From a virus (Duplodnaviria > Caudoviricetes): a DNA stretch of 44,724 bases. Positions 1 through 44,724 of this stretch are shown one piece after another (the first letter of the stretch is position 1; each line of letters begins with the position of its first letter). Below the pieces are notes generated by a model, which was given only the letters and a program-made list of their open reading frames with translations, was not told the DNA's origin and did no database searches. Made by a program: the position numbers and the translations under genes. The stretch covers positions 1 to 44,724 of the IMG/VR virus record IMGVR_UViG_3300048575_000518; one strand, 5' to 3'.

Positions 1-15
1 AAACCCGCGGCCAGC

Positions 16-396
16 ATGATGAACCCAAGCCCCGTCGTCGCCACGCCAGACATGCGAATTTCCGAATTGATGCTTGGAGGAATTTACGGCGGAGACGAGA
101 CTCTGATTCCGGTCGTCGAAACCTCAATGACCGGTGAACAAGATTTCGTCGGCTGTGTTGACCTGAAAGAGACACGCTCACTACCGCCTTCGGAATGGCG
201 AGAACGCTCGGTCGCCGACCTTATGCACTCCTGCTCCGCCGATATGCAAATAGAACCCGATGCCGACGCCGAAGCCGCGCTCACCCGCATGTCGAAGACG
301 GGGCTGCGTTCGCTTCTCGTCGTGCAAGGCAATCGTTTTTTAGGCGTGCTCTCCCAGCGCGCCCTTGTACGCTACCTATCCTTGAGCGAAGCTTGA
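16..396 (+). CDS. CBS-domain pair protein, C-terminal part (host gene, probably begins upstream of the window; possibly an M50 protease-CBS protein)
   Basis: Tandem CBS-like motifs (MNPSPVVATPDMRISE; VADLM...AEAALTRMSKTGLRSLLVVQGNRFLGVLS). Confidence 0.7.
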   Translation: MMNPSPVVATPDMRISELMLGGIYGGDETLIPVVETSMTGEQDFVGCVDLKETRSLPPSEWRERSVADLMHSCSADMQIEPDADAEAALTRMSKTGLRSLLVVQGNRFLGVLSQRALVRYLSLSEA

Positions 397-863
397 GCCA
401 CACGCGCAATCCCACAACGCGAGCAACCTGTTACGGCGTCTCGTTAACGCACCCTGGGCGAATCGCAGCGAACTATCTCTTTTTTCGAAGCGAGATCCCA
501 AAGGATGACGATTCCGTCAGTCGCGGCCGCCACGACGACCGAACTATCAGGGCATCGAGAACTCAGCGGTTGTCGTCCCTACGCGCGGCAAGCGACGTTT
601 CTTCTTCGCGCCACGCTTCATTATGAAATACTCGATTCAAATCCGCGTCGATTCAGCGAAAGTTTGCGACAGTCGCCTCTCCGCCGGAACGGATTTATAT
701 CAAACTTTTCAGCACCTGTTTTTTAAACCGCGTGGAGCCATTTTAGCTAGGCAAGTGATGGTCGTCAGCTCCAAGACGCGAATTCAATCCATGGATTAAC
801 GCAAGAAAGACATTGATTTATCTACCAATTTTTGGTTCTCTACGTCTCACGCACCAGCCAAAC

Positions 864-939
<76 letters not shown>

Positions 940-968
940 AAATAAGATCGAAATTCCCTCGTTGTTTC

Positions 969-1008
969 GCCGATTAAGAGTTGCCGCTCTCGATCGGCTT
1001 TTTTCTTT
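969..1008 (+). terminator. Intrinsic terminator after the tRNA
   Basis: GCCGATtaaGAG...CTCtcgATCGGC imperfect hairpin followed by TTTTTTCTTT. Confidence 0.65.
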
Positions 1009-1019
1009 CAACTTCCCTT

Positions 1020-1056
1020 GCTGAGTGCCGTGCCACAGATTTGCCACAGACTCAGC
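1020..1056. promoter_or_regulatory. Candidate integrase arm-type binding sites
   Basis: TGCCACAGA direct repeat at 1031 and 1042 (11-bp period), flanked by the inverted repeat GCTGAGT/ACTCAGC, between the tRNA and the int stop codon. Confidence 0.5.
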
Positions 1057-1061
1057 ATTAC

Positions 1062-2306
1062 CTAGCCACACATAGCCACTGGTTCGGATACAACACGCAG
1101 CGCTGGATGCGATCGATGCTCGTCGGAAACGGGCGCAGTCGGCGGCGGAGGTGGTGTATCAACGGTGTGATTTCCGGACAAAGAGAACGCTCGAGCCGCG
1201 CGGCCAATGTTATGGCCGATCGCGTGAACGTATCTCTGCGTTGTATCAAGATCCTTGTGACCAAGAATCTCTTGCAGCGTCCGAATATCAACACCCTCGT
1301 CGAGCATGATCGTTGCCGACGTATGTCTCAACGCATGGAACTTGATGCGAAGCCCACCCCATTCCTCAAGATCGACCTTAAAGACGTCATTCGAAAAGTC
1401 CGAATGGTCGACGTAATGCCCCTGCATCTTGAAAATCAACTCGTCTGGACCAATTCGATTATCTCTGATCCATTGAGCGAGTTCTACAGCAAGGTCACTC
1501 TGTAGCGGGATGTTGCGGTCCTCTTTGCCTTTTAACTGCTCGAATTTCCGCGAAACCAAATTCAGTTGCTCAGTCAAATGAATGACGCCGAGTTCTGGCT
1601 TGAGACACCTTGGCTTAAGCGCCCATATCTCCCCGGCGCGGGGAGCACCATTCAGCGCCACACGATATGCGAGATACTTCCATCGCTCCTTATTGCTCTC
1701 GTAATATTTCTCCCAGGCATGCTTTAAGAACGACTCCGCAACCGGCCTCTCCCAGAAAACAGTCACCGGCTTCGGCGGCTTGGCGGGCTTTACAGATGCG
1801 ATCGGGTTATACGGAATCCGAAGTGATTCAACTCCGTAATTGATCACGCCCTTGAACCACATGAATTTTTTCAGAACAGTGCTCTTTGCGTTCCCTTGAT
1901 TTCGGAGATCGCTCTCGAGCGCCTTCATGATCGCATGATCCAAGAATCCGACCGGCAAGCGGCCAAACATCGGCTTAAGATCGCGCCAGTATTGGTCAGC
2001 ATTCTTCTTGTAGCCCGGGGATCTTGACGGATATTCGTGATCCATCCAGTCATTGACGAGATCACCGATCGATACGGCCTTCAGTGGATCGACCTCAACC
2101 TTGACTGGTGTTGTCTCAGCTGTAACACGTCCCTTGAATTCCTCGAATTCGCAATGGATATCTCCATCAAGAAAATTACGAAGATCTTTCTTTGTCTTGA
2201 AGTTCCGCTTGATGTCCCAGCGTCGCCCCTTGAACGACTCCCAAGCGCGGAGCTGAAATCGATCTTCGCCGGCCTTTGTTTTGATAGTGGTAGTTTCAAT
2301 ATTCAT
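1062..2306 (-). CDS. int: Tyrosine recombinase (phage integrase)
   Basis: Catalytic motifs GAPRAGE (R), [10 protein letters not shown] (HxxR), [12 protein letters not shown] (Y); RBS GAGGAGG. Confidence 0.95.
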
Positions 2307-2327
2307 GGATAACCTCCTCGTTGTTCG

Positions 2328-2546
2328 TTATGCGCAACGAGAAATCACCCACGTTTTGAGGGTTTCCCTCCGAAGATATAGCTTACGACCAATCTTGATA
2401 AAGAGATCGGGCGGCGTGCCATATTTATGCGGTCGAGCCTTCCATTCATATATCGTCTCACACGACATCGAAAGAATTGACGCGACAACTTTCGGAGGAA
2501 TTATATCAGGCTGATTTTCAAAGATCTGATCTATGCCGCTGTTCAT
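2328..2546 (-). CDS. xis: Excisionase-like HTH protein
   Basis: 72 aa MerR/HTH_17-like pattern (PKVVASILSMSCETIYEW...KIGRKLYLRRETLKTW) directly upstream of int. Confidence 0.75.
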   Translation of the reverse strand: MNSGIDQIFENQPDIIPPKVVASILSMSCETIYEWKARPHKYGTPPDLFIKIGRKLYLRRETLKTWVISRCA

Positions 2547-2611
2547 ATTGAATCCCCGCTTTAATAGCAATTAGTTTGGCTATGTATGGCTGGCGCCGAA
2601 TAAATTCTCCG

Positions 2612-3601
2612 TCACGAATCTGGCGACGCATCGCATGAGCGAAATTTGAGCTGAGCTTCAGATAACTCCTTTAGTCTTTCTGATTCGGGCGGCGCGGGCG
2701 GAGCGACGAATGCAGTCGCCCGGGGCTTTTTCTCCGGCTCGAAGATCCCCCGATCGGCTTCGCTCAGATTCTTCGCGGCGAGTTCGAAATAACTGCGCTT
2801 GAGTTCTGTGCCGATGAATCGCCGGCCCATACGAAGAGCCTCGTATCCTTCGCTCCCGATCCCTGCGAACGAAGAGAACACTACGTCCCCCGGGGAGCTC
2901 CAAAGACGCAAAAGCTTCGCGATGAGATCAAGCTGGAGAGGGACGATGTGGCGCTCATCGTCATTGTCGCGAGCTAATTTTCGATTGAGTGTGTTCGATT
3001 GCCTGATATCCATCCAGCAAGGATGCGCGAGATGCTGCCACTCACTCACTGGGAACTCTTCCGCCGTGTGCGAAATTGGCTTCGGATTCTCGCCCGGCTT
3101 TCGAAACGTCACGACATAGTCAGGGAGCCCCTGGCGTGAGAGCGATGAGTCTTTTTTGATTTGCTTCCAAAGAAGCCCGATTGCCTTTGTTCGCTGCATC
3201 TGAACGACGGGATCTTTTCCGACCGTGAGTTCGGAATGAAAAATAAATCCGCAGTCTTGAAAAAGACGCACGATCTCACCCCGAAAATCGCGAAGACCAA
3301 TTTGACCATGGATTTGTTTCGTGGTCGTGAGATTCATGACATGAACGCATACGAGTCGCCCGCTCGTGAGAATCCGGAACAACTCCAGGACGAGGAATTT
3401 AAAGCGAGTGAAGAACTCATCGAACGATCGCGAATTCCCCATGTCGCGATCAGAATTCGAATACGTGTAGAGCGATGCAAACGGTGGACTGAAGACCATG
3501 AAGTCAATGCTCTCGTCCGGCAGAGCCCTTGCGACATCAACGCAGTCCGCATTGTAAAGAGCGAAATTCTCCCCAAGAACTTGATCAAGAACCGTGATCA
3601 T
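2612..3601 (-). CDS. DNA N4-cytosine/N6-adenine methyltransferase (beta class)
   Basis: Motif IV FSPPF near the N terminus, H-x-x-P-LQ, motif I SFAGIGSEG late; ATGA-coupled start at 3601. Confidence 0.9.
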   Translation of the reverse strand: MITVLDQVLGENFALYNADCVDVARALPDESIDFMVFSPPFASLYTYSNSDRDMGNSRSFDEFFTRFKFLVLELFRILTSGRLVCVHVMNLTTTKQIHGQIGLRDFRGEIVRLFQDCGFIFHSELTVGKDPVVQMQRTKAIGLLWKQIKKDSSLSRQGLPDYVVTFRKPGENPKPISHTAEEFPVSEWQHLAHPCWMDIRQSNTLNRKLARDNDDERHIVPLQLDLIAKLLRLWSSPGDVVFSSFAGIGSEGYEALRMGRRFIGTELKRSYFELAAKNLSEADRGIFEPEKKPRATAFVAPPAPPESERLKELSEAQLKFRSCDASPDS

Positions 3602-3855
3602 TTGCATCCCCCGACAACAGCGATTCGAGCCACTCTCGCATCAACGATGCGCTTGATATCTCGTTTTAATTCGATAGCGAAAACAACGTTGAAGAGCTCG
3701 TAATAAACGTTCGATCGCAGAGGAAGCGCCCATCTCTTTACGCCAACGAATCTCTCAAGCCAGATCCAAACCGGCTTGGTCGCTTCGAGATCCGCATAAG
3801 CCCGCACAGGAAATAGCGCGAATCCGACGAAATATTCGTGTTCTTTTAATCTCAC
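3598..3855 (-). CDS. Hypothetical protein between helicase and methylase
   Basis: GTG start at 3855 behind GAGGGGTGGAG; stop coupled to the methylase start. Confidence 0.55.
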   Translation of the reverse strand: MRLKEHEYFVGFALFPVRAYADLEATKPVWIWLERFVGVKRWALPLRSNVYYELFNVVFAIELKRDIKRIVDARVARIAVVGGCK

Positions 3856-3865
3856 ACTCCACCCC

Positions 3866-5293
3866 TCAAACAGAAATTGAAGAAAGCCACGCCGGAAAAG
3901 CGATCGGAACCCTAGGATCATACGGTGATTTCTCCGCACGAAGCCCGCGCACACGGCGACTCATGAAGTCGCGCATATGCTCGACCATTTGACGAGACAT
4001 CTCCTCGGCCTGCGCTTCCTTGCGTTTGATATTCTCAAGCGTAGCGCCTTCGAGAACAGAGCTGATCAGATGAACGATGACCTCGCGATCTTGACCGAAT
4101 CGATAGCAACGCCGAATCGCCTGATACAAATCCTCGTATGAATCATTGAGTCCGACGAAAGCCATCTTGCGGCAGTGCTGCCAGTTGAGACCGAAACCCG
4201 TGATCGAAGGCTTCGTCACGATCCGGCCCTTGCTGCCTGATGTGAATGCCTCGATCCGCCGTTCTTTCTCCGCGAGCTTGAGAGATCCAAAGACCTCAAC
4301 CGCGCCCGGGATTGCAGCCGCGAGCTTCGATGACTCTTCGTTCAGGTTGCACCAGATGATCCATTCATCTTCGTCGCCATTCACGAGCTCGGCGCACTTT
4401 GCGACACGCTCGTCGATCGTCAATCGACGGGCCTCGAGTCTCTCACTCAGCGTTGACGCCGGAGTTTGAATCTTGTGACCGGTGAGCATCTTGTCGGTCG
4501 GGACCATGTGTTCGATGATCTCGAGCCCAGGGAGAATGTACCCCGCGTCATCGAACCCGAGATCGGACGGCTTCTTTACGACAACTGCCCACGTCGAAAG
4601 CCACTCCCAGAATCGCACGCGCCCATGACCTTTAAGTCTCCATTTCGACGTCTCCCCCGAGTCGTGGGTAAAGAACATCGCAAGCATCTCGTTCATATTC
4701 ATGACGCCGAGAAATTCCGCCTGGTTTCCGAGTTCCATATAGTCGTTCGGAGATGGCGTTGCCGTGCATGAAAGTTTATACGGGACAGATCGCGCGGCTG
4801 CGATAACTCGATTGCGCGTTTTCGAATCACGGTGCTTGATGATCGATGATTCATCGAGCACGACGCCAGAAAATGCACTGAGATCGAAATGCTCGAGCAT
4901 CTCGTAATTGGTGATCCAGATTCGACGAGCATTGACTTGAGCGCAGCCTGCGTCGAAATACTCTTGAATCTCGGACTGCGATCGAACATACCGAACATCA
5001 ATGCCAAGCTTCGCCGCCTCTTCGACCGTCTGTTGAGACACGCAAAGCGGGGCGACGATCAGAACGGGACCAACTCGCTGGGCGATTTGGTCTGCCCACG
5101 CGACTTGCATGAAGCTTTTCCCGAGCCCCGTATCGCAGAAGAGAGCCGCGCGCCCTCGGCGCAACGCCCACTGAACCAGTGCGCGCTGAAACGGAAACAG
5201 CGCCGCCGGGAGATCTATTTCGGAAATCTCAAATCCCGATTCAATATCGCGGAATGTTTTACGGTCTAAGAAGTTCGTGTAATCGACGCTCAT
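3866..5293 (-). CDS. SNF2-like superfamily 2 helicase
   Basis: Q motif LFPFQ, Walker A DTGLGKS, Walker B VLDESS, CTATP, GFGLNWQ, QAIRRCYRFGQ. Confidence 0.92.
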   Translation of the reverse strand: MSVDYTNFLDRKTFRDIESGFEISEIDLPAALFPFQRALVQWALRRGRAALFCDTGLGKSFMQVAWADQIAQRVGPVLIVAPLCVSQQTVEEAAKLGIDVRYVRSQSEIQEYFDAGCAQVNARRIWITNYEMLEHFDLSAFSGVVLDESSIIKHRDSKTRNRVIAAARSVPYKLSCTATPSPNDYMELGNQAEFLGVMNMNEMLAMFFTHDSGETSKWRLKGHGRVRFWEWLSTWAVVVKKPSDLGFDDAGYILPGLEIIEHMVPTDKMLTGHKIQTPASTLSERLEARRLTIDERVAKCAELVNGDEDEWIIWCNLNEESSKLAAAIPGAVEVFGSLKLAEKERRIEAFTSGSKGRIVTKPSITGFGLNWQHCRKMAFVGLNDSYEDLYQAIRRCYRFGQDREVIVHLISSVLEGATLENIKRKEAQAEEMSRQMVEHMRDFMSRRVRGLRAEKSPYDPRVPIAFPAWLSSISV

Positions 5294-5480
5294 CGCTATC
5301 CCCCAATTGCCCCAGTCTCTTTAATTCTCCGACGTACACACGCACCTGATTCTTTACCGCCACCCTCGAGGTCTTAAAGAATTCGGCGATGTCATCTATC
5401 GTGTATCCAAGGCATAGATGTGCCCAGAACTCGTTCCCTCGTCCAAAGGGAGCGAGAACAACGTTCGATCTCGATTTCAT
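5259..5480 (-). CDS. Small HTH-like hypothetical protein
   Basis: GYTIDDIAEFFKTSRVAVKNQ resembles an HTH; GGGGA RBS. Confidence 0.5.
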   Translation of the reverse strand: MKSRSNVVLAPFGRGNEFWAHLCLGYTIDDIAEFFKTSRVAVKNQVRVYVGELKRLGQLGDSDERRLHELLRP

Positions 5481-5497
5481 AGATTCCCCGCTTTAAA

Positions 5498-5618
5498 GAG
5501 ACGATAAGAGGGTCAGATTCGAACTGACGGGAGCCAGAGTGTCTTCGTGTTGCGCCACTCTCCGGTTCTCTATTCGCACTTCAGCCTTAAACCAGGCTCA
5601 GCCACCACCCATCGCCTC
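5498..5618 (-). ncRNA. tRNA-like RNA lacking a canonical anticodon arm
   Basis: Minus strand: TGGCTGAGCCTGGTTTAAGGC (class II D arm), GTCAG-TTCGAAT-CTGAC (perfect T arm), acceptor-like stem extended to 14 bp, no CCA. Confidence 0.6.
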
Positions 5619-5694
5619 AACGAGCCGCGCGCCTCATCGCAGAGCAAAGTCGGTTTGGGCTGACAATGCTTGATCTGCTCTTCGCGCGGCTCGC

Positions 5695-5874
5695 TCAGAC
5701 GACGTATGCGCCATTAATCAGCCGATCTAGTGGTACAATCGAATATCCGTCTGTTAATCCGAATTCCAACCATCGATCGCCAATCTCGCGAAGGCGCTCT
5801 CTAACATCGCAAGCCACGACGTATTCTGAATCTGTGAAGTAATCACTGGTCTTTGGGATCAGATGAAAAATCAT
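5695..5874 (-). CDS. Hypothetical protein (59 aa)
   Basis: ATG at 5874 behind AAGGAGGAG. Confidence 0.55.
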   Translation of the reverse strand: MIFHLIPKTSDYFTDSEYVVACDVRERLREIGDRWLEFGLTDGYSIVPLDRLINGAYVV

Positions 5875-6040
5875 TGCTCCTCCTTGGTCCGATAAGTTGC
5901 TTGCAACGCCGACTTCGCACCACATCCTCACGCCTTCGCCTCAGTGAGCCCCACCAGCGGAAGTCTTCTTGGTTAAAAGAAGTCTGATGAGGCTCATTCA
6001 AGCGTCCCGATATTTCTCCGTCGGGACTAGCGGATAAAAA

Positions 6041-6328
6041 TCAATCGATGACGGCTCTGCTTTCTTCTAATAGATGGTCGTATTCTTGGACTATCCCAAG
6101 TCGATAAAAGCCAGGATGAACACTCAGAGTTTTGTGCTCTTCGTGGAAAAGTTCAGCTCCTTTTGAGTGAACAAACACATCGCCTTTTGCATCTTTCGCG
6201 ATTCTGAATTTTCCGCGCAGACGATGGTGGTGATTTTGCCCTTTCCAGAGAAGATCAGTTTTATCGATCTTAATTCCAGACGGCTTTTCACATTGCTTTA
6301 GTAAAACGTCTCCTTGTTGAATATACAT
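6041..6328 (-). CDS. Conserved phage protein with QGDV motif, usual neighbour of DUF6745 proteins
   Basis: MYIQQGDVLL...HHH...L-x-HEEH...G-x-Y...QEYD pattern. Confidence 0.75.
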   Translation of the reverse strand: MYIQQGDVLLKQCEKPSGIKIDKTDLLWKGQNHHHRLRGKFRIAKDAKGDVFVHSKGAELFHEEHKTLSVHPGFYRLGIVQEYDHLLEESRAVID

Positions 6329-6337
6329 AACTTCCCC

Positions 6338-7594
6338 TTAGCTTAATTGTTGCGGCTCTTCGAATTTAGTCAGACCGTTGCGATAGCAGATAGCATCCTT
6401 AACCGTAGTGGTTCCAGGCCTGCATCCTTCCACGTGGAAAACACCGTTAAGGGACGGATTCTGCATTCGCAAGAATGGACGTTCACCGCGCGAATCGTAG
6501 TTAACCATGATGAGTTCATAGCGCCCGCCAACCTTCGAATCATAGGTGTCGACAACTCGCGCGCCCATGATTTCGATTGCTTTCTCGATCCCAATCTTGC
6601 GCACGATCTCGCGTCTAATATCGGCATTCTTCTCATTGAGAATTTCATCTTTCGTGAATTCACTGGCTGGCTTCTCCGCAATCTCTTTCGAAACGCGAAT
6701 TCCGTTGAGCGAATAAAGAGCATACGTGTCGCGATAAAGAAGAGCCGGGCCACCCTCTCGGTGAAGCCTTGCATCTTGATTGCGGTGAATCTCGCTCGGG
6801 AAATTAGAGACAAAAGCAATCTCAGGAAAGAACCATGTGTAATGCAGCTCAGCGTAGTGCTTATTGAATTCTCTGAAGAGGTAAAACTCTGATTCTTTGC
6901 CAGGCAAAAGCTCGCTTAAGACAAAATCATAAAAGCAGTAGTACCCCATCCATCCCCACCAATTCGATGCGGCAGGATAGAAGTATTCTAGTTTTTGGCT
7001 GTCGAGCTGGCTGCGGAGCTGGCTGCGGAGCTGGCTGCGGAGCTGGCTGTAGAGCTGGCTGTAGAGCTGGCTGTCGAGCTGGCTGCGGAGCTGGCTGCGG
7101 AGCTGGCTGCCGAGCTGGCTGTAGAGCTGGCTGTAGAGCTGGCTGCGGAGCTGGCTGTCGAGCTGGCTGCGGAGCTGGCTGCCGAGCTGGCTTCGGAGCT
7201 GGCTGTAGAGCTGGCTGTCGAGCTGGCTGTCGAGCTGGCTGCGGAGCTGGCTGCCGAGCTGGCTGTCGAGCTGGCTGTCGAGCTGGCTGTCGAGCTGGCT
7301 GTCGAGCTGGCTGTAGAGCTGGCTGTAGAGCTGGCTGTCGAGCTGGCTGTAGAGCTGGTTAGTATCGAACTTAGTCCCTTTCAGTAAGCCGCACGCCAGC
7401 TGACACGCCATCGGTGAATCGAGAAAGATCGTGTAGCGCGGCTTTTCGCGACTCATGATTTTTTCGTACATGAAATCTACAGCCGCTTGCGCCTTCTCGG
7501 CATCAATCTTCTCGGTACGTAGACCGAGGTTTAGCCACTTGTCGAAATACTGTGGCACTTTAGATTCTTGTTCTTGAGTCATCTTTGAGATCAT
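6338..7594 (-). CDS. DUF6745-like protein with 30 QLxS tetrapeptide repeats
   Basis: SPMAC, repeat tract, then FVSNFPSEIH...RLHREGGPALLYRD...NGIRV...EKNADIRR. Confidence 0.8.
   Translation of the reverse strand: MISKMTQEQESKVPQYFDKWLNLGLRTEKIDAEKAQAAVDFMYEKIMSREKPRYTIFLDSPMACQLACGLLKGTKFDTNQLYSQLDSQLYSQLYSQLDSQLDSQLDSQLDSQLGSQLRSQLDSQLDSQLYSQLRSQLGSQLRSQLDSQLRSQLYSQLYSQLGSQLRSQLRSQLDSQLYSQLYSQLRSQLRSQLRSQLDSQKLEYFYPAASNWWGWMGYYCFYDFVLSELLPGKESEFYLFREFNKHYAELHYTWFFPEIAFVSNFPSEIHRNQDARLHREGGPALLYRDTYALYSLNGIRVSKEIAEKPASEFTKDEILNEKNADIRREIVRKIGIEKAIEIMGARVVDTYDSKVGGRYELIMVNYDSRGERPFLRMQNPSLNGVFHVEGCRPGTTTVKDAICYRNGLTKFEEPQQLS
6998..7357. repeat. 12-bp tandem repeat, 30 copies
   Basis: Coding-strand unit CAG CTC NNN AGC with NNN = TAC, GAC, GGC or CGC (one CGA); 360 bp. 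Confidence 0.97.
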
Positions 7595-7806
7595 TACGCA
7601 GCCCCCTTAGGCTCACACACATCACACACATCACACACATCTTTAAACACAGTCTTTCGCCCACATTGCTTACACGGACGAGTTTTAAGCTTTTCGACTA
7701 ATGATTTCTTTCGAAGCGCCATCGCAAGACTTCGTGGATTGAGTTGAATCACGCTTTCGCCATCGGTAGTAATGTCAGCTTTGAGAGAGAGTTTCGGCAC
7801 GGTCAT
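7594..7806 (-). CDS. Small zinc-ribbon-like protein
   Basis: CKQC...DVCDVCDVC; ATG coupled to upstream stop. Confidence 0.55.
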   Translation of the reverse strand: MTVPKLSLKADITTDGESVIQLNPRSLAMALRKKSLVEKLKTRPCKQCGRKTVFKDVCDVCDVCEPKGAA

Positions 7807-7952
7807 GATGCTGACCTTTCTTTCAAACACAAAAGCTCATCGATCTTCTCAATCGCAATTTCGCGTTCAGCTTCGTCAAGCGTGTCGCCAGCTAACAATG
7901 CGGCGAGATATTCGATCTGAATGTCGATGTACAAGGGGTTGATCTTTTTCAT
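7803..7952 (-). CDS. Hypothetical 49-aa protein missing from the ORF track
   Basis: MKKINPLYIDIQIEYL...KERSAS*; ATGA overlaps at both ends. Confidence 0.55.
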   Translation of the reverse strand: MKKINPLYIDIQIEYLAALLAGDTLDEAEREIAIEKIDELLCLKERSAS

Positions 7953-8173
7953 CCTGCTTCCATCCTAAGCGCCTCAATGGCGATATCTCTCGCATCACTT
8001 AAAATTACTGTCACAGGACCAAGGATCGGATCATCTGTGTTGGGGATAATGCCAGGCGTGAACTTCGCAATTCGCTCAAGCGCGCGACGATAGCGCATCT
8101 CGTTCGTCTGCCTCGAATCTGTAGCGGTTCTTTCTGAGCACGACTCTGAATCCATCAATTCGCTTTCCGCCAT
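7949..8173 (-). CDS. Hypothetical phage protein
   Basis: ALERIA...ARDIAIEAL motif common in phage early proteins; overlaps upstream ORF. Confidence 0.55.
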   Translation of the reverse strand: MAESELMDSESCSERTATDSRQTNEMRYRRALERIAKFTPGIIPNTDDPILGPVTVILSDARDIAIEALRMEAG

Positions 8174-8291
8174 TTAGAACCTCCCAGGTATTTTCGCCAA
8201 CCACCTGAAGGGTGATTGAATTTGAAAACCAAAATCTACCGATCAACTTTTCAATATCAGCTTGCGCCCCAGCAGACCCGAGGAGCTTCAT
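8076..8291 (-). CDS. Hypothetical protein
   Basis: ATGA-coupled to the upstream gene. Confidence 0.6.
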   Translation of the reverse strand: MKLLGSAGAQADIEKLIGRFWFSNSITLQVVGENTWEVLNGGKRIDGFRVVLRKNRYRFEADERDALSSRA

Positions 8292-8569
8292 CCTGCATCT
8301 TCCATTAACTTGTCTTCAGCGTGGCGTTTAGCCATGTAGCAATCGTCACGGAAGTAGAGACTGCTATCCGCATTATCAAACGCCTCGGAAATATCAGCTT
8401 GAATGTTGTGACCGGCTTCAGCGATTAGAGCTATTGCAGCATCATGTGCAACGCCGTCTTGAGTCTTATCGACTCCGTTAATTGTGAGTCGGGTGAAATC
8501 ACCCTGTCGGTCGACTGAAATCCTGATGATCGAGTGACCGAGATTGTAGGTTGGTTTGGCGTGAGTCAT
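8288..8569 (-). CDS. Hypothetical protein
   Basis: ATGA-coupled at both ends. Confidence 0.65.
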   Translation of the reverse strand: MTHAKPTYNLGHSIIRISVDRQGDFTRLTINGVDKTQDGVAHDAAIALIAEAGHNIQADISEAFDNADSSLYFRDDCYMAKRHAEDKLMEDAG

Positions 8570-8841
8570 GCGGCACCGCCTTCGTCAAACTCGCCAGTGA
8601 CGAATTCTTGGCGCTTGCTTGCATCGCGACTATCTAAAAAGAGATTCGCAGCTTCCATGAATTGAGCGACTTGTCCGGTGATTGCCTTACCTTCTTTGTC
8701 GGCCTTGTCTTGGATGTAGCGGACATAGTTATCAAGTTCGAACATATCGATGGCGCCGATTTCGATAGCCGCTTCACAAATATGCTCTTCGATGTGAGCG
8801 ACAAGATCGGCCTTGAGAAGGCTCTGTGCTTTTGCGCTCAT
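8566..8841 (-). CDS. Hypothetical protein
   Basis: ATGA-coupled at both ends. Confidence 0.65.
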   Translation of the reverse strand: MSAKAQSLLKADLVAHIEEHICEAAIEIGAIDMFELDNYVRYIQDKADKEGKAITGQVAQFMEAANLFLDSRDASKRQEFVTGEFDEGGAA

Positions 8842-9134
8842 TGCACAGCCTCACAATAATCACGGATTTCGGCGTCAGATACGCAGCCACTTGCGAAGGC
8901 GTCATTTCGTCGACGAATCAAAGTTTGCGCGATCTCGACTGCCTCCGATTCATCCGTCCAAACCGAATGAATATCGCTCGCCGAAAGCCCGCCTTTGAAT
9001 TGCAGATCAAGCCCGCGAAGATTTGCGCGCGTCAGAATATCTACTAGTTCTGACTTGAGCTTCGGGAACTCGACAATCCACAGAATGTTAATTTTCATGA
9101 CCGCACACCCATCAAGTGACAAACACGTATACAT
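8838..9134 (-). CDS. Hypothetical protein (start may be 9098)
   Basis: First ORF after the cro-like gene, coupled to the next gene. Confidence 0.6.
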   Translation of the reverse strand: MYTCLSLDGCAVMKINILWIVEFPKLKSELVDILTRANLRGLDLQFKGGLSASDIHSVWTDESEAVEIAQTLIRRRNDAFASGCVSDAEIRDYCEAVQ

Positions 9135-9135
9135 T

Positions 9136-9160
9136 CGCGGTGTTTTTTCAAAACGCCGCG
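9136..9160. terminator. Hairpin downstream of cro (possible attenuator)
   Basis: CGCGGTGTTTT-TTC-AAAACGCCGCG inverted repeat. Confidence 0.4.
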
Positions 9161-9189
9161 TGAACCATTTCTATAAAATCAATTTTAGT

Positions 9190-9459
9190 TTAGTATCCGC
9201 TTACCAACGCGGCCTCGGGTGCCCTTTTTCTGCTCACGCCAATGAGCTTGAAAAGCACATCCCTCGGCCGCCCCATAAGATCTGAGAGTTCATATTGCTC
9301 AGCGGGAGACACGAGACTGGGATACCGCCCAGCCGCGATCTTTGCCGCTTTTGAAAATGAACACTCAAGTCGTTCTTGGATTAGCTGCGCGGCAATCTTC
9401 AACCCGCCTACGCTCGCTCTCCATTTCGCAACTTCTTTCCGATCAAGTCTCCTCTTCAT
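9190..9459 (-). CDS. Cro-like HTH regulator
   Basis: Small basic HTH-like protein (AAQLIQERLECSFSKAAKIAAGR) divergent from the repressor. Confidence 0.65.
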   Translation of the reverse strand: MKRRLDRKEVAKWRASVGGLKIAAQLIQERLECSFSKAAKIAAGRYPSLVSPAEQYELSDLMGRPRDVLFKLIGVSRKRAPEAALVSGY

Positions 9460-9472
9460 TACCGCCTCTGAA

Positions 9473-9551
9473 GCAATCTATGCGCTACCCGCGAAGTTTT
9501 GTCGAGCATTTTTTGCGTCAATCGCGAAATACATTGCCGCAAAATATGCGG
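9473..9551. promoter_or_regulatory. Three operator-like GCA-N5-TGC palindromes in the cro/cI intergenic region
   Basis: GCAATCTATGC at 9473, GCATTTTTTGC at 9506, GCAAAATATGC at 9539. Confidence 0.65.
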
Positions 9552-9575
9552 TAGCCTTGTAAGCAGAGGTAACGA

Positions 9576-10037
9576 TTGGATAATTACAGGAAGCTAGTCG
9601 GCCAGAAAATTCGACAACGCAGAAAGGAATTGGGCTTTAAAACGCAAGCCGATTTGGCTGACAAAATCGGCGTTGATAGTTCGCGTGTGTCGAGATGGGA
9701 AACGGGCGACGATTTTCCGACAGACTATAGAGCGGAACTTCTGACGCATTTAAAAGTATCTGAAGAGTACCTATTCGGCGAGAAGCCCGCCGCTCCCCCG
9801 CCGCCTGATTCAAATTCGATTTTTGAATATGTGAAGAATCTCGAAGCTGAAAACAAAGTACTTAAGTCCAGCGCACTGCCGTCCGATCTGTCGCTCATCA
9901 AGCGAAAGCTAATCAACAAGATCCTCGACCTCTCCGACGACGACGCCAGTGTTATCGATGCCGGGGGGATTCTTGACGGCGGATTTTCTACTATAAACGA
10001 GGGAGAGGTGTCGCCTGGACGCGACCGGCGGCGGTGA
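9576..10037 (+). CDS. CI-like XRE-family repressor without S24 peptidase domain
   Basis: KIRQRRKELGFKTQADLADKIGVDSSRVSRWETG HTH_3; TTG start behind GAGG. Confidence 0.8.
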   Translation: MDNYRKLVGQKIRQRRKELGFKTQADLADKIGVDSSRVSRWETGDDFPTDYRAELLTHLKVSEEYLFGEKPAAPPPPDSNSIFEYVKNLEAENKVLKSSALPSDLSLIKRKLINKILDLSDDDASVIDAGGILDGGFSTINEGEVSPGRDRRR

Positions 10038-10273
10038 CTCTTGCATGAGTTTCGCGGCGAAACACAATAACTTTATCGCTTGTCTGATTAAATCCAACAC
10101 TCGCGCATTCGATTTCATGACGCACGATTCGGACAAACGTCGTGATGACTTAACCGCTTCGATTAACGCGATCGAGTAACAACTATAAATCAAATCAGTA
10201 TGATGTCACTATCCTTAACTGGTAAATTGGACAGCTTGCAAAAGACCTTAACCGTTCGCGAAATGATAAAAAA

Positions 10274-10498
10274 TTATTTTTGCCGCCGCTCAACTCGCCG
10301 GACTAAATCCGATGGCGCGACACCAAGGCTTTGAGCGAGATCAAAGACCGTGCTGAGAGTTGGTGTTTTTCGACCATTTTCTAAACGCGAGATTGTCTCG
10401 CGAGAATACCCGGCTTTCTCAGCAAGATCATCTTGAGTCATACCGACGTCAGTTCGAATCGCGCTCAACACTGCGCCGAACGCTCTAGCTACATTCAT
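10274..10498 (-). CDS. XRE HTH protein resembling restriction-modification controller (C) proteins
   Basis: FGAVLSAIR...MTQDDLAEKAGYSRETISRLENGRKTPTLSTVFDLAQSLGV; upstream C-box-like site. Confidence 0.85.
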   Translation of the reverse strand: MNVARAFGAVLSAIRTDVGMTQDDLAEKAGYSRETISRLENGRKTPTLSTVFDLAQSLGVAPSDLVRRVERRQK

Positions 10499-10515
10499 GC
10501 TCAGAGCGTATAGCC

Positions 10516-10550
10516 ATGTGACCTAAAGGCCCATGACCCAAAGGTCACAT
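10516..10550. promoter_or_regulatory. C-box-like double operator
   Basis: 35 bp ATGTGACCTAAAGGCCCATGACCCAAAGGTCACAT: outer palindrome ATGTGACC/GGTCACAT and two GACC-N4-GG(T/C)C units 15 bp apart. Confidence 0.7.
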
Positions 10551-10645
10551 CATTATGAGGCAGTTTGCAGTAAATCGTCTTAATTTTTCTTTACCGACCT
10601 ATTGCCTATGCGGCGCGATCCGATAGTGATGATGTTGGAGGCGGC

Positions 10646-11008
10646 GTGCGACCTATCTCACTTTCGCTAGCAATTTTTCTTTCGATCGGCTGCGCGCAGG
10701 GGCCGAAAGAAAAATCGTTCTATTCTTTTTGGAAATCAAAGTTGGGCGCGGAGCTAGACCTCCGCTACGCGGAATTTGATATCAACAAATCGATAAACGT
10801 CATCATGAATGAGTCCGCAGTCTGCAAATGTGACGCGGCATTTTCCGGCGATGGGCATTTCGGCGGCTTCCATTTCGGCCCGTGCGGATACGACTCCGGC
10901 GGAAATGGCGACCCTGGATGCGACTCGCTCGCCGCGATCGGCTCGTATGAACGACACTGGAACGAGCTCACTATGTGCAGCGAGAGCGCCTGCGTGACGT
11001 ATTACTGA
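10646..11008 (+). CDS. Cysteine-rich lipoprotein (moron)
   Basis: MRPISLSLAIFLSIG-C lipobox; GGAGG RBS; six further Cys; opposite strand to the lytic genes. Confidence 0.7.
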   Translation: MRPISLSLAIFLSIGCAQGPKEKSFYSFWKSKLGAELDLRYAEFDINKSINVIMNESAVCKCDAAFSGDGHFGGFHFGPCGYDSGGNGDPGCDSLAAIGSYERHWNELTMCSESACVTYY

Positions 11009-11103
11009 GAGAGTTTCTAATCAATAATTATTTATTCGCATTGACTCATATCCCTCGCGGAACGATGCAACGAGCACTACTGAGTGACTCAATCGTGCAG
11101 CTC

Positions 11104-11132
11104 AAAAATCTCGCGCACAAAATTGCGGCGAG
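11104..11132 (-). terminator. Terminator at the end of the late operon
   Basis: Minus strand CTCGCCGCA-ATTTTG-TGCGCGAG hairpin then ATTTTT, just after the endolysin stop. Confidence 0.55.
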
Positions 11133-11142
11133 CGAAGCGTGA

Positions 11143-11868
11143 TCACGCAACCACGTTCGCAACCGTCGTCATGAGCCCCAACTCTTGCAGCTTCAAAAGC
11201 ACGGCAGCGACTCCGACTTGATCGTCTTTCGCGTCCGGGTCGAATACGTGATCGCGCACGTACTTGCCGCGTCCGGGATAAACATTCGTGCAGCTCCAAA
11301 TGTACGGGCTAAAAAAGAGCCTGCCTTTTTTGTACATGCTCAAGTACCCGGTGCCGTTGTAGCGTTCAGCCATCTGCAGCATTTTCTCGAGCGTCCAATC
11401 TCGCACGTCAGTGAGGCCGTCGTATTTAAGCGCATCGATCGCGCCGTCCTCGAACGACGCAAACGGACCTCGGCCCGACGGTACGTTAACAGTTTTGCGA
11501 TCAAGCCTGTCACCGTTTCCAAGGTACCGATCAAATTTAAACGACGCTTCGAGACCATGGATTGCTGCGATGAGCGGCCACGGCACACCTGTCATGCTTT
11601 CGATTTTCTTATAGCGCGAGATGTTCGGCGTGATGCATCTCAACGCCCAAGCGACACGAGCGCGCTCATCTTCGTTGTCGGAAAGTTTCGCGGTCTTCAA
11701 GAGATTTTCGTACCACGCGAGTGAGCCGATATCGATCGGCTTTGCGGGAATTGCAACCGGAGCCGGAGGCAAATCAACCGGCGACACATTCTCGATTTTC
11801 GTTTCTGCAATTTTCGTCTCTTTTTTTGCAGCAAATCCGCGCTTGAGCCAGTCAATGAATCCCATCAC
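11143..11868 (-). CDS. Endolysin, lysozyme family (COG5526-like)
   Basis: TGVPWPLIAAIHGLEAS...LGNGD...VPSGRGPF...ERYNGTGY...SPYIWS...GKYVRD...QVGVA. Confidence 0.85.
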   Translation of the reverse strand: MMGFIDWLKRGFAAKKETKIAETKIENVSPVDLPPAPVAIPAKPIDIGSLAWYENLLKTAKLSDNEDERARVAWALRCITPNISRYKKIESMTGVPWPLIAAIHGLEASFKFDRYLGNGDRLDRKTVNVPSGRGPFASFEDGAIDALKYDGLTDVRDWTLEKMLQMAERYNGTGYLSMYKKGRLFFSPYIWSCTNVYPGRGKYVRDHVFDPDAKDDQVGVAAVLLKLQELGLMTTVANVVA

Positions 11869-12251
11869 TTCACTCCTTTAAGAATTTTGTCGAGCGCTTG
11901 AATGACCGAATCGACGCTTTCGACTTGAACGTTACAGTCGGGGCCAGCCAAACGGCACCCTCTGAGCCAGTCCTTTTTTATTTCTGTCCAGTACTTCGCA
12001 TGAATCATGAGCATGTACGGACGCTCTTTTGCCCACTCGTCTTTTGAAACCAATCTATTCGTGTTTACGACGGTCGTATGACAAGCGCCCTCGGCTCCGT
12101 CGAGAAACGGAATCTCTGCACAAACCTCGACCTTCGTGATTTTCCCGCTCGACGCGCAGCCGCTAAGAAGCTGAGCTGCCGCCAACGCTGCCGATGCGAG
12201 AAATAATCTCAAGATACTGCTCCCGGATCTCCTGCTTTTTGGCTTCGTCAT
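11865..12251 (-). CDS. Lipoprotein, o-spanin (Rz1)-like
   Basis: Basic N terminus, hydrophobic stretch, LLSG-C lipobox; 5' end overlaps the upstream membrane gene in another frame. Confidence 0.6.
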   Translation of the reverse strand: MTKPKSRRSGSSILRLFLASAALAAAQLLSGCASSGKITKVEVCAEIPFLDGAEGACHTTVVNTNRLVSKDEWAKERPYMLMIHAKYWTEIKKDWLRGCRLAGPDCNVQVESVDSVIQALDKILKGVK

Positions 12252-12534
12252 AGATCTTCGCTGTCGCTTTCTCGTATGCTTCTTTCGCATGAATCTTGAA
12301 TTCATCGAGCTTTTGCCCTTCTCGATACGCATCGATCGAGATGTCGATTAAGAATGTGCCGTCTTCGATCAAAACACCGAGCACGCCACGGAGAAAGAAT
12401 CCGGCAAAGCTCCCCGCGACTCCGACGATACCGAACTTTGCCAGAAGCAGAGTCGTACCGAGTCGCACAATGAACAGGTCCCGGTTCTTTGAGCTCAGGA
12501 CCCGAGCAATGAAAAACGCGAGGCCGCGGTTCAT
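12163..12534 (-). CDS. Membrane protein, i-spanin (Rz)-like
   Basis: N-terminal hydrophobic segments then a charged helical tail; overlaps the lipoprotein gene. Confidence 0.5.
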   Translation of the reverse strand: MNRGLAFFIARVLSSKNRDLFIVRLGTTLLLAKFGIVGVAGSFAGFFLRGVLGVLIEDGTFLIDISIDAYREGQKLDEFKIHAKEAYEKATAKIYDEAKKQEIREQYLEIISRIGSVGGSSAS

Positions 12535-13055
12535 GCCTTGTTCGCTTCAGCCAGCTTCTTGCCGAGTACACTCATCAGAAGCTCGGTGAGCTGATTGCCG
12601 CCGAGGCTCCACATCTGCGAGGCCAGACCGCCCGAGAAGAGAATCATGTAAGCGGCTTCTTTTACGTCTACTCCGCCCACAACATGAGCCGCACCGCCGC
12701 TCAGAAATGCGATGACGATCGAGACCCACGGCAAAACTTTTGTCGACAAGTTCAATTTAGGAATTGCGAATTGCCTGAATACAACAGTCAGAACCATGAC
12801 GACGATCGCGCCAACAACAAACCATTTTCCGTTGATGAGCGCATCGATGAGCGCAGGCAAGAGGCTCGTCGCTTGATCGAGCGTTCCTGGCGCCACAACA
12901 ACCGCAGCCGCTGCCACGGGCGCTGCAACGACTTCCGGTGCCGGCGACGCAACAACTTCTTGCGCGAGCGCGACAGCTGGAAACTGAAACGCGATCGGTG
13001 TAGCAAGCGGTGTCAGTGCTAGAGCTAGTGCGAATGCTGCGAAATACGTTTTCAT
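12531..13055 (-). CDS. Holin-like membrane protein with signal-peptide-like N terminus
   Basis: MKTYFAAFALALAL..., Ala/Pro/Val linker, about three hydrophobic helices; lysis cluster position. Confidence 0.55.
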   Translation of the reverse strand: MKTYFAAFALALALTPLATPIAFQFPAVALAQEVVASPAPEVVAAPVAAAAVVVAPGTLDQATSLLPALIDALINGKWFVVGAIVVMVLTVVFRQFAIPKLNLSTKVLPWVSIVIAFLSGGAAHVVGGVDVKEAAYMILFSGGLASQMWSLGGNQLTELLMSVLGKKLAEANKA

Positions 13056-13265
13056 TTACTTACCTTTCGTCTCGAGCGCGTGAATTCGCGACTCGTGTTT
13101 ATCTAAATCTCGTTCGTTCCTTGTTGTTTTCTCGATGATCACAAGCAGCTTTGCATTCAGCTCATCGAGCGATGTCCGCATGCCGGTCGCGGTTGAGACT
13201 CCAAATCCGATCCCGGCTGCAATCGCTGATTTGAATGCCCAGTCAACGAATTTTGAGAAGTCCAC
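13056..13265 (-). CDS. Small membrane/coiled-coil protein (lysis cluster)
   Basis: N-terminal hydrophobic helix then coiled coil ending HESRIHALE. Confidence 0.6.
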   Translation of the reverse strand: MDFSKFVDWAFKSAIAAGIGFGVSTATGMRTSLDELNAKLLVIIEKTTRNERDLDKHESRIHALETKGK

Positions 13266-13277
13266 TTGTCACCCGCC

Positions 13278-13460
13278 TCATCTCGCAATCGCTTGATATA
13301 CGCTCACGGGCCACATCGCGCCGGTCACTGAATTCATCACCACGCACTCGCCCTTGGACATAACTCGCGATGGAGGATGGCAGTCTTGGTTTATCATCGT
13401 CGACGAAGTGCCGACCCAGCCGCCGATGTACACGAAAAGTAAAATCTCAAGCCCTGTCAT
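13278..13460 (-). CDS. Small membrane protein
   Basis: Two hydrophobic segments; GAGG RBS. Confidence 0.55.
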   Translation of the reverse strand: MTGLEILLFVYIGGWVGTSSTMINQDCHPPSRVMSKGECVVMNSVTGAMWPVSVYQAIAR

Positions 13461-13463
13461 ACC

Positions 13464-13550
13464 TCACCCCCGCCCTACAAGCGCACACACCGCGAGCGTG
13501 CCAACGACCAAAATCAGAATCCAAAGATTTTCGATCATGCGAGATTTCAT
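13464..13550 (-). CDS. 28-aa single-pass membrane peptide missing from the ORF track
   Basis: MKSRMIENLWILILVVGTLAVCALVGRG*, AAGG upstream, fills the gap after the tail fibre. Confidence 0.4.
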   Translation of the reverse strand: MKSRMIENLWILILVVGTLAVCALVGRG

Positions 13551-13561
13551 GTGTGCCTTTC

Positions 13562-15700
13562 TTAGCGTGGACTCATGCAAACAATGTTTGCGTTTAAGTT
13601 CGTCAGCGTTGTTGGACTATTGGCACATGCAACGCGTATTGATGTTGTTGACGAACTAACAATCATGCAAAACGACATGCTGCCCGTCCCGTAAACGGTC
13701 GCTGTACAAGTCGGATCGACAGGGAAAGTTCCGGCCGCAATAGCGAGCGTTGCATCGCCGGTCGTGCACGAGCCGACAGACGAAATCCACGTGCCAGACT
13801 GACTTGTAATTGCGCACGATGAACCGACCAGCACTTTCGCGCGCATCACTCTCTCGAAACCATCCGAGTTACTCGTCACTCCATTTGTGAGCAAGGGCGC
13901 TTGAGCTGATTCTGTCGCGATGCAAGGGGTGAGTGCGATGTTAGCCGGGTACGTCTCTGTACCAGAGCCAGCGGCATTTGAGGTTACTGTTGAGGTGTTA
14001 TATCCAGCGCCGCCTCCGCCATCAACTGCTCGACCTCCTGTTCCACTCCATGCCCCAAATGCTCCGCGATCAGACGTATTCGATAGCGTGTGCGTATGAC
14101 TTTGCAGGTTGTCGTTCTGTTTCGTTCCGAGCGTGCCGCTGTACGTTTCACCACCGAATGTTTGCGAGCCAGCGCCACGTGGGAATACACCTTGCGAATT
14201 CGGAATATTAACTGTCGTCGAGCCGTCGCCTGTTCCGTATATCAAGCCGCCGCTCACCAACTTCGCGCCGAGCTTTGTCGTGCGCAAAATCGCCGCGCCG
14301 TCGGCTTTCATCGAGCCTGTCGGGCAAGATGCGTCAAGCGAGTAAAAAATCATGCCGAGTGTGTCGAGGGTTTTGTCCGGCCGGAATGCAGTCTCAGCGG
14401 TCCAGCCCTGAATCGGCACGCGGGCGGTGAAAAATAACGCGTATGTATTTGCGAAGTCAGAGCCTTGGATGAACGACGATAGCGCATGGCGCGTGAAGTA
14501 CAGCGTGCTTCCGCTCGTGATGCGCACAGAAGTTGGCTCAAAACCGCCTGCGCCTGAGCGATAGAAAAAGCCAGAGCCAACCACCGCCGTATTTGTGGCT
14601 TTCGTAAGAAGGCCGTTCGGAAGCGATACTTCGAATTGCCCGCCAGAACCTGCGCCGTTCCAGTTAATACCGACCATGATTATAATGGCATCTTTGTCGC
14701 GCGACCATTGCGCATATGTGATCGATGAATTCGTGCCGTTCGTAAGAGTCGGCGTGTAGCTCTGCAAAGACGATTCGGGCCACACGCTCGTAAGATTCCG
14801 CGCCAAGCCCGTATACCCACCATCGACTTTCACAGTACCAGTTGCCGACGAGGTTGATTTAAGACGAACACCGATTGCTCCGGACGCAGGTGCCGCGATA
14901 GTGAGCGACACTCGACCCCATTGGTTCGCACTAGGCACTGCATCGCACTGAATCTCAATCGTGCCGTTGACTGCGCAGACTTGCAGATTCTGAAGCGATG
15001 TCTTCACGAAAAGCGAATACTCGAGATTGTTTCCAACGAGCGACGGAGTGGGCGTCACAGTTTGCGTGAGGATGGTGCCGGTCACTGACGAGAGAGAAAG
15101 CGACAGAGCTTGAACGCCTTCGCCCGCGACGTAGTCGGAGGTGTCGACGGAGGGTGTGCCGGCGGTGACTGTCCAGCTTCCGGCGTATGCTGCATCTTCA
15201 AAGCTCGGATTCGCGAGCAAATTACTCGATGTACCTGCCCCCGAGCCGACTTCTTTTTCAGCGCCAGCGGAGTCTTTGGTGTAGAGCTTCCCGTCGGTTT
15301 TTGCGTAAATCTTTTTGTAGCCGGCGCCAGGCGTTGACGGAGCTGAGCTTTGCTCGCTTAAGCGAATCGCATCGCTGACCGCTGGATCAGTGAGAGTTTT
15401 ATTTGTGAGAGTTGCAGATGCGGAATTCTTCGTGCCATCTGAGGTATTGTCCACGTTTCCAAGGCCAACATCACCTTTGACGATGCCGGTCGGAGAATTT
15501 ATTGCCGGGGCCGTGAGCGTTTTATTTGTGAGCGTGGCCGTCCCTGTTTCAGTGACGACCGTTCCGCTTGCTGCCGGCATGGTCCAAGTCTTCGCGCGAT
15601 CCGGAGAGCGGACAGCGTCGCCCGTGATGTAATTCGCGGCCAACGCAAACTGAGTCGCAAAAATAAAAGTCAAGGAATACAGAGCAAGATATTTCTTCAT
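13562..15700 (-). CDS. Tail fibre/adhesin with carbohydrate-binding-like and tail collar domains
   Basis: TLTNKTLT repeats, VGLGNVDNT, NLLANPSFE, collar CPTGSMKADG...GDGSTTVNIPNSQGVFPRG; ATG 15700 behind AGAGG. Confidence 0.8.
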   Translation of the reverse strand: MKKYLALYSLTFIFATQFALAANYITGDAVRSPDRAKTWTMPAASGTVVTETGTATLTNKTLTAPAINSPTGIVKGDVGLGNVDNTSDGTKNSASATLTNKTLTDPAVSDAIRLSEQSSAPSTPGAGYKKIYAKTDGKLYTKDSAGAEKEVGSGAGTSSNLLANPSFEDAAYAGSWTVTAGTPSVDTSDYVAGEGVQALSLSLSSVTGTILTQTVTPTPSLVGNNLEYSLFVKTSLQNLQVCAVNGTIEIQCDAVPSANQWGRVSLTIAAPASGAIGVRLKSTSSATGTVKVDGGYTGLARNLTSVWPESSLQSYTPTLTNGTNSSITYAQWSRDKDAIIIMVGINWNGAGSGGQFEVSLPNGLLTKATNTAVVGSGFFYRSGAGGFEPTSVRITSGSTLYFTRHALSSFIQGSDFANTYALFFTARVPIQGWTAETAFRPDKTLDTLGMIFYSLDASCPTGSMKADGAAILRTTKLGAKLVSGGLIYGTGDGSTTVNIPNSQGVFPRGAGSQTFGGETYSGTLGTKQNDNLQSHTHTLSNTSDRGAFGAWSGTGGRAVDGGGGAGYNTSTVTSNAAGSGTETYPANIALTPCIATESAQAPLLTNGVTSNSDGFERVMRAKVLVGSSCAITSQSGTWISSVGSCTTGDATLAIAAGTFPVDPTCTATVYGTGSMSFCMIVSSSTTSIRVACANSPTTLTNLNANIVCMSPR

Positions 15701-15714
15701 CTTCGAAAACCTCT

Positions 15715-16167
15715 TTAGATTTGGCCCCAGTTGGCGCCATCCCAAATCCATTCAACTTTTGAATCAGCAAAGAGATACAGCTCGGCGCTGCCGTCCCTAA
15801 GTTTAATGCCGCTCCCATTTACCAATTTTACGGTCTTAGTATCGTCGCAACCGATCGTCATGAGTCGCTGACCGACCGCCGATCCCGGCGCGATTTGAGG
15901 ATTGGCCGAAATCACAACGGCGACGCCGTTGCCCTGGACAAATGCAATATTGCTGTAGTGAGACGAACTAAACGGAATACCGGTGCCAGCAACGATGTTA
16001 AGTGGCGCGACGCGAGTGCCAGATATTGCTGGCGCCATCGGCGCGTAGTGAGAATCCGCATAGCCCTTCGTCATAAGATCCGACGCGGCGGTCGGCGTTC
16101 CGGCTGACGGGAGCTCGTCGGTCTCGACCAAGTTGTCGACGTTGTATTCGCGCGTGATTCCCATCAC
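15715..16167 (-). CDS. Putative minor tail protein
   Basis: MTKGYAD fibre-like motif, beta-rich, tail module position. Confidence 0.6.
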   Translation of the reverse strand: MMGITREYNVDNLVETDELPSAGTPTAASDLMTKGYADSHYAPMAPAISGTRVAPLNIVAGTGIPFSSSHYSNIAFVQGNGVAVVISANPQIAPGSAVGQRLMTIGCDDTKTVKLVNGSGIKLRDGSAELYLFADSKVEWIWDGANWGQI

Positions 16168-18266
16168 CAGCTCCCGCTGTTCGCCTGAATCCCGACTTGC
16201 TCATCCGCACTGATCTTCAAAGACGAACCTCGGTTCTCGATCCCAACGATGCTCGCCATCATGGATCGCTCAGTCACTTCATCGCTCGTGAACCCAGGCA
16301 AGCGAAGTCGCTTGACTTCGATCGTGTCGCCAATTGATCGCGCGCCGATTGGGAGCGTGGCCGTAAATGTGATTCGCGCTTGCTGATCACCGAAAATAAG
16401 AGCGAGTCGATTGGCGAGAATCTGAGCGTCCGACTCCTCAAATAGAAGACTCTTGAAAATCTGTTGCTTAGATATGTTGTGGAGGTATTTAGCCGATTCG
16501 CTCGTGGCGAAAACACGAAGTGCCTTTGCATCCTGGTCGGTCGGATTGTTGCTAACCTCAGGCTTTCGGAATTCAACGATTACGTCAGATACTACGTCAG
16601 CATATGAGATCTCAAATGAGACCGACTGCTCAATAATCACTGACGAGTCCGCGGTAGCGACAGATGATGTCATTGGTGCGAGGCGCATTAACGCCCAGCG
16701 CCCATCTCCATTTACGTACAGGCGCAAAAGACTTGTTGAGACAATGGCTCTGAGAATATCCATGAATGAAGGAAATTGATCTCCGGACTCAAGGGTAGCG
16801 GAGAATCCAAGGCGTTCAGTGCAAATTGATTTAACCGAGCTAAATGATGCACTGTCGATATCAACCGATTCAACGCCAGCGCGAGACAATAAATCAGAAA
16901 TAATGTCGACTGGATTCGATGACGTCAGGCCGCGAACCCTTGCGACGATCACATCACTTGGCCCTATAAATCGCGGCAGACCAAGATTCGTGGCATAGCT
17001 TGAATTAAACTCAATTCCAAGCGTATCGCCATAAACGTATGGAGCATAGAATATATAATCACGATCAGGAATAGCCTCGTACTTCTTTCCGTCCATCAGA
17101 ATGTCGACGCACGTCACGGTGGGGAGAAGAATGTTCGTTGTTTCCCCTCCGCTAGGTGCGTTCGGCAGTGCGCTAGATATCGCTGTGTGATTAATATATC
17201 CAGACCCAATACTGGTTACCGTCACATACTCCCATCGTGACGTCGACGTAAACCATCCTAGCCCCGTGTTCCATACGCCACGCGCAAGAATCACGCGATC
17301 ACCAACGACGACCTTTTCAGTTCGAGCGGGGACCGATATTAAATTCGGAACATATGTTCTCGTTGTTGTATTTCCGCTCGAGGCGGATTGAACTCCGCGC
17401 GTGTATGCCGCGGTGTTGGTGCCTTTAGAGAAAGGAAGCAGCGGCGAAAGAAACGCGAACCTATTGTTATTCGCTACATTTACGGTCTCATTGAAATTGA
17501 TATTGGTGCCGCGAATTCCCTCGGCCGTTCCGTATATAAATGGAATCGGGCGGCCGGCGGCGGACCGATCGATGTTTGCGCTATTGCCAAAATAGTTTCC
17601 TGGAAAATTCTGATTCAATCTTTCAAATGGATTAACGAGCGTGATACTGATCGAGCCATCATCCACTGTGACGGAATCAGTGAGGCCGGATGCAATCTCT
17701 TTCCAGTTCGTCGGTTCAAAATCACCAAGGCACTGATATATGACGACGTCACACCTGGACCAACTCACCTTATGAGCCAACTCGTCAAGGAATCCGTCGG
17801 CATTGGCGATCTCAATTGACGAGGTCGTAACTGGCACGACGCCGAAGGCCAAATCACTCATCTCACTTTTTGGAGTCGGAATCGTACTGAGTCGCCCCTC
17901 AACAAAGACCTCGTCCGAACTATCGTCGGTCGGCACACGATTCACATAATCTGAAAACGTGCCGATATAGATTTCGATCGTCACGACGACAAATTTTGAC
18001 GTTGGATTGGAGTCGTCGGATAGGCGGACAAGAAGATTGCCGGAGACGCTATCAAATGAGAATTCACCGGCAGCCGGCGTTCCGGTTACCGGAACAAGCC
18101 ATTCTCCGTTGACCGCTACTGATTCAATCCATCTCGTTCCCAAAACCATCGCTTGATATACTGCGCCGGATACAAGAGACCATGAGGTAACCTTCATGCG
18201 TGGATAGAGTACCGCCATTTGATTAACGGACACATCGCTTCGCTGAGAGTTTTCCGCATATGTCAT
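16164..18266 (-). CDS. Tail tip/hub protein
   Basis: GRPIPFIYG and NPVDIISDLL motifs typical of phage tail hub proteins; 700 aa. Confidence 0.7.
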   Translation of the reverse strand: MTYAENSQRSDVSVNQMAVLYPRMKVTSWSLVSGAVYQAMVLGTRWIESVAVNGEWLVPVTGTPAAGEFSFDSVSGNLLVRLSDDSNPTSKFVVVTIEIYIGTFSDYVNRVPTDDSSDEVFVEGRLSTIPTPKSEMSDLAFGVVPVTTSSIEIANADGFLDELAHKVSWSRCDVVIYQCLGDFEPTNWKEIASGLTDSVTVDDGSISITLVNPFERLNQNFPGNYFGNSANIDRSAAGRPIPFIYGTAEGIRGTNINFNETVNVANNNRFAFLSPLLPFSKGTNTAAYTRGVQSASSGNTTTRTYVPNLISVPARTEKVVVGDRVILARGVWNTGLGWFTSTSRWEYVTVTSIGSGYINHTAISSALPNAPSGGETTNILLPTVTCVDILMDGKKYEAIPDRDYIFYAPYVYGDTLGIEFNSSYATNLGLPRFIGPSDVIVARVRGLTSSNPVDIISDLLSRAGVESVDIDSASFSSVKSICTERLGFSATLESGDQFPSFMDILRAIVSTSLLRLYVNGDGRWALMRLAPMTSSVATADSSVIIEQSVSFEISYADVVSDVIVEFRKPEVSNNPTDQDAKALRVFATSESAKYLHNISKQQIFKSLLFEESDAQILANRLALIFGDQQARITFTATLPIGARSIGDTIEVKRLRLPGFTSDEVTERSMMASIVGIENRGSSLKISADEQVGIQANSGSW

Positions 18267-18733
18267 TTATTGGCCCCAATGAAAATCACCGCATATGGCG
18301 CGCGAGCCAATCCCTCAAGCGTCGGTGCGGAGGTAATGTTCGCGGGGATCGGCCACGCCTTCACCGCCGCAATGTGAGATTCGGATGTGCCATCGTAGTC
18401 ATCTGCCGACAGAACAAGATGATAATAGAACCCTGTATCAAGCCGAACTCCCCACGGTGGATTGAACTCAAATGAAATCTCCTTCATTGCGAACACCAGA
18501 GAGGTCACGTCCGAAAGCGATATCGATGTGTGAGATGAAAAAAGGAGATCTCCAGTGTCGCCATCCACGTCTTCGTGAATATTCATTCGAAGATTTGTGA
18601 AGCTCGGCAAATTGAAGAATATAAGCCACGCGCGCACCGCCAGAATCAACCCGCGCGCACCGGGGCGAAATCGCAACGTAGCTTCCGATGATTCACTGCT
18701 CAGATCATCGAAGCGATCCCCCCATACGCGCAT
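18263..18733 (-). CDS. Putative tail protein
   Basis: Coupled within the tail module. Confidence 0.55.
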   Translation of the reverse strand: MRVWGDRFDDLSSESSEATLRFRPGARGLILAVRAWLIFFNLPSFTNLRMNIHEDVDGDTGDLLFSSHTSISLSDVTSLVFAMKEISFEFNPPWGVRLDTGFYYHLVLSADDYDGTSESHIAAVKAWPIPANITSAPTLEGLARAPYAVIFIGANK

Positions 18734-18735
18734 TT

Positions 18736-19539
18736 TTAGACCCCTTCTCGAAACACAGTGCGATAGGAGGAATATGCCGGCCTATTCAGGGACCAGCCCG
18801 GAGCCTCGTCAAACCTGCACCATCTTGTCATCGCGGCAGCCGATGTGGAAAACACGCTGTCCGGATCAAGTACGACAAAGAATGACTTAGAGATTCCGAC
18901 AAGCGAAAAAATCTCATCGAACTTCTCGACGTCAGTCGGATTTAGTGCCCCCCAGTTAACCGTAAAACGCTGTGACTTTGCTCGTGACGTAACGAACGCC
19001 GCGCCGCTCTCAGTGAACACCACAGACGATGGATCGATATGATTGGATTCAAGAGGGAATTGAGCGGCACCGCGATCAGGCGAGAATGCGTCGCCAAGGT
19101 AAACAAGGCCGGCCTCAACATATCCGTAGATGCTATCTGGATCATCAATCTTCAAGCGCCAATATCGATATCCTTGTGGAGCAAGTCCAGTCCAAGAAAA
19201 TGACAATAGATTCTTATAATGGTACGGGACATCTATTTCAAAGCTTGGACTGGTCCAGGCGTCCGTTTCATTCGCCTGAAGTTTAATCTCCGCCGTCGGT
19301 GAAATCTTCAAAGGAAAATTGCGGCTCGCTGTAAGAACAAATGCCCTCGGATTTGACGACGTTCCAAAGTCCCATCTCAACCACTCACTCGTTCCAGTTG
19401 ACCTCCACACGAGCGCACGACGGCTCTCATCGTATAAATTGGATACCGGGAACGCCGGGTCCTCGCTCGACACAGTGGCGGATATCACAAGATCAGCGGA
19501 GGTATAGTTTTGAAAAAGAATCGCAACTGACTTACTCAT
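18736..19539 (-). CDS. Distal tail-like protein with discoidin-like fold
   Basis: SSEDPAFPVSNL...WRS...YRYWRLKIDD...GYVEAG; follows tape measure. Confidence 0.65.
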   Translation of the reverse strand: MSKSVAILFQNYTSADLVISATVSSEDPAFPVSNLYDESRRALVWRSTGTSEWLRWDFGTSSNPRAFVLTASRNFPLKISPTAEIKLQANETDAWTSPSFEIDVPYHYKNLLSFSWTGLAPQGYRYWRLKIDDPDSIYGYVEAGLVYLGDAFSPDRGAAQFPLESNHIDPSSVVFTESGAAFVTSRAKSQRFTVNWGALNPTDVEKFDEIFSLVGISKSFFVVLDPDSVFSTSAAAMTRWCRFDEAPGWSLNRPAYSSYRTVFREGV

Positions 19540-22226
19540 GCGAGTCTGTACCCCCGGCGATTGAGATTGTAGATCTGGCTCGCGAGCTCACGCTCTCCAA
19601 TCATGAGCTTCAGAACGACAGGCTCCTCGCTCTGCGCTCCAAGCAACGAGATCAGCTGATCAAGCCTTGCCAATAGCTCACCGCCTCCGTCTCCGTCTCC
19701 GGATAATGCTTTAGCTTGCGCCACAGAGCCGCTCTTAAACGCAACGCCAGGTATATCTACTCCGATGGCGTTCTCGACAGAACCCTTTCCGCCGCCGCCC
19801 GTAGCTCCAGACACGGCCCCCAAGAAGCTACCGGCCGATCCGCCGATCGGGCTAATTAATCCGCCGATTGCGCCGGTTACGGTACTGCCGACGCTCCCGA
19901 GTCCGCCACCGATTCGATTAATCGCGCCGCCAATGCCGTCGATCAATTTTTGAATAAACTGACCGGCGCCATCGAGAATCTTCTCTGTGAACGACAGCGC
20001 TGCCTTACCCAATGCTGCCGGAACGCTCACATATATGGATCGAGCGATGGCAATGGCGATATCGGGAGCGCGCTGCACGAGCTTATCAATAATCGCCGGC
20101 ATCTTGTCCGCGAGGCGGTCAATGATCTCAGGCATGCCATCGGCGAGAGATTGAATGACCTCAGGAATCGCGAGGATCACATTCTCAACCACATCCGGAA
20201 TGCCACGAATGATTGACTGGATCATCTCACGCACTTCGTCGGGCCCCTTGGCCAACTGCTCAAATATTGGTCCTACGATTTGACCAAATCCCGGCGCGAA
20301 ATACTCAGCAACTGATGAGAGAGCATTGCCCATCACCTTGGCTGCCCCGGCGATCTCTGATTTTCTGGCCTCCTTAAGTGCCTTTTGATAGTCCTTTTCA
20401 GCCTTGATCGAATCCTCTTGGAATTTAATCTGCGCATCGGAGCGACGCTTGTTATAATCGGTCTGAAGCTTCGCAAGCTGTTCATTCGCTGCGACCTGAG
20501 TCAGCGTGCCGGCTTGAACTTGTGCTTCGATATCGGCTCGCGACTTGGCGTATTCGGATTCAATCTCACTATTGCTCTTGGCCAGTTCTTCTTTGATCGA
20601 ATCCATGCTCTCAGCATGGCTATTCTTCGCGTCGCGAGTAGCGGTCGAGCCGCTTGAGAGAATGAGATTGACGGCGCCCATGGACGAGGCGATGACATCC
20701 CCGATACTCGCAACTTTTTCAAAGAAAATTTTAAATGGTGAGTCGAATAAATCTTTGATTCGTTGCTTTTGATCAGCAAGCGCCTTTTCCGTTTTTCGTT
20801 TTTCCTCTTCGAGCTTCTTCGCCTTAAGCTCGCCGAGATCATGCTCGTATTTTACCTTGAGCTTATATGTGTCATTCGCGTACTGCGTATCGGTTACTTG
20901 GCCGCGCTTAAGGCCATCGCGAAGTTTCGCAAGCGCTTCAGTGTACTCCTTGGTGAGAACCTGACCCGCATCCATGCCGGCATTTTTTATCTTCTCTTCG
21001 ATGGCCTTAATCTGGGACTCAAGCTCTGGGCTAAATCGAGGATTCTTTTTTTCCTTCGTGGTCAGCTCTTTAATTCGATTCCTGACCTCTTCAAGTCTCT
21101 CGTTGGTCTTCTCAAGCTCGGCGTTTTGATTCTTGGCAAAGTCAGACTTAATTCCCTGACGATTTGCGGCGGCTACCATCTCCTCATATTGACGGGCTCT
21201 CGCTGCAAGCTTCGTATACTCACCCGAGAGCTCAGCGAGTTCATTTTTCTTCGTGGTGGCCGACGCTGAAAGCAGCGGGAGAAGATATCCAAGCGCACCG
21301 CCAAGCGCCGTGAGTGCCGCTGTCGCCACTCCGATCGGCCCAAATGCTGCGGAGATAGTTGTCTTAAACACGGCAGCGGCAGCGGATGCCGCTGTAAATA
21401 CGACTGTTAAAGATCCCAATCCAGCGATCACGGCACTGAGCCCGGCCGCCGCTCCCGCTAATCCCGTTACAAGAGAGCGCATCCCCCCGTCATTGACCGC
21501 GGATGTAATTGAATGAAGTAGGCCGATCACAAGACCGTTCTTCGTGATGAGATCACCGTAACTCTCAAGCATGTTGTCGATTGCATTAGTGGCCTGCGCG
21601 ACAGCGCCGGAGTAAGTCTCCGTCATTGCATGGGCAGAGCCCCTGAATCTATTTTCAACAAAGTCAATCGCCGCGCCGGCCTGAAGTTGAGCCGCCGAGA
21701 ATTTACGAAGCGCAGGAAGCGATTCGGCAAGTTTTCCAGACGTGCCATCGAGCGTCTTGCCAAGTTGCTCGACGGCACCCGAGAGACTTCCACCCGTTGC
21801 GGCGCTCAATTCAACCGCTGCTCGGATTAGCTTCATGGCTTCATCGTTCGTCGCGCCGAAGCTCTTCGCAAGAGCGACCTGCTGAAGAACCGCGTCGTCG
21901 TCTAGTGTCGATATTTCCTGAATACCTTCAGCAAATGAAGCAAACGACCGAGCCGCATCATCCGAATAGTCGCCGGCCGAACGTAAAGCCTGGCGCATTG
22001 ATTCAAAGCTCTTTTCAGCCTCGGCCGACTTATCGATTACCGAGGTGAAAGCTTCTTTAATTTTTAAAACTGCGCCAGCAATTGGAACCGACGCAGCTAC
22101 ATCATGAACCCGCTTAAATGATTCTTCTACCGACTGAAGTCGTCTCGATGATTCGTCGGCGAAAAACGCGATTCGTTTGATCGCATCATTGATATCGGCT
22201 GAAATCTTAAAATATACATCAGCCAT
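19536..22226 (-). CDS. Tape measure protein
   Basis: 896 aa, Ala/Gly-rich helical repeats, hydrophobic central segment, follows chaperones. Confidence 0.9.
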   Translation of the reverse strand: MADVYFKISADINDAIKRIAFFADESSRRLQSVEESFKRVHDVAASVPIAGAVLKIKEAFTSVIDKSAEAEKSFESMRQALRSAGDYSDDAARSFASFAEGIQEISTLDDDAVLQQVALAKSFGATNDEAMKLIRAAVELSAATGGSLSGAVEQLGKTLDGTSGKLAESLPALRKFSAAQLQAGAAIDFVENRFRGSAHAMTETYSGAVAQATNAIDNMLESYGDLITKNGLVIGLLHSITSAVNDGGMRSLVTGLAGAAAGLSAVIAGLGSLTVVFTAASAAAAVFKTTISAAFGPIGVATAALTALGGALGYLLPLLSASATTKKNELAELSGEYTKLAARARQYEEMVAAANRQGIKSDFAKNQNAELEKTNERLEEVRNRIKELTTKEKKNPRFSPELESQIKAIEEKIKNAGMDAGQVLTKEYTEALAKLRDGLKRGQVTDTQYANDTYKLKVKYEHDLGELKAKKLEEEKRKTEKALADQKQRIKDLFDSPFKIFFEKVASIGDVIASSMGAVNLILSSGSTATRDAKNSHAESMDSIKEELAKSNSEIESEYAKSRADIEAQVQAGTLTQVAANEQLAKLQTDYNKRRSDAQIKFQEDSIKAEKDYQKALKEARKSEIAGAAKVMGNALSSVAEYFAPGFGQIVGPIFEQLAKGPDEVREMIQSIIRGIPDVVENVILAIPEVIQSLADGMPEIIDRLADKMPAIIDKLVQRAPDIAIAIARSIYVSVPAALGKAALSFTEKILDGAGQFIQKLIDGIGGAINRIGGGLGSVGSTVTGAIGGLISPIGGSAGSFLGAVSGATGGGGKGSVENAIGVDIPGVAFKSGSVAQAKALSGDGDGGGELLARLDQLISLLGAQSEEPVVLKLMIGERELASQIYNLNRRGYRLA

Positions 22227-22240
22227 TCACCCGCTCCGAG

Positions 22241-22474
22241 TTAAACCCTCGTCTTTTTATCGACCGCCCTTTCTGGGCCGGAAGCGAGACGATCGTACTC
22301 GGATGAGATGCGATTGAAGATGTATGCCTTCCTCGAAGACAGCCCTCTTGCGTCGAAGCGGTATCCGAGGCGAGCCAGGCGACTCCTGGCATTGAATTCC
22401 GCCACGTATTGCAGCATAGGATTTTCGACCTGATCGGCAACCCCATGAAACGCGGCGAACACCGCTTCACCCAA
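22241..22474 (-). CDS. Tail assembly chaperone, -1 frame extension (gpT-like)
   Basis: In the -1 frame relative to the upstream ORF and open from the slippery site CCCAAAC. Confidence 0.75.
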   Translation of the reverse strand: MGEAVFAAFHGVADQVENPMLQYVAEFNARSRLARLGYRFDARGLSSRKAYIFNRISSEYDRLASGPERAVDKKTRV

Positions 22475-22482
22475 GAGGGCTT

Positions 22483-22869
22483 CTAGTTTGGGTCGATCTC
22501 CGGCTGCATAAGACGCTCACCAGCGGCGATCAAAGCCTTATCGAACGACTGGCAATAGCTGAGATCATCGAACGACTCAAACCTCTTGCCATCAGAGACG
22601 CGAGTGATGTCGACGCTTTTAAAGAAGGGCTTCGCGGCACGAACGAGACGGCGAGCGAATGCGATCTTATTATGCTTGCGCTCTGTCTCGCCCGGCTCGC
22701 CATCCAGGAGCCCAGACTCAACCTGCTCGATCAATTCAAATCGCTCATCAAAGTTCGGAAGGAAAAGAACGATCTTTCCCGTGAACGCCGGAGGAGTCTT
22801 CTCCCCTGATTCGGAGATCGCTTCCTTACAAATATCTGGGACAAAATCAAACGTAGGACGTTCTTGCAC
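22483..22869 (-). CDS. Tail assembly chaperone (gpG-like)
   Basis: Between tail tube and tape measure; ends C CCA AAC TAG. Confidence 0.8.
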   Translation of the reverse strand: MQERPTFDFVPDICKEAISESGEKTPPAFTGKIVLFLPNFDERFELIEQVESGLLDGEPGETERKHNKIAFARRLVRAAKPFFKSVDITRVSDGKRFESFDDLSYCQSFDKALIAAGERLMQPEIDPN

Positions 22870-22877
22870 CGCTCACC

Positions 22878-24395
22878 TCACAAGAAGTTCATGTAGAATT
22901 CGCCATTGCCGTCGTTATCGGCAAAGGCGGTAAATGTGGCACTGATCACGGCAATGCTATTGCTGTCATCGATCTTGAATTTTGAGATCGTGGCGTCAGG
23001 CACGTAGATGTTGCCGCATTTTCCTGGCATCCAGTTGTCGCCAGACTTCACACCGAAGTTAAAGCAGAAGCTTGTCTTATCGCCCTTCCGATAGCGGCGA
23101 TACTTATCGACGTCGTGCTTCTTGATGGCGGCGCTGATGTCGATCGAGATCTCGCGAGCGGTCGCCACTTTCCCGTCGTTACCGCTCTTCTTTGTGATAT
23201 CGGGCTTAGACTCTTGAGTTGTATTCGCATTCACACGAATCGACTGAACAGAGAAGTTATCGGTGTCCGTGGCATCACCGATCAAGACCTCGTTATCCTT
23301 GGCGACCAGAGGATCATTGGAGTCAAAGGACGGATTGACCGGCGGGGCCCAAGAAAGCTCCGAATCAGAGTCATAGGTCAGAGCACCGGTCTTATCTGCC
23401 GCAGCGCTAAGACCGATCTTATCGCCAATCGAATTTGCGGCGTTCGCTCCCGTGTTGAGAAGAAGCGAGAACGTGGTGCCATCTGAAGTAAACGTGAATT
23501 TTCCGGCTTTCGCTCCGGTGTCATTGTACTTCACGGTGAAGACATTGGCAGAGCCAAGCGCATTCATCGCTGTCTCGATCGCAGATGCCATATCGTGCGG
23601 ATCTTTGTAGAAGCCAGCTTTGACGGTCGCGACGAGAGTGTCCTCGTCATCAATGAAATCAAGCTTGGTGTCGGCGGCCTTGATCTCGATCGGATTGAAG
23701 AAATATTCAGATCCAGCCATACCGAACTGCATGTTGATTGTCTTACGGGCCTGCGCGTCGATCGACATCGAATTCACGCGAAGGCCAGACACCATCTCGA
23801 TAATCTGATCACGGCCGCGGTAGAGCCATGCCGAAAGCGACGGCGTGCCTTCGTCAAGAGGAGAGAAGTTAACACACTTGCCAAGCTTCACGCCGGATCC
23901 GGGAGCCGCGCCCGTGGGCAAATTGAAGCCAAGATTCAGGTCGCCAGCTGCGACACTCAAGACAGGTCTGATATTGAACCCGTTGACCGGATCTTTGATC
24001 AAGACCGCAAAGCCACGCTTAAAGTCTGTGGCGCCCGCCGACGGCTTAATTGCCGAAACGGTCGATCCGGCCGACGTCTGGCGCTCGGTGCCGTTCGTCG
24101 TCATGGATCCGATCGCAGACTTCAACAGTCGATAGAAGTTCGGGGCCTGGCCCTCAACCCCAGAATGTCGCAGGTAATGGGAGAATGATGCATTCGGAGA
24201 CTCTTGACCGAGCATCGGCTTTGTCTGAGCGATACTGCCGCGAATCTCATCGCTTTGAATGGTCTCGATATTGGGATCGATCGAGAATCCAGTTTGAAGT
24301 GCAACGAAGTCAGATGCCAAAGTCGGCGCGACCGGAGCTCCTTCAGTAACTTCCTCAACTAGAGCCAATACCGACTTTCTATTTTTAACCGACAT
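22878..24395 (-). CDS. Major tail tube protein with internal extra domain
   Basis: Position; SDEIRG, GLRVNSMSI, REISID, IYVPDATI tube-like motifs; 505 aa. Confidence 0.75.
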   Translation of the reverse strand: MSVKNRKSVLALVEEVTEGAPVAPTLASDFVALQTGFSIDPNIETIQSDEIRGSIAQTKPMLGQESPNASFSHYLRHSGVEGQAPNFYRLLKSAIGSMTTNGTERQTSAGSTVSAIKPSAGATDFKRGFAVLIKDPVNGFNIRPVLSVAAGDLNLGFNLPTGAAPGSGVKLGKCVNFSPLDEGTPSLSAWLYRGRDQIIEMVSGLRVNSMSIDAQARKTINMQFGMAGSEYFFNPIEIKAADTKLDFIDDEDTLVATVKAGFYKDPHDMASAIETAMNALGSANVFTVKYNDTGAKAGKFTFTSDGTTFSLLLNTGANAANSIGDKIGLSAAADKTGALTYDSDSELSWAPPVNPSFDSNDPLVAKDNEVLIGDATDTDNFSVQSIRVNANTTQESKPDITKKSGNDGKVATAREISIDISAAIKKHDVDKYRRYRKGDKTSFCFNFGVKSGDNWMPGKCGNIYVPDATISKFKIDDSNSIAVISATFTAFADNDGNGEFYMNFL

Positions 24396-24407
24396 TCTCT
24401 CCCCCTC

Positions 24408-24821
24408 TTATGCGAGATACGTCACTTGATAAGTAAGGCGCGCGAGCCCGAACGGCTGATCTCCAGCCATCGATAAATCGGTCTCAGTACCTTTGAGTTC
24501 ACAATTGATTGCATGCCCGCCGAGCGCATCGTCAGCATCCATGAGATCCTCGACCGCCTTGGCTAGATCATCGATTTCATCTTCGATACCTTCGGTAACG
24601 GATACGTAGAGATCGATCGCAAGATTCAGCGTGCGAAGCTCGTCGGTCCCGGTCATGTCGTTCTGCCCGCTCTCTTCATTGAGCGCGAAGATCGAGATAT
24701 ACGGGAACGCCATTCCAAAGAAACGAGCGGCGCGGTTCGAGACCACGCGATCACCGGCTGCCGTAGCACCGGTCAGTTTCGCAACGCATGCATTTCTGAT
24801 ATCTGCTCTTTTGTGGCCCAC
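24408..24821 (-). CDS. Tail terminator/completion protein
   Basis: RADIRNA...FPYISIF...IDDLA...D-x-x-LGG...ARLTYQVTY. Confidence 0.75.
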   Translation of the reverse strand: MGHKRADIRNACVAKLTGATAAGDRVVSNRAARFFGMAFPYISIFALNEESGQNDMTGTDELRTLNLAIDLYVSVTEGIEDEIDDLAKAVEDLMDADDALGGHAINCELKGTETDLSMAGDQPFGLARLTYQVTYLA

Positions 24822-25141
24822 TATTTCTGCAGAACGAGTCTCGCTCCGCCTCCGCCATCAGGCTGACAATCCATGATTTTGTATTCGACTTCACTCACGA
24901 CAACTTTATCGCCCGCCACGGGCATTGCCGGAAGCTGAGCAAGATTGATATCCATGACGGTCTGCATACCGGAAACAGGAAGGCCCGCTCCCATCTGCAC
25001 CTCAACCCAGTCCCTCGTCACAATCCCATCAATCGGAATTGATCCGCCGGCTTTCGGGATAAAAAACTTCGACGTGGCCGACTTGCCAAATGTCTCGATT
25101 CCGATATCTGTGATGTCTTGCCTGATCTCATCCCAATCCAT
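24821..25141 (-). CDS. Head-tail joining protein (gpFII-like)
   Basis: PVAGDKVVV...YKIMDCQPDGGGGARLVL. Confidence 0.75.
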   Translation of the reverse strand: MDWDEIRQDITDIGIETFGKSATSKFFIPKAGGSIPIDGIVTRDWVEVQMGAGLPVSGMQTVMDINLAQLPAMPVAGDKVVVSEVEYKIMDCQPDGGGGARLVLQK

Positions 25142-25184
25142 GAAAGGCTCCCCGGGGGATCGCTCCCCCGGCTCTAATTGATGA

Positions 25185-25691
25185 TTACGCAGTTGCCATC
25201 AGCCCTGGCGCCTTTAGGGCCGCAATGACTGCGTCGACTTTCGCCTCGATAGCATCGAGACGGGCCTCCGTTCCGGCTAGCGGAGCTGCGTTTGCGCCGA
25301 CGCCATCAACGCCGACGAGAGCCGCGGTCGCGCCAAGCGCCGGGATCGCGGCGGCTTGTGGAGTGCCGATGCCGATCTTCACATACGCCTGCGTTGCGGC
25401 AGATGCCGCATCGTATGCGGCAATGCCGGCGAATACCGATTTCTGAGTCTTCGTGAGTTCATTTTCGACCGTGTCAAAATACAGTCGATCGCCTTGAGAG
25501 AATTCAGTGTCGGCGACTTTGTCGAGCAGCACGACTTCTTCAGAGAGAAGCGTGCCTTTGCCTCCGGCCACGATCTTGCCAGTAGCAATATAGATTCGGC
25601 CGCCGAGCGGCACCACTGCTCCGGACTCGATGTCAGTTCCGGATGTATTTTTAAAGTCCAGGGTTTTTCCTTCTTGATAACCGTTGCGCAT
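25185..25691 (-). CDS. Capsid cement/DUF2190-like protein with C-terminal extension
   Basis: MRNGYQEGKTLDF...IESGAVV...FSQGDRLYFD; follows capsid. Confidence 0.75.
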   Translation of the reverse strand: MRNGYQEGKTLDFKNTSGTDIESGAVVPLGGRIYIATGKIVAGGKGTLLSEEVVLLDKVADTEFSQGDRLYFDTVENELTKTQKSVFAGIAAYDAASAATQAYVKIGIGTPQAAAIPALGATAALVGVDGVGANAAPLAGTEARLDAIEAKVDAVIAALKAPGLMATA

Positions 25692-25719
25692 TCTTTGCCC
25701 CTTGAAAAAGGATTGAAAA

Positions 25720-25766
25720 ATTTAAAAGAAAACAGAGGACCGTGCGGCGCCCGAAGACACCGCGCG
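25720..25766 (-). terminator. Hairpin/terminator after the capsid gene
   Basis: Minus strand CGCGCGGTGTC-TTCG-GGCGCCGCACG then a T-rich tract. Confidence 0.55.
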
Positions 25767-25782
25767 ATTTCACTGAAGAGGA

Positions 25783-27885
25783 TTACTGACCGGCGTTGCG
25801 AGCAGCGCCGCGGAAGTCGACAACATCGATACCGTAATCGTGGCGAACCTTCCAGGAGATACCGTCGACATCCCATCCGTCTTTCGATTCGAGAACAGGG
25901 TTTTCCTGACCATCGAGGAACGAAACGACGATGACGGGCACGACTGACGGATCGGCGAATCCGTACCACGCTTTGCCCGTCAGGCGAGCCGTGCCAACGA
26001 TATCGCTGAACATGTTCTGAACCTGGTTCGGCTTCTGAAGCTTGTTAGCGGTATCTGGATCGTACTGAGCACCGTTGACGACTTTCGCCGTAGCGGCAGC
26101 CGCTTTCGGGCCAAGGAAGATGCTCGGGCTGATATCAAGAACCTCCTTATTGGTATCAAGCTGGCTGCTCATCGCAGCATCGAGAGCGCCGAAGGTCTCA
26201 ACAGACGGAGCGCCGGCCGGCGTAATGATGTTTTTGTGGTCAGCATGGAAGAGCGTCTTACCGTCTGCCAGAGCAGGTCCAAGACCAGCATTCTCACCGA
26301 GAAGATCGTAGACATCGAGTTCGATCGAAAGGCCTGATGCACGGCCAAGCATCGGACCGAGCTGGCTAAATACGCCCATATCATCGTTAACGACCATCTT
26401 ACGAGAGATGTTGACGAGGTTACCGACCGTATCGGCTTCGATAGATGCCTTGGTCGCATCGCTAAGAGTTTTCTTTTTAAACTCTCCAAGTTCGCTTAGT
26501 CGGTCGAGACGCCCCAGCGATCCAATCCGATAAAAGTTATGAGGCCTGAAATCAGAGACCGTAGTCTTCCAAGAGAAACGGCGCCATGTATCGGCCTGAG
26601 TTGCGTACGATGCCAACATGACCTTATGCATCGCCTCCTCGAGAAGGACCGGGAAATCCGATGCGACCATGCCAGCTGCCGAACGGCCAGTGAATGCCAT
26701 GCCGACAACGGTCATCTTATCGGTACCACGCACGCGAACTCCGGCACGCTCAAGGGACTCACGAGCCATGTCGTATAGAGACATGCCGCGCATGTCAGCC
26801 GGATCGAGTTTGCGCCCGAGATGCTTCTCGACCTGCGCCGAAATACCCGCGCGAACCATGAGCCAATCGCCAGCGGCGCGAAGCCACCGCTCGCGACCAT
26901 CGGTTCCAACCGTGACGCTCGGGTTATGAGCGCGAATTTCGGTTGCATTGCTGGGATTCTCAGCCATCTTTGCAAAGATATCGGCGCGAGCCTGGTTGAT
27001 ATCAACGCCCTTCTCGATCAGCTCTTCGGCGAAAGCATCGCCAAGGCGCGCGGCGCGAACCGCATCTCGAATCGCTTTAGCGCGGGCACGCTCAGCTTGT
27101 GCGCCAGCCTTCTCGCCCTCAGCGCGCACGGCGCCATTATCGGGCGCGAGCAGCGCAGGTGTCGGCGGCGCGGCGGCCGCGGCCGGAGTCGGCACAGCTC
27201 CGCCACCACCAGTATTGTCGCCAGCCTTATCCATCAGCATTTTTCTAAAAAGTCTCGGATTCATTTCATTTTCCCCTTCATCGGATAGGTTTCTAAATAG
27301 AACTTCACATTCGTTCATCAAGTCAGACCGATCAGATTCGGTCTCGCCATCGACAGATCTGACCCCGGCATCTGGATCGGCGCCCACCGGGACAAGGCTG
27401 AATTCAATCGGCTCCCAGTCGATCGCCAAGAGAGTCGGCAGCCGAGCATCATCTCCTTGAGTGATGTCTTGGTATTTGTAGACGCGGTACCCGATCGAGC
27501 CGTTTCGATAGATCCGATCAACGATGTCCTGGAAGATATCCTCGACCGATTCGCGCTTACTGAACCGGACAAGTCCCTTCATCTTTTCGCCATCGAGCCA
27601 TGTCTTCTCGACGATGCCGATCTGATCGCGAATTCGAATTCGCCAATGGCAATCGAGCGTCGGAAGCCCGTTTTCAGCACGGCCCCACCGGATATGCTCG
27701 CTCTTCATCGAAAGAACTTCGACGAACTCACCGACATCCCAACCGAACATCCGCACGGGATTCGAAGTCGTCAGGACCATCTCGACGGTACGCTGCTCGA
27801 CGTTGATCGTTTCAGGCAAAAACCTGAACTCGACATCGAGCTTCGGAATCAGATAGGTCCTGATATTCTTCTTAGCCTTCGGCAT
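25783..27885 (-). CDS. Prohead protease-major capsid fusion
   Basis: N-terminal HK97-type protease (LDCH, GSIGY, WEPIEFSLVPVGAD), Ala/Pro linker, capsid (SDFP...DFRP...ISRKMVVNDD...VRHDYG...DFRG). Confidence 0.9.
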   Translation of the reverse strand: MPKAKKNIRTYLIPKLDVEFRFLPETINVEQRTVEMVLTTSNPVRMFGWDVGEFVEVLSMKSEHIRWGRAENGLPTLDCHWRIRIRDQIGIVEKTWLDGEKMKGLVRFSKRESVEDIFQDIVDRIYRNGSIGYRVYKYQDITQGDDARLPTLLAIDWEPIEFSLVPVGADPDAGVRSVDGETESDRSDLMNECEVLFRNLSDEGENEMNPRLFRKMLMDKAGDNTGGGGAVPTPAAAAAPPTPALLAPDNGAVRAEGEKAGAQAERARAKAIRDAVRAARLGDAFAEELIEKGVDINQARADIFAKMAENPSNATEIRAHNPSVTVGTDGRERWLRAAGDWLMVRAGISAQVEKHLGRKLDPADMRGMSLYDMARESLERAGVRVRGTDKMTVVGMAFTGRSAAGMVASDFPVLLEEAMHKVMLASYATQADTWRRFSWKTTVSDFRPHNFYRIGSLGRLDRLSELGEFKKKTLSDATKASIEADTVGNLVNISRKMVVNDDMGVFSQLGPMLGRASGLSIELDVYDLLGENAGLGPALADGKTLFHADHKNIITPAGAPSVETFGALDAAMSSQLDTNKEVLDISPSIFLGPKAAAATAKVVNGAQYDPDTANKLQKPNQVQNMFSDIVGTARLTGKAWYGFADPSVVPVIVVSFLDGQENPVLESKDGWDVDGISWKVRHDYGIDVVDFRGAARNAGQ

Positions 27886-29413
27886 TGCCGTCTCCCTGCT
27901 GCCCGTATTGGGGCTGGTTCATACCGAACTGAGTTACGTGGCGCGGGTCCGAATCGAGCACGAGACCAAGCTTGTCGATCATCTCTTGCGATTTCTTCGC
28001 CTCAGCGAGAACCTCTTCTGGCTCATAGCCAAGTTGCCGAATCGCCTCGAACAAACTCATGAAACCCATTCGAACTGCATACCCGAGCGCCTTATATTCT
28101 TTGTCCGGGTCAACTATTTCTCGCCGCGGAGGCACCCAACCGGAAGTGACGCCAGCGGTTTTCTCCCCGGCAAGTTCAGCCGCTTGAAGAAACCAGCTGA
28201 AAGTCGGACGATTCATGCGAGGGATAATCGTGATCCATTGATAAAGATCGAGATTGCGACCGAACGCGCGCCACACGATCCGCCCGCCTGAATAGCTGAG
28301 ATCCGAGTAGTCACCGGTCAAAAGAACGACCGGCACTTGATAAGCGCGTGAAATACCCTGCAGCGTGATCTCGGAGAAATCTTTATACCCAGCAACTGAC
28401 GGCGGCGTGACTACCTTGATATCCTGTCCGTTGCGAAGCTTGTTGACTCCGGCGGGCATGAGATCGGTCGGAATATCTTCGTCATCTTCGCCGCCATCTT
28501 CATCATTATCTCCAACGCTGGCGTCGTTCGGGCCCTCGACAATGAAGACACTAAGGCAGGCCGCAATCTTCTGCATATTCATGTAGGCGTCCTGCGCTTC
28601 GTCGAAGTCGCGAAGACGAATGATTGCGGAAGCGCCACGCGGGATACCGCGCACCTGGCCCACGCGCTCAACGAAGTAGAGATGAATAATCTCTGACGCC
28701 GGAACGAAAACCGACGGCTTGAAAGTTGAGTAGATGCTCAGCGCGCCAGGGTGTTCGGGAAAAATCCAGTAGCCACGCCGACGACCGAGAAGATCGAAAG
28801 CCACTCCCTGAACGGTTGGCCCATCCGGAGTGACTTCGTTTTTCGATGTGTCGAGATGATCAGGCTCAAGCACCTGAAGCTGAAGCGGAACGGGCAAGCC
28901 GTCCGAAAGCTTGCGCCAACGGCGTCGGATCAACACTTCACCAGATTCGAACATGCAGCGCGCAGCCATGACTTGCAGGCCATAGAAATCATGAAGCCCG
29001 TCAGAATCGCACGCCGTTGTCTCAGCCCACTCCATCCAAAGACCGCGAAACTTTTCTTCTCGCTTCTTATCCGGGCCCTTGATCTTCGCAAGAATCCCAG
29101 TGCCGATCGTGTTTGTCGTCAGCTCATTGACCGCGTTACCAGCATACGGCTGATTGCGCACGAGATCGCGATGACGAGCGCGAAGAATCGGGAGACCTTG
29201 AGCGAGCTCCACATTTGCCGACGCGTTGGAGGTTTTCCAACCCGACGTGCGCGGGCTTTTACTCGCGCCCTCGTAGGCCCGTGCTCTACTGCGGCGAACG
29301 CTTCGCACAGCGGGTGTAGCCGCCTGCGCCGCCCGACTTTTTACCGCGAGCGCAGATCGCCCTTCGCTCGCTGACCTTTTCTTCGGAGTCAATGCAGCCG
29401 AACGCTTCTTCAC
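27872..29413 (-). CDS. Portal protein, lambda family
   Basis: LRARHRDLVRN, IGTGI, LQLQVLEPDHL, RVGQVRG, LTGDYS, VDPDKE. Confidence 0.92.
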   Translation of the reverse strand: MKKRSAALTPKKRSASEGRSALAVKSRAAQAATPAVRSVRRSRARAYEGASKSPRTSGWKTSNASANVELAQGLPILRARHRDLVRNQPYAGNAVNELTTNTIGTGILAKIKGPDKKREEKFRGLWMEWAETTACDSDGLHDFYGLQVMAARCMFESGEVLIRRRWRKLSDGLPVPLQLQVLEPDHLDTSKNEVTPDGPTVQGVAFDLLGRRRGYWIFPEHPGALSIYSTFKPSVFVPASEIIHLYFVERVGQVRGIPRGASAIIRLRDFDEAQDAYMNMQKIAACLSVFIVEGPNDASVGDNDEDGGEDDEDIPTDLMPAGVNKLRNGQDIKVVTPPSVAGYKDFSEITLQGISRAYQVPVVLLTGDYSDLSYSGGRIVWRAFGRNLDLYQWITIIPRMNRPTFSWFLQAAELAGEKTAGVTSGWVPPRREIVDPDKEYKALGYAVRMGFMSLFEAIRQLGYEPEEVLAEAKKSQEMIDKLGLVLDSDPRHVTQFGMNQPQYGQQGDGNAEG

Positions 29414-29611
29414 TCATAAGCCCTTCGAAAACCGAGGATAGAAGCGATTCTTCTTTTTAGTGCGACCGAGCTCTTTAAGTATCAGTCGGCGCGTCGCCAT
29501 CATTTCAGCGAGACCGCGAAGCTTGACTGAGTTTTCCTTAAAGCGAATCTCCTCAGCTCCTGATTTGATTGCCTTATCAAGCGAATCGAGGTCAGCTTGA
29601 GTCCACGCCAT
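29414..29611 (-). CDS. Head completion protein gpW-like
   Basis: MAWTQADLDSLDKAIKSG; between terminase and portal. Confidence 0.8.
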   Translation of the reverse strand: MAWTQADLDSLDKAIKSGAEEIRFKENSVKLRGLAEMMATRRLILKELGRTKKKNRFYPRFSKGL

Positions 29612-31525
29612 CTATCGTCTCCGCGCCCAGTAATCAGATCGCTCTTTTGGTTTCCTATCCTTTCTTTTATCGCTCTGGGAATTTACGGCGGAAGTAGCGG
29701 CGGGAGCGGGCGCTTGAGATGAATTGAAATGCACCTTGTCCCAGTCCTCGTCCTGCATCCGATCGATGCCAACGAGATGCGCTAACGCTCGGTTATAAAC
29801 CGCAAGGTCAAGGATCTCGTTTCTCTCGTGATGCTTTTTCCAAACCCAGTGGTTATAACCGCGCTTATCGCGATCGAGTTCGATGTGCTCGGAAACGAGC
29901 TGCTTGAAATACTCCTCCTCGTATTCCGGAAAGTGGTAATAGCCATGAGGAAACGGCTGGCCATCAAGTGGCTTCTCGATGCGCAGGAATCCCATGATTT
30001 CGTCTTTAATCATATTAGTGCCAACGAGCCAAACTCGAAGGCTTCGCTTGAGCTTCTGCCCGCGCACGTTCACGTCAACTTTGTTCCCAGCCACAGCCAT
30101 CTGCTGAAGGCTATCTCGGCCTTTAAGTGCGAACACACGATGCGGCGGATAGCGCCTCACGAAATTGTAAACTCGCTGAGTCAGTGCGCCGGAGTCGACG
30201 CCGAAGACTCGAGTTGCGATCGTTGAACCATCTGGCCGCATCCACTGCCTTGCAATGAGTTCATCAAGGCGATTCCATGGCTCATCAGAAAGAGCGGGAT
30301 TGCCAGGAATGATCTCCTTGTAAACTGACCACACGCGACGGCCGCGGGTCCAAAACCTAAATTCAACCTCGATGCGATCGCCCTGCACGTCCGCTGCGCC
30401 GGTAACGAATCCAACTTCGTTTGGTACCGTTCCGATCGTGTATGTCTCGCGGCGATCGTAAAGGCGCTTCCAGTCAGGAATGTCTCCGTCCTTCCGCTCC
30501 CAAACCCATCCGAGAGAAGTGTTGATCCAAACTTTCAATGACTCCGGATAGTCCTTAACCTTCAGGAAATCAGAGACGATCTCTGACCATCGGCGCCACG
30601 GCGAGTACGCCTCCCAAATATGATAGCCACGGATATTTCCTGCCGGATTCGTCGGGACCCAAACGCCGATCTCCATCATGGAGAACTTCGACGACTCGTC
30701 GATGCGCTCGCCGCATTCAACGCAGATCATGTGAGCCGTTTTCGGATCATCATTGTCCCATCGCATGACCTGAGTACCGTCATCAGTTTTCCACTGAAAG
30801 CGGATAAGCTTCGCGCAGTGCGGGCACGGCATCATGTAGTAGCGCTGATCGCTTTGAAGCCAAAGCTTATAGATACGCGATGTCTTCTTCTCAGTGGGAG
30901 TCGAGAAGTAAAAGATCTTGCGGCCGCGGAAGTTGTTCGTTCTCTTCTTTGCGAGTTCGCACGGATCGCCTTCGGACGTGGCCTCGATCATTCGATCGAT
31001 TTCATCCATGAAGAGCTTCTTGATACTATCTGACGCAAGCGATGCCGGTGCGTTAGCTCCGCAAAGCTTCAAAAATCCACCGACGAATTTTTTGAAGAGA
31101 ATCGAATTGAAACTATCTTTTGATCTGACCGGAGCGAACTTGCTCTTGAGGGATGGCGTATCGCGAATCATCGTCGCAATACGCTTTTTTGAATATCCTT
31201 CAGCATCTTCAATCCGAGGCTGAACGATCATGATCGGGCACGGTTCGATGTCTACCGTTTTGCCAACCATGTTATTCATCGACTCTGATTTCGAAACCTG
31301 AGCCGACGCCATGAACATGATCTCTTCAAGTAAAGGATCATCATTGCAGTCCATGATTTCGCGCATGTACGGAACACGCGAAGTCTTCCACCTGCCAGGC
31401 TCAGGGCTCTCAGCCGGCAACCATCGCCGACGATCAGACCATTCAGATGTCTTCAGCTTCGGAGGCGGACGAAGCTTCTTCATAATCTTCGTCGTCACTT
31501 CCTTCAGCGGACTTGTCGTCGTCAT
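29612..31525 (-). CDS. Terminase large subunit, GpA family
   Basis: SAQVSKSE Walker A variant, FMDEID, EGDP, STPT, CPHC/CVEC, ADVQ, VDSG, RNEILD; start 31525 or 31567. Confidence 0.95.
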   Translation of the reverse strand: MTTTSPLKEVTTKIMKKLRPPPKLKTSEWSDRRRWLPAESPEPGRWKTSRVPYMREIMDCNDDPLLEEIMFMASAQVSKSESMNNMVGKTVDIEPCPIMIVQPRIEDAEGYSKKRIATMIRDTPSLKSKFAPVRSKDSFNSILFKKFVGGFLKLCGANAPASLASDSIKKLFMDEIDRMIEATSEGDPCELAKKRTNNFRGRKIFYFSTPTEKKTSRIYKLWLQSDQRYYMMPCPHCAKLIRFQWKTDDGTQVMRWDNDDPKTAHMICVECGERIDESSKFSMMEIGVWVPTNPAGNIRGYHIWEAYSPWRRWSEIVSDFLKVKDYPESLKVWINTSLGWVWERKDGDIPDWKRLYDRRETYTIGTVPNEVGFVTGAADVQGDRIEVEFRFWTRGRRVWSVYKEIIPGNPALSDEPWNRLDELIARQWMRPDGSTIATRVFGVDSGALTQRVYNFVRRYPPHRVFALKGRDSLQQMAVAGNKVDVNVRGQKLKRSLRVWLVGTNMIKDEIMGFLRIEKPLDGQPFPHGYYHFPEYEEEYFKQLVSEHIELDRDKRGYNHWVWKKHHERNEILDLAVYNRALAHLVGIDRMQDEDWDKVHFNSSQAPAPAATSAVNSQSDKRKDRKPKERSDYWARRR

Positions 31526-32003
31526 CGCCTGCCATTTCGGTGAGAGCTTCGTCGTGTGCTTGACCAAGAAGACGCTCGATCTCGTCTACAGTTTTGCCAA
31601 CGAGTAGAGGAGATAGAGTCGTGGCGATCGTGCGAAGGCGCGCCTTGAAGCCAAGGATTCTATTCGAGAGCCATGTCTCGACATCGAGCTTCGGAAGATA
31701 TGCCCCCTTCTTCACCTCGAGATCGAATGCAAGGTGATCGGCCTTGTATTTCGTCAGCCGCGCTTGCTGATATCGACCGTCGATCTTACCGGAAGATTCG
31801 CCTTCACCTTCCTCGCCCTCATCTTCATCTCCCCCGTAAATCAATCCGAGCGCATCGATCGAGTTGTAAAGAAGCGTGCGCCCGTCTTGGTCTTCGGGGT
31901 CCAGGCCGCGGAGCTTCTTTTTCAGCGAGCGATACCCGACGCCGGTGAGTTCGGAGAGCTGATTGAGCGAGAGTGGTGAAAGCGGCTGCTTATGCGTTGG
32001 CAT
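31443..32003 (-). CDS. Terminase small subunit (Nu1-like)
   Basis: N-terminal winged HTH (SLNQLSELTGV), ARL-x-x-x-KAD coiled coil; overlaps the large subunit. Confidence 0.85.
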   Translation of the reverse strand: MPTHKQPLSPLSLNQLSELTGVGYRSLKKKLRGLDPEDQDGRTLLYNSIDALGLIYGGDEDEGEEGEGESSGKIDGRYQQARLTKYKADHLAFDLEVKKGAYLPKLDVETWLSNRILGFKARLRTIATTLSPLLVGKTVDEIERLLGQAHDEALTEMAGDDDDKSAEGSDDEDYEEASSASEAEDI

Positions 32004-32271
32004 CTCGCTTCACCTCTCCAGGCCAGATCCAGCGCATGCGCTCACTCGGCTTTTCCATGATTGGCAAATAGATGTCGGAGCTATCGATCTCTTTCCACTC
32101 CCAGTTCTTGTACTCCTCGACGATGATCGTTCTCCACATCGCATATCGAACGCGATAGCGGCGCGGATCAGATTTGACGAGGGCGCGCGCCATTCTCCAA
32201 AAACGCACACGGCGCTTGTCCTTTTCGCCAAGGATGAGTCCAGTTTGACTTGACAACTCTTCGCCACGCAT
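31990..32271 (-). CDS. Hypothetical Trp-rich basic protein between cos and terS
   Basis: ATG behind GGAG; overlaps terS start. Confidence 0.5.
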   Translation of the reverse strand: MRGEELSSQTGLILGEKDKRRVRFWRMARALVKSDPRRYRVRYAMWRTIIVEEYKNWEWKEIDSSDIYLPIMEKPSERMRWIWPGEVKRDANA

Positions 32272-32346
32272 ACCAACTCCAGCGCTCGCATAGCGCGCTC
32301 CGAACTATTGCTGCTGCCCTAAGGGGCCGAAAACTCTAGATGAAGA

Positions 32347-32393
32347 CTGCGCTGCGCCCCACCCGTATTGTCCCAATCGCCTCAAAAGAACCT
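32347..32393 (-). other. Lambda-type cos site (cosQ plus cosN)
   Basis: Minus strand AGGTTCT, 23 nt ending TACG, 12-mer GGTGGGGCGCAG, CGCAG; same layout as lambda GGGTCCT-N23-GGGCGGCGACCT-CGCGG. Confidence 0.7.
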
Positions 32394-32417
32394 AGGCCAT
32401 ACCCCCCCTATGGCGCG

Positions 32418-32993
32418 CTACTTGCCTACCAAGTCGGCCTTTTCGATCTCCATTTTCAGCTGCTCTTCAAAGTGGCGCTGATATGTGTTGCGGGCATGCT
32501 GGTGCATCGCCGTCATGTTCTCCGATGATCCGAATAGCTCTGCGAATTTGACCGTGAACTGCTCTTTGATCGGAAGTCGTGGCCCGCCTTTGCGCTTGAA
32601 TATCCCTTCGTGACCGGATCTCATCGTCGCGACAAATCCACCCGGAACGAGTTCGCGTTTACCGGCGATTGAGATACTCACACCGAGCCGCAACCCTCGC
32701 CTGGTCTGAATCTCGCGGATCTGAGGGTCGAAATGAATGAGAGAGATTCCCTGCGTGAGCATGCGGAGGATTGATGCCGTGCTGGTCTGGCGAGCCCTCA
32801 TCGTTACGCGAATACCCTTCGACAAGATGCTCGGCTTCACGCCGCTTGCCGCTGATACATTCTTGATCGCAACCTTACGCACCTCGGCCATCGTGAGATT
32901 GATGGCTCGAACGCCAGCCGCTCTTAACGCACGGACTCCGGCCTGCTTTCCAAGACCTTGCAGTCTCTTGCCGTCAACCTGCACCTTAATCAT
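32418..32993 (-). CDS. Minor tail protein gpZ-like
   Basis: RAIN...GGFVATMRSGHEGIFKRKG...RLPIKE; ATGA-coupled start. Confidence 0.75.
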   Translation of the reverse strand: MIKVQVDGKRLQGLGKQAGVRALRAAGVRAINLTMAEVRKVAIKNVSAASGVKPSILSKGIRVTMRARQTSTASILRMLTQGISLIHFDPQIREIQTRRGLRLGVSISIAGKRELVPGGFVATMRSGHEGIFKRKGGPRLPIKEQFTVKFAELFGSSENMTAMHQHARNTYQRHFEEQLKMEIEKADLVGK

Positions 32994-33973
32994 AAAGCCC
33001 ACTCCATTTGCAAATGGGCATCCATGCTTTCGCAACTTATTCTTGTCGCCGATCGCAACTCAATATCTGTCATACATGATTCATCGTCGGCATTATCGCA
33101 CGCCGGAAGATCGCACCCGCCATCGAGCTCCATCGCTGTCTGACGTTTTGCCCAATTGATCTGAAATACCTCGCGACGCTCGAAGTCCACAGGCTCATAA
33201 GTCCAGCCCTCACCCGTATCGACGGATGGAAGATCGAACGCGCACGACAGTCCTAGAGCAAAGATCACCTGCCTGCGCCAGCTCGAGTATTTGAGAGGGG
33301 GCCCATTGAATCCATCAAGGAAGTCCTGAAGGCGCTGACCAATCCGCTCACGACTTACGCCGAAGATATCGGTCAAAGTCGACATTGGTTCTTCACGAAA
33401 GAAATGACGAACGAGAATATGAAGACCATGGTCGCCTCGCGCCATCCGCGAGATGAGATCCCAATCGACGCCGTCAAACTCAATTTCTTCGAGTTGGATA
33501 CCGCCGATCTTGAGATCGAGAATCTTCTCGTGCGTCATCTCGTTTTCGTCGTTCGGCTTTGGAGATAGGCGAACGAATGGGGCACCGCCGTTGGCGTGTC
33601 TGAGAGATTTCTTTCTCTCCTCAAATCCCTTACCAACCCTGAGATACCCGATAAAAGCGCCCTTAATTAGCCGCTGGCAAAACGCCCTCCATCCCTCGGC
33701 GCGCATATGCTTGTGCTTTCTGAAAACACGAAACAACGCCTCTTGAGCCATCTCCTCCTGATGCTCGACGCTCTCATATCTTGCGATGCGCTGCTTATAA
33801 TACTCGATCTGTCGCTGCGCGTATTTAATCGCCTCATCAATCGTCGGAGGGCTCGTCGCCTTCTTCACTACCATAAAGAATCTCCCGCTGAGGAATTCAT
33901 CGCTCAGCGGGAGAAAAGCGGAAGCGCGGGAGATTTCAGACAGCGGTGTTGTCATCGTGTCGAGCCAATTCAT
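32990..33973 (-). CDS. Sigma-70-like transcription factor
   Basis: Region 2-like EEMAQEALFRV...GAFIGYLR; region 4-like TDIFGVSRERIGQRL. Confidence 0.65.
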   Translation of the reverse strand: MNWLDTMTTPLSEISRASAFLPLSDEFLSGRFFMVVKKATSPPTIDEAIKYAQRQIEYYKQRIARYESVEHQEEMAQEALFRVFRKHKHMRAEGWRAFCQRLIKGAFIGYLRVGKGFEERKKSLRHANGGAPFVRLSPKPNDENEMTHEKILDLKIGGIQLEEIEFDGVDWDLISRMARGDHGLHILVRHFFREEPMSTLTDIFGVSRERIGQRLQDFLDGFNGPPLKYSSWRRQVIFALGLSCAFDLPSVDTGEGWTYEPVDFERREVFQINWAKRQTAMELDGGCDLPACDNADDESCMTDIELRSATRISCESMDAHLQMEWAL

Positions 33974-33986
33974 CGCCGCCGAAATC

Positions 33987-34400
33987 TCAGTCGGAAGAGG
34001 CCAGGTCTAGCTCTGTAAATCGAGTGATCTCGATCTCGACCCGCGGATTCGAGCCAAATATCTTGCGACTCCCGTCGTGACCGTAAATGAGCTTGTCATT
34101 CTTGATAACGCCCATCTCCTGAAGAATATCCTCCGGCCCCTGGTAGAGATTCGATAAGTCCGCCTCGCTGCTGTGATTTAGGAAATAAAAGAGCATCTTG
34201 ATATTTACAGGAACGACGATTGTTCGCGCACCACGCATGGCTTGACGAATGTGCAGACTCGCCATCTCGGCCCAGTCCAGATAACGATCTGATGCCATCG
34301 TCACGGTCCTCTGTTTCGCGAAAGAATACCGCCGCTGCAAACTGTTCTTCTTGATCGCCACGCGCCCGGGGATTGTGCATTTGAAAAGGATTTCAGCCAT
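33987..34400 (-). CDS. rusA: RusA-family Holliday junction resolvase
   Basis: IPG...KKNS, ADLSNL...EDILQ...VIKNDK...NPRVEIEI. Confidence 0.85.
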   Translation of the reverse strand: MAEILFKCTIPGRVAIKKNSLQRRYSFAKQRTVTMASDRYLDWAEMASLHIRQAMRGARTIVVPVNIKMLFYFLNHSSEADLSNLYQGPEDILQEMGVIKNDKLIYGHDGSRKIFGSNPRVEIEITRFTELDLASSD

Positions 34401-34599
34401 TGCTGTACTCCAAGATCAAATAGGCAAGCAGAGCTACGGCCGTTGCAAACAAGACCGCCTGTGATGCGACTTGGCGCAGCTCAGTCATAAGATCTCGAAC
34501 AGCTAAAGATAAATTGTGTATCGCCTGGAAGAAATACCGAGGGTCTTTGTAATACCCGTGTTCGTCTTTTTTCATCTCATCGGCTTCGTGCTCGGTCAT
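34393..34599 (-). CDS. Small protein with C-terminal membrane helix
   Basis: ATGA-coupled to RNase H stop; hydrophobic C terminus. Confidence 0.55.
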   Translation of the reverse strand: MTEHEADEMKKDEHGYYKDPRYFFQAIHNLSLAVRDLMTELRQVASQAVLFATAVALLAYLILEYSNG

Positions 34600-35051
34600 C
34601 GCCCACCATCCTCGTTGAGCCGTGCAATTTCCTTCGTGCAAAGCTGATCAACACGCTCATTGCCAGCGATGCCGGCATGGCCTTTGATCCACTTGATGAC
34701 AACGCCAGGACTCGCGCGCTTGAGCTCCATCGCCTTCTTTACAAGATCGAGATTCATTACGGGCCTCTTGTCCGATTTTCTCCATCCGTTTCTCTCCCAT
34801 CGCGGCGCCCACTCGTTTAGCGTATTCACGCAGAGCTGAGAATCGCTCATGATCATGTCGCCCGGGATCGCGATCTCAAGCGCCGCGATGATCGCGGTCA
34901 TCTCCATGCGGTTGCATGTTGTGTCGCGCTCGCGGCCGACGATCTCGCGCAAGAACCCGGTCTCGCTATTCGCGATGAGGCAAGCCCACGCTCCGTTCTT
35001 CGTCGCGACGTCGCAGCCGCCATCGGTGTATATCGTTCGCTTCTCAATCAT
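34596..35051 (-). CDS. rnhA: Ribonuclease HI
   Basis: IYTDGG, TCNRMEM, SDSQ, W...GW...V-x-NLDL, WIKGHAG, NERVD: full DEDD set. Confidence 0.92.
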   Translation of the reverse strand: MIEKRTIYTDGGCDVATKNGAWACLIANSETGFLREIVGRERDTTCNRMEMTAIIAALEIAIPGDMIMSDSQLCVNTLNEWAPRWERNGWRKSDKRPVMNLDLVKKAMELKRASPGVVIKWIKGHAGIAGNERVDQLCTKEIARLNEDGGR

Positions 35052-35094
35052 AAAAAACTCCAATAGTTATGATACAGAGTTAATAAGGAATGCT

Positions 35095-35123
35095 TTGACG
35101 ATCGCTCTCGCGCCGTCGATAAT
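35095..35123 (+). promoter_or_regulatory. Sigma-70-type promoter facing against the operon
   Basis: TTGACG-N17-GATAAT. Confidence 0.55.
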
Positions 35124-35151
35124 TAATTCTCATTGGTAAGAAGACTTCCTT

Positions 35152-35174
35152 GGCCGCGTTGTTGCGGCCTTTTT
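35152..35174 (+). terminator. Intrinsic terminator
   Basis: GGCCGC-GTTGTT-GCGGCC-TTTTT. Confidence 0.65.
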
Positions 35175-35409
35175 ATTTCATCTCTCTGCCGAGTCGATTA
35201 AATGAAGTCAGCCTATCAATCTGGCGATCGTACACGTCTTGCTTGACGTATAAATGAGTGCGCGACTTGCTTAGAGCAAGAGCGGTTGCTGATTCTCTGA
35301 AGCACGTGCGCCCTAGTGATTTGCCCGCGATCGTAGTCACTTCCCACTCGCCGCTCGGCAATTCATGAATGAATAACTCAGGATTCTTTGTAACTCTAAT
35401 TCGAAACAT
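35173..35409 (-). CDS. Hypothetical protein
   Basis: ATG 35409 behind GGAGG. Confidence 0.55.
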   Translation of the reverse strand: MFRIRVTKNPELFIHELPSGEWEVTTIAGKSLGRTCFRESATALALSKSRTHLYVKQDVYDRQIDRLTSFNRLGREMK

Positions 35410-36040
35410 CCAGCGCCTCCCGCGCGATCTTTCCACGATCATGTTCGATTTGGCTTTTTGAACTCATGCCGGTGAAGCCGGTAATAGTGTCGACGTCAGG
35501 CATCTCCCAACTTGCAGCGTCGCCGTAAAACTTAAGTGACGCCTCAAGCTTCCGGATGCGCTCTCTCTGTCCATCACAGACAATTCGTTGGCCTTTTTCG
35601 ACGTGAAGATTATTGGCCTGCTCGTTTTTCAGTTGAGCCTCGAGTCCCGCGATGCGCTCATACATCTTGCGGTAATCATCGTATCGCAAGCTGACGATAG
35701 TCTGATCATCATTGCCGACATCAATCCCTACTGTTACCGGAGGATTTAATGTCTCTGGTTCAGCTATTTTGTTGACCGCTAAGTGACGTACTCGCTCTTG
35801 GGCTCCATACAAACGACCAGCAAGCGCCACGATATCCATCTTGATCAGGACCTGCTTTTCGTCCGTAGACGATAGCTTGCCCTCAATATCCTCGAGGTCG
35901 AGTCGAGCGTTGTTGATCGCTTCCCACAACACACTGTCTCTCGTCGGAGCACTCGGGGCGCTTTCTCTCGCTTCGTCTTTAGTGGTGGTCATTTTAGCTG
36001 GCACATTTTCCATGGGGAAAACCTCAATCTTCAATTCCAA
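35396..36040 (-). CDS. Hypothetical coiled-coil phage protein
   Basis: C-terminal LKFYG...DRGKIAREAL motif. Confidence 0.65.
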   Translation of the reverse strand: MELKIEVFPMENVPAKMTTTKDEARESAPSAPTRDSVLWEAINNARLDLEDIEGKLSSTDEKQVLIKMDIVALAGRLYGAQERVRHLAVNKIAEPETLNPPVTVGIDVGNDDQTIVSLRYDDYRKMYERIAGLEAQLKNEQANNLHVEKGQRIVCDGQRERIRKLEASLKFYGDAASWEMPDVDTITGFTGMSSKSQIEHDRGKIAREALDVSN

Positions 36041-36356
36041 GGAGCCAGCGCCCTAGCGCATGCGCTTGATCTTTCGTTAGCTCGTTACAAAGCCACGCCC
36101 ACTTTGATTCACGCGGAACTAAGTGTGTGTGACCCATGTCGCATCTCTCTTCATCGTAACCACCCGTGTAGTGATGGCCTTTGAAATTGACCTGAACGCT
36201 GCCGAGTCGATTCTTCCGAAAACTAAGATGAGATTCGTTGTCGTTTGACGTGATCTTAGCCATCGTCTTCAAGAGCCGAAATGTCGGATCTGGTTCCGGC
36301 TCAACCGACTTCGATTGAACTAAATCGTATTCATCCATTTCGTGCATGCGCATCAC
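36024..36356 (-). CDS. Hypothetical protein
   Basis: Overlapping operon gene. Confidence 0.6.
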   Translation of the reverse strand: MMRMHEMDEYDLVQSKSVEPEPDPTFRLLKTMAKITSNDNESHLSFRKNRLGSVQVNFKGHHYTGGYDEERCDMGHTHLVPRESKWAWLCNELTKDQAHALGRWLLGIED

Positions 36357-36576
36357 GCCCCACCCTCTCGCTGTGTTTCGCCATCGCCGCCTTAGCTATT
36401 CGATCAATCTGCGCAGATGATTCATGCACATGAAAATCGGCGCCAGTGCGCATCGTTATGAATGCGCCCTCTCCGCGGCTCGAATCCATGTAATAAGCGA
36501 TGTCTTCAATATTGATTCGTATCCCAGCATCGCCGGGGCCACGATGATCGTATCTTGTAACTGTAATGACCTTCAC
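36331..36576 (-). CDS. FlbD/SwrD-like small protein
   Basis: ITVTR...IRINIEDI...ITMRTG...VHES...I pattern. Confidence 0.5.
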   Translation of the reverse strand: MKVITVTRYDHRGPGDAGIRINIEDIAYYMDSSRGEGAFITMRTGADFHVHESSAQIDRIAKAAMAKHSERVGRDAHARNG

Positions 36577-36923
36577 AACTCACCTCCGCCTTCGCGAGTT
36601 GCCTCATTGAACATTTCCTGAGCGTCACCGTAGCCGCTCCAGTTATCGACTCCGCACGATTCAAGGCATTCGAGGAAAACAAGCTGACTTCTCAGTCGCT
36701 CAATCTCAGCCCGATCACGCAGCCTCTCAGCCTCAAACATCTGGACGTGCTGCCCGTGCATCTTGTCGCGGTCTTCGGGTTCTAACTTGAGAGATTCGAT
36801 CTCCTCGGCTTTCTCCTCATACCCGCGCTTAAGATCAAAATACATCTCGCACAACTTTTCGGGATTAGTGTGGATGAGCCTGCGGAATTCACTGGCGCTT
36901 ACGATAGTTTTCAGGTCGCTCAT
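36573..36923 (-). CDS. Hypothetical phage protein
   Basis: FLECLESCGVDNWSGY motif seen in many phage proteins. Confidence 0.65.
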   Translation of the reverse strand: MSDLKTIVSASEFRRLIHTNPEKLCEMYFDLKRGYEEKAEEIESLKLEPEDRDKMHGQHVQMFEAERLRDRAEIERLRSQLVFLECLESCGVDNWSGYGDAQEMFNEATREGGGEL

Positions 36924-37090
36924 TTCGCACGCTCCTTTGATTCGACTAGCGACTCAGACCAAGGATCTAATCCACCACGAGATGACACTTCTTTCTCGGC
37001 CTTCTCTCTAATCTCTTCAATTGTATCGCCGCTGACAACAACTGAATCTTCAGTCCCGTCTTTAAGTGTGAAGTGAATTCTAAATTTCAT
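36920..37090 (-). CDS. Hypothetical 56-aa protein missing from the ORF track
   Basis: MKFRIHFTLKDGTEDSVVVSGDTIEEI...; ATGA-coupled at both ends. Confidence 0.6.
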   Translation of the reverse strand: MKFRIHFTLKDGTEDSVVVSGDTIEEIREKAEKEVSSRGGLDPWSESLVESKERAK

Positions 37091-37431
37091 TTGCTCCCCC
37101 TCGCATCGGTCAGGATTTTGAGTGCTTCTTTAACTTGCTTGCCGATAAAAGCGTTTCCTGCATCGTCTATTTCCTTGAGCGCCTCCCTCAGCCTCTCCAT
37201 CTCACTCGCGCTCAAGATCAGGTCGCCTGGGAGTGACTCGGTGACGTGAACCAAAGACGCCTGCCACTCAAGAGGACCTTGTCTCGGATGCGACGTCAGA
37301 GCTGATCCGAAGTATGAATCGTCTTCATCCATAACGTCGGTCCATTCAGGTGCTATCCACCACTCCCGCCTCTTCTCTTCTTTCATCTTCTTCAGCGCCT
37401 CGACACGTTTCATCTCTGATTTGGATGTCAT
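37087..37431 (-). CDS. Hypothetical protein
   Basis: Start MTSKSE at 37431 coupled to the upstream stop. Confidence 0.6.
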   Translation of the reverse strand: MTSKSEMKRVEALKKMKEEKRREWWIAPEWTDVMDEDDSYFGSALTSHPRQGPLEWQASLVHVTESLPGDLILSASEMERLREALKEIDDAGNAFIGKQVKEALKILTDARGSK

Positions 37432-37652
37432 TTCATCACCATCCTCGCCGTCGCGAGCGTGATAACGACTCCGAGCAAGCCGAACAGAACGCATGTCTCC
37501 ATCATCCCGAAATTCATGAAACACCAGCTTGTGAGTTTTCCGAGCGCGTGCCTCGGCGGAAGGAGATAAAACCCCGTTTGGATCACAGCGAGCGGAAATA
37601 TGCCGATAAAAATAGAGGCGATTAAACAAAAGGCCATGATTAAAAACCTCAT
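37428..37652 (-). CDS. Small two-helix membrane protein
   Basis: Two hydrophobic segments; ATGA-coupled at both ends. Confidence 0.55.
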   Translation of the reverse strand: MRFLIMAFCLIASIFIGIFPLAVIQTGFYLLPPRHALGKLTSWCFMNFGMMETCVLFGLLGVVITLATARMVMK

Positions 37653-37822
37653 CTCTTTTCCTTCTCTGTTCGAACATCCTTGATAAGCCCACGACAGGAC
37701 TCACAAGTTACGTTCTTAGCTTCATTCGTTAGCTTGTATTTGATCGATAAGAAGACCTGCCGATAGACCCAGCACGCCGGCCATGATCCGTCCATTGCGC
37801 TAGCTGTGAAATGCGTTTTCAC
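37649..37822 (-). CDS. Hypothetical 57-aa zinc-finger-like protein missing from the ORF track
   Basis: GTG start, KTH...PAC...VTCESC; coupled at both ends. Confidence 0.55.
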   Translation of the reverse strand: MKTHFTASAMDGSWPACWVYRQVFLSIKYKLTNEAKNVTCESCRGLIKDVRTEKEKR

Positions 37823-38094
37823 TTCCGCCCCCTCTCCTCATCGCACGCTTGGACAAGAACCAGCCTTCGTTTCGGCTTCATGGGTTCAATCGTTTTATAG
37901 TCGAATACGAACTCATCAATTGGCCGCCCCTGCAGGAATCGGACAAGATCCCTCGCGACGTGGTGCGCGCTCATCGTCTCCATTCCAATTTTAGCTCCGT
38001 TCAGAATCGACAGACGAATTGATCCGTCGTCGTTCTGTCGAATCGAGACGGCGCATTCATTCGGTTCTAGATAATATGGACCGACCGTCTTCAT
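37819..38094 (-). CDS. Hypothetical protein
   Basis: ATGA-coupled; ends CDEERGRK. Confidence 0.6.
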   Translation of the reverse strand: MKTVGPYYLEPNECAVSIRQNDDGSIRLSILNGAKIGMETMSAHHVARDLVRFLQGRPIDEFVFDYKTIEPMKPKRRLVLVQACDEERGRK

Positions 38095-38552
38095 TTCCGA
38101 CCCCTCTCCTCGTCACACACATTGAGCGCGAATCGAATCGCCATCGCGGCCACTTGAATCGCTTCCTTTCTCATCGCACCTAGATCGCGTTTCTTTTGGT
38201 TCATCCACACGTGTGCTTTAAGCTCATCGACTTCCTCAAGGAGAACGGCGAATCCTTCATGAGCTGAATTGAACGGAGGGAATTTCTCGCCGGACGACTG
38301 GACTTCATCTATCACTTCGTTGATGGTATTGAAAACGGATGCGTGCTTGTCGAATTTCACACGCGAGAGTGGCAACAATTCAGCGAAGACCCGCTTGATT
38401 TCCTCAAAAACTGAACTCTGCATACGCTGACAAGCCGGGCATCCATCAGCTGATGTGTCGACGCTCGCAGGAATCATCCCGATCACTCCGCATCGCCCGC
38501 ATTGATCAACGCGGGCCGCGCCAAATGTCTCTCGATTATTCGGTGTGTTCAT
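38091..38552 (-). CDS. MazG-like nucleotide pyrophosphohydrolase with N-terminal zinc ribbon
   Basis: SAHEGFAVLLEEVDEL...KEAIQVAAMAIRF; CGRC...CPAC. Confidence 0.75.
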   Translation of the reverse strand: MNTPNNRETFGAARVDQCGRCGVIGMIPASVDTSADGCPACQRMQSSVFEEIKRVFAELLPLSRVKFDKHASVFNTINEVIDEVQSSGEKFPPFNSAHEGFAVLLEEVDELKAHVWMNQKKRDLGAMRKEAIQVAAMAIRFALNVCDEERGRK

Positions 38553-38878
38553 TTACGCATCTCCTTCAACTTCTCGTGAATCGCTGGCCAGCATTTGATC
38601 ATGAAGCGATCAAGCCTTGACTTCGCGTCCCTCTTCATTGACTGATAGGTAACGCACATCATGAGGTTTCCATGGATGTAGTCAGCACCGCAATCGGCGA
38701 CGAATTGCTCAATTGTTCTATCTTTTCCCATTGCGCCCCAAAAACACGAGTACGTTCCCCAGTCAGAATGAATCTGCATCAGGCCCTGGCCGGGATCGAA
38801 ATTCGTGAACGTGACATACGCGAATGGCTCGTCGAATCGCATCAGAGTTGATGGATAGTCTTGAATGTATTTGCTCAT
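38549..38878 (-). CDS. Hypothetical phage protein
   Basis: IHSDWGTYS...W motif; coupled. Confidence 0.65.
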   Translation of the reverse strand: MSKYIQDYPSTLMRFDEPFAYVTFTNFDPGQGLMQIHSDWGTYSCFWGAMGKDRTIEQFVADCGADYIHGNLMMCVTYQSMKRDAKSRLDRFMIKCWPAIHEKLKEMRK

Positions 38879-38879
38879 G

Positions 38880-39125
38880 TTAAATTTCCTCTTTCAATTT
38901 GTGATCGCCGCGAAGAAGAATGACCATGCGGCCCTTTTGCTGACCATCCGCGCGGTACTCGCCGTAACCATCGCCATCGACTTGAGGTAGGAACTCATAA
39001 GATGCGCTCTCGACATCAAGGCAGTTCATCTCCTCGATCGGCTTTTTAAACGTATCGACGTACACGCACACCTTCGCGCGTGGGCTTGCCTTCCCAAGAA
39101 TTTTCATTAACTGATATACGGTCAT
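38880..39125 (-). CDS. Hypothetical protein
   Basis: MTVYQLMKIL...P-x-A-x-V N terminus typical of small phage proteins. Confidence 0.65.
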   Translation of the reverse strand: MTVYQLMKILGKASPRAKVCVYVDTFKKPIEEMNCLDVESASYEFLPQVDGDGYGEYRADGQQKGRMVILLRGDHKLKEEI

Positions 39126-39364
39126 GCCTGCGCCCCTTCTTTGCTTGGCTTCTCGATAATCGTCATGACGATCTTGCCGGTCGAATCATGCAAATCAACG
39201 TGTCCCCACTCACGAATTGCCGTGGGGATATTGAGAAATTCTCGCTCGATCTGTTCGATGTATCGATTCGCCCGCGACAATTGAAATTGAAGCGTTTCAA
39301 CACGCTCTAGAAGATCATGCTCCGTTGAAAACCTATCCGGCAGATATACGTTTGTATGGCTCAT
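39122..39364 (-). CDS. Hypothetical protein
   Basis: ATGA-coupled at both ends. Confidence 0.6.
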   Translation of the reverse strand: MSHTNVYLPDRFSTEHDLLERVETLQFQLSRANRYIEQIEREFLNIPTAIREWGHVDLHDSTGKIVMTIIEKPSKEGAQA

Positions 39365-39699
39365 GGTCGGCTCCCGTGCAGAGGGCAGCAATCGTAGTCT
39401 TCACAGCCACAACGCGGGCCGCGCTTGATGCCCTTGTCTTTGCGAGTCTTGCGGTGCTTCTTCTCGGAGATTTTGAGATCCTTTAGATGTTCGAACGCCG
39501 CCTCGGTCAGATGGAACATTCCGTATCCGGACTTGGGCTTACCGAGCGGACCGTAGAAATAACCAAGATCAACGAGACGCCGCATGTCCGCGTCGCCAAC
39601 TGATGTCACGTAATGACTGCGGTATCCGGGCTCGGAGGAGTCATATCCCCATGCGTGCTTGATCATGTGAATTTGTTTGTCTGATAAAACCTTAAGCAT
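39361..39699 (-). CDS. Hypothetical protein with NUMOD3-like motif and Cys tail
   Basis: RKTRKDKG; CGC...CCPLH. Confidence 0.6.
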   Translation of the reverse strand: MLKVLSDKQIHMIKHAWGYDSSEPGYRSHYVTSVGDADMRRLVDLGYFYGPLGKPKSGYGMFHLTEAAFEHLKDLKISEKKHRKTRKDKGIKRGPRCGCEDYDCCPLHGSRP

Positions 39700-41362
39700 T
39701 CAACACCTCCTTTGAATCGATAAACCTCTGAGCCAAAAGCCTGATGCGCGAATCGTCGGAATGCTGCGATTCAACGCTCGCGAACGGATCAAAGATCCCG
39801 GATGCCTGTGATGACTTGAGTCCAAGCAAATCGACGATGAGCGGATCGGACCCGCTATTTGAAACAAGATAAATGGACGTGACTTGATTCTTCTGACCGT
39901 CGCGATTCAATCGCCCGGTCACTTGCTCGTGAACACCGGGCGACCAGTCGAGTTCGCCGAAAACAACATAGGAGCATCGATCCTGAAGACCATTGAGACC
40001 CACGCCAGAGCGAAGCGACATGATCATGAGATCAGTCTTCCCCGACATGAAATCCTTGCGAGACTTCTCTTTCTCGACTTGTGATTCGGAGCCCGTGTAG
40101 AGTACGGGCTTGAATTCTGCGAGTTCCTTAAGCCAAATTTCATAAACGTCGCGATGCCATCCGACAAGAAGGACCGGCTCCCCGCTCTCAAGAAGAATGC
40201 GAACATACTCCGCGACGAATGGCGCTTTCGAGACGCCGGTCGCGTGCCTCACCATCATGTCGAGTTCACGCGCAGCTTGGCCGCGCTCGATGAATGACCC
40301 TTGCATGACGCGAATCGCGAGAAGCTTTGCTGTCCGCTCCATGTCTTCAATCGCGGCCTCGTCATAATCGACCGTGTGAACGATCTTATTGACCTCCGGA
40401 AGCTCCATCGCGACGTCTTTTCGAGTTCGGCGAAGCATGAGAAAATTCGAGCGGAGGTATGAGCCGAGGGCCTTTGGATTTGATACTTCTCGGTTGCCGC
40501 CGCCACACCATTCGCGGAGAAATTCCCACTTCTTATCAAGACACCCAGGCTTAATCAGGTCGAGGATGTTGAAACTCTCATCCCCGTAGTTGTAGACCGG
40601 CGTTGCCGAAAGTCCGAGGCAGTAGTCAACACGCTCGGAAATCTTGCGGCTTGCCTGATGCTTTGCCGACTCTTCACGTCGAAGCTCTTGGATTTCATCG
40701 AATACGACCGAACGAATCGGGCTCGACGAATTTGAGAAATAATCAACCCATCCGGTGACGAGCGAGTACTTCATTATATAGATGTCGGCCACGGGGAGCG
40801 GATACGGCTTTCTACCCTTGATCACGTGAGTGCGGAGGTCGGTGTATTTCTCGATCTCGTCGCGCCATTGAAAAGCAAGGTGCGTCTGAACAACGACGAG
40901 CGCCGGGAGGGCGTCGGTGTTCGCAAACGTGCCGATCGCCGATACCGTTTTTCCGAGACCGACGGTGTCGGCGAGAAGGTACCGGCGCACGCGGTTATGA
41001 AGCTCGACCGCTTGATGTTGGTACGGGCGCAGGGCCTTGCCTTCTTTGAATGTCACAAGCGGCGGTTGATATCCCCCGGAGAATATATTCTCAAGTTCGT
41101 CGCGCTGACGGCGATAAAGGCTCGCCAAGCGATCAAGCTCGGCCGCGACATCGGCGGGGACGCGAAATGGAAAGCGAATAAAAAACCAACGAAGATCCTC
41201 GGCCGTCTCGGGAGTCGCGACCACGAAAAATGGACTCGTCTCAGATCGGTGGATCGACTTAAAAAGATCTTTGAGTCTGATGCAAACATGTGGTTCGACG
41301 TCGGCAAGCATCCACATTGGGCGATCTTTCTGACAGATCGAAATGGCTCCGAATGTCTTCAT
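39692..41362 (-). CDS. SNF2-family helicase
   Basis: LRPYQ, DTVGLGKT, FDEIQ, LSATP, GVGLNG, QVTGRLNRDGQ. Confidence 0.92.
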   Translation of the reverse strand: MKTFGAISICQKDRPMWMLADVEPHVCIRLKDLFKSIHRSETSPFFVVATPETAEDLRWFFIRFPFRVPADVAAELDRLASLYRRQRDELENIFSGGYQPPLVTFKEGKALRPYQHQAVELHNRVRRYLLADTVGLGKTVSAIGTFANTDALPALVVVQTHLAFQWRDEIEKYTDLRTHVIKGRKPYPLPVADIYIMKYSLVTGWVDYFSNSSSPIRSVVFDEIQELRREESAKHQASRKISERVDYCLGLSATPVYNYGDESFNILDLIKPGCLDKKWEFLREWCGGGNREVSNPKALGSYLRSNFLMLRRTRKDVAMELPEVNKIVHTVDYDEAAIEDMERTAKLLAIRVMQGSFIERGQAARELDMMVRHATGVSKAPFVAEYVRILLESGEPVLLVGWHRDVYEIWLKELAEFKPVLYTGSESQVEKEKSRKDFMSGKTDLMIMSLRSGVGLNGLQDRCSYVVFGELDWSPGVHEQVTGRLNRDGQKNQVTSIYLVSNSGSDPLIVDLLGLKSSQASGIFDPFASVESQHSDDSRIRLLAQRFIDSKEVLNA

Positions 41363-41706
41363 AGCCATGCCCTCCCAAGATTCACGACCCAACACGGCTT
41401 GCCGTTGAGGCTGGCCGGGAATCCCATGGACCGATTCGTTACGATGATCAGGGATTTGACCTGATCCAACTTTGCATACCGTTCGCATTGACGCAGTATT
41501 TCGCGTGCCGAACCCTTGATCTTCACTTCAATGCCGATGCCGTCGTCGGTTAGAAAATCGATGATCGATCGATCATCGAGTCGTGCCTCGCGCTCAATCG
41601 AAACGATCGGATCAAGCGCCTCAAAGATTTGACGCTGCAATTCCTTTTCATTCTCTAGCGAGAAGCGACGGGAACTCAGAGCGTTCATGAGCTGGTCGGC
41701 GCTCAT
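41359..41706 (-). CDS. PD-(D/E)xK nuclease-like protein
   Basis: EKELQ...IDFL...GIEVK...Q-x-x-RY; coupled to the helicase. Confidence 0.7.
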   Translation of the reverse strand: MSADQLMNALSSRRFSLENEKELQRQIFEALDPIVSIEREARLDDRSIIDFLTDDGIGIEVKIKGSAREILRQCERYAKLDQVKSLIIVTNRSMGFPASLNGKPCWVVNLGRAWL

Positions 41707-42548
41707 TTGCACGCCTCTATCGCAATGCTTTTCACGACCACATAGAAAACCATCGAGAAGACGACCAGACAGCATATGATAATAAACATCTGCATTCTTC
41801 CCTCGGAAATACCGATCCTATACCCTTCCTCCCATTGCTCCCGACTGACTCCATAGCTCCTCGTTTGAGGAATCGGCTGTTGCGGTTGTTTCTTTGGTAT
41901 TTCCCCTTGCTCTTTCGTTGCCGCGACTCCGATCATCCGCGAGACCTTATCGAGCCATTCACCTGCATCTAAATCTGACATCGTTGCAGCAATCGCGTCC
42001 TCAACCAGATCAACCCCATTAGTGACGAGATCCTTGAGCCGCGCGATCTCCTCATCCTTCGCTTTCACCACCGCATCATGCTGTTCTTTGGCCTGAGCGC
42101 ACTGGGTGTACATTTGGTTGATCCTGTATGTGAGGCTGTCGATCTCGTCGTCGGTATCGTCGTTGAGATCATTGTCGTCATCGAATGATGAACATGGAGC
42201 ATCGTAGAGATCCTTGCGGCGATCCACGATGTCAGAGCGGATTGCCTTAATCTTCTCAACTACGTCTGAACACATGTCCCATCTGTTCGATATCTCTGCT
42301 GCCGCTGACTCGATTCCTGGAATAGCTGAGATTCGTTCAATGTATTCACGCGCATCGCTCTCGAGCAAAAATGGCATCAAGCCAACCAAGTACCCAGAGG
42401 GAACATGCGTCACCAGGAATTCGACCGATAGCCCTCTATTCTCTTGTCGATAAGCAAAGTAGCCATATTGCCATCCAGAAACGACTCGATCCTGATGGCC
42501 ATAGCCAGCCTTCAATTTGTGTTCTCCAAATGTCCATTTCTTTTCCAT
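41703..42548 (-). CDS. Hypothetical mosaic protein with C-terminal membrane helix
   Basis: VTHVPSG motif, acidic tract, coiled coil, hydrophobic C terminus. Confidence 0.65.
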   Translation of the reverse strand: MEKKWTFGEHKLKAGYGHQDRVVSGWQYGYFAYRQENRGLSVEFLVTHVPSGYLVGLMPFLLESDAREYIERISAIPGIESAAAEISNRWDMCSDVVEKIKAIRSDIVDRRKDLYDAPCSSFDDDNDLNDDTDDEIDSLTYRINQMYTQCAQAKEQHDAVVKAKDEEIARLKDLVTNGVDLVEDAIAATMSDLDAGEWLDKVSRMIGVAATKEQGEIPKKQPQQPIPQTRSYGVSREQWEEGYRIGISEGRMQMFIIICCLVVFSMVFYVVVKSIAIEACK

Positions 42549-42856
42549 TAATGCATCCCTTCCCGATTCGGATATTCAAAAGTCATCTCTTCGTTGAGCA
42601 CGCGTTCGACACGCAGCCACCACGCCTTAATGCAGGCCACTTTCATTGAGTCGAAATCAAGGTCTCGCCAATTCGACGGGAGCTTGATGCCATCCTGTTC
42701 GGCGCCCATGAGAAAGCCGGTACAGCGATCGATAGAATTGAGATGCGGAAGAATCTTCTCCAGGCGCTCCGCGGCCATCTCCAAAACTTGGGTGACTTTG
42801 TGTTGCGGAATATCTTTGCGAATGCTGATTTCAAACTTAGCCATTACCGTCGTCAT
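42548..42856 (-). CDS. Hypothetical protein
   Basis: Coupled at both ends. Confidence 0.6.
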   Translation of the reverse strand: MTTVMAKFEISIRKDIPQHKVTQVLEMAAERLEKILPHLNSIDRCTGFLMGAEQDGIKLPSNWRDLDFDSMKVACIKAWWLRVERVLNEEMTFEYPNREGMH

Positions 42857-43389
42857 TCATCCCCCACGAGTTCACAGTCTTCGATTGCGGCCACAAACAG
42901 CGCGGCCGATCCGGCATAGTCGCCGGCTGCGTATCGTTCCTTCGCGCGCGCCATTATCCGCGCCGCGATCGATTCGGACTGATCAACGCCATCTCCCGGT
43001 TCTGATGGTTCTTTGGGGGATAGGTTCTTCGAGATTGTCTGCGCGGCCCACTCGGATGGCGTTATCTTCAACATCGGTCCTGGTTCATTCGTCCATGAAA
43101 CGAATTTCGGCCACTGATCACCGTGCTCTTCACGTAGTTCGCGAATTTCGTCGCATACCGAGATCTTAAATTCGAGTCTCCACCCGAACTTACGAAACGG
43201 AATAAATCCGGCGCGGCGCCATTCGCGAATTCGCCAAATGGGCACGCCGATCTTGTCGGCGGCGTCTTCGATGATGAGCCACTCAGAAGGCTCTTCACTG
43301 AACGTTTCGCGGATCTTCTCCGCACTCCCCCTGATCGACTTGATAATTGAACCCGGCAGGTCGATTGCCTGCTCATTCGCGCGCGCCAC
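42853..43389 (-). CDS. MerR/excisionase-like HTH protein
   Basis: WLIIEDAADKIGVPIWRIREWRRAGFIPFRKFG. Confidence 0.65.
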   Translation of the reverse strand: MARANEQAIDLPGSIIKSIRGSAEKIRETFSEEPSEWLIIEDAADKIGVPIWRIREWRRAGFIPFRKFGWRLEFKISVCDEIRELREEHGDQWPKFVSWTNEPGPMLKITPSEWAAQTISKNLSPKEPSEPGDGVDQSESIAARIMARAKERYAAGDYAGSAALFVAAIEDCELVGDE

Positions 43390-44140
43390 TTATGCCCCCT
43401 TCTCCATTTCCTTCGATTCCGATAAGCCGTCGGAACGCTTCCCTTGCTGCGATCGGAACCACTGCATTGCCCAGGCATCTAATACGGTGTGTTTTGGGTC
43501 GTATCCCATCATCCATTCGACAAACGACGGATGGAGACTGATGCCAAATGTGAGCTTGAAATACTGAGAGAGAGGAATCCCTCTGCGATCCTCGAGGTTC
43601 TTCTTCCTCGATCTGCTCGCTCCAGGACTCTTGAAGTCCCTCGCGCATGGAGTGGGCAAGTAGCCACCATCTCTCGCGCAAGTGTGGGGCTCCAAGCTCG
43701 CCGGCTGAAACAATCGTCCACCGACAGTTATACCCCAGCGCAGTGAACTCCAAGAGAACGCGTTCAAGTCCTCGAAGAGTGATAGCTGGGACGTTTTCCA
43801 AGAAAACGAAGCTTGGTCGAAGCTCGCGAGTGAGGCGGACGACTTCAAAGAAAAGCGCGCTTCGCTTTCCATCCAGGCCTTTCGCATCCTTCTTAGCAAT
43901 GCTGATGTCCTGGCATGGAAAGCCGCCAAAGATGATGCTTGGCTTTGTGGCGAAGTGTTCGCTGCGCAGCTCTCGCACGTCTGTGAAGATTGGCGCTCGA
44001 TCAAGAGAACCGTCCCGCATCCTGGACAACAGAACACCTTGTGCGTATTCGTCTTGTTCGCAATAGGCGATCGTTCGAACCCATGGCGCGAGAGCAATAC
44101 TGATCCCGCCGATTCCGCTAAATAAGTCCAAGCCATTCAC
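43373..44140 (-). CDS. DNA (cytosine-5) methyltransferase, main (alpha-like) chain
   Basis: Motif I LFSGIGG, IV GGFPCQ, VI LENV, VIII RERWW, X RCLGNAV; no motif IX. Confidence 0.92.
   Translation of the reverse strand: MNGLDLFSGIGGISIALAPWVRTIAYCEQDEYAQGVLLSRMRDGSLDRAPIFTDVRELRSEHFATKPSIIFGGFPCQDISIAKKDAKGLDGKRSALFFEVVRLTRELRPSFVFLENVPAITLRGLERVLLEFTALGYNCRWTIVSAGELGAPHLRERWWLLAHSMREGLQESWSEQIEEEEPRGSQRDSSLSVFQAHIWHQSPSVVCRMDDGIRPKTHRIRCLGNAVVPIAAREAFRRLIGIEGNGEGGISGARE
43390..44136 (-). CDS. Nested out-of-frame ORF, candidate methyltransferase beta chain
   Basis: 248 aa open across the methylase in the +1 frame; carries LPTPCARDFK and LHPSFVEWMMGY (motif IX-like). Confidence 0.7.
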   Translation of the reverse strand: MAWTYLAESAGSVLLSRHGFERSPIANKTNTHKVFCCPGCGTVLLIERQSSQTCESCAANTSPQSQASSLAAFHARTSALLRRMRKAWMESEARFSLKSSASLASFDQASFSWKTSQLSLFEDLNAFSWSSLRWGITVGGRLFQPASLEPHTCARDGGYLPTPCARDFKSPGASRSRKKNLEDRRGIPLSQYFKLTFGISLHPSFVEWMMGYDPKHTVLDAWAMQWFRSQQGKRSDGLSESKEMEKGA

Positions 44141-44724
44141 GCATCCCCCTTCGCGGGGGGCGACTGCCGTTTCAGGAGGCCGGCTTGAAATACGGCTCGC
44201 GTAGTGATGTTCAAGATTAACTGCTTTGCTTTTTGAACATATTCTGCGCGAATTACATGATCGGCCTTTCCGTTTTTAACCAGACCCCTGAGCCAGTCGA
44301 CCTCACCCGCGAGTTGCTCGTAATTCACAACAGCAATCGAATTGAATTCCCTTCGAACCCACTCGGGCACCTTCGGCGCATTGACAATCATCGCGGTGTA
44401 GTAGGAGTCGACTGAACGAATGGCAGCATCGTCGGTCGGATATTCGACCAACAAGTTTTGAACTACCGGATGCGCCGCTGCCTCTCTTGCCGCGGCATCA
44501 ATCGATTTCTTGCGCTCGGTCTCGGCGAATTCGCGAAACAGGCTCACTTTCGGCGGATATTCTGGTTTGTTTTCGCCGATCAATGTCTCGACTACGCGGC
44601 GAAATTGGCTCGGCGATAAATCATGCACAGCCCCCCATACGAGTTGAAGTTTCGGCGTCGGGTAATTGTTCTCGCCGAACATCTCGAGAAACGGACGCAT
44701 GATCGCGTTGAATTCTTGACGCAT
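44137..44724 (-). CDS. Replication-associated protein, helicase loader/inhibitor-like (may be 5'-truncated by the window)
   Basis: W...DL...F...YPPKVSLFRE resembles G39P/lambda P-like N-terminal domains; position. Confidence 0.45.
   Translation of the reverse strand: MRQEFNAIMRPFLEMFGENNYPTPKLQLVWGAVHDLSPSQFRRVVETLIGENKPEYPPKVSLFREFAETERKKSIDAAAREAAAHPVVQNLLVEYPTDDAAIRSVDSYYTAMIVNAPKVPEWVRREFNSIAVVNYEQLAGEVDWLRGLVKNGKADHVIRAEYVQKAKQLILNITTRAVFQAGLLKRQSPPAKGDA

Follow-up and report, generated by a model that had tools for sequence, protein, structure and literature searches.

Two overlapping reading frames of a phage cytosine methyltransferase gene probably encode the two chains of one enzyme

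Does the long open frame that lies inside a phage cytosine methyltransferase gene encode a protein in its own right and, if so, what does that protein contribute to the enzyme? The question is raised by a 44,724-nucleotide stretch of viral DNA (hereafter the window), a lambda-like temperate phage with integrase, repressor-like helix-turn-helix, terminase, portal, head protease-capsid and tape measure genes. A preliminary description had proposed that its cytosine methylase is split across two reading frames, the second starting 4 nt after the first (GTGA-ATG) and staying open for 248 codons across nearly the whole gene. Both frames, here called alpha and beta, were found; they are offset by one base and overlap by 747 nt (Table 1). 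We consider it likely that their products form a single alpha/beta C5 cytosine methyltransferase, a reading in which we include sequence recognition by beta, shared initiation of the two chains and an anti-restriction role.

Table 1. Positions of the two nested genes, their neighbours and their proposed functional segments in the window
Feature	Position	Strand	Remarks
Alpha chain, 255 aa, GTG start	43373..44140	-	C5 cytosine methyltransferase large domain (I-VIII), poorly conserved loop, motif X
Beta chain, 248 aa, ATG start	43390..44136	-	+1 frame, fully nested in alpha
GTGAATG	44134..44140	-	alpha GTG, TGA of the upstream gene and beta ATG within seven bases
Shine-Dalgarno-like AAGGGGGA	44144..44151	-	3 nt 5' of alpha GTG, 7 nt 5' of beta ATG
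Upstream ORF, 195 aa, no assigned function	44137..44724	-	beta's frame; TGA abuts beta ATG
Downstream ORF, 178 aa, helix-turn-helix/excisionase-like	42853..43389	-	beta's frame; phrog_66, E 1.1e-4
Alpha motif I, LFSGIGG	44125-44105	-	
Alpha motif IV, GFPCQDIS	43924-43901	-	
Alpha motif VI, FLENVPAI	43804-43781	-	
Alpha motif VIII, PHLRERWWLLA	43687-43655	-	
Alpha motif X, LGNAVV	43457..43474	-	alpha residues 223-228; overlapped by selected beta W226/F227
Beta 1-102, extension absent from M.EcoHK31I beta	43831..44136	-	selected blocks 1-30 (MAWxY) and 78-99; putative clamp on alpha
Beta CCPGC...CESC, proposed zinc site	43966..44031 (CCPGC 44031-44017; CESC 43977-43966)	-	not conserved in the family
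Beta 103-159 (FSWKTSQ...WGITVGG)	43660..43830	-	in register with the association-affecting part of M.EcoHK31I beta
Beta 160-200 (LPTPCARDFKSPG...), putative target-recognition module	43537..43659	-	one copy here, 1-5 in relatives; recognition putative
Beta LPTPCARDFK	43659-43630	-	
Beta motif IX, LHPSFVEWMMGYDPKHT	43486..43536	-	two-step profile comparison; alpha Gly212 codon GGG in 34/34 loci
Beta LHPSFVEWMMGY	43536-43501	-	

Alpha is likely to be the catalytic chain of a C5 cytosine methyltransferase from which motif IX is missing. It carries motifs I, IV (with its PC), VI (ENV), VIII (RxR) and X, as the preliminary description had it, has a Rossmann-type large domain, and belongs to a PHROG family, phrog_363, labelled DNA methyltransferase. 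Its match to PF00145 (E 9e-35) is limited to residues 1-172, and motif IX and a variable region are not found in the same chain as the catalytic motifs. The structural model has a pLDDT of 80.3, falling to near 50 in a loop at about residues 170-220, and its best fold match is M.HhaI (E 2.6e-14, 169 columns). M.HhaI and M.HaeIII, both PF00145 enzymes, have in common with the window alpha's fold and motifs and the motif IX spacing L-H-P-x6-M-G-Y, but each is a single chain with the small domain in frame between motifs VIII and X, whereas the enzyme of the window is split.

Beta is less easily placed by direct searches. It matches phrog_1008, labelled 'DNA methyltransferase' (E 1.4e-14), and gave no significant match to Pfam or NCBIfam, so that the suggested check of both frames against PF00145 succeeded for alpha (residues 1-172) and not for beta. 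Modelled alone it folds poorly (pLDDT 61.3, pTM 0.33); Foldseek returned no match to the model, searches of PDB sequences with beta and with its profile returned nothing meaningful, and its matches in the ESM Atlas are mostly to viral clusters. The openness of the +1 frame in the window alone has a probability of 0.018 given the alpha protein (100,000 synonymous recodings) and of 3.5e-4 under codon shuffling, and the longest +1 open runs in 16 other genes of the window extend over 43-181 codons. Such openness is only moderately unlikely, and it is therefore the homologues that decide whether beta is real. A search with beta found 134 homologues among 651 candidates, many of them full length at 50-62% identity and the best at 62% over 97% of the length. 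Scanning viral contigs with the single beta sequence gave no match; a profile scan of viral contigs did, and in all 53 viral loci recovered with the beta profile, beta lies in the +1 frame of an alpha. Of the loci recovered through alpha, 72 of 80 from genomes and 38 of 51 viral ones have a +1 frame that runs without a stop almost as far as motif X, the viral exceptions being mostly single-chain or conventional enzymes or copies with inserts after beta's stop.

For quantitative tests we used 39 close loci (41 chosen at first, namely L001-L027, L056-L068 and the window, less the truncated L024 and the duplicate L058); 13 of the first-chosen 41 had been recovered through beta, and 26 of the 39 through alpha. 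In the 26 alpha-selected homologues, alpha codons 2-165 contain 8 stops in the +1 frame where flank codon usage predicts 201.0, and codons 31-120 contain none against 99.6 expected; seven of the eight stops fall within codons 2-30. Stops in the +1 frame of close homologues had been named beforehand as the observation to look for against the two-frame proposal, which stands after this count. Synonymous change in alpha is suppressed as well: the four-fold sites fixed by beta include Gly136 and Gly212 (GGG in 34/34 loci each), Arg93 (CGA in 33/36) and Ala162 (GCC in 33/38). Of 206 beta sites, 83 reach z >= 4, and 48 do so when only the 26 alpha-selected loci are taken; the null mean is 0.11, and the shared ancestry of the homologues inflates the z values. 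Only 3 of 30 sites in beta 31-60 reach that threshold, from which it follows that free sites have largely decayed. Besides flank codon usage, controls were the other genes of the window and alpha 31-60, a weakly constrained stretch with a four-fold identity of 0.33 (0.25 would mean saturation). These codon patterns show purifying selection on beta over most of its length. We give next to no credence to the opposite reading, in which the +1 ORF goes untranslated and only mirrors the constraints on alpha: the window-alone probability of 0.018 is indeed not extreme, and alpha dictates some of the residues that are invariant in beta (Trp141 imposes G140; Met41 imposes C or W at position 40), but the deficit of stops, the fixed synonymous codons, the switch in wobble positions and the motif IX homology described below, and the twin starts all speak against it, and it was rejected. 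The overlap, the stops in homologues, the fixed codons and the wobble switch likewise agree with the roughly 750 bp of dual coding that had been proposed.

Because beta has no direct match to PF00145, the assignment of motif IX rests on a two-step comparison. The beta profile over residues 199-221 matches motif IX in a profile built from 11 relatives that are single chains (hhalign E 6e-8, probability 94.7), and this second profile aligns to M.HhaI 268-318, KLHPRECARVMGYP; side by side, beta has LHPSFVEWMMGY where M.HhaI has LHPRECARVMGY. The comparison shows that motif IX is encoded in beta, in the +1 frame as the preliminary description had suggested. The same description had also placed the specificity region in this frame. 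Here the evidence comes from the window, L056 and L057, which share one type of module. Over beta 61-158 it is alpha's third codon position that varies (0.55 against 0.78 and 0.74), whereas over beta 159-219 it is beta's (0.52 against 0.80 and 0.80), and protein identity over the latter stretch is 74% for beta and 48% for alpha; over 220-235 alpha is again the better conserved protein (77% against 50%). The switch is also seen across all 37 full-length betas. Between motifs VIII and X, then, these patterns show alpha to be the less constrained of the two frames, which supports a specificity region in the +1 frame with a putative role in recognition. Betas with more PTP-type modules (a rough pattern counts 0-5) tend to go with longer alpha loops (Spearman 0.64, n=119), and the loop varies freely in length, with inserts of more than 100 codons in relatives. 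The PTPxARD module of beta presumably resembles the T-L recognition motif. On the strength of this likeness, of the position of the module and of the selection acting on it, we infer that beta is the recognition chain and carries the target-recognition domain, the alpha loop being filler.

Two alternatives bear on this part of the gene. In the first, beta gives motif IX and scaffolding only and alpha's loop recognises the sequence. This is the layout published for M.EcoHK31I, as far as the available text of the two reports goes (PMC2836561, PMC3404938), and some residues of alpha 195-222 are shared among the closest relatives of the window. Against it, the constrained frame between motifs VIII and X is beta's, the loop is free in length, tolerates inserts of more than 100 codons and has a pLDDT near 50, and the shared alpha residues are a shifted reading of beta's motif IX; we regard it as unlikely. 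In the second alternative, two programmed shifts of frame yield a single polypeptide: ribosomes would move +1 past motif VIII to read the module and motif IX, then -1 to return to motif X. A slippery-type CCCAAAA does lie just after motif IX in the window and in-frame single-chain relatives exist, but the heptamer is present in only 7 of 33 loci, the spacing from IX to X is 9 codons in 29 of 33 loci compared with about 16-17 residues in single chains, and beta has its own conserved start, and selection acts on it not only upstream of motif VIII but also beyond motif X (W226, F227). We therefore rejected this highly improbable scheme on the heptamer count, the 9-codon gap and the selection past motif X.

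Assembly of a C5 methyltransferase from nested genes has a precedent in M.EcoHK31I, the alpha/beta enzyme reportedly described by Lee, Kam and Shaw in 1995. According to the available portions of two reports, this E. coli enzyme (YGGCCR) has motifs I-VIII, a TRD and motif X on alpha and motif IX on a nested beta (PMC2836561, PMC3404938), and the accessible text of one adds that activity needs both chains, alpha having lost all activity when the beta starts were removed, and that N-terminal deletions of beta weaken the alpha/beta association (PMC2836561). As a stand-in we used a near-identical gene, L191, located by a published primer that matches 81 of 5,426 E. coli genomes and no plasmid. The M.EcoHK31I gene and the window have in common an alpha with motifs I-VIII plus X, along with a nested +1 beta carrying motif IX; in the window beta lies wholly inside alpha in another frame, with IX on beta and X on alpha. 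By eye, SGMAFRGEY of M.EcoHK31I beta is in the same register as WGITVGGRL of the window, and both genes use GGG for the same alpha glycine. The differences are nonetheless considerable. Beta of L191 has 176 aa and begins at alpha codon 104, whereas that of the window has 248 aa and begins 4 nt after the alpha start; motif IX is of the type RRMLPSEYERLQGF in the one and LHPSFVEWMMGY in the other; and the TRD published for M.EcoHK31I, in the text available, is on alpha, with no PTP module in beta, whereas the putative module of the window is on beta, no TRD of the published type being apparent from the sequence of its alpha, where the constraint between VIII and X falls on beta's frame. The alphas are 29% identical over 195 aa, the betas align at motif IX only (E 0.022), L191 beta has no match to phrog_1008 at E 0.01, and the two enzymes fall on separate branches (SH-like 99). 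Orthology was rejected on these grounds. The suggestion of a phage version of M.EcoHK31I thus holds for the nested two-chain design, and fails if taken to mean simply a phage copy; judged by sequence and by analogy, the methylase of the window likely works like M.EcoHK31I yet represents a separate branch.

The precedent also bears on a further alternative, in which beta is real but accessory: alpha alone would be a minimal methylase of relaxed specificity that beta stabilises or regulates. A long open +1 ORF is indeed kept in single-chain relatives with an in-frame motif IX (L035, L036, L037, L040, L041, L044 and L046), which implies that part of beta has a job apart from motif IX. Against this stand the absence of motif IX and of a constrained variable region from alpha and, in the part of the report at hand, the inactivity of M.EcoHK31I alpha once the beta starts are removed (PMC2836561), and we find an accessory role decidedly unlikely. 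Our preference for two chains that work together rests on this need for both chains in the precedent, together with the stops, the codons, the wobble switch, motif IX and the twin starts.

Ahead of the module, beta has a long N-terminal extension. Its proposal by the preliminary description is borne out by selected sites at 12 of 30 positions in beta 1-30 and 15 of 40 in beta 61-102, which argue that the extension is real, and W88 is invariant in all 79 homologues. The zinc site that had been suggested within it fared differently. Only 19 of the 79 beta homologues have all four cysteines together, and alpha Met41, which limits beta position 40 to C, W or a stop, accounts in full for C40 (24 observed, 24.0 expected); C37, C54 and C57 are enriched over expectation. 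Matches of beta homologues to zinc families of Pfam are weak, with 1-2 of 79 members each at best. We rejected the site as a feature of the family, and it is possible that a subgroup of betas has one.

Production of both chains would begin at twin starts. In 36 of the 39 close loci the starts of the two frames lie at most 7 nt apart, at offsets of +4 (15 loci), +7 (14), -2 (4) and -5 (3), and 51 of 77 evaluable genome loci have twin starts with at least 100 open codons, compared with a background of 34 in 423 ORFs (8%) and 3 of 34 genes of the window; the count took the nearest candidate pair, which favours matches. In L008 and L015 the frame opened by the nearest beta start soon ends at a stop, after which there is a new MWLY start, and a beta start of the form M-(x)-W-I/L-Y/F reappears at shifted positions after loss of the usual one in these two loci and in L001, L006, L011, L017 and L018. 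The accessible part of one study has a single Shine-Dalgarno sequence starting two frames at AUGUG or GUGUG (PMC9841429); that is the -2 geometry, seen here in four loci, whereas the window has +4. We infer that AAGGGGGA, at a short spacing from the alpha GTG, is a ribosome-binding site common to both chains, and a shared start is probable.

Taken together, we propose that the catalytic body is alpha's and predict that motif IX and the target-recognition module come from beta. One ribosome-binding site would start both chains, with further coupling to the upstream stop, and such shared initiation would balance their amounts. The N-terminal arm and middle segment of beta would grip alpha, and from its PTPxARD module and motif IX the small domain, which reads the major groove, would be reconstituted; more than one specificity would be expected of relatives that have several modules. 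As an orphan methylase, the enzyme likely shields phage DNA from restriction by the host. The M.EcoHK31I gene adjoins a NotI-family endonuclease gene, whereas the window methylase is an orphan in a phage: searches of Pfam, PHROG and NCBIfam found no cognate endonuclease adjoining it, as a Type II restriction-modification system would have, the neighbours being an unassigned ORF and a helix-turn-helix ORF. The most depleted k-mer in the window is GGCC (z -4.0), a depletion that cannot name the target. Two further comparisons help to place the proposed enzyme. M.AquI (CYCGRG) is a two-polypeptide C5 methyltransferase (PMC3404938) and, in the text available, is similar in that its second chain bears part of the variable region and motif IX; its motif X goes with the small chain, whereas that of the window stays on alpha, which means that the genes must be nested. 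M.SPRI and M.phi3TI are multispecific single-chain phage C5 methyltransferases with tandem TRDs. Compared by description only, they are like the relatives of the window in having tandem modules in variable number ahead of motif IX, and differ from the window in being single chains, its beta having one module.

How far does the design extend? With E cut-offs of 1e-3, 1e-10 and 1e-30, a profile of 79 betas matches 31,152, 14,997 and 2,939 representatives, respectively, the representatives being clustered at 50% identity and some possibly being single-chain or partial matches. A FastTree phylogeny of 173 alpha cores (19 duplicate, truncated or frameshifted loci left out; unclassified rows labelled split by default; outgroup not clean) places the M.EcoHK31I group apart from the branch of 165 rows that contains the window (SH-like 99). 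Within the latter, five single-chain enzymes nest beside phage Lily, a placement that suggests re-fusion of split enzymes into single chains. The putatively two-chain phage family is a variant on the M.EcoHK31I-type design, of which partial earlier traces exist: both frames have PHROG families (phrog_363 and phrog_1008), as labels only, and gp63 of phage Lily, annotated 'g62 internal gene', matches phrog_1008 (E 5.8e-44). In the records of Synechococcus S-H1 and Vibrio 1.003.O alpha alone is annotated though the +1 ORF is present. Our literature search, with subscription journals, REBASE and bioRxiv supplements outside it, found no description of the phage family as a two-chain enzyme, and the available portions of PMC2884959, PMC6070908, PMC12707154, PMC11855218 and PMC9957025 do not mention a nested beta chain. 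Likewise, the idea that the Aeromonas ARM81 phage methylase is a described heterodimer was not borne out in the accessible text of PMC5537653 and PMC7556043.

A broader reading, which we offer tentatively and hold to be somewhat doubtful, is that of a large phage family in which an interchangeable second chain, started together with the catalytic one from a single ribosome-binding site, bears the whole specificity half: modules would be gained and lost in beta's frame, alpha would read across them as filler, re-targeting or multispecificity would come about by beta alone, even that of a co-resident phage, and reversion to a single chain would have happened more than once. The available literature treats M.EcoHK31I as one of a pair of exceptions to the single-chain architecture of C5 methyltransferases; the related two-frame design spans a family with 14,997 beta-profile representatives at E up to 1e-10, and annotation usually records one frame only. 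If the two-chain reading is true, the specificity-setting half is missing from many phage 'Dcm' annotations, alpha clones recoded for expression would be inactive, and specificity must be read from the other frame. The locus would also offer a natural example in which about 750 bp are fully dual coding, ownership alternates between the frames and the start is probably shared; it would, moreover, provide natural split methylases, a class used in targeted methylation according to the accessible part of PMC2836561.

Variant forms occur on both sides of the tree. Eight single-chain loci (L034, L035, L036, L037, L039, L040, L041 and L106) have an LNP-type motif IX in frame and beta-like +1 sequence over motifs IV-VIII; five of them are those that nest beside phage Lily. 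The M.EcoHK31I side is mixed (L044-L047, L110 and L191), with motif IX in alpha and a long open +1 ORF in L044, L046 and L110 and motif IX in the +1 frame in L047 and L191. Single beta-frame stops interrupt L005 and L141. Frameshifted forms are found in L114, L120 and L052; these and P0029 are frameshifted or deleted copies that join the front of alpha to the back of beta and may be pseudogenes or assembly errors, and in mycobacteriophage Seabastian the 'DNA methylase' genes 75 and 76 correspond to alpha's front and beta's back. Three Bacteroidota assemblies (L145, L150 and L163) share a break in beta some 45 codons beyond the catalytic PC, shortly followed by a new Met; the part behind the break corresponds in extent to M.EcoHK31I beta, and the three are possibly a three-chain form. 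L026 (3384-3863) and L059 (2278-2592) contain HNH-endonuclease-like ORFs (phrog_1271, E 9e-13; phrog_2340, E 3e-6) that start right after the beta stop in the +1 frame, inside the open alpha and before motif X, so that three genes share one stretch; the ShiLan domain, with its out-of-frame HNH as given in the available text of PMC11855218, is a comparable case. An insert in the corresponding position of L017 contains no HNH-like ORF.

In the window itself, positions 42853-44724 form three gapless ORFs in one frame (195 aa, TGA-ATG, beta, TAA-GTG, 178 aa); the abutment of the downstream GTG on the beta TAA is not conserved in relatives. A second DNA methylase, of the N6/N4 type (PF01555), adjoins a helicase-like gene (2612-3607, 3866-5293). 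A second SNF2-type helicase lies near the C5 methylase (39692-41488), and a weak PD-(D/E)XK-like ORF (41775-41359) adjoins the SNF2 helicase. Finally, the early region encodes RNase H (PF00075; 34596-35063), a T7 gp5.9-like RecBCD inhibitor domain (PF25708; 36573-36923) and RusA (33987-34400).
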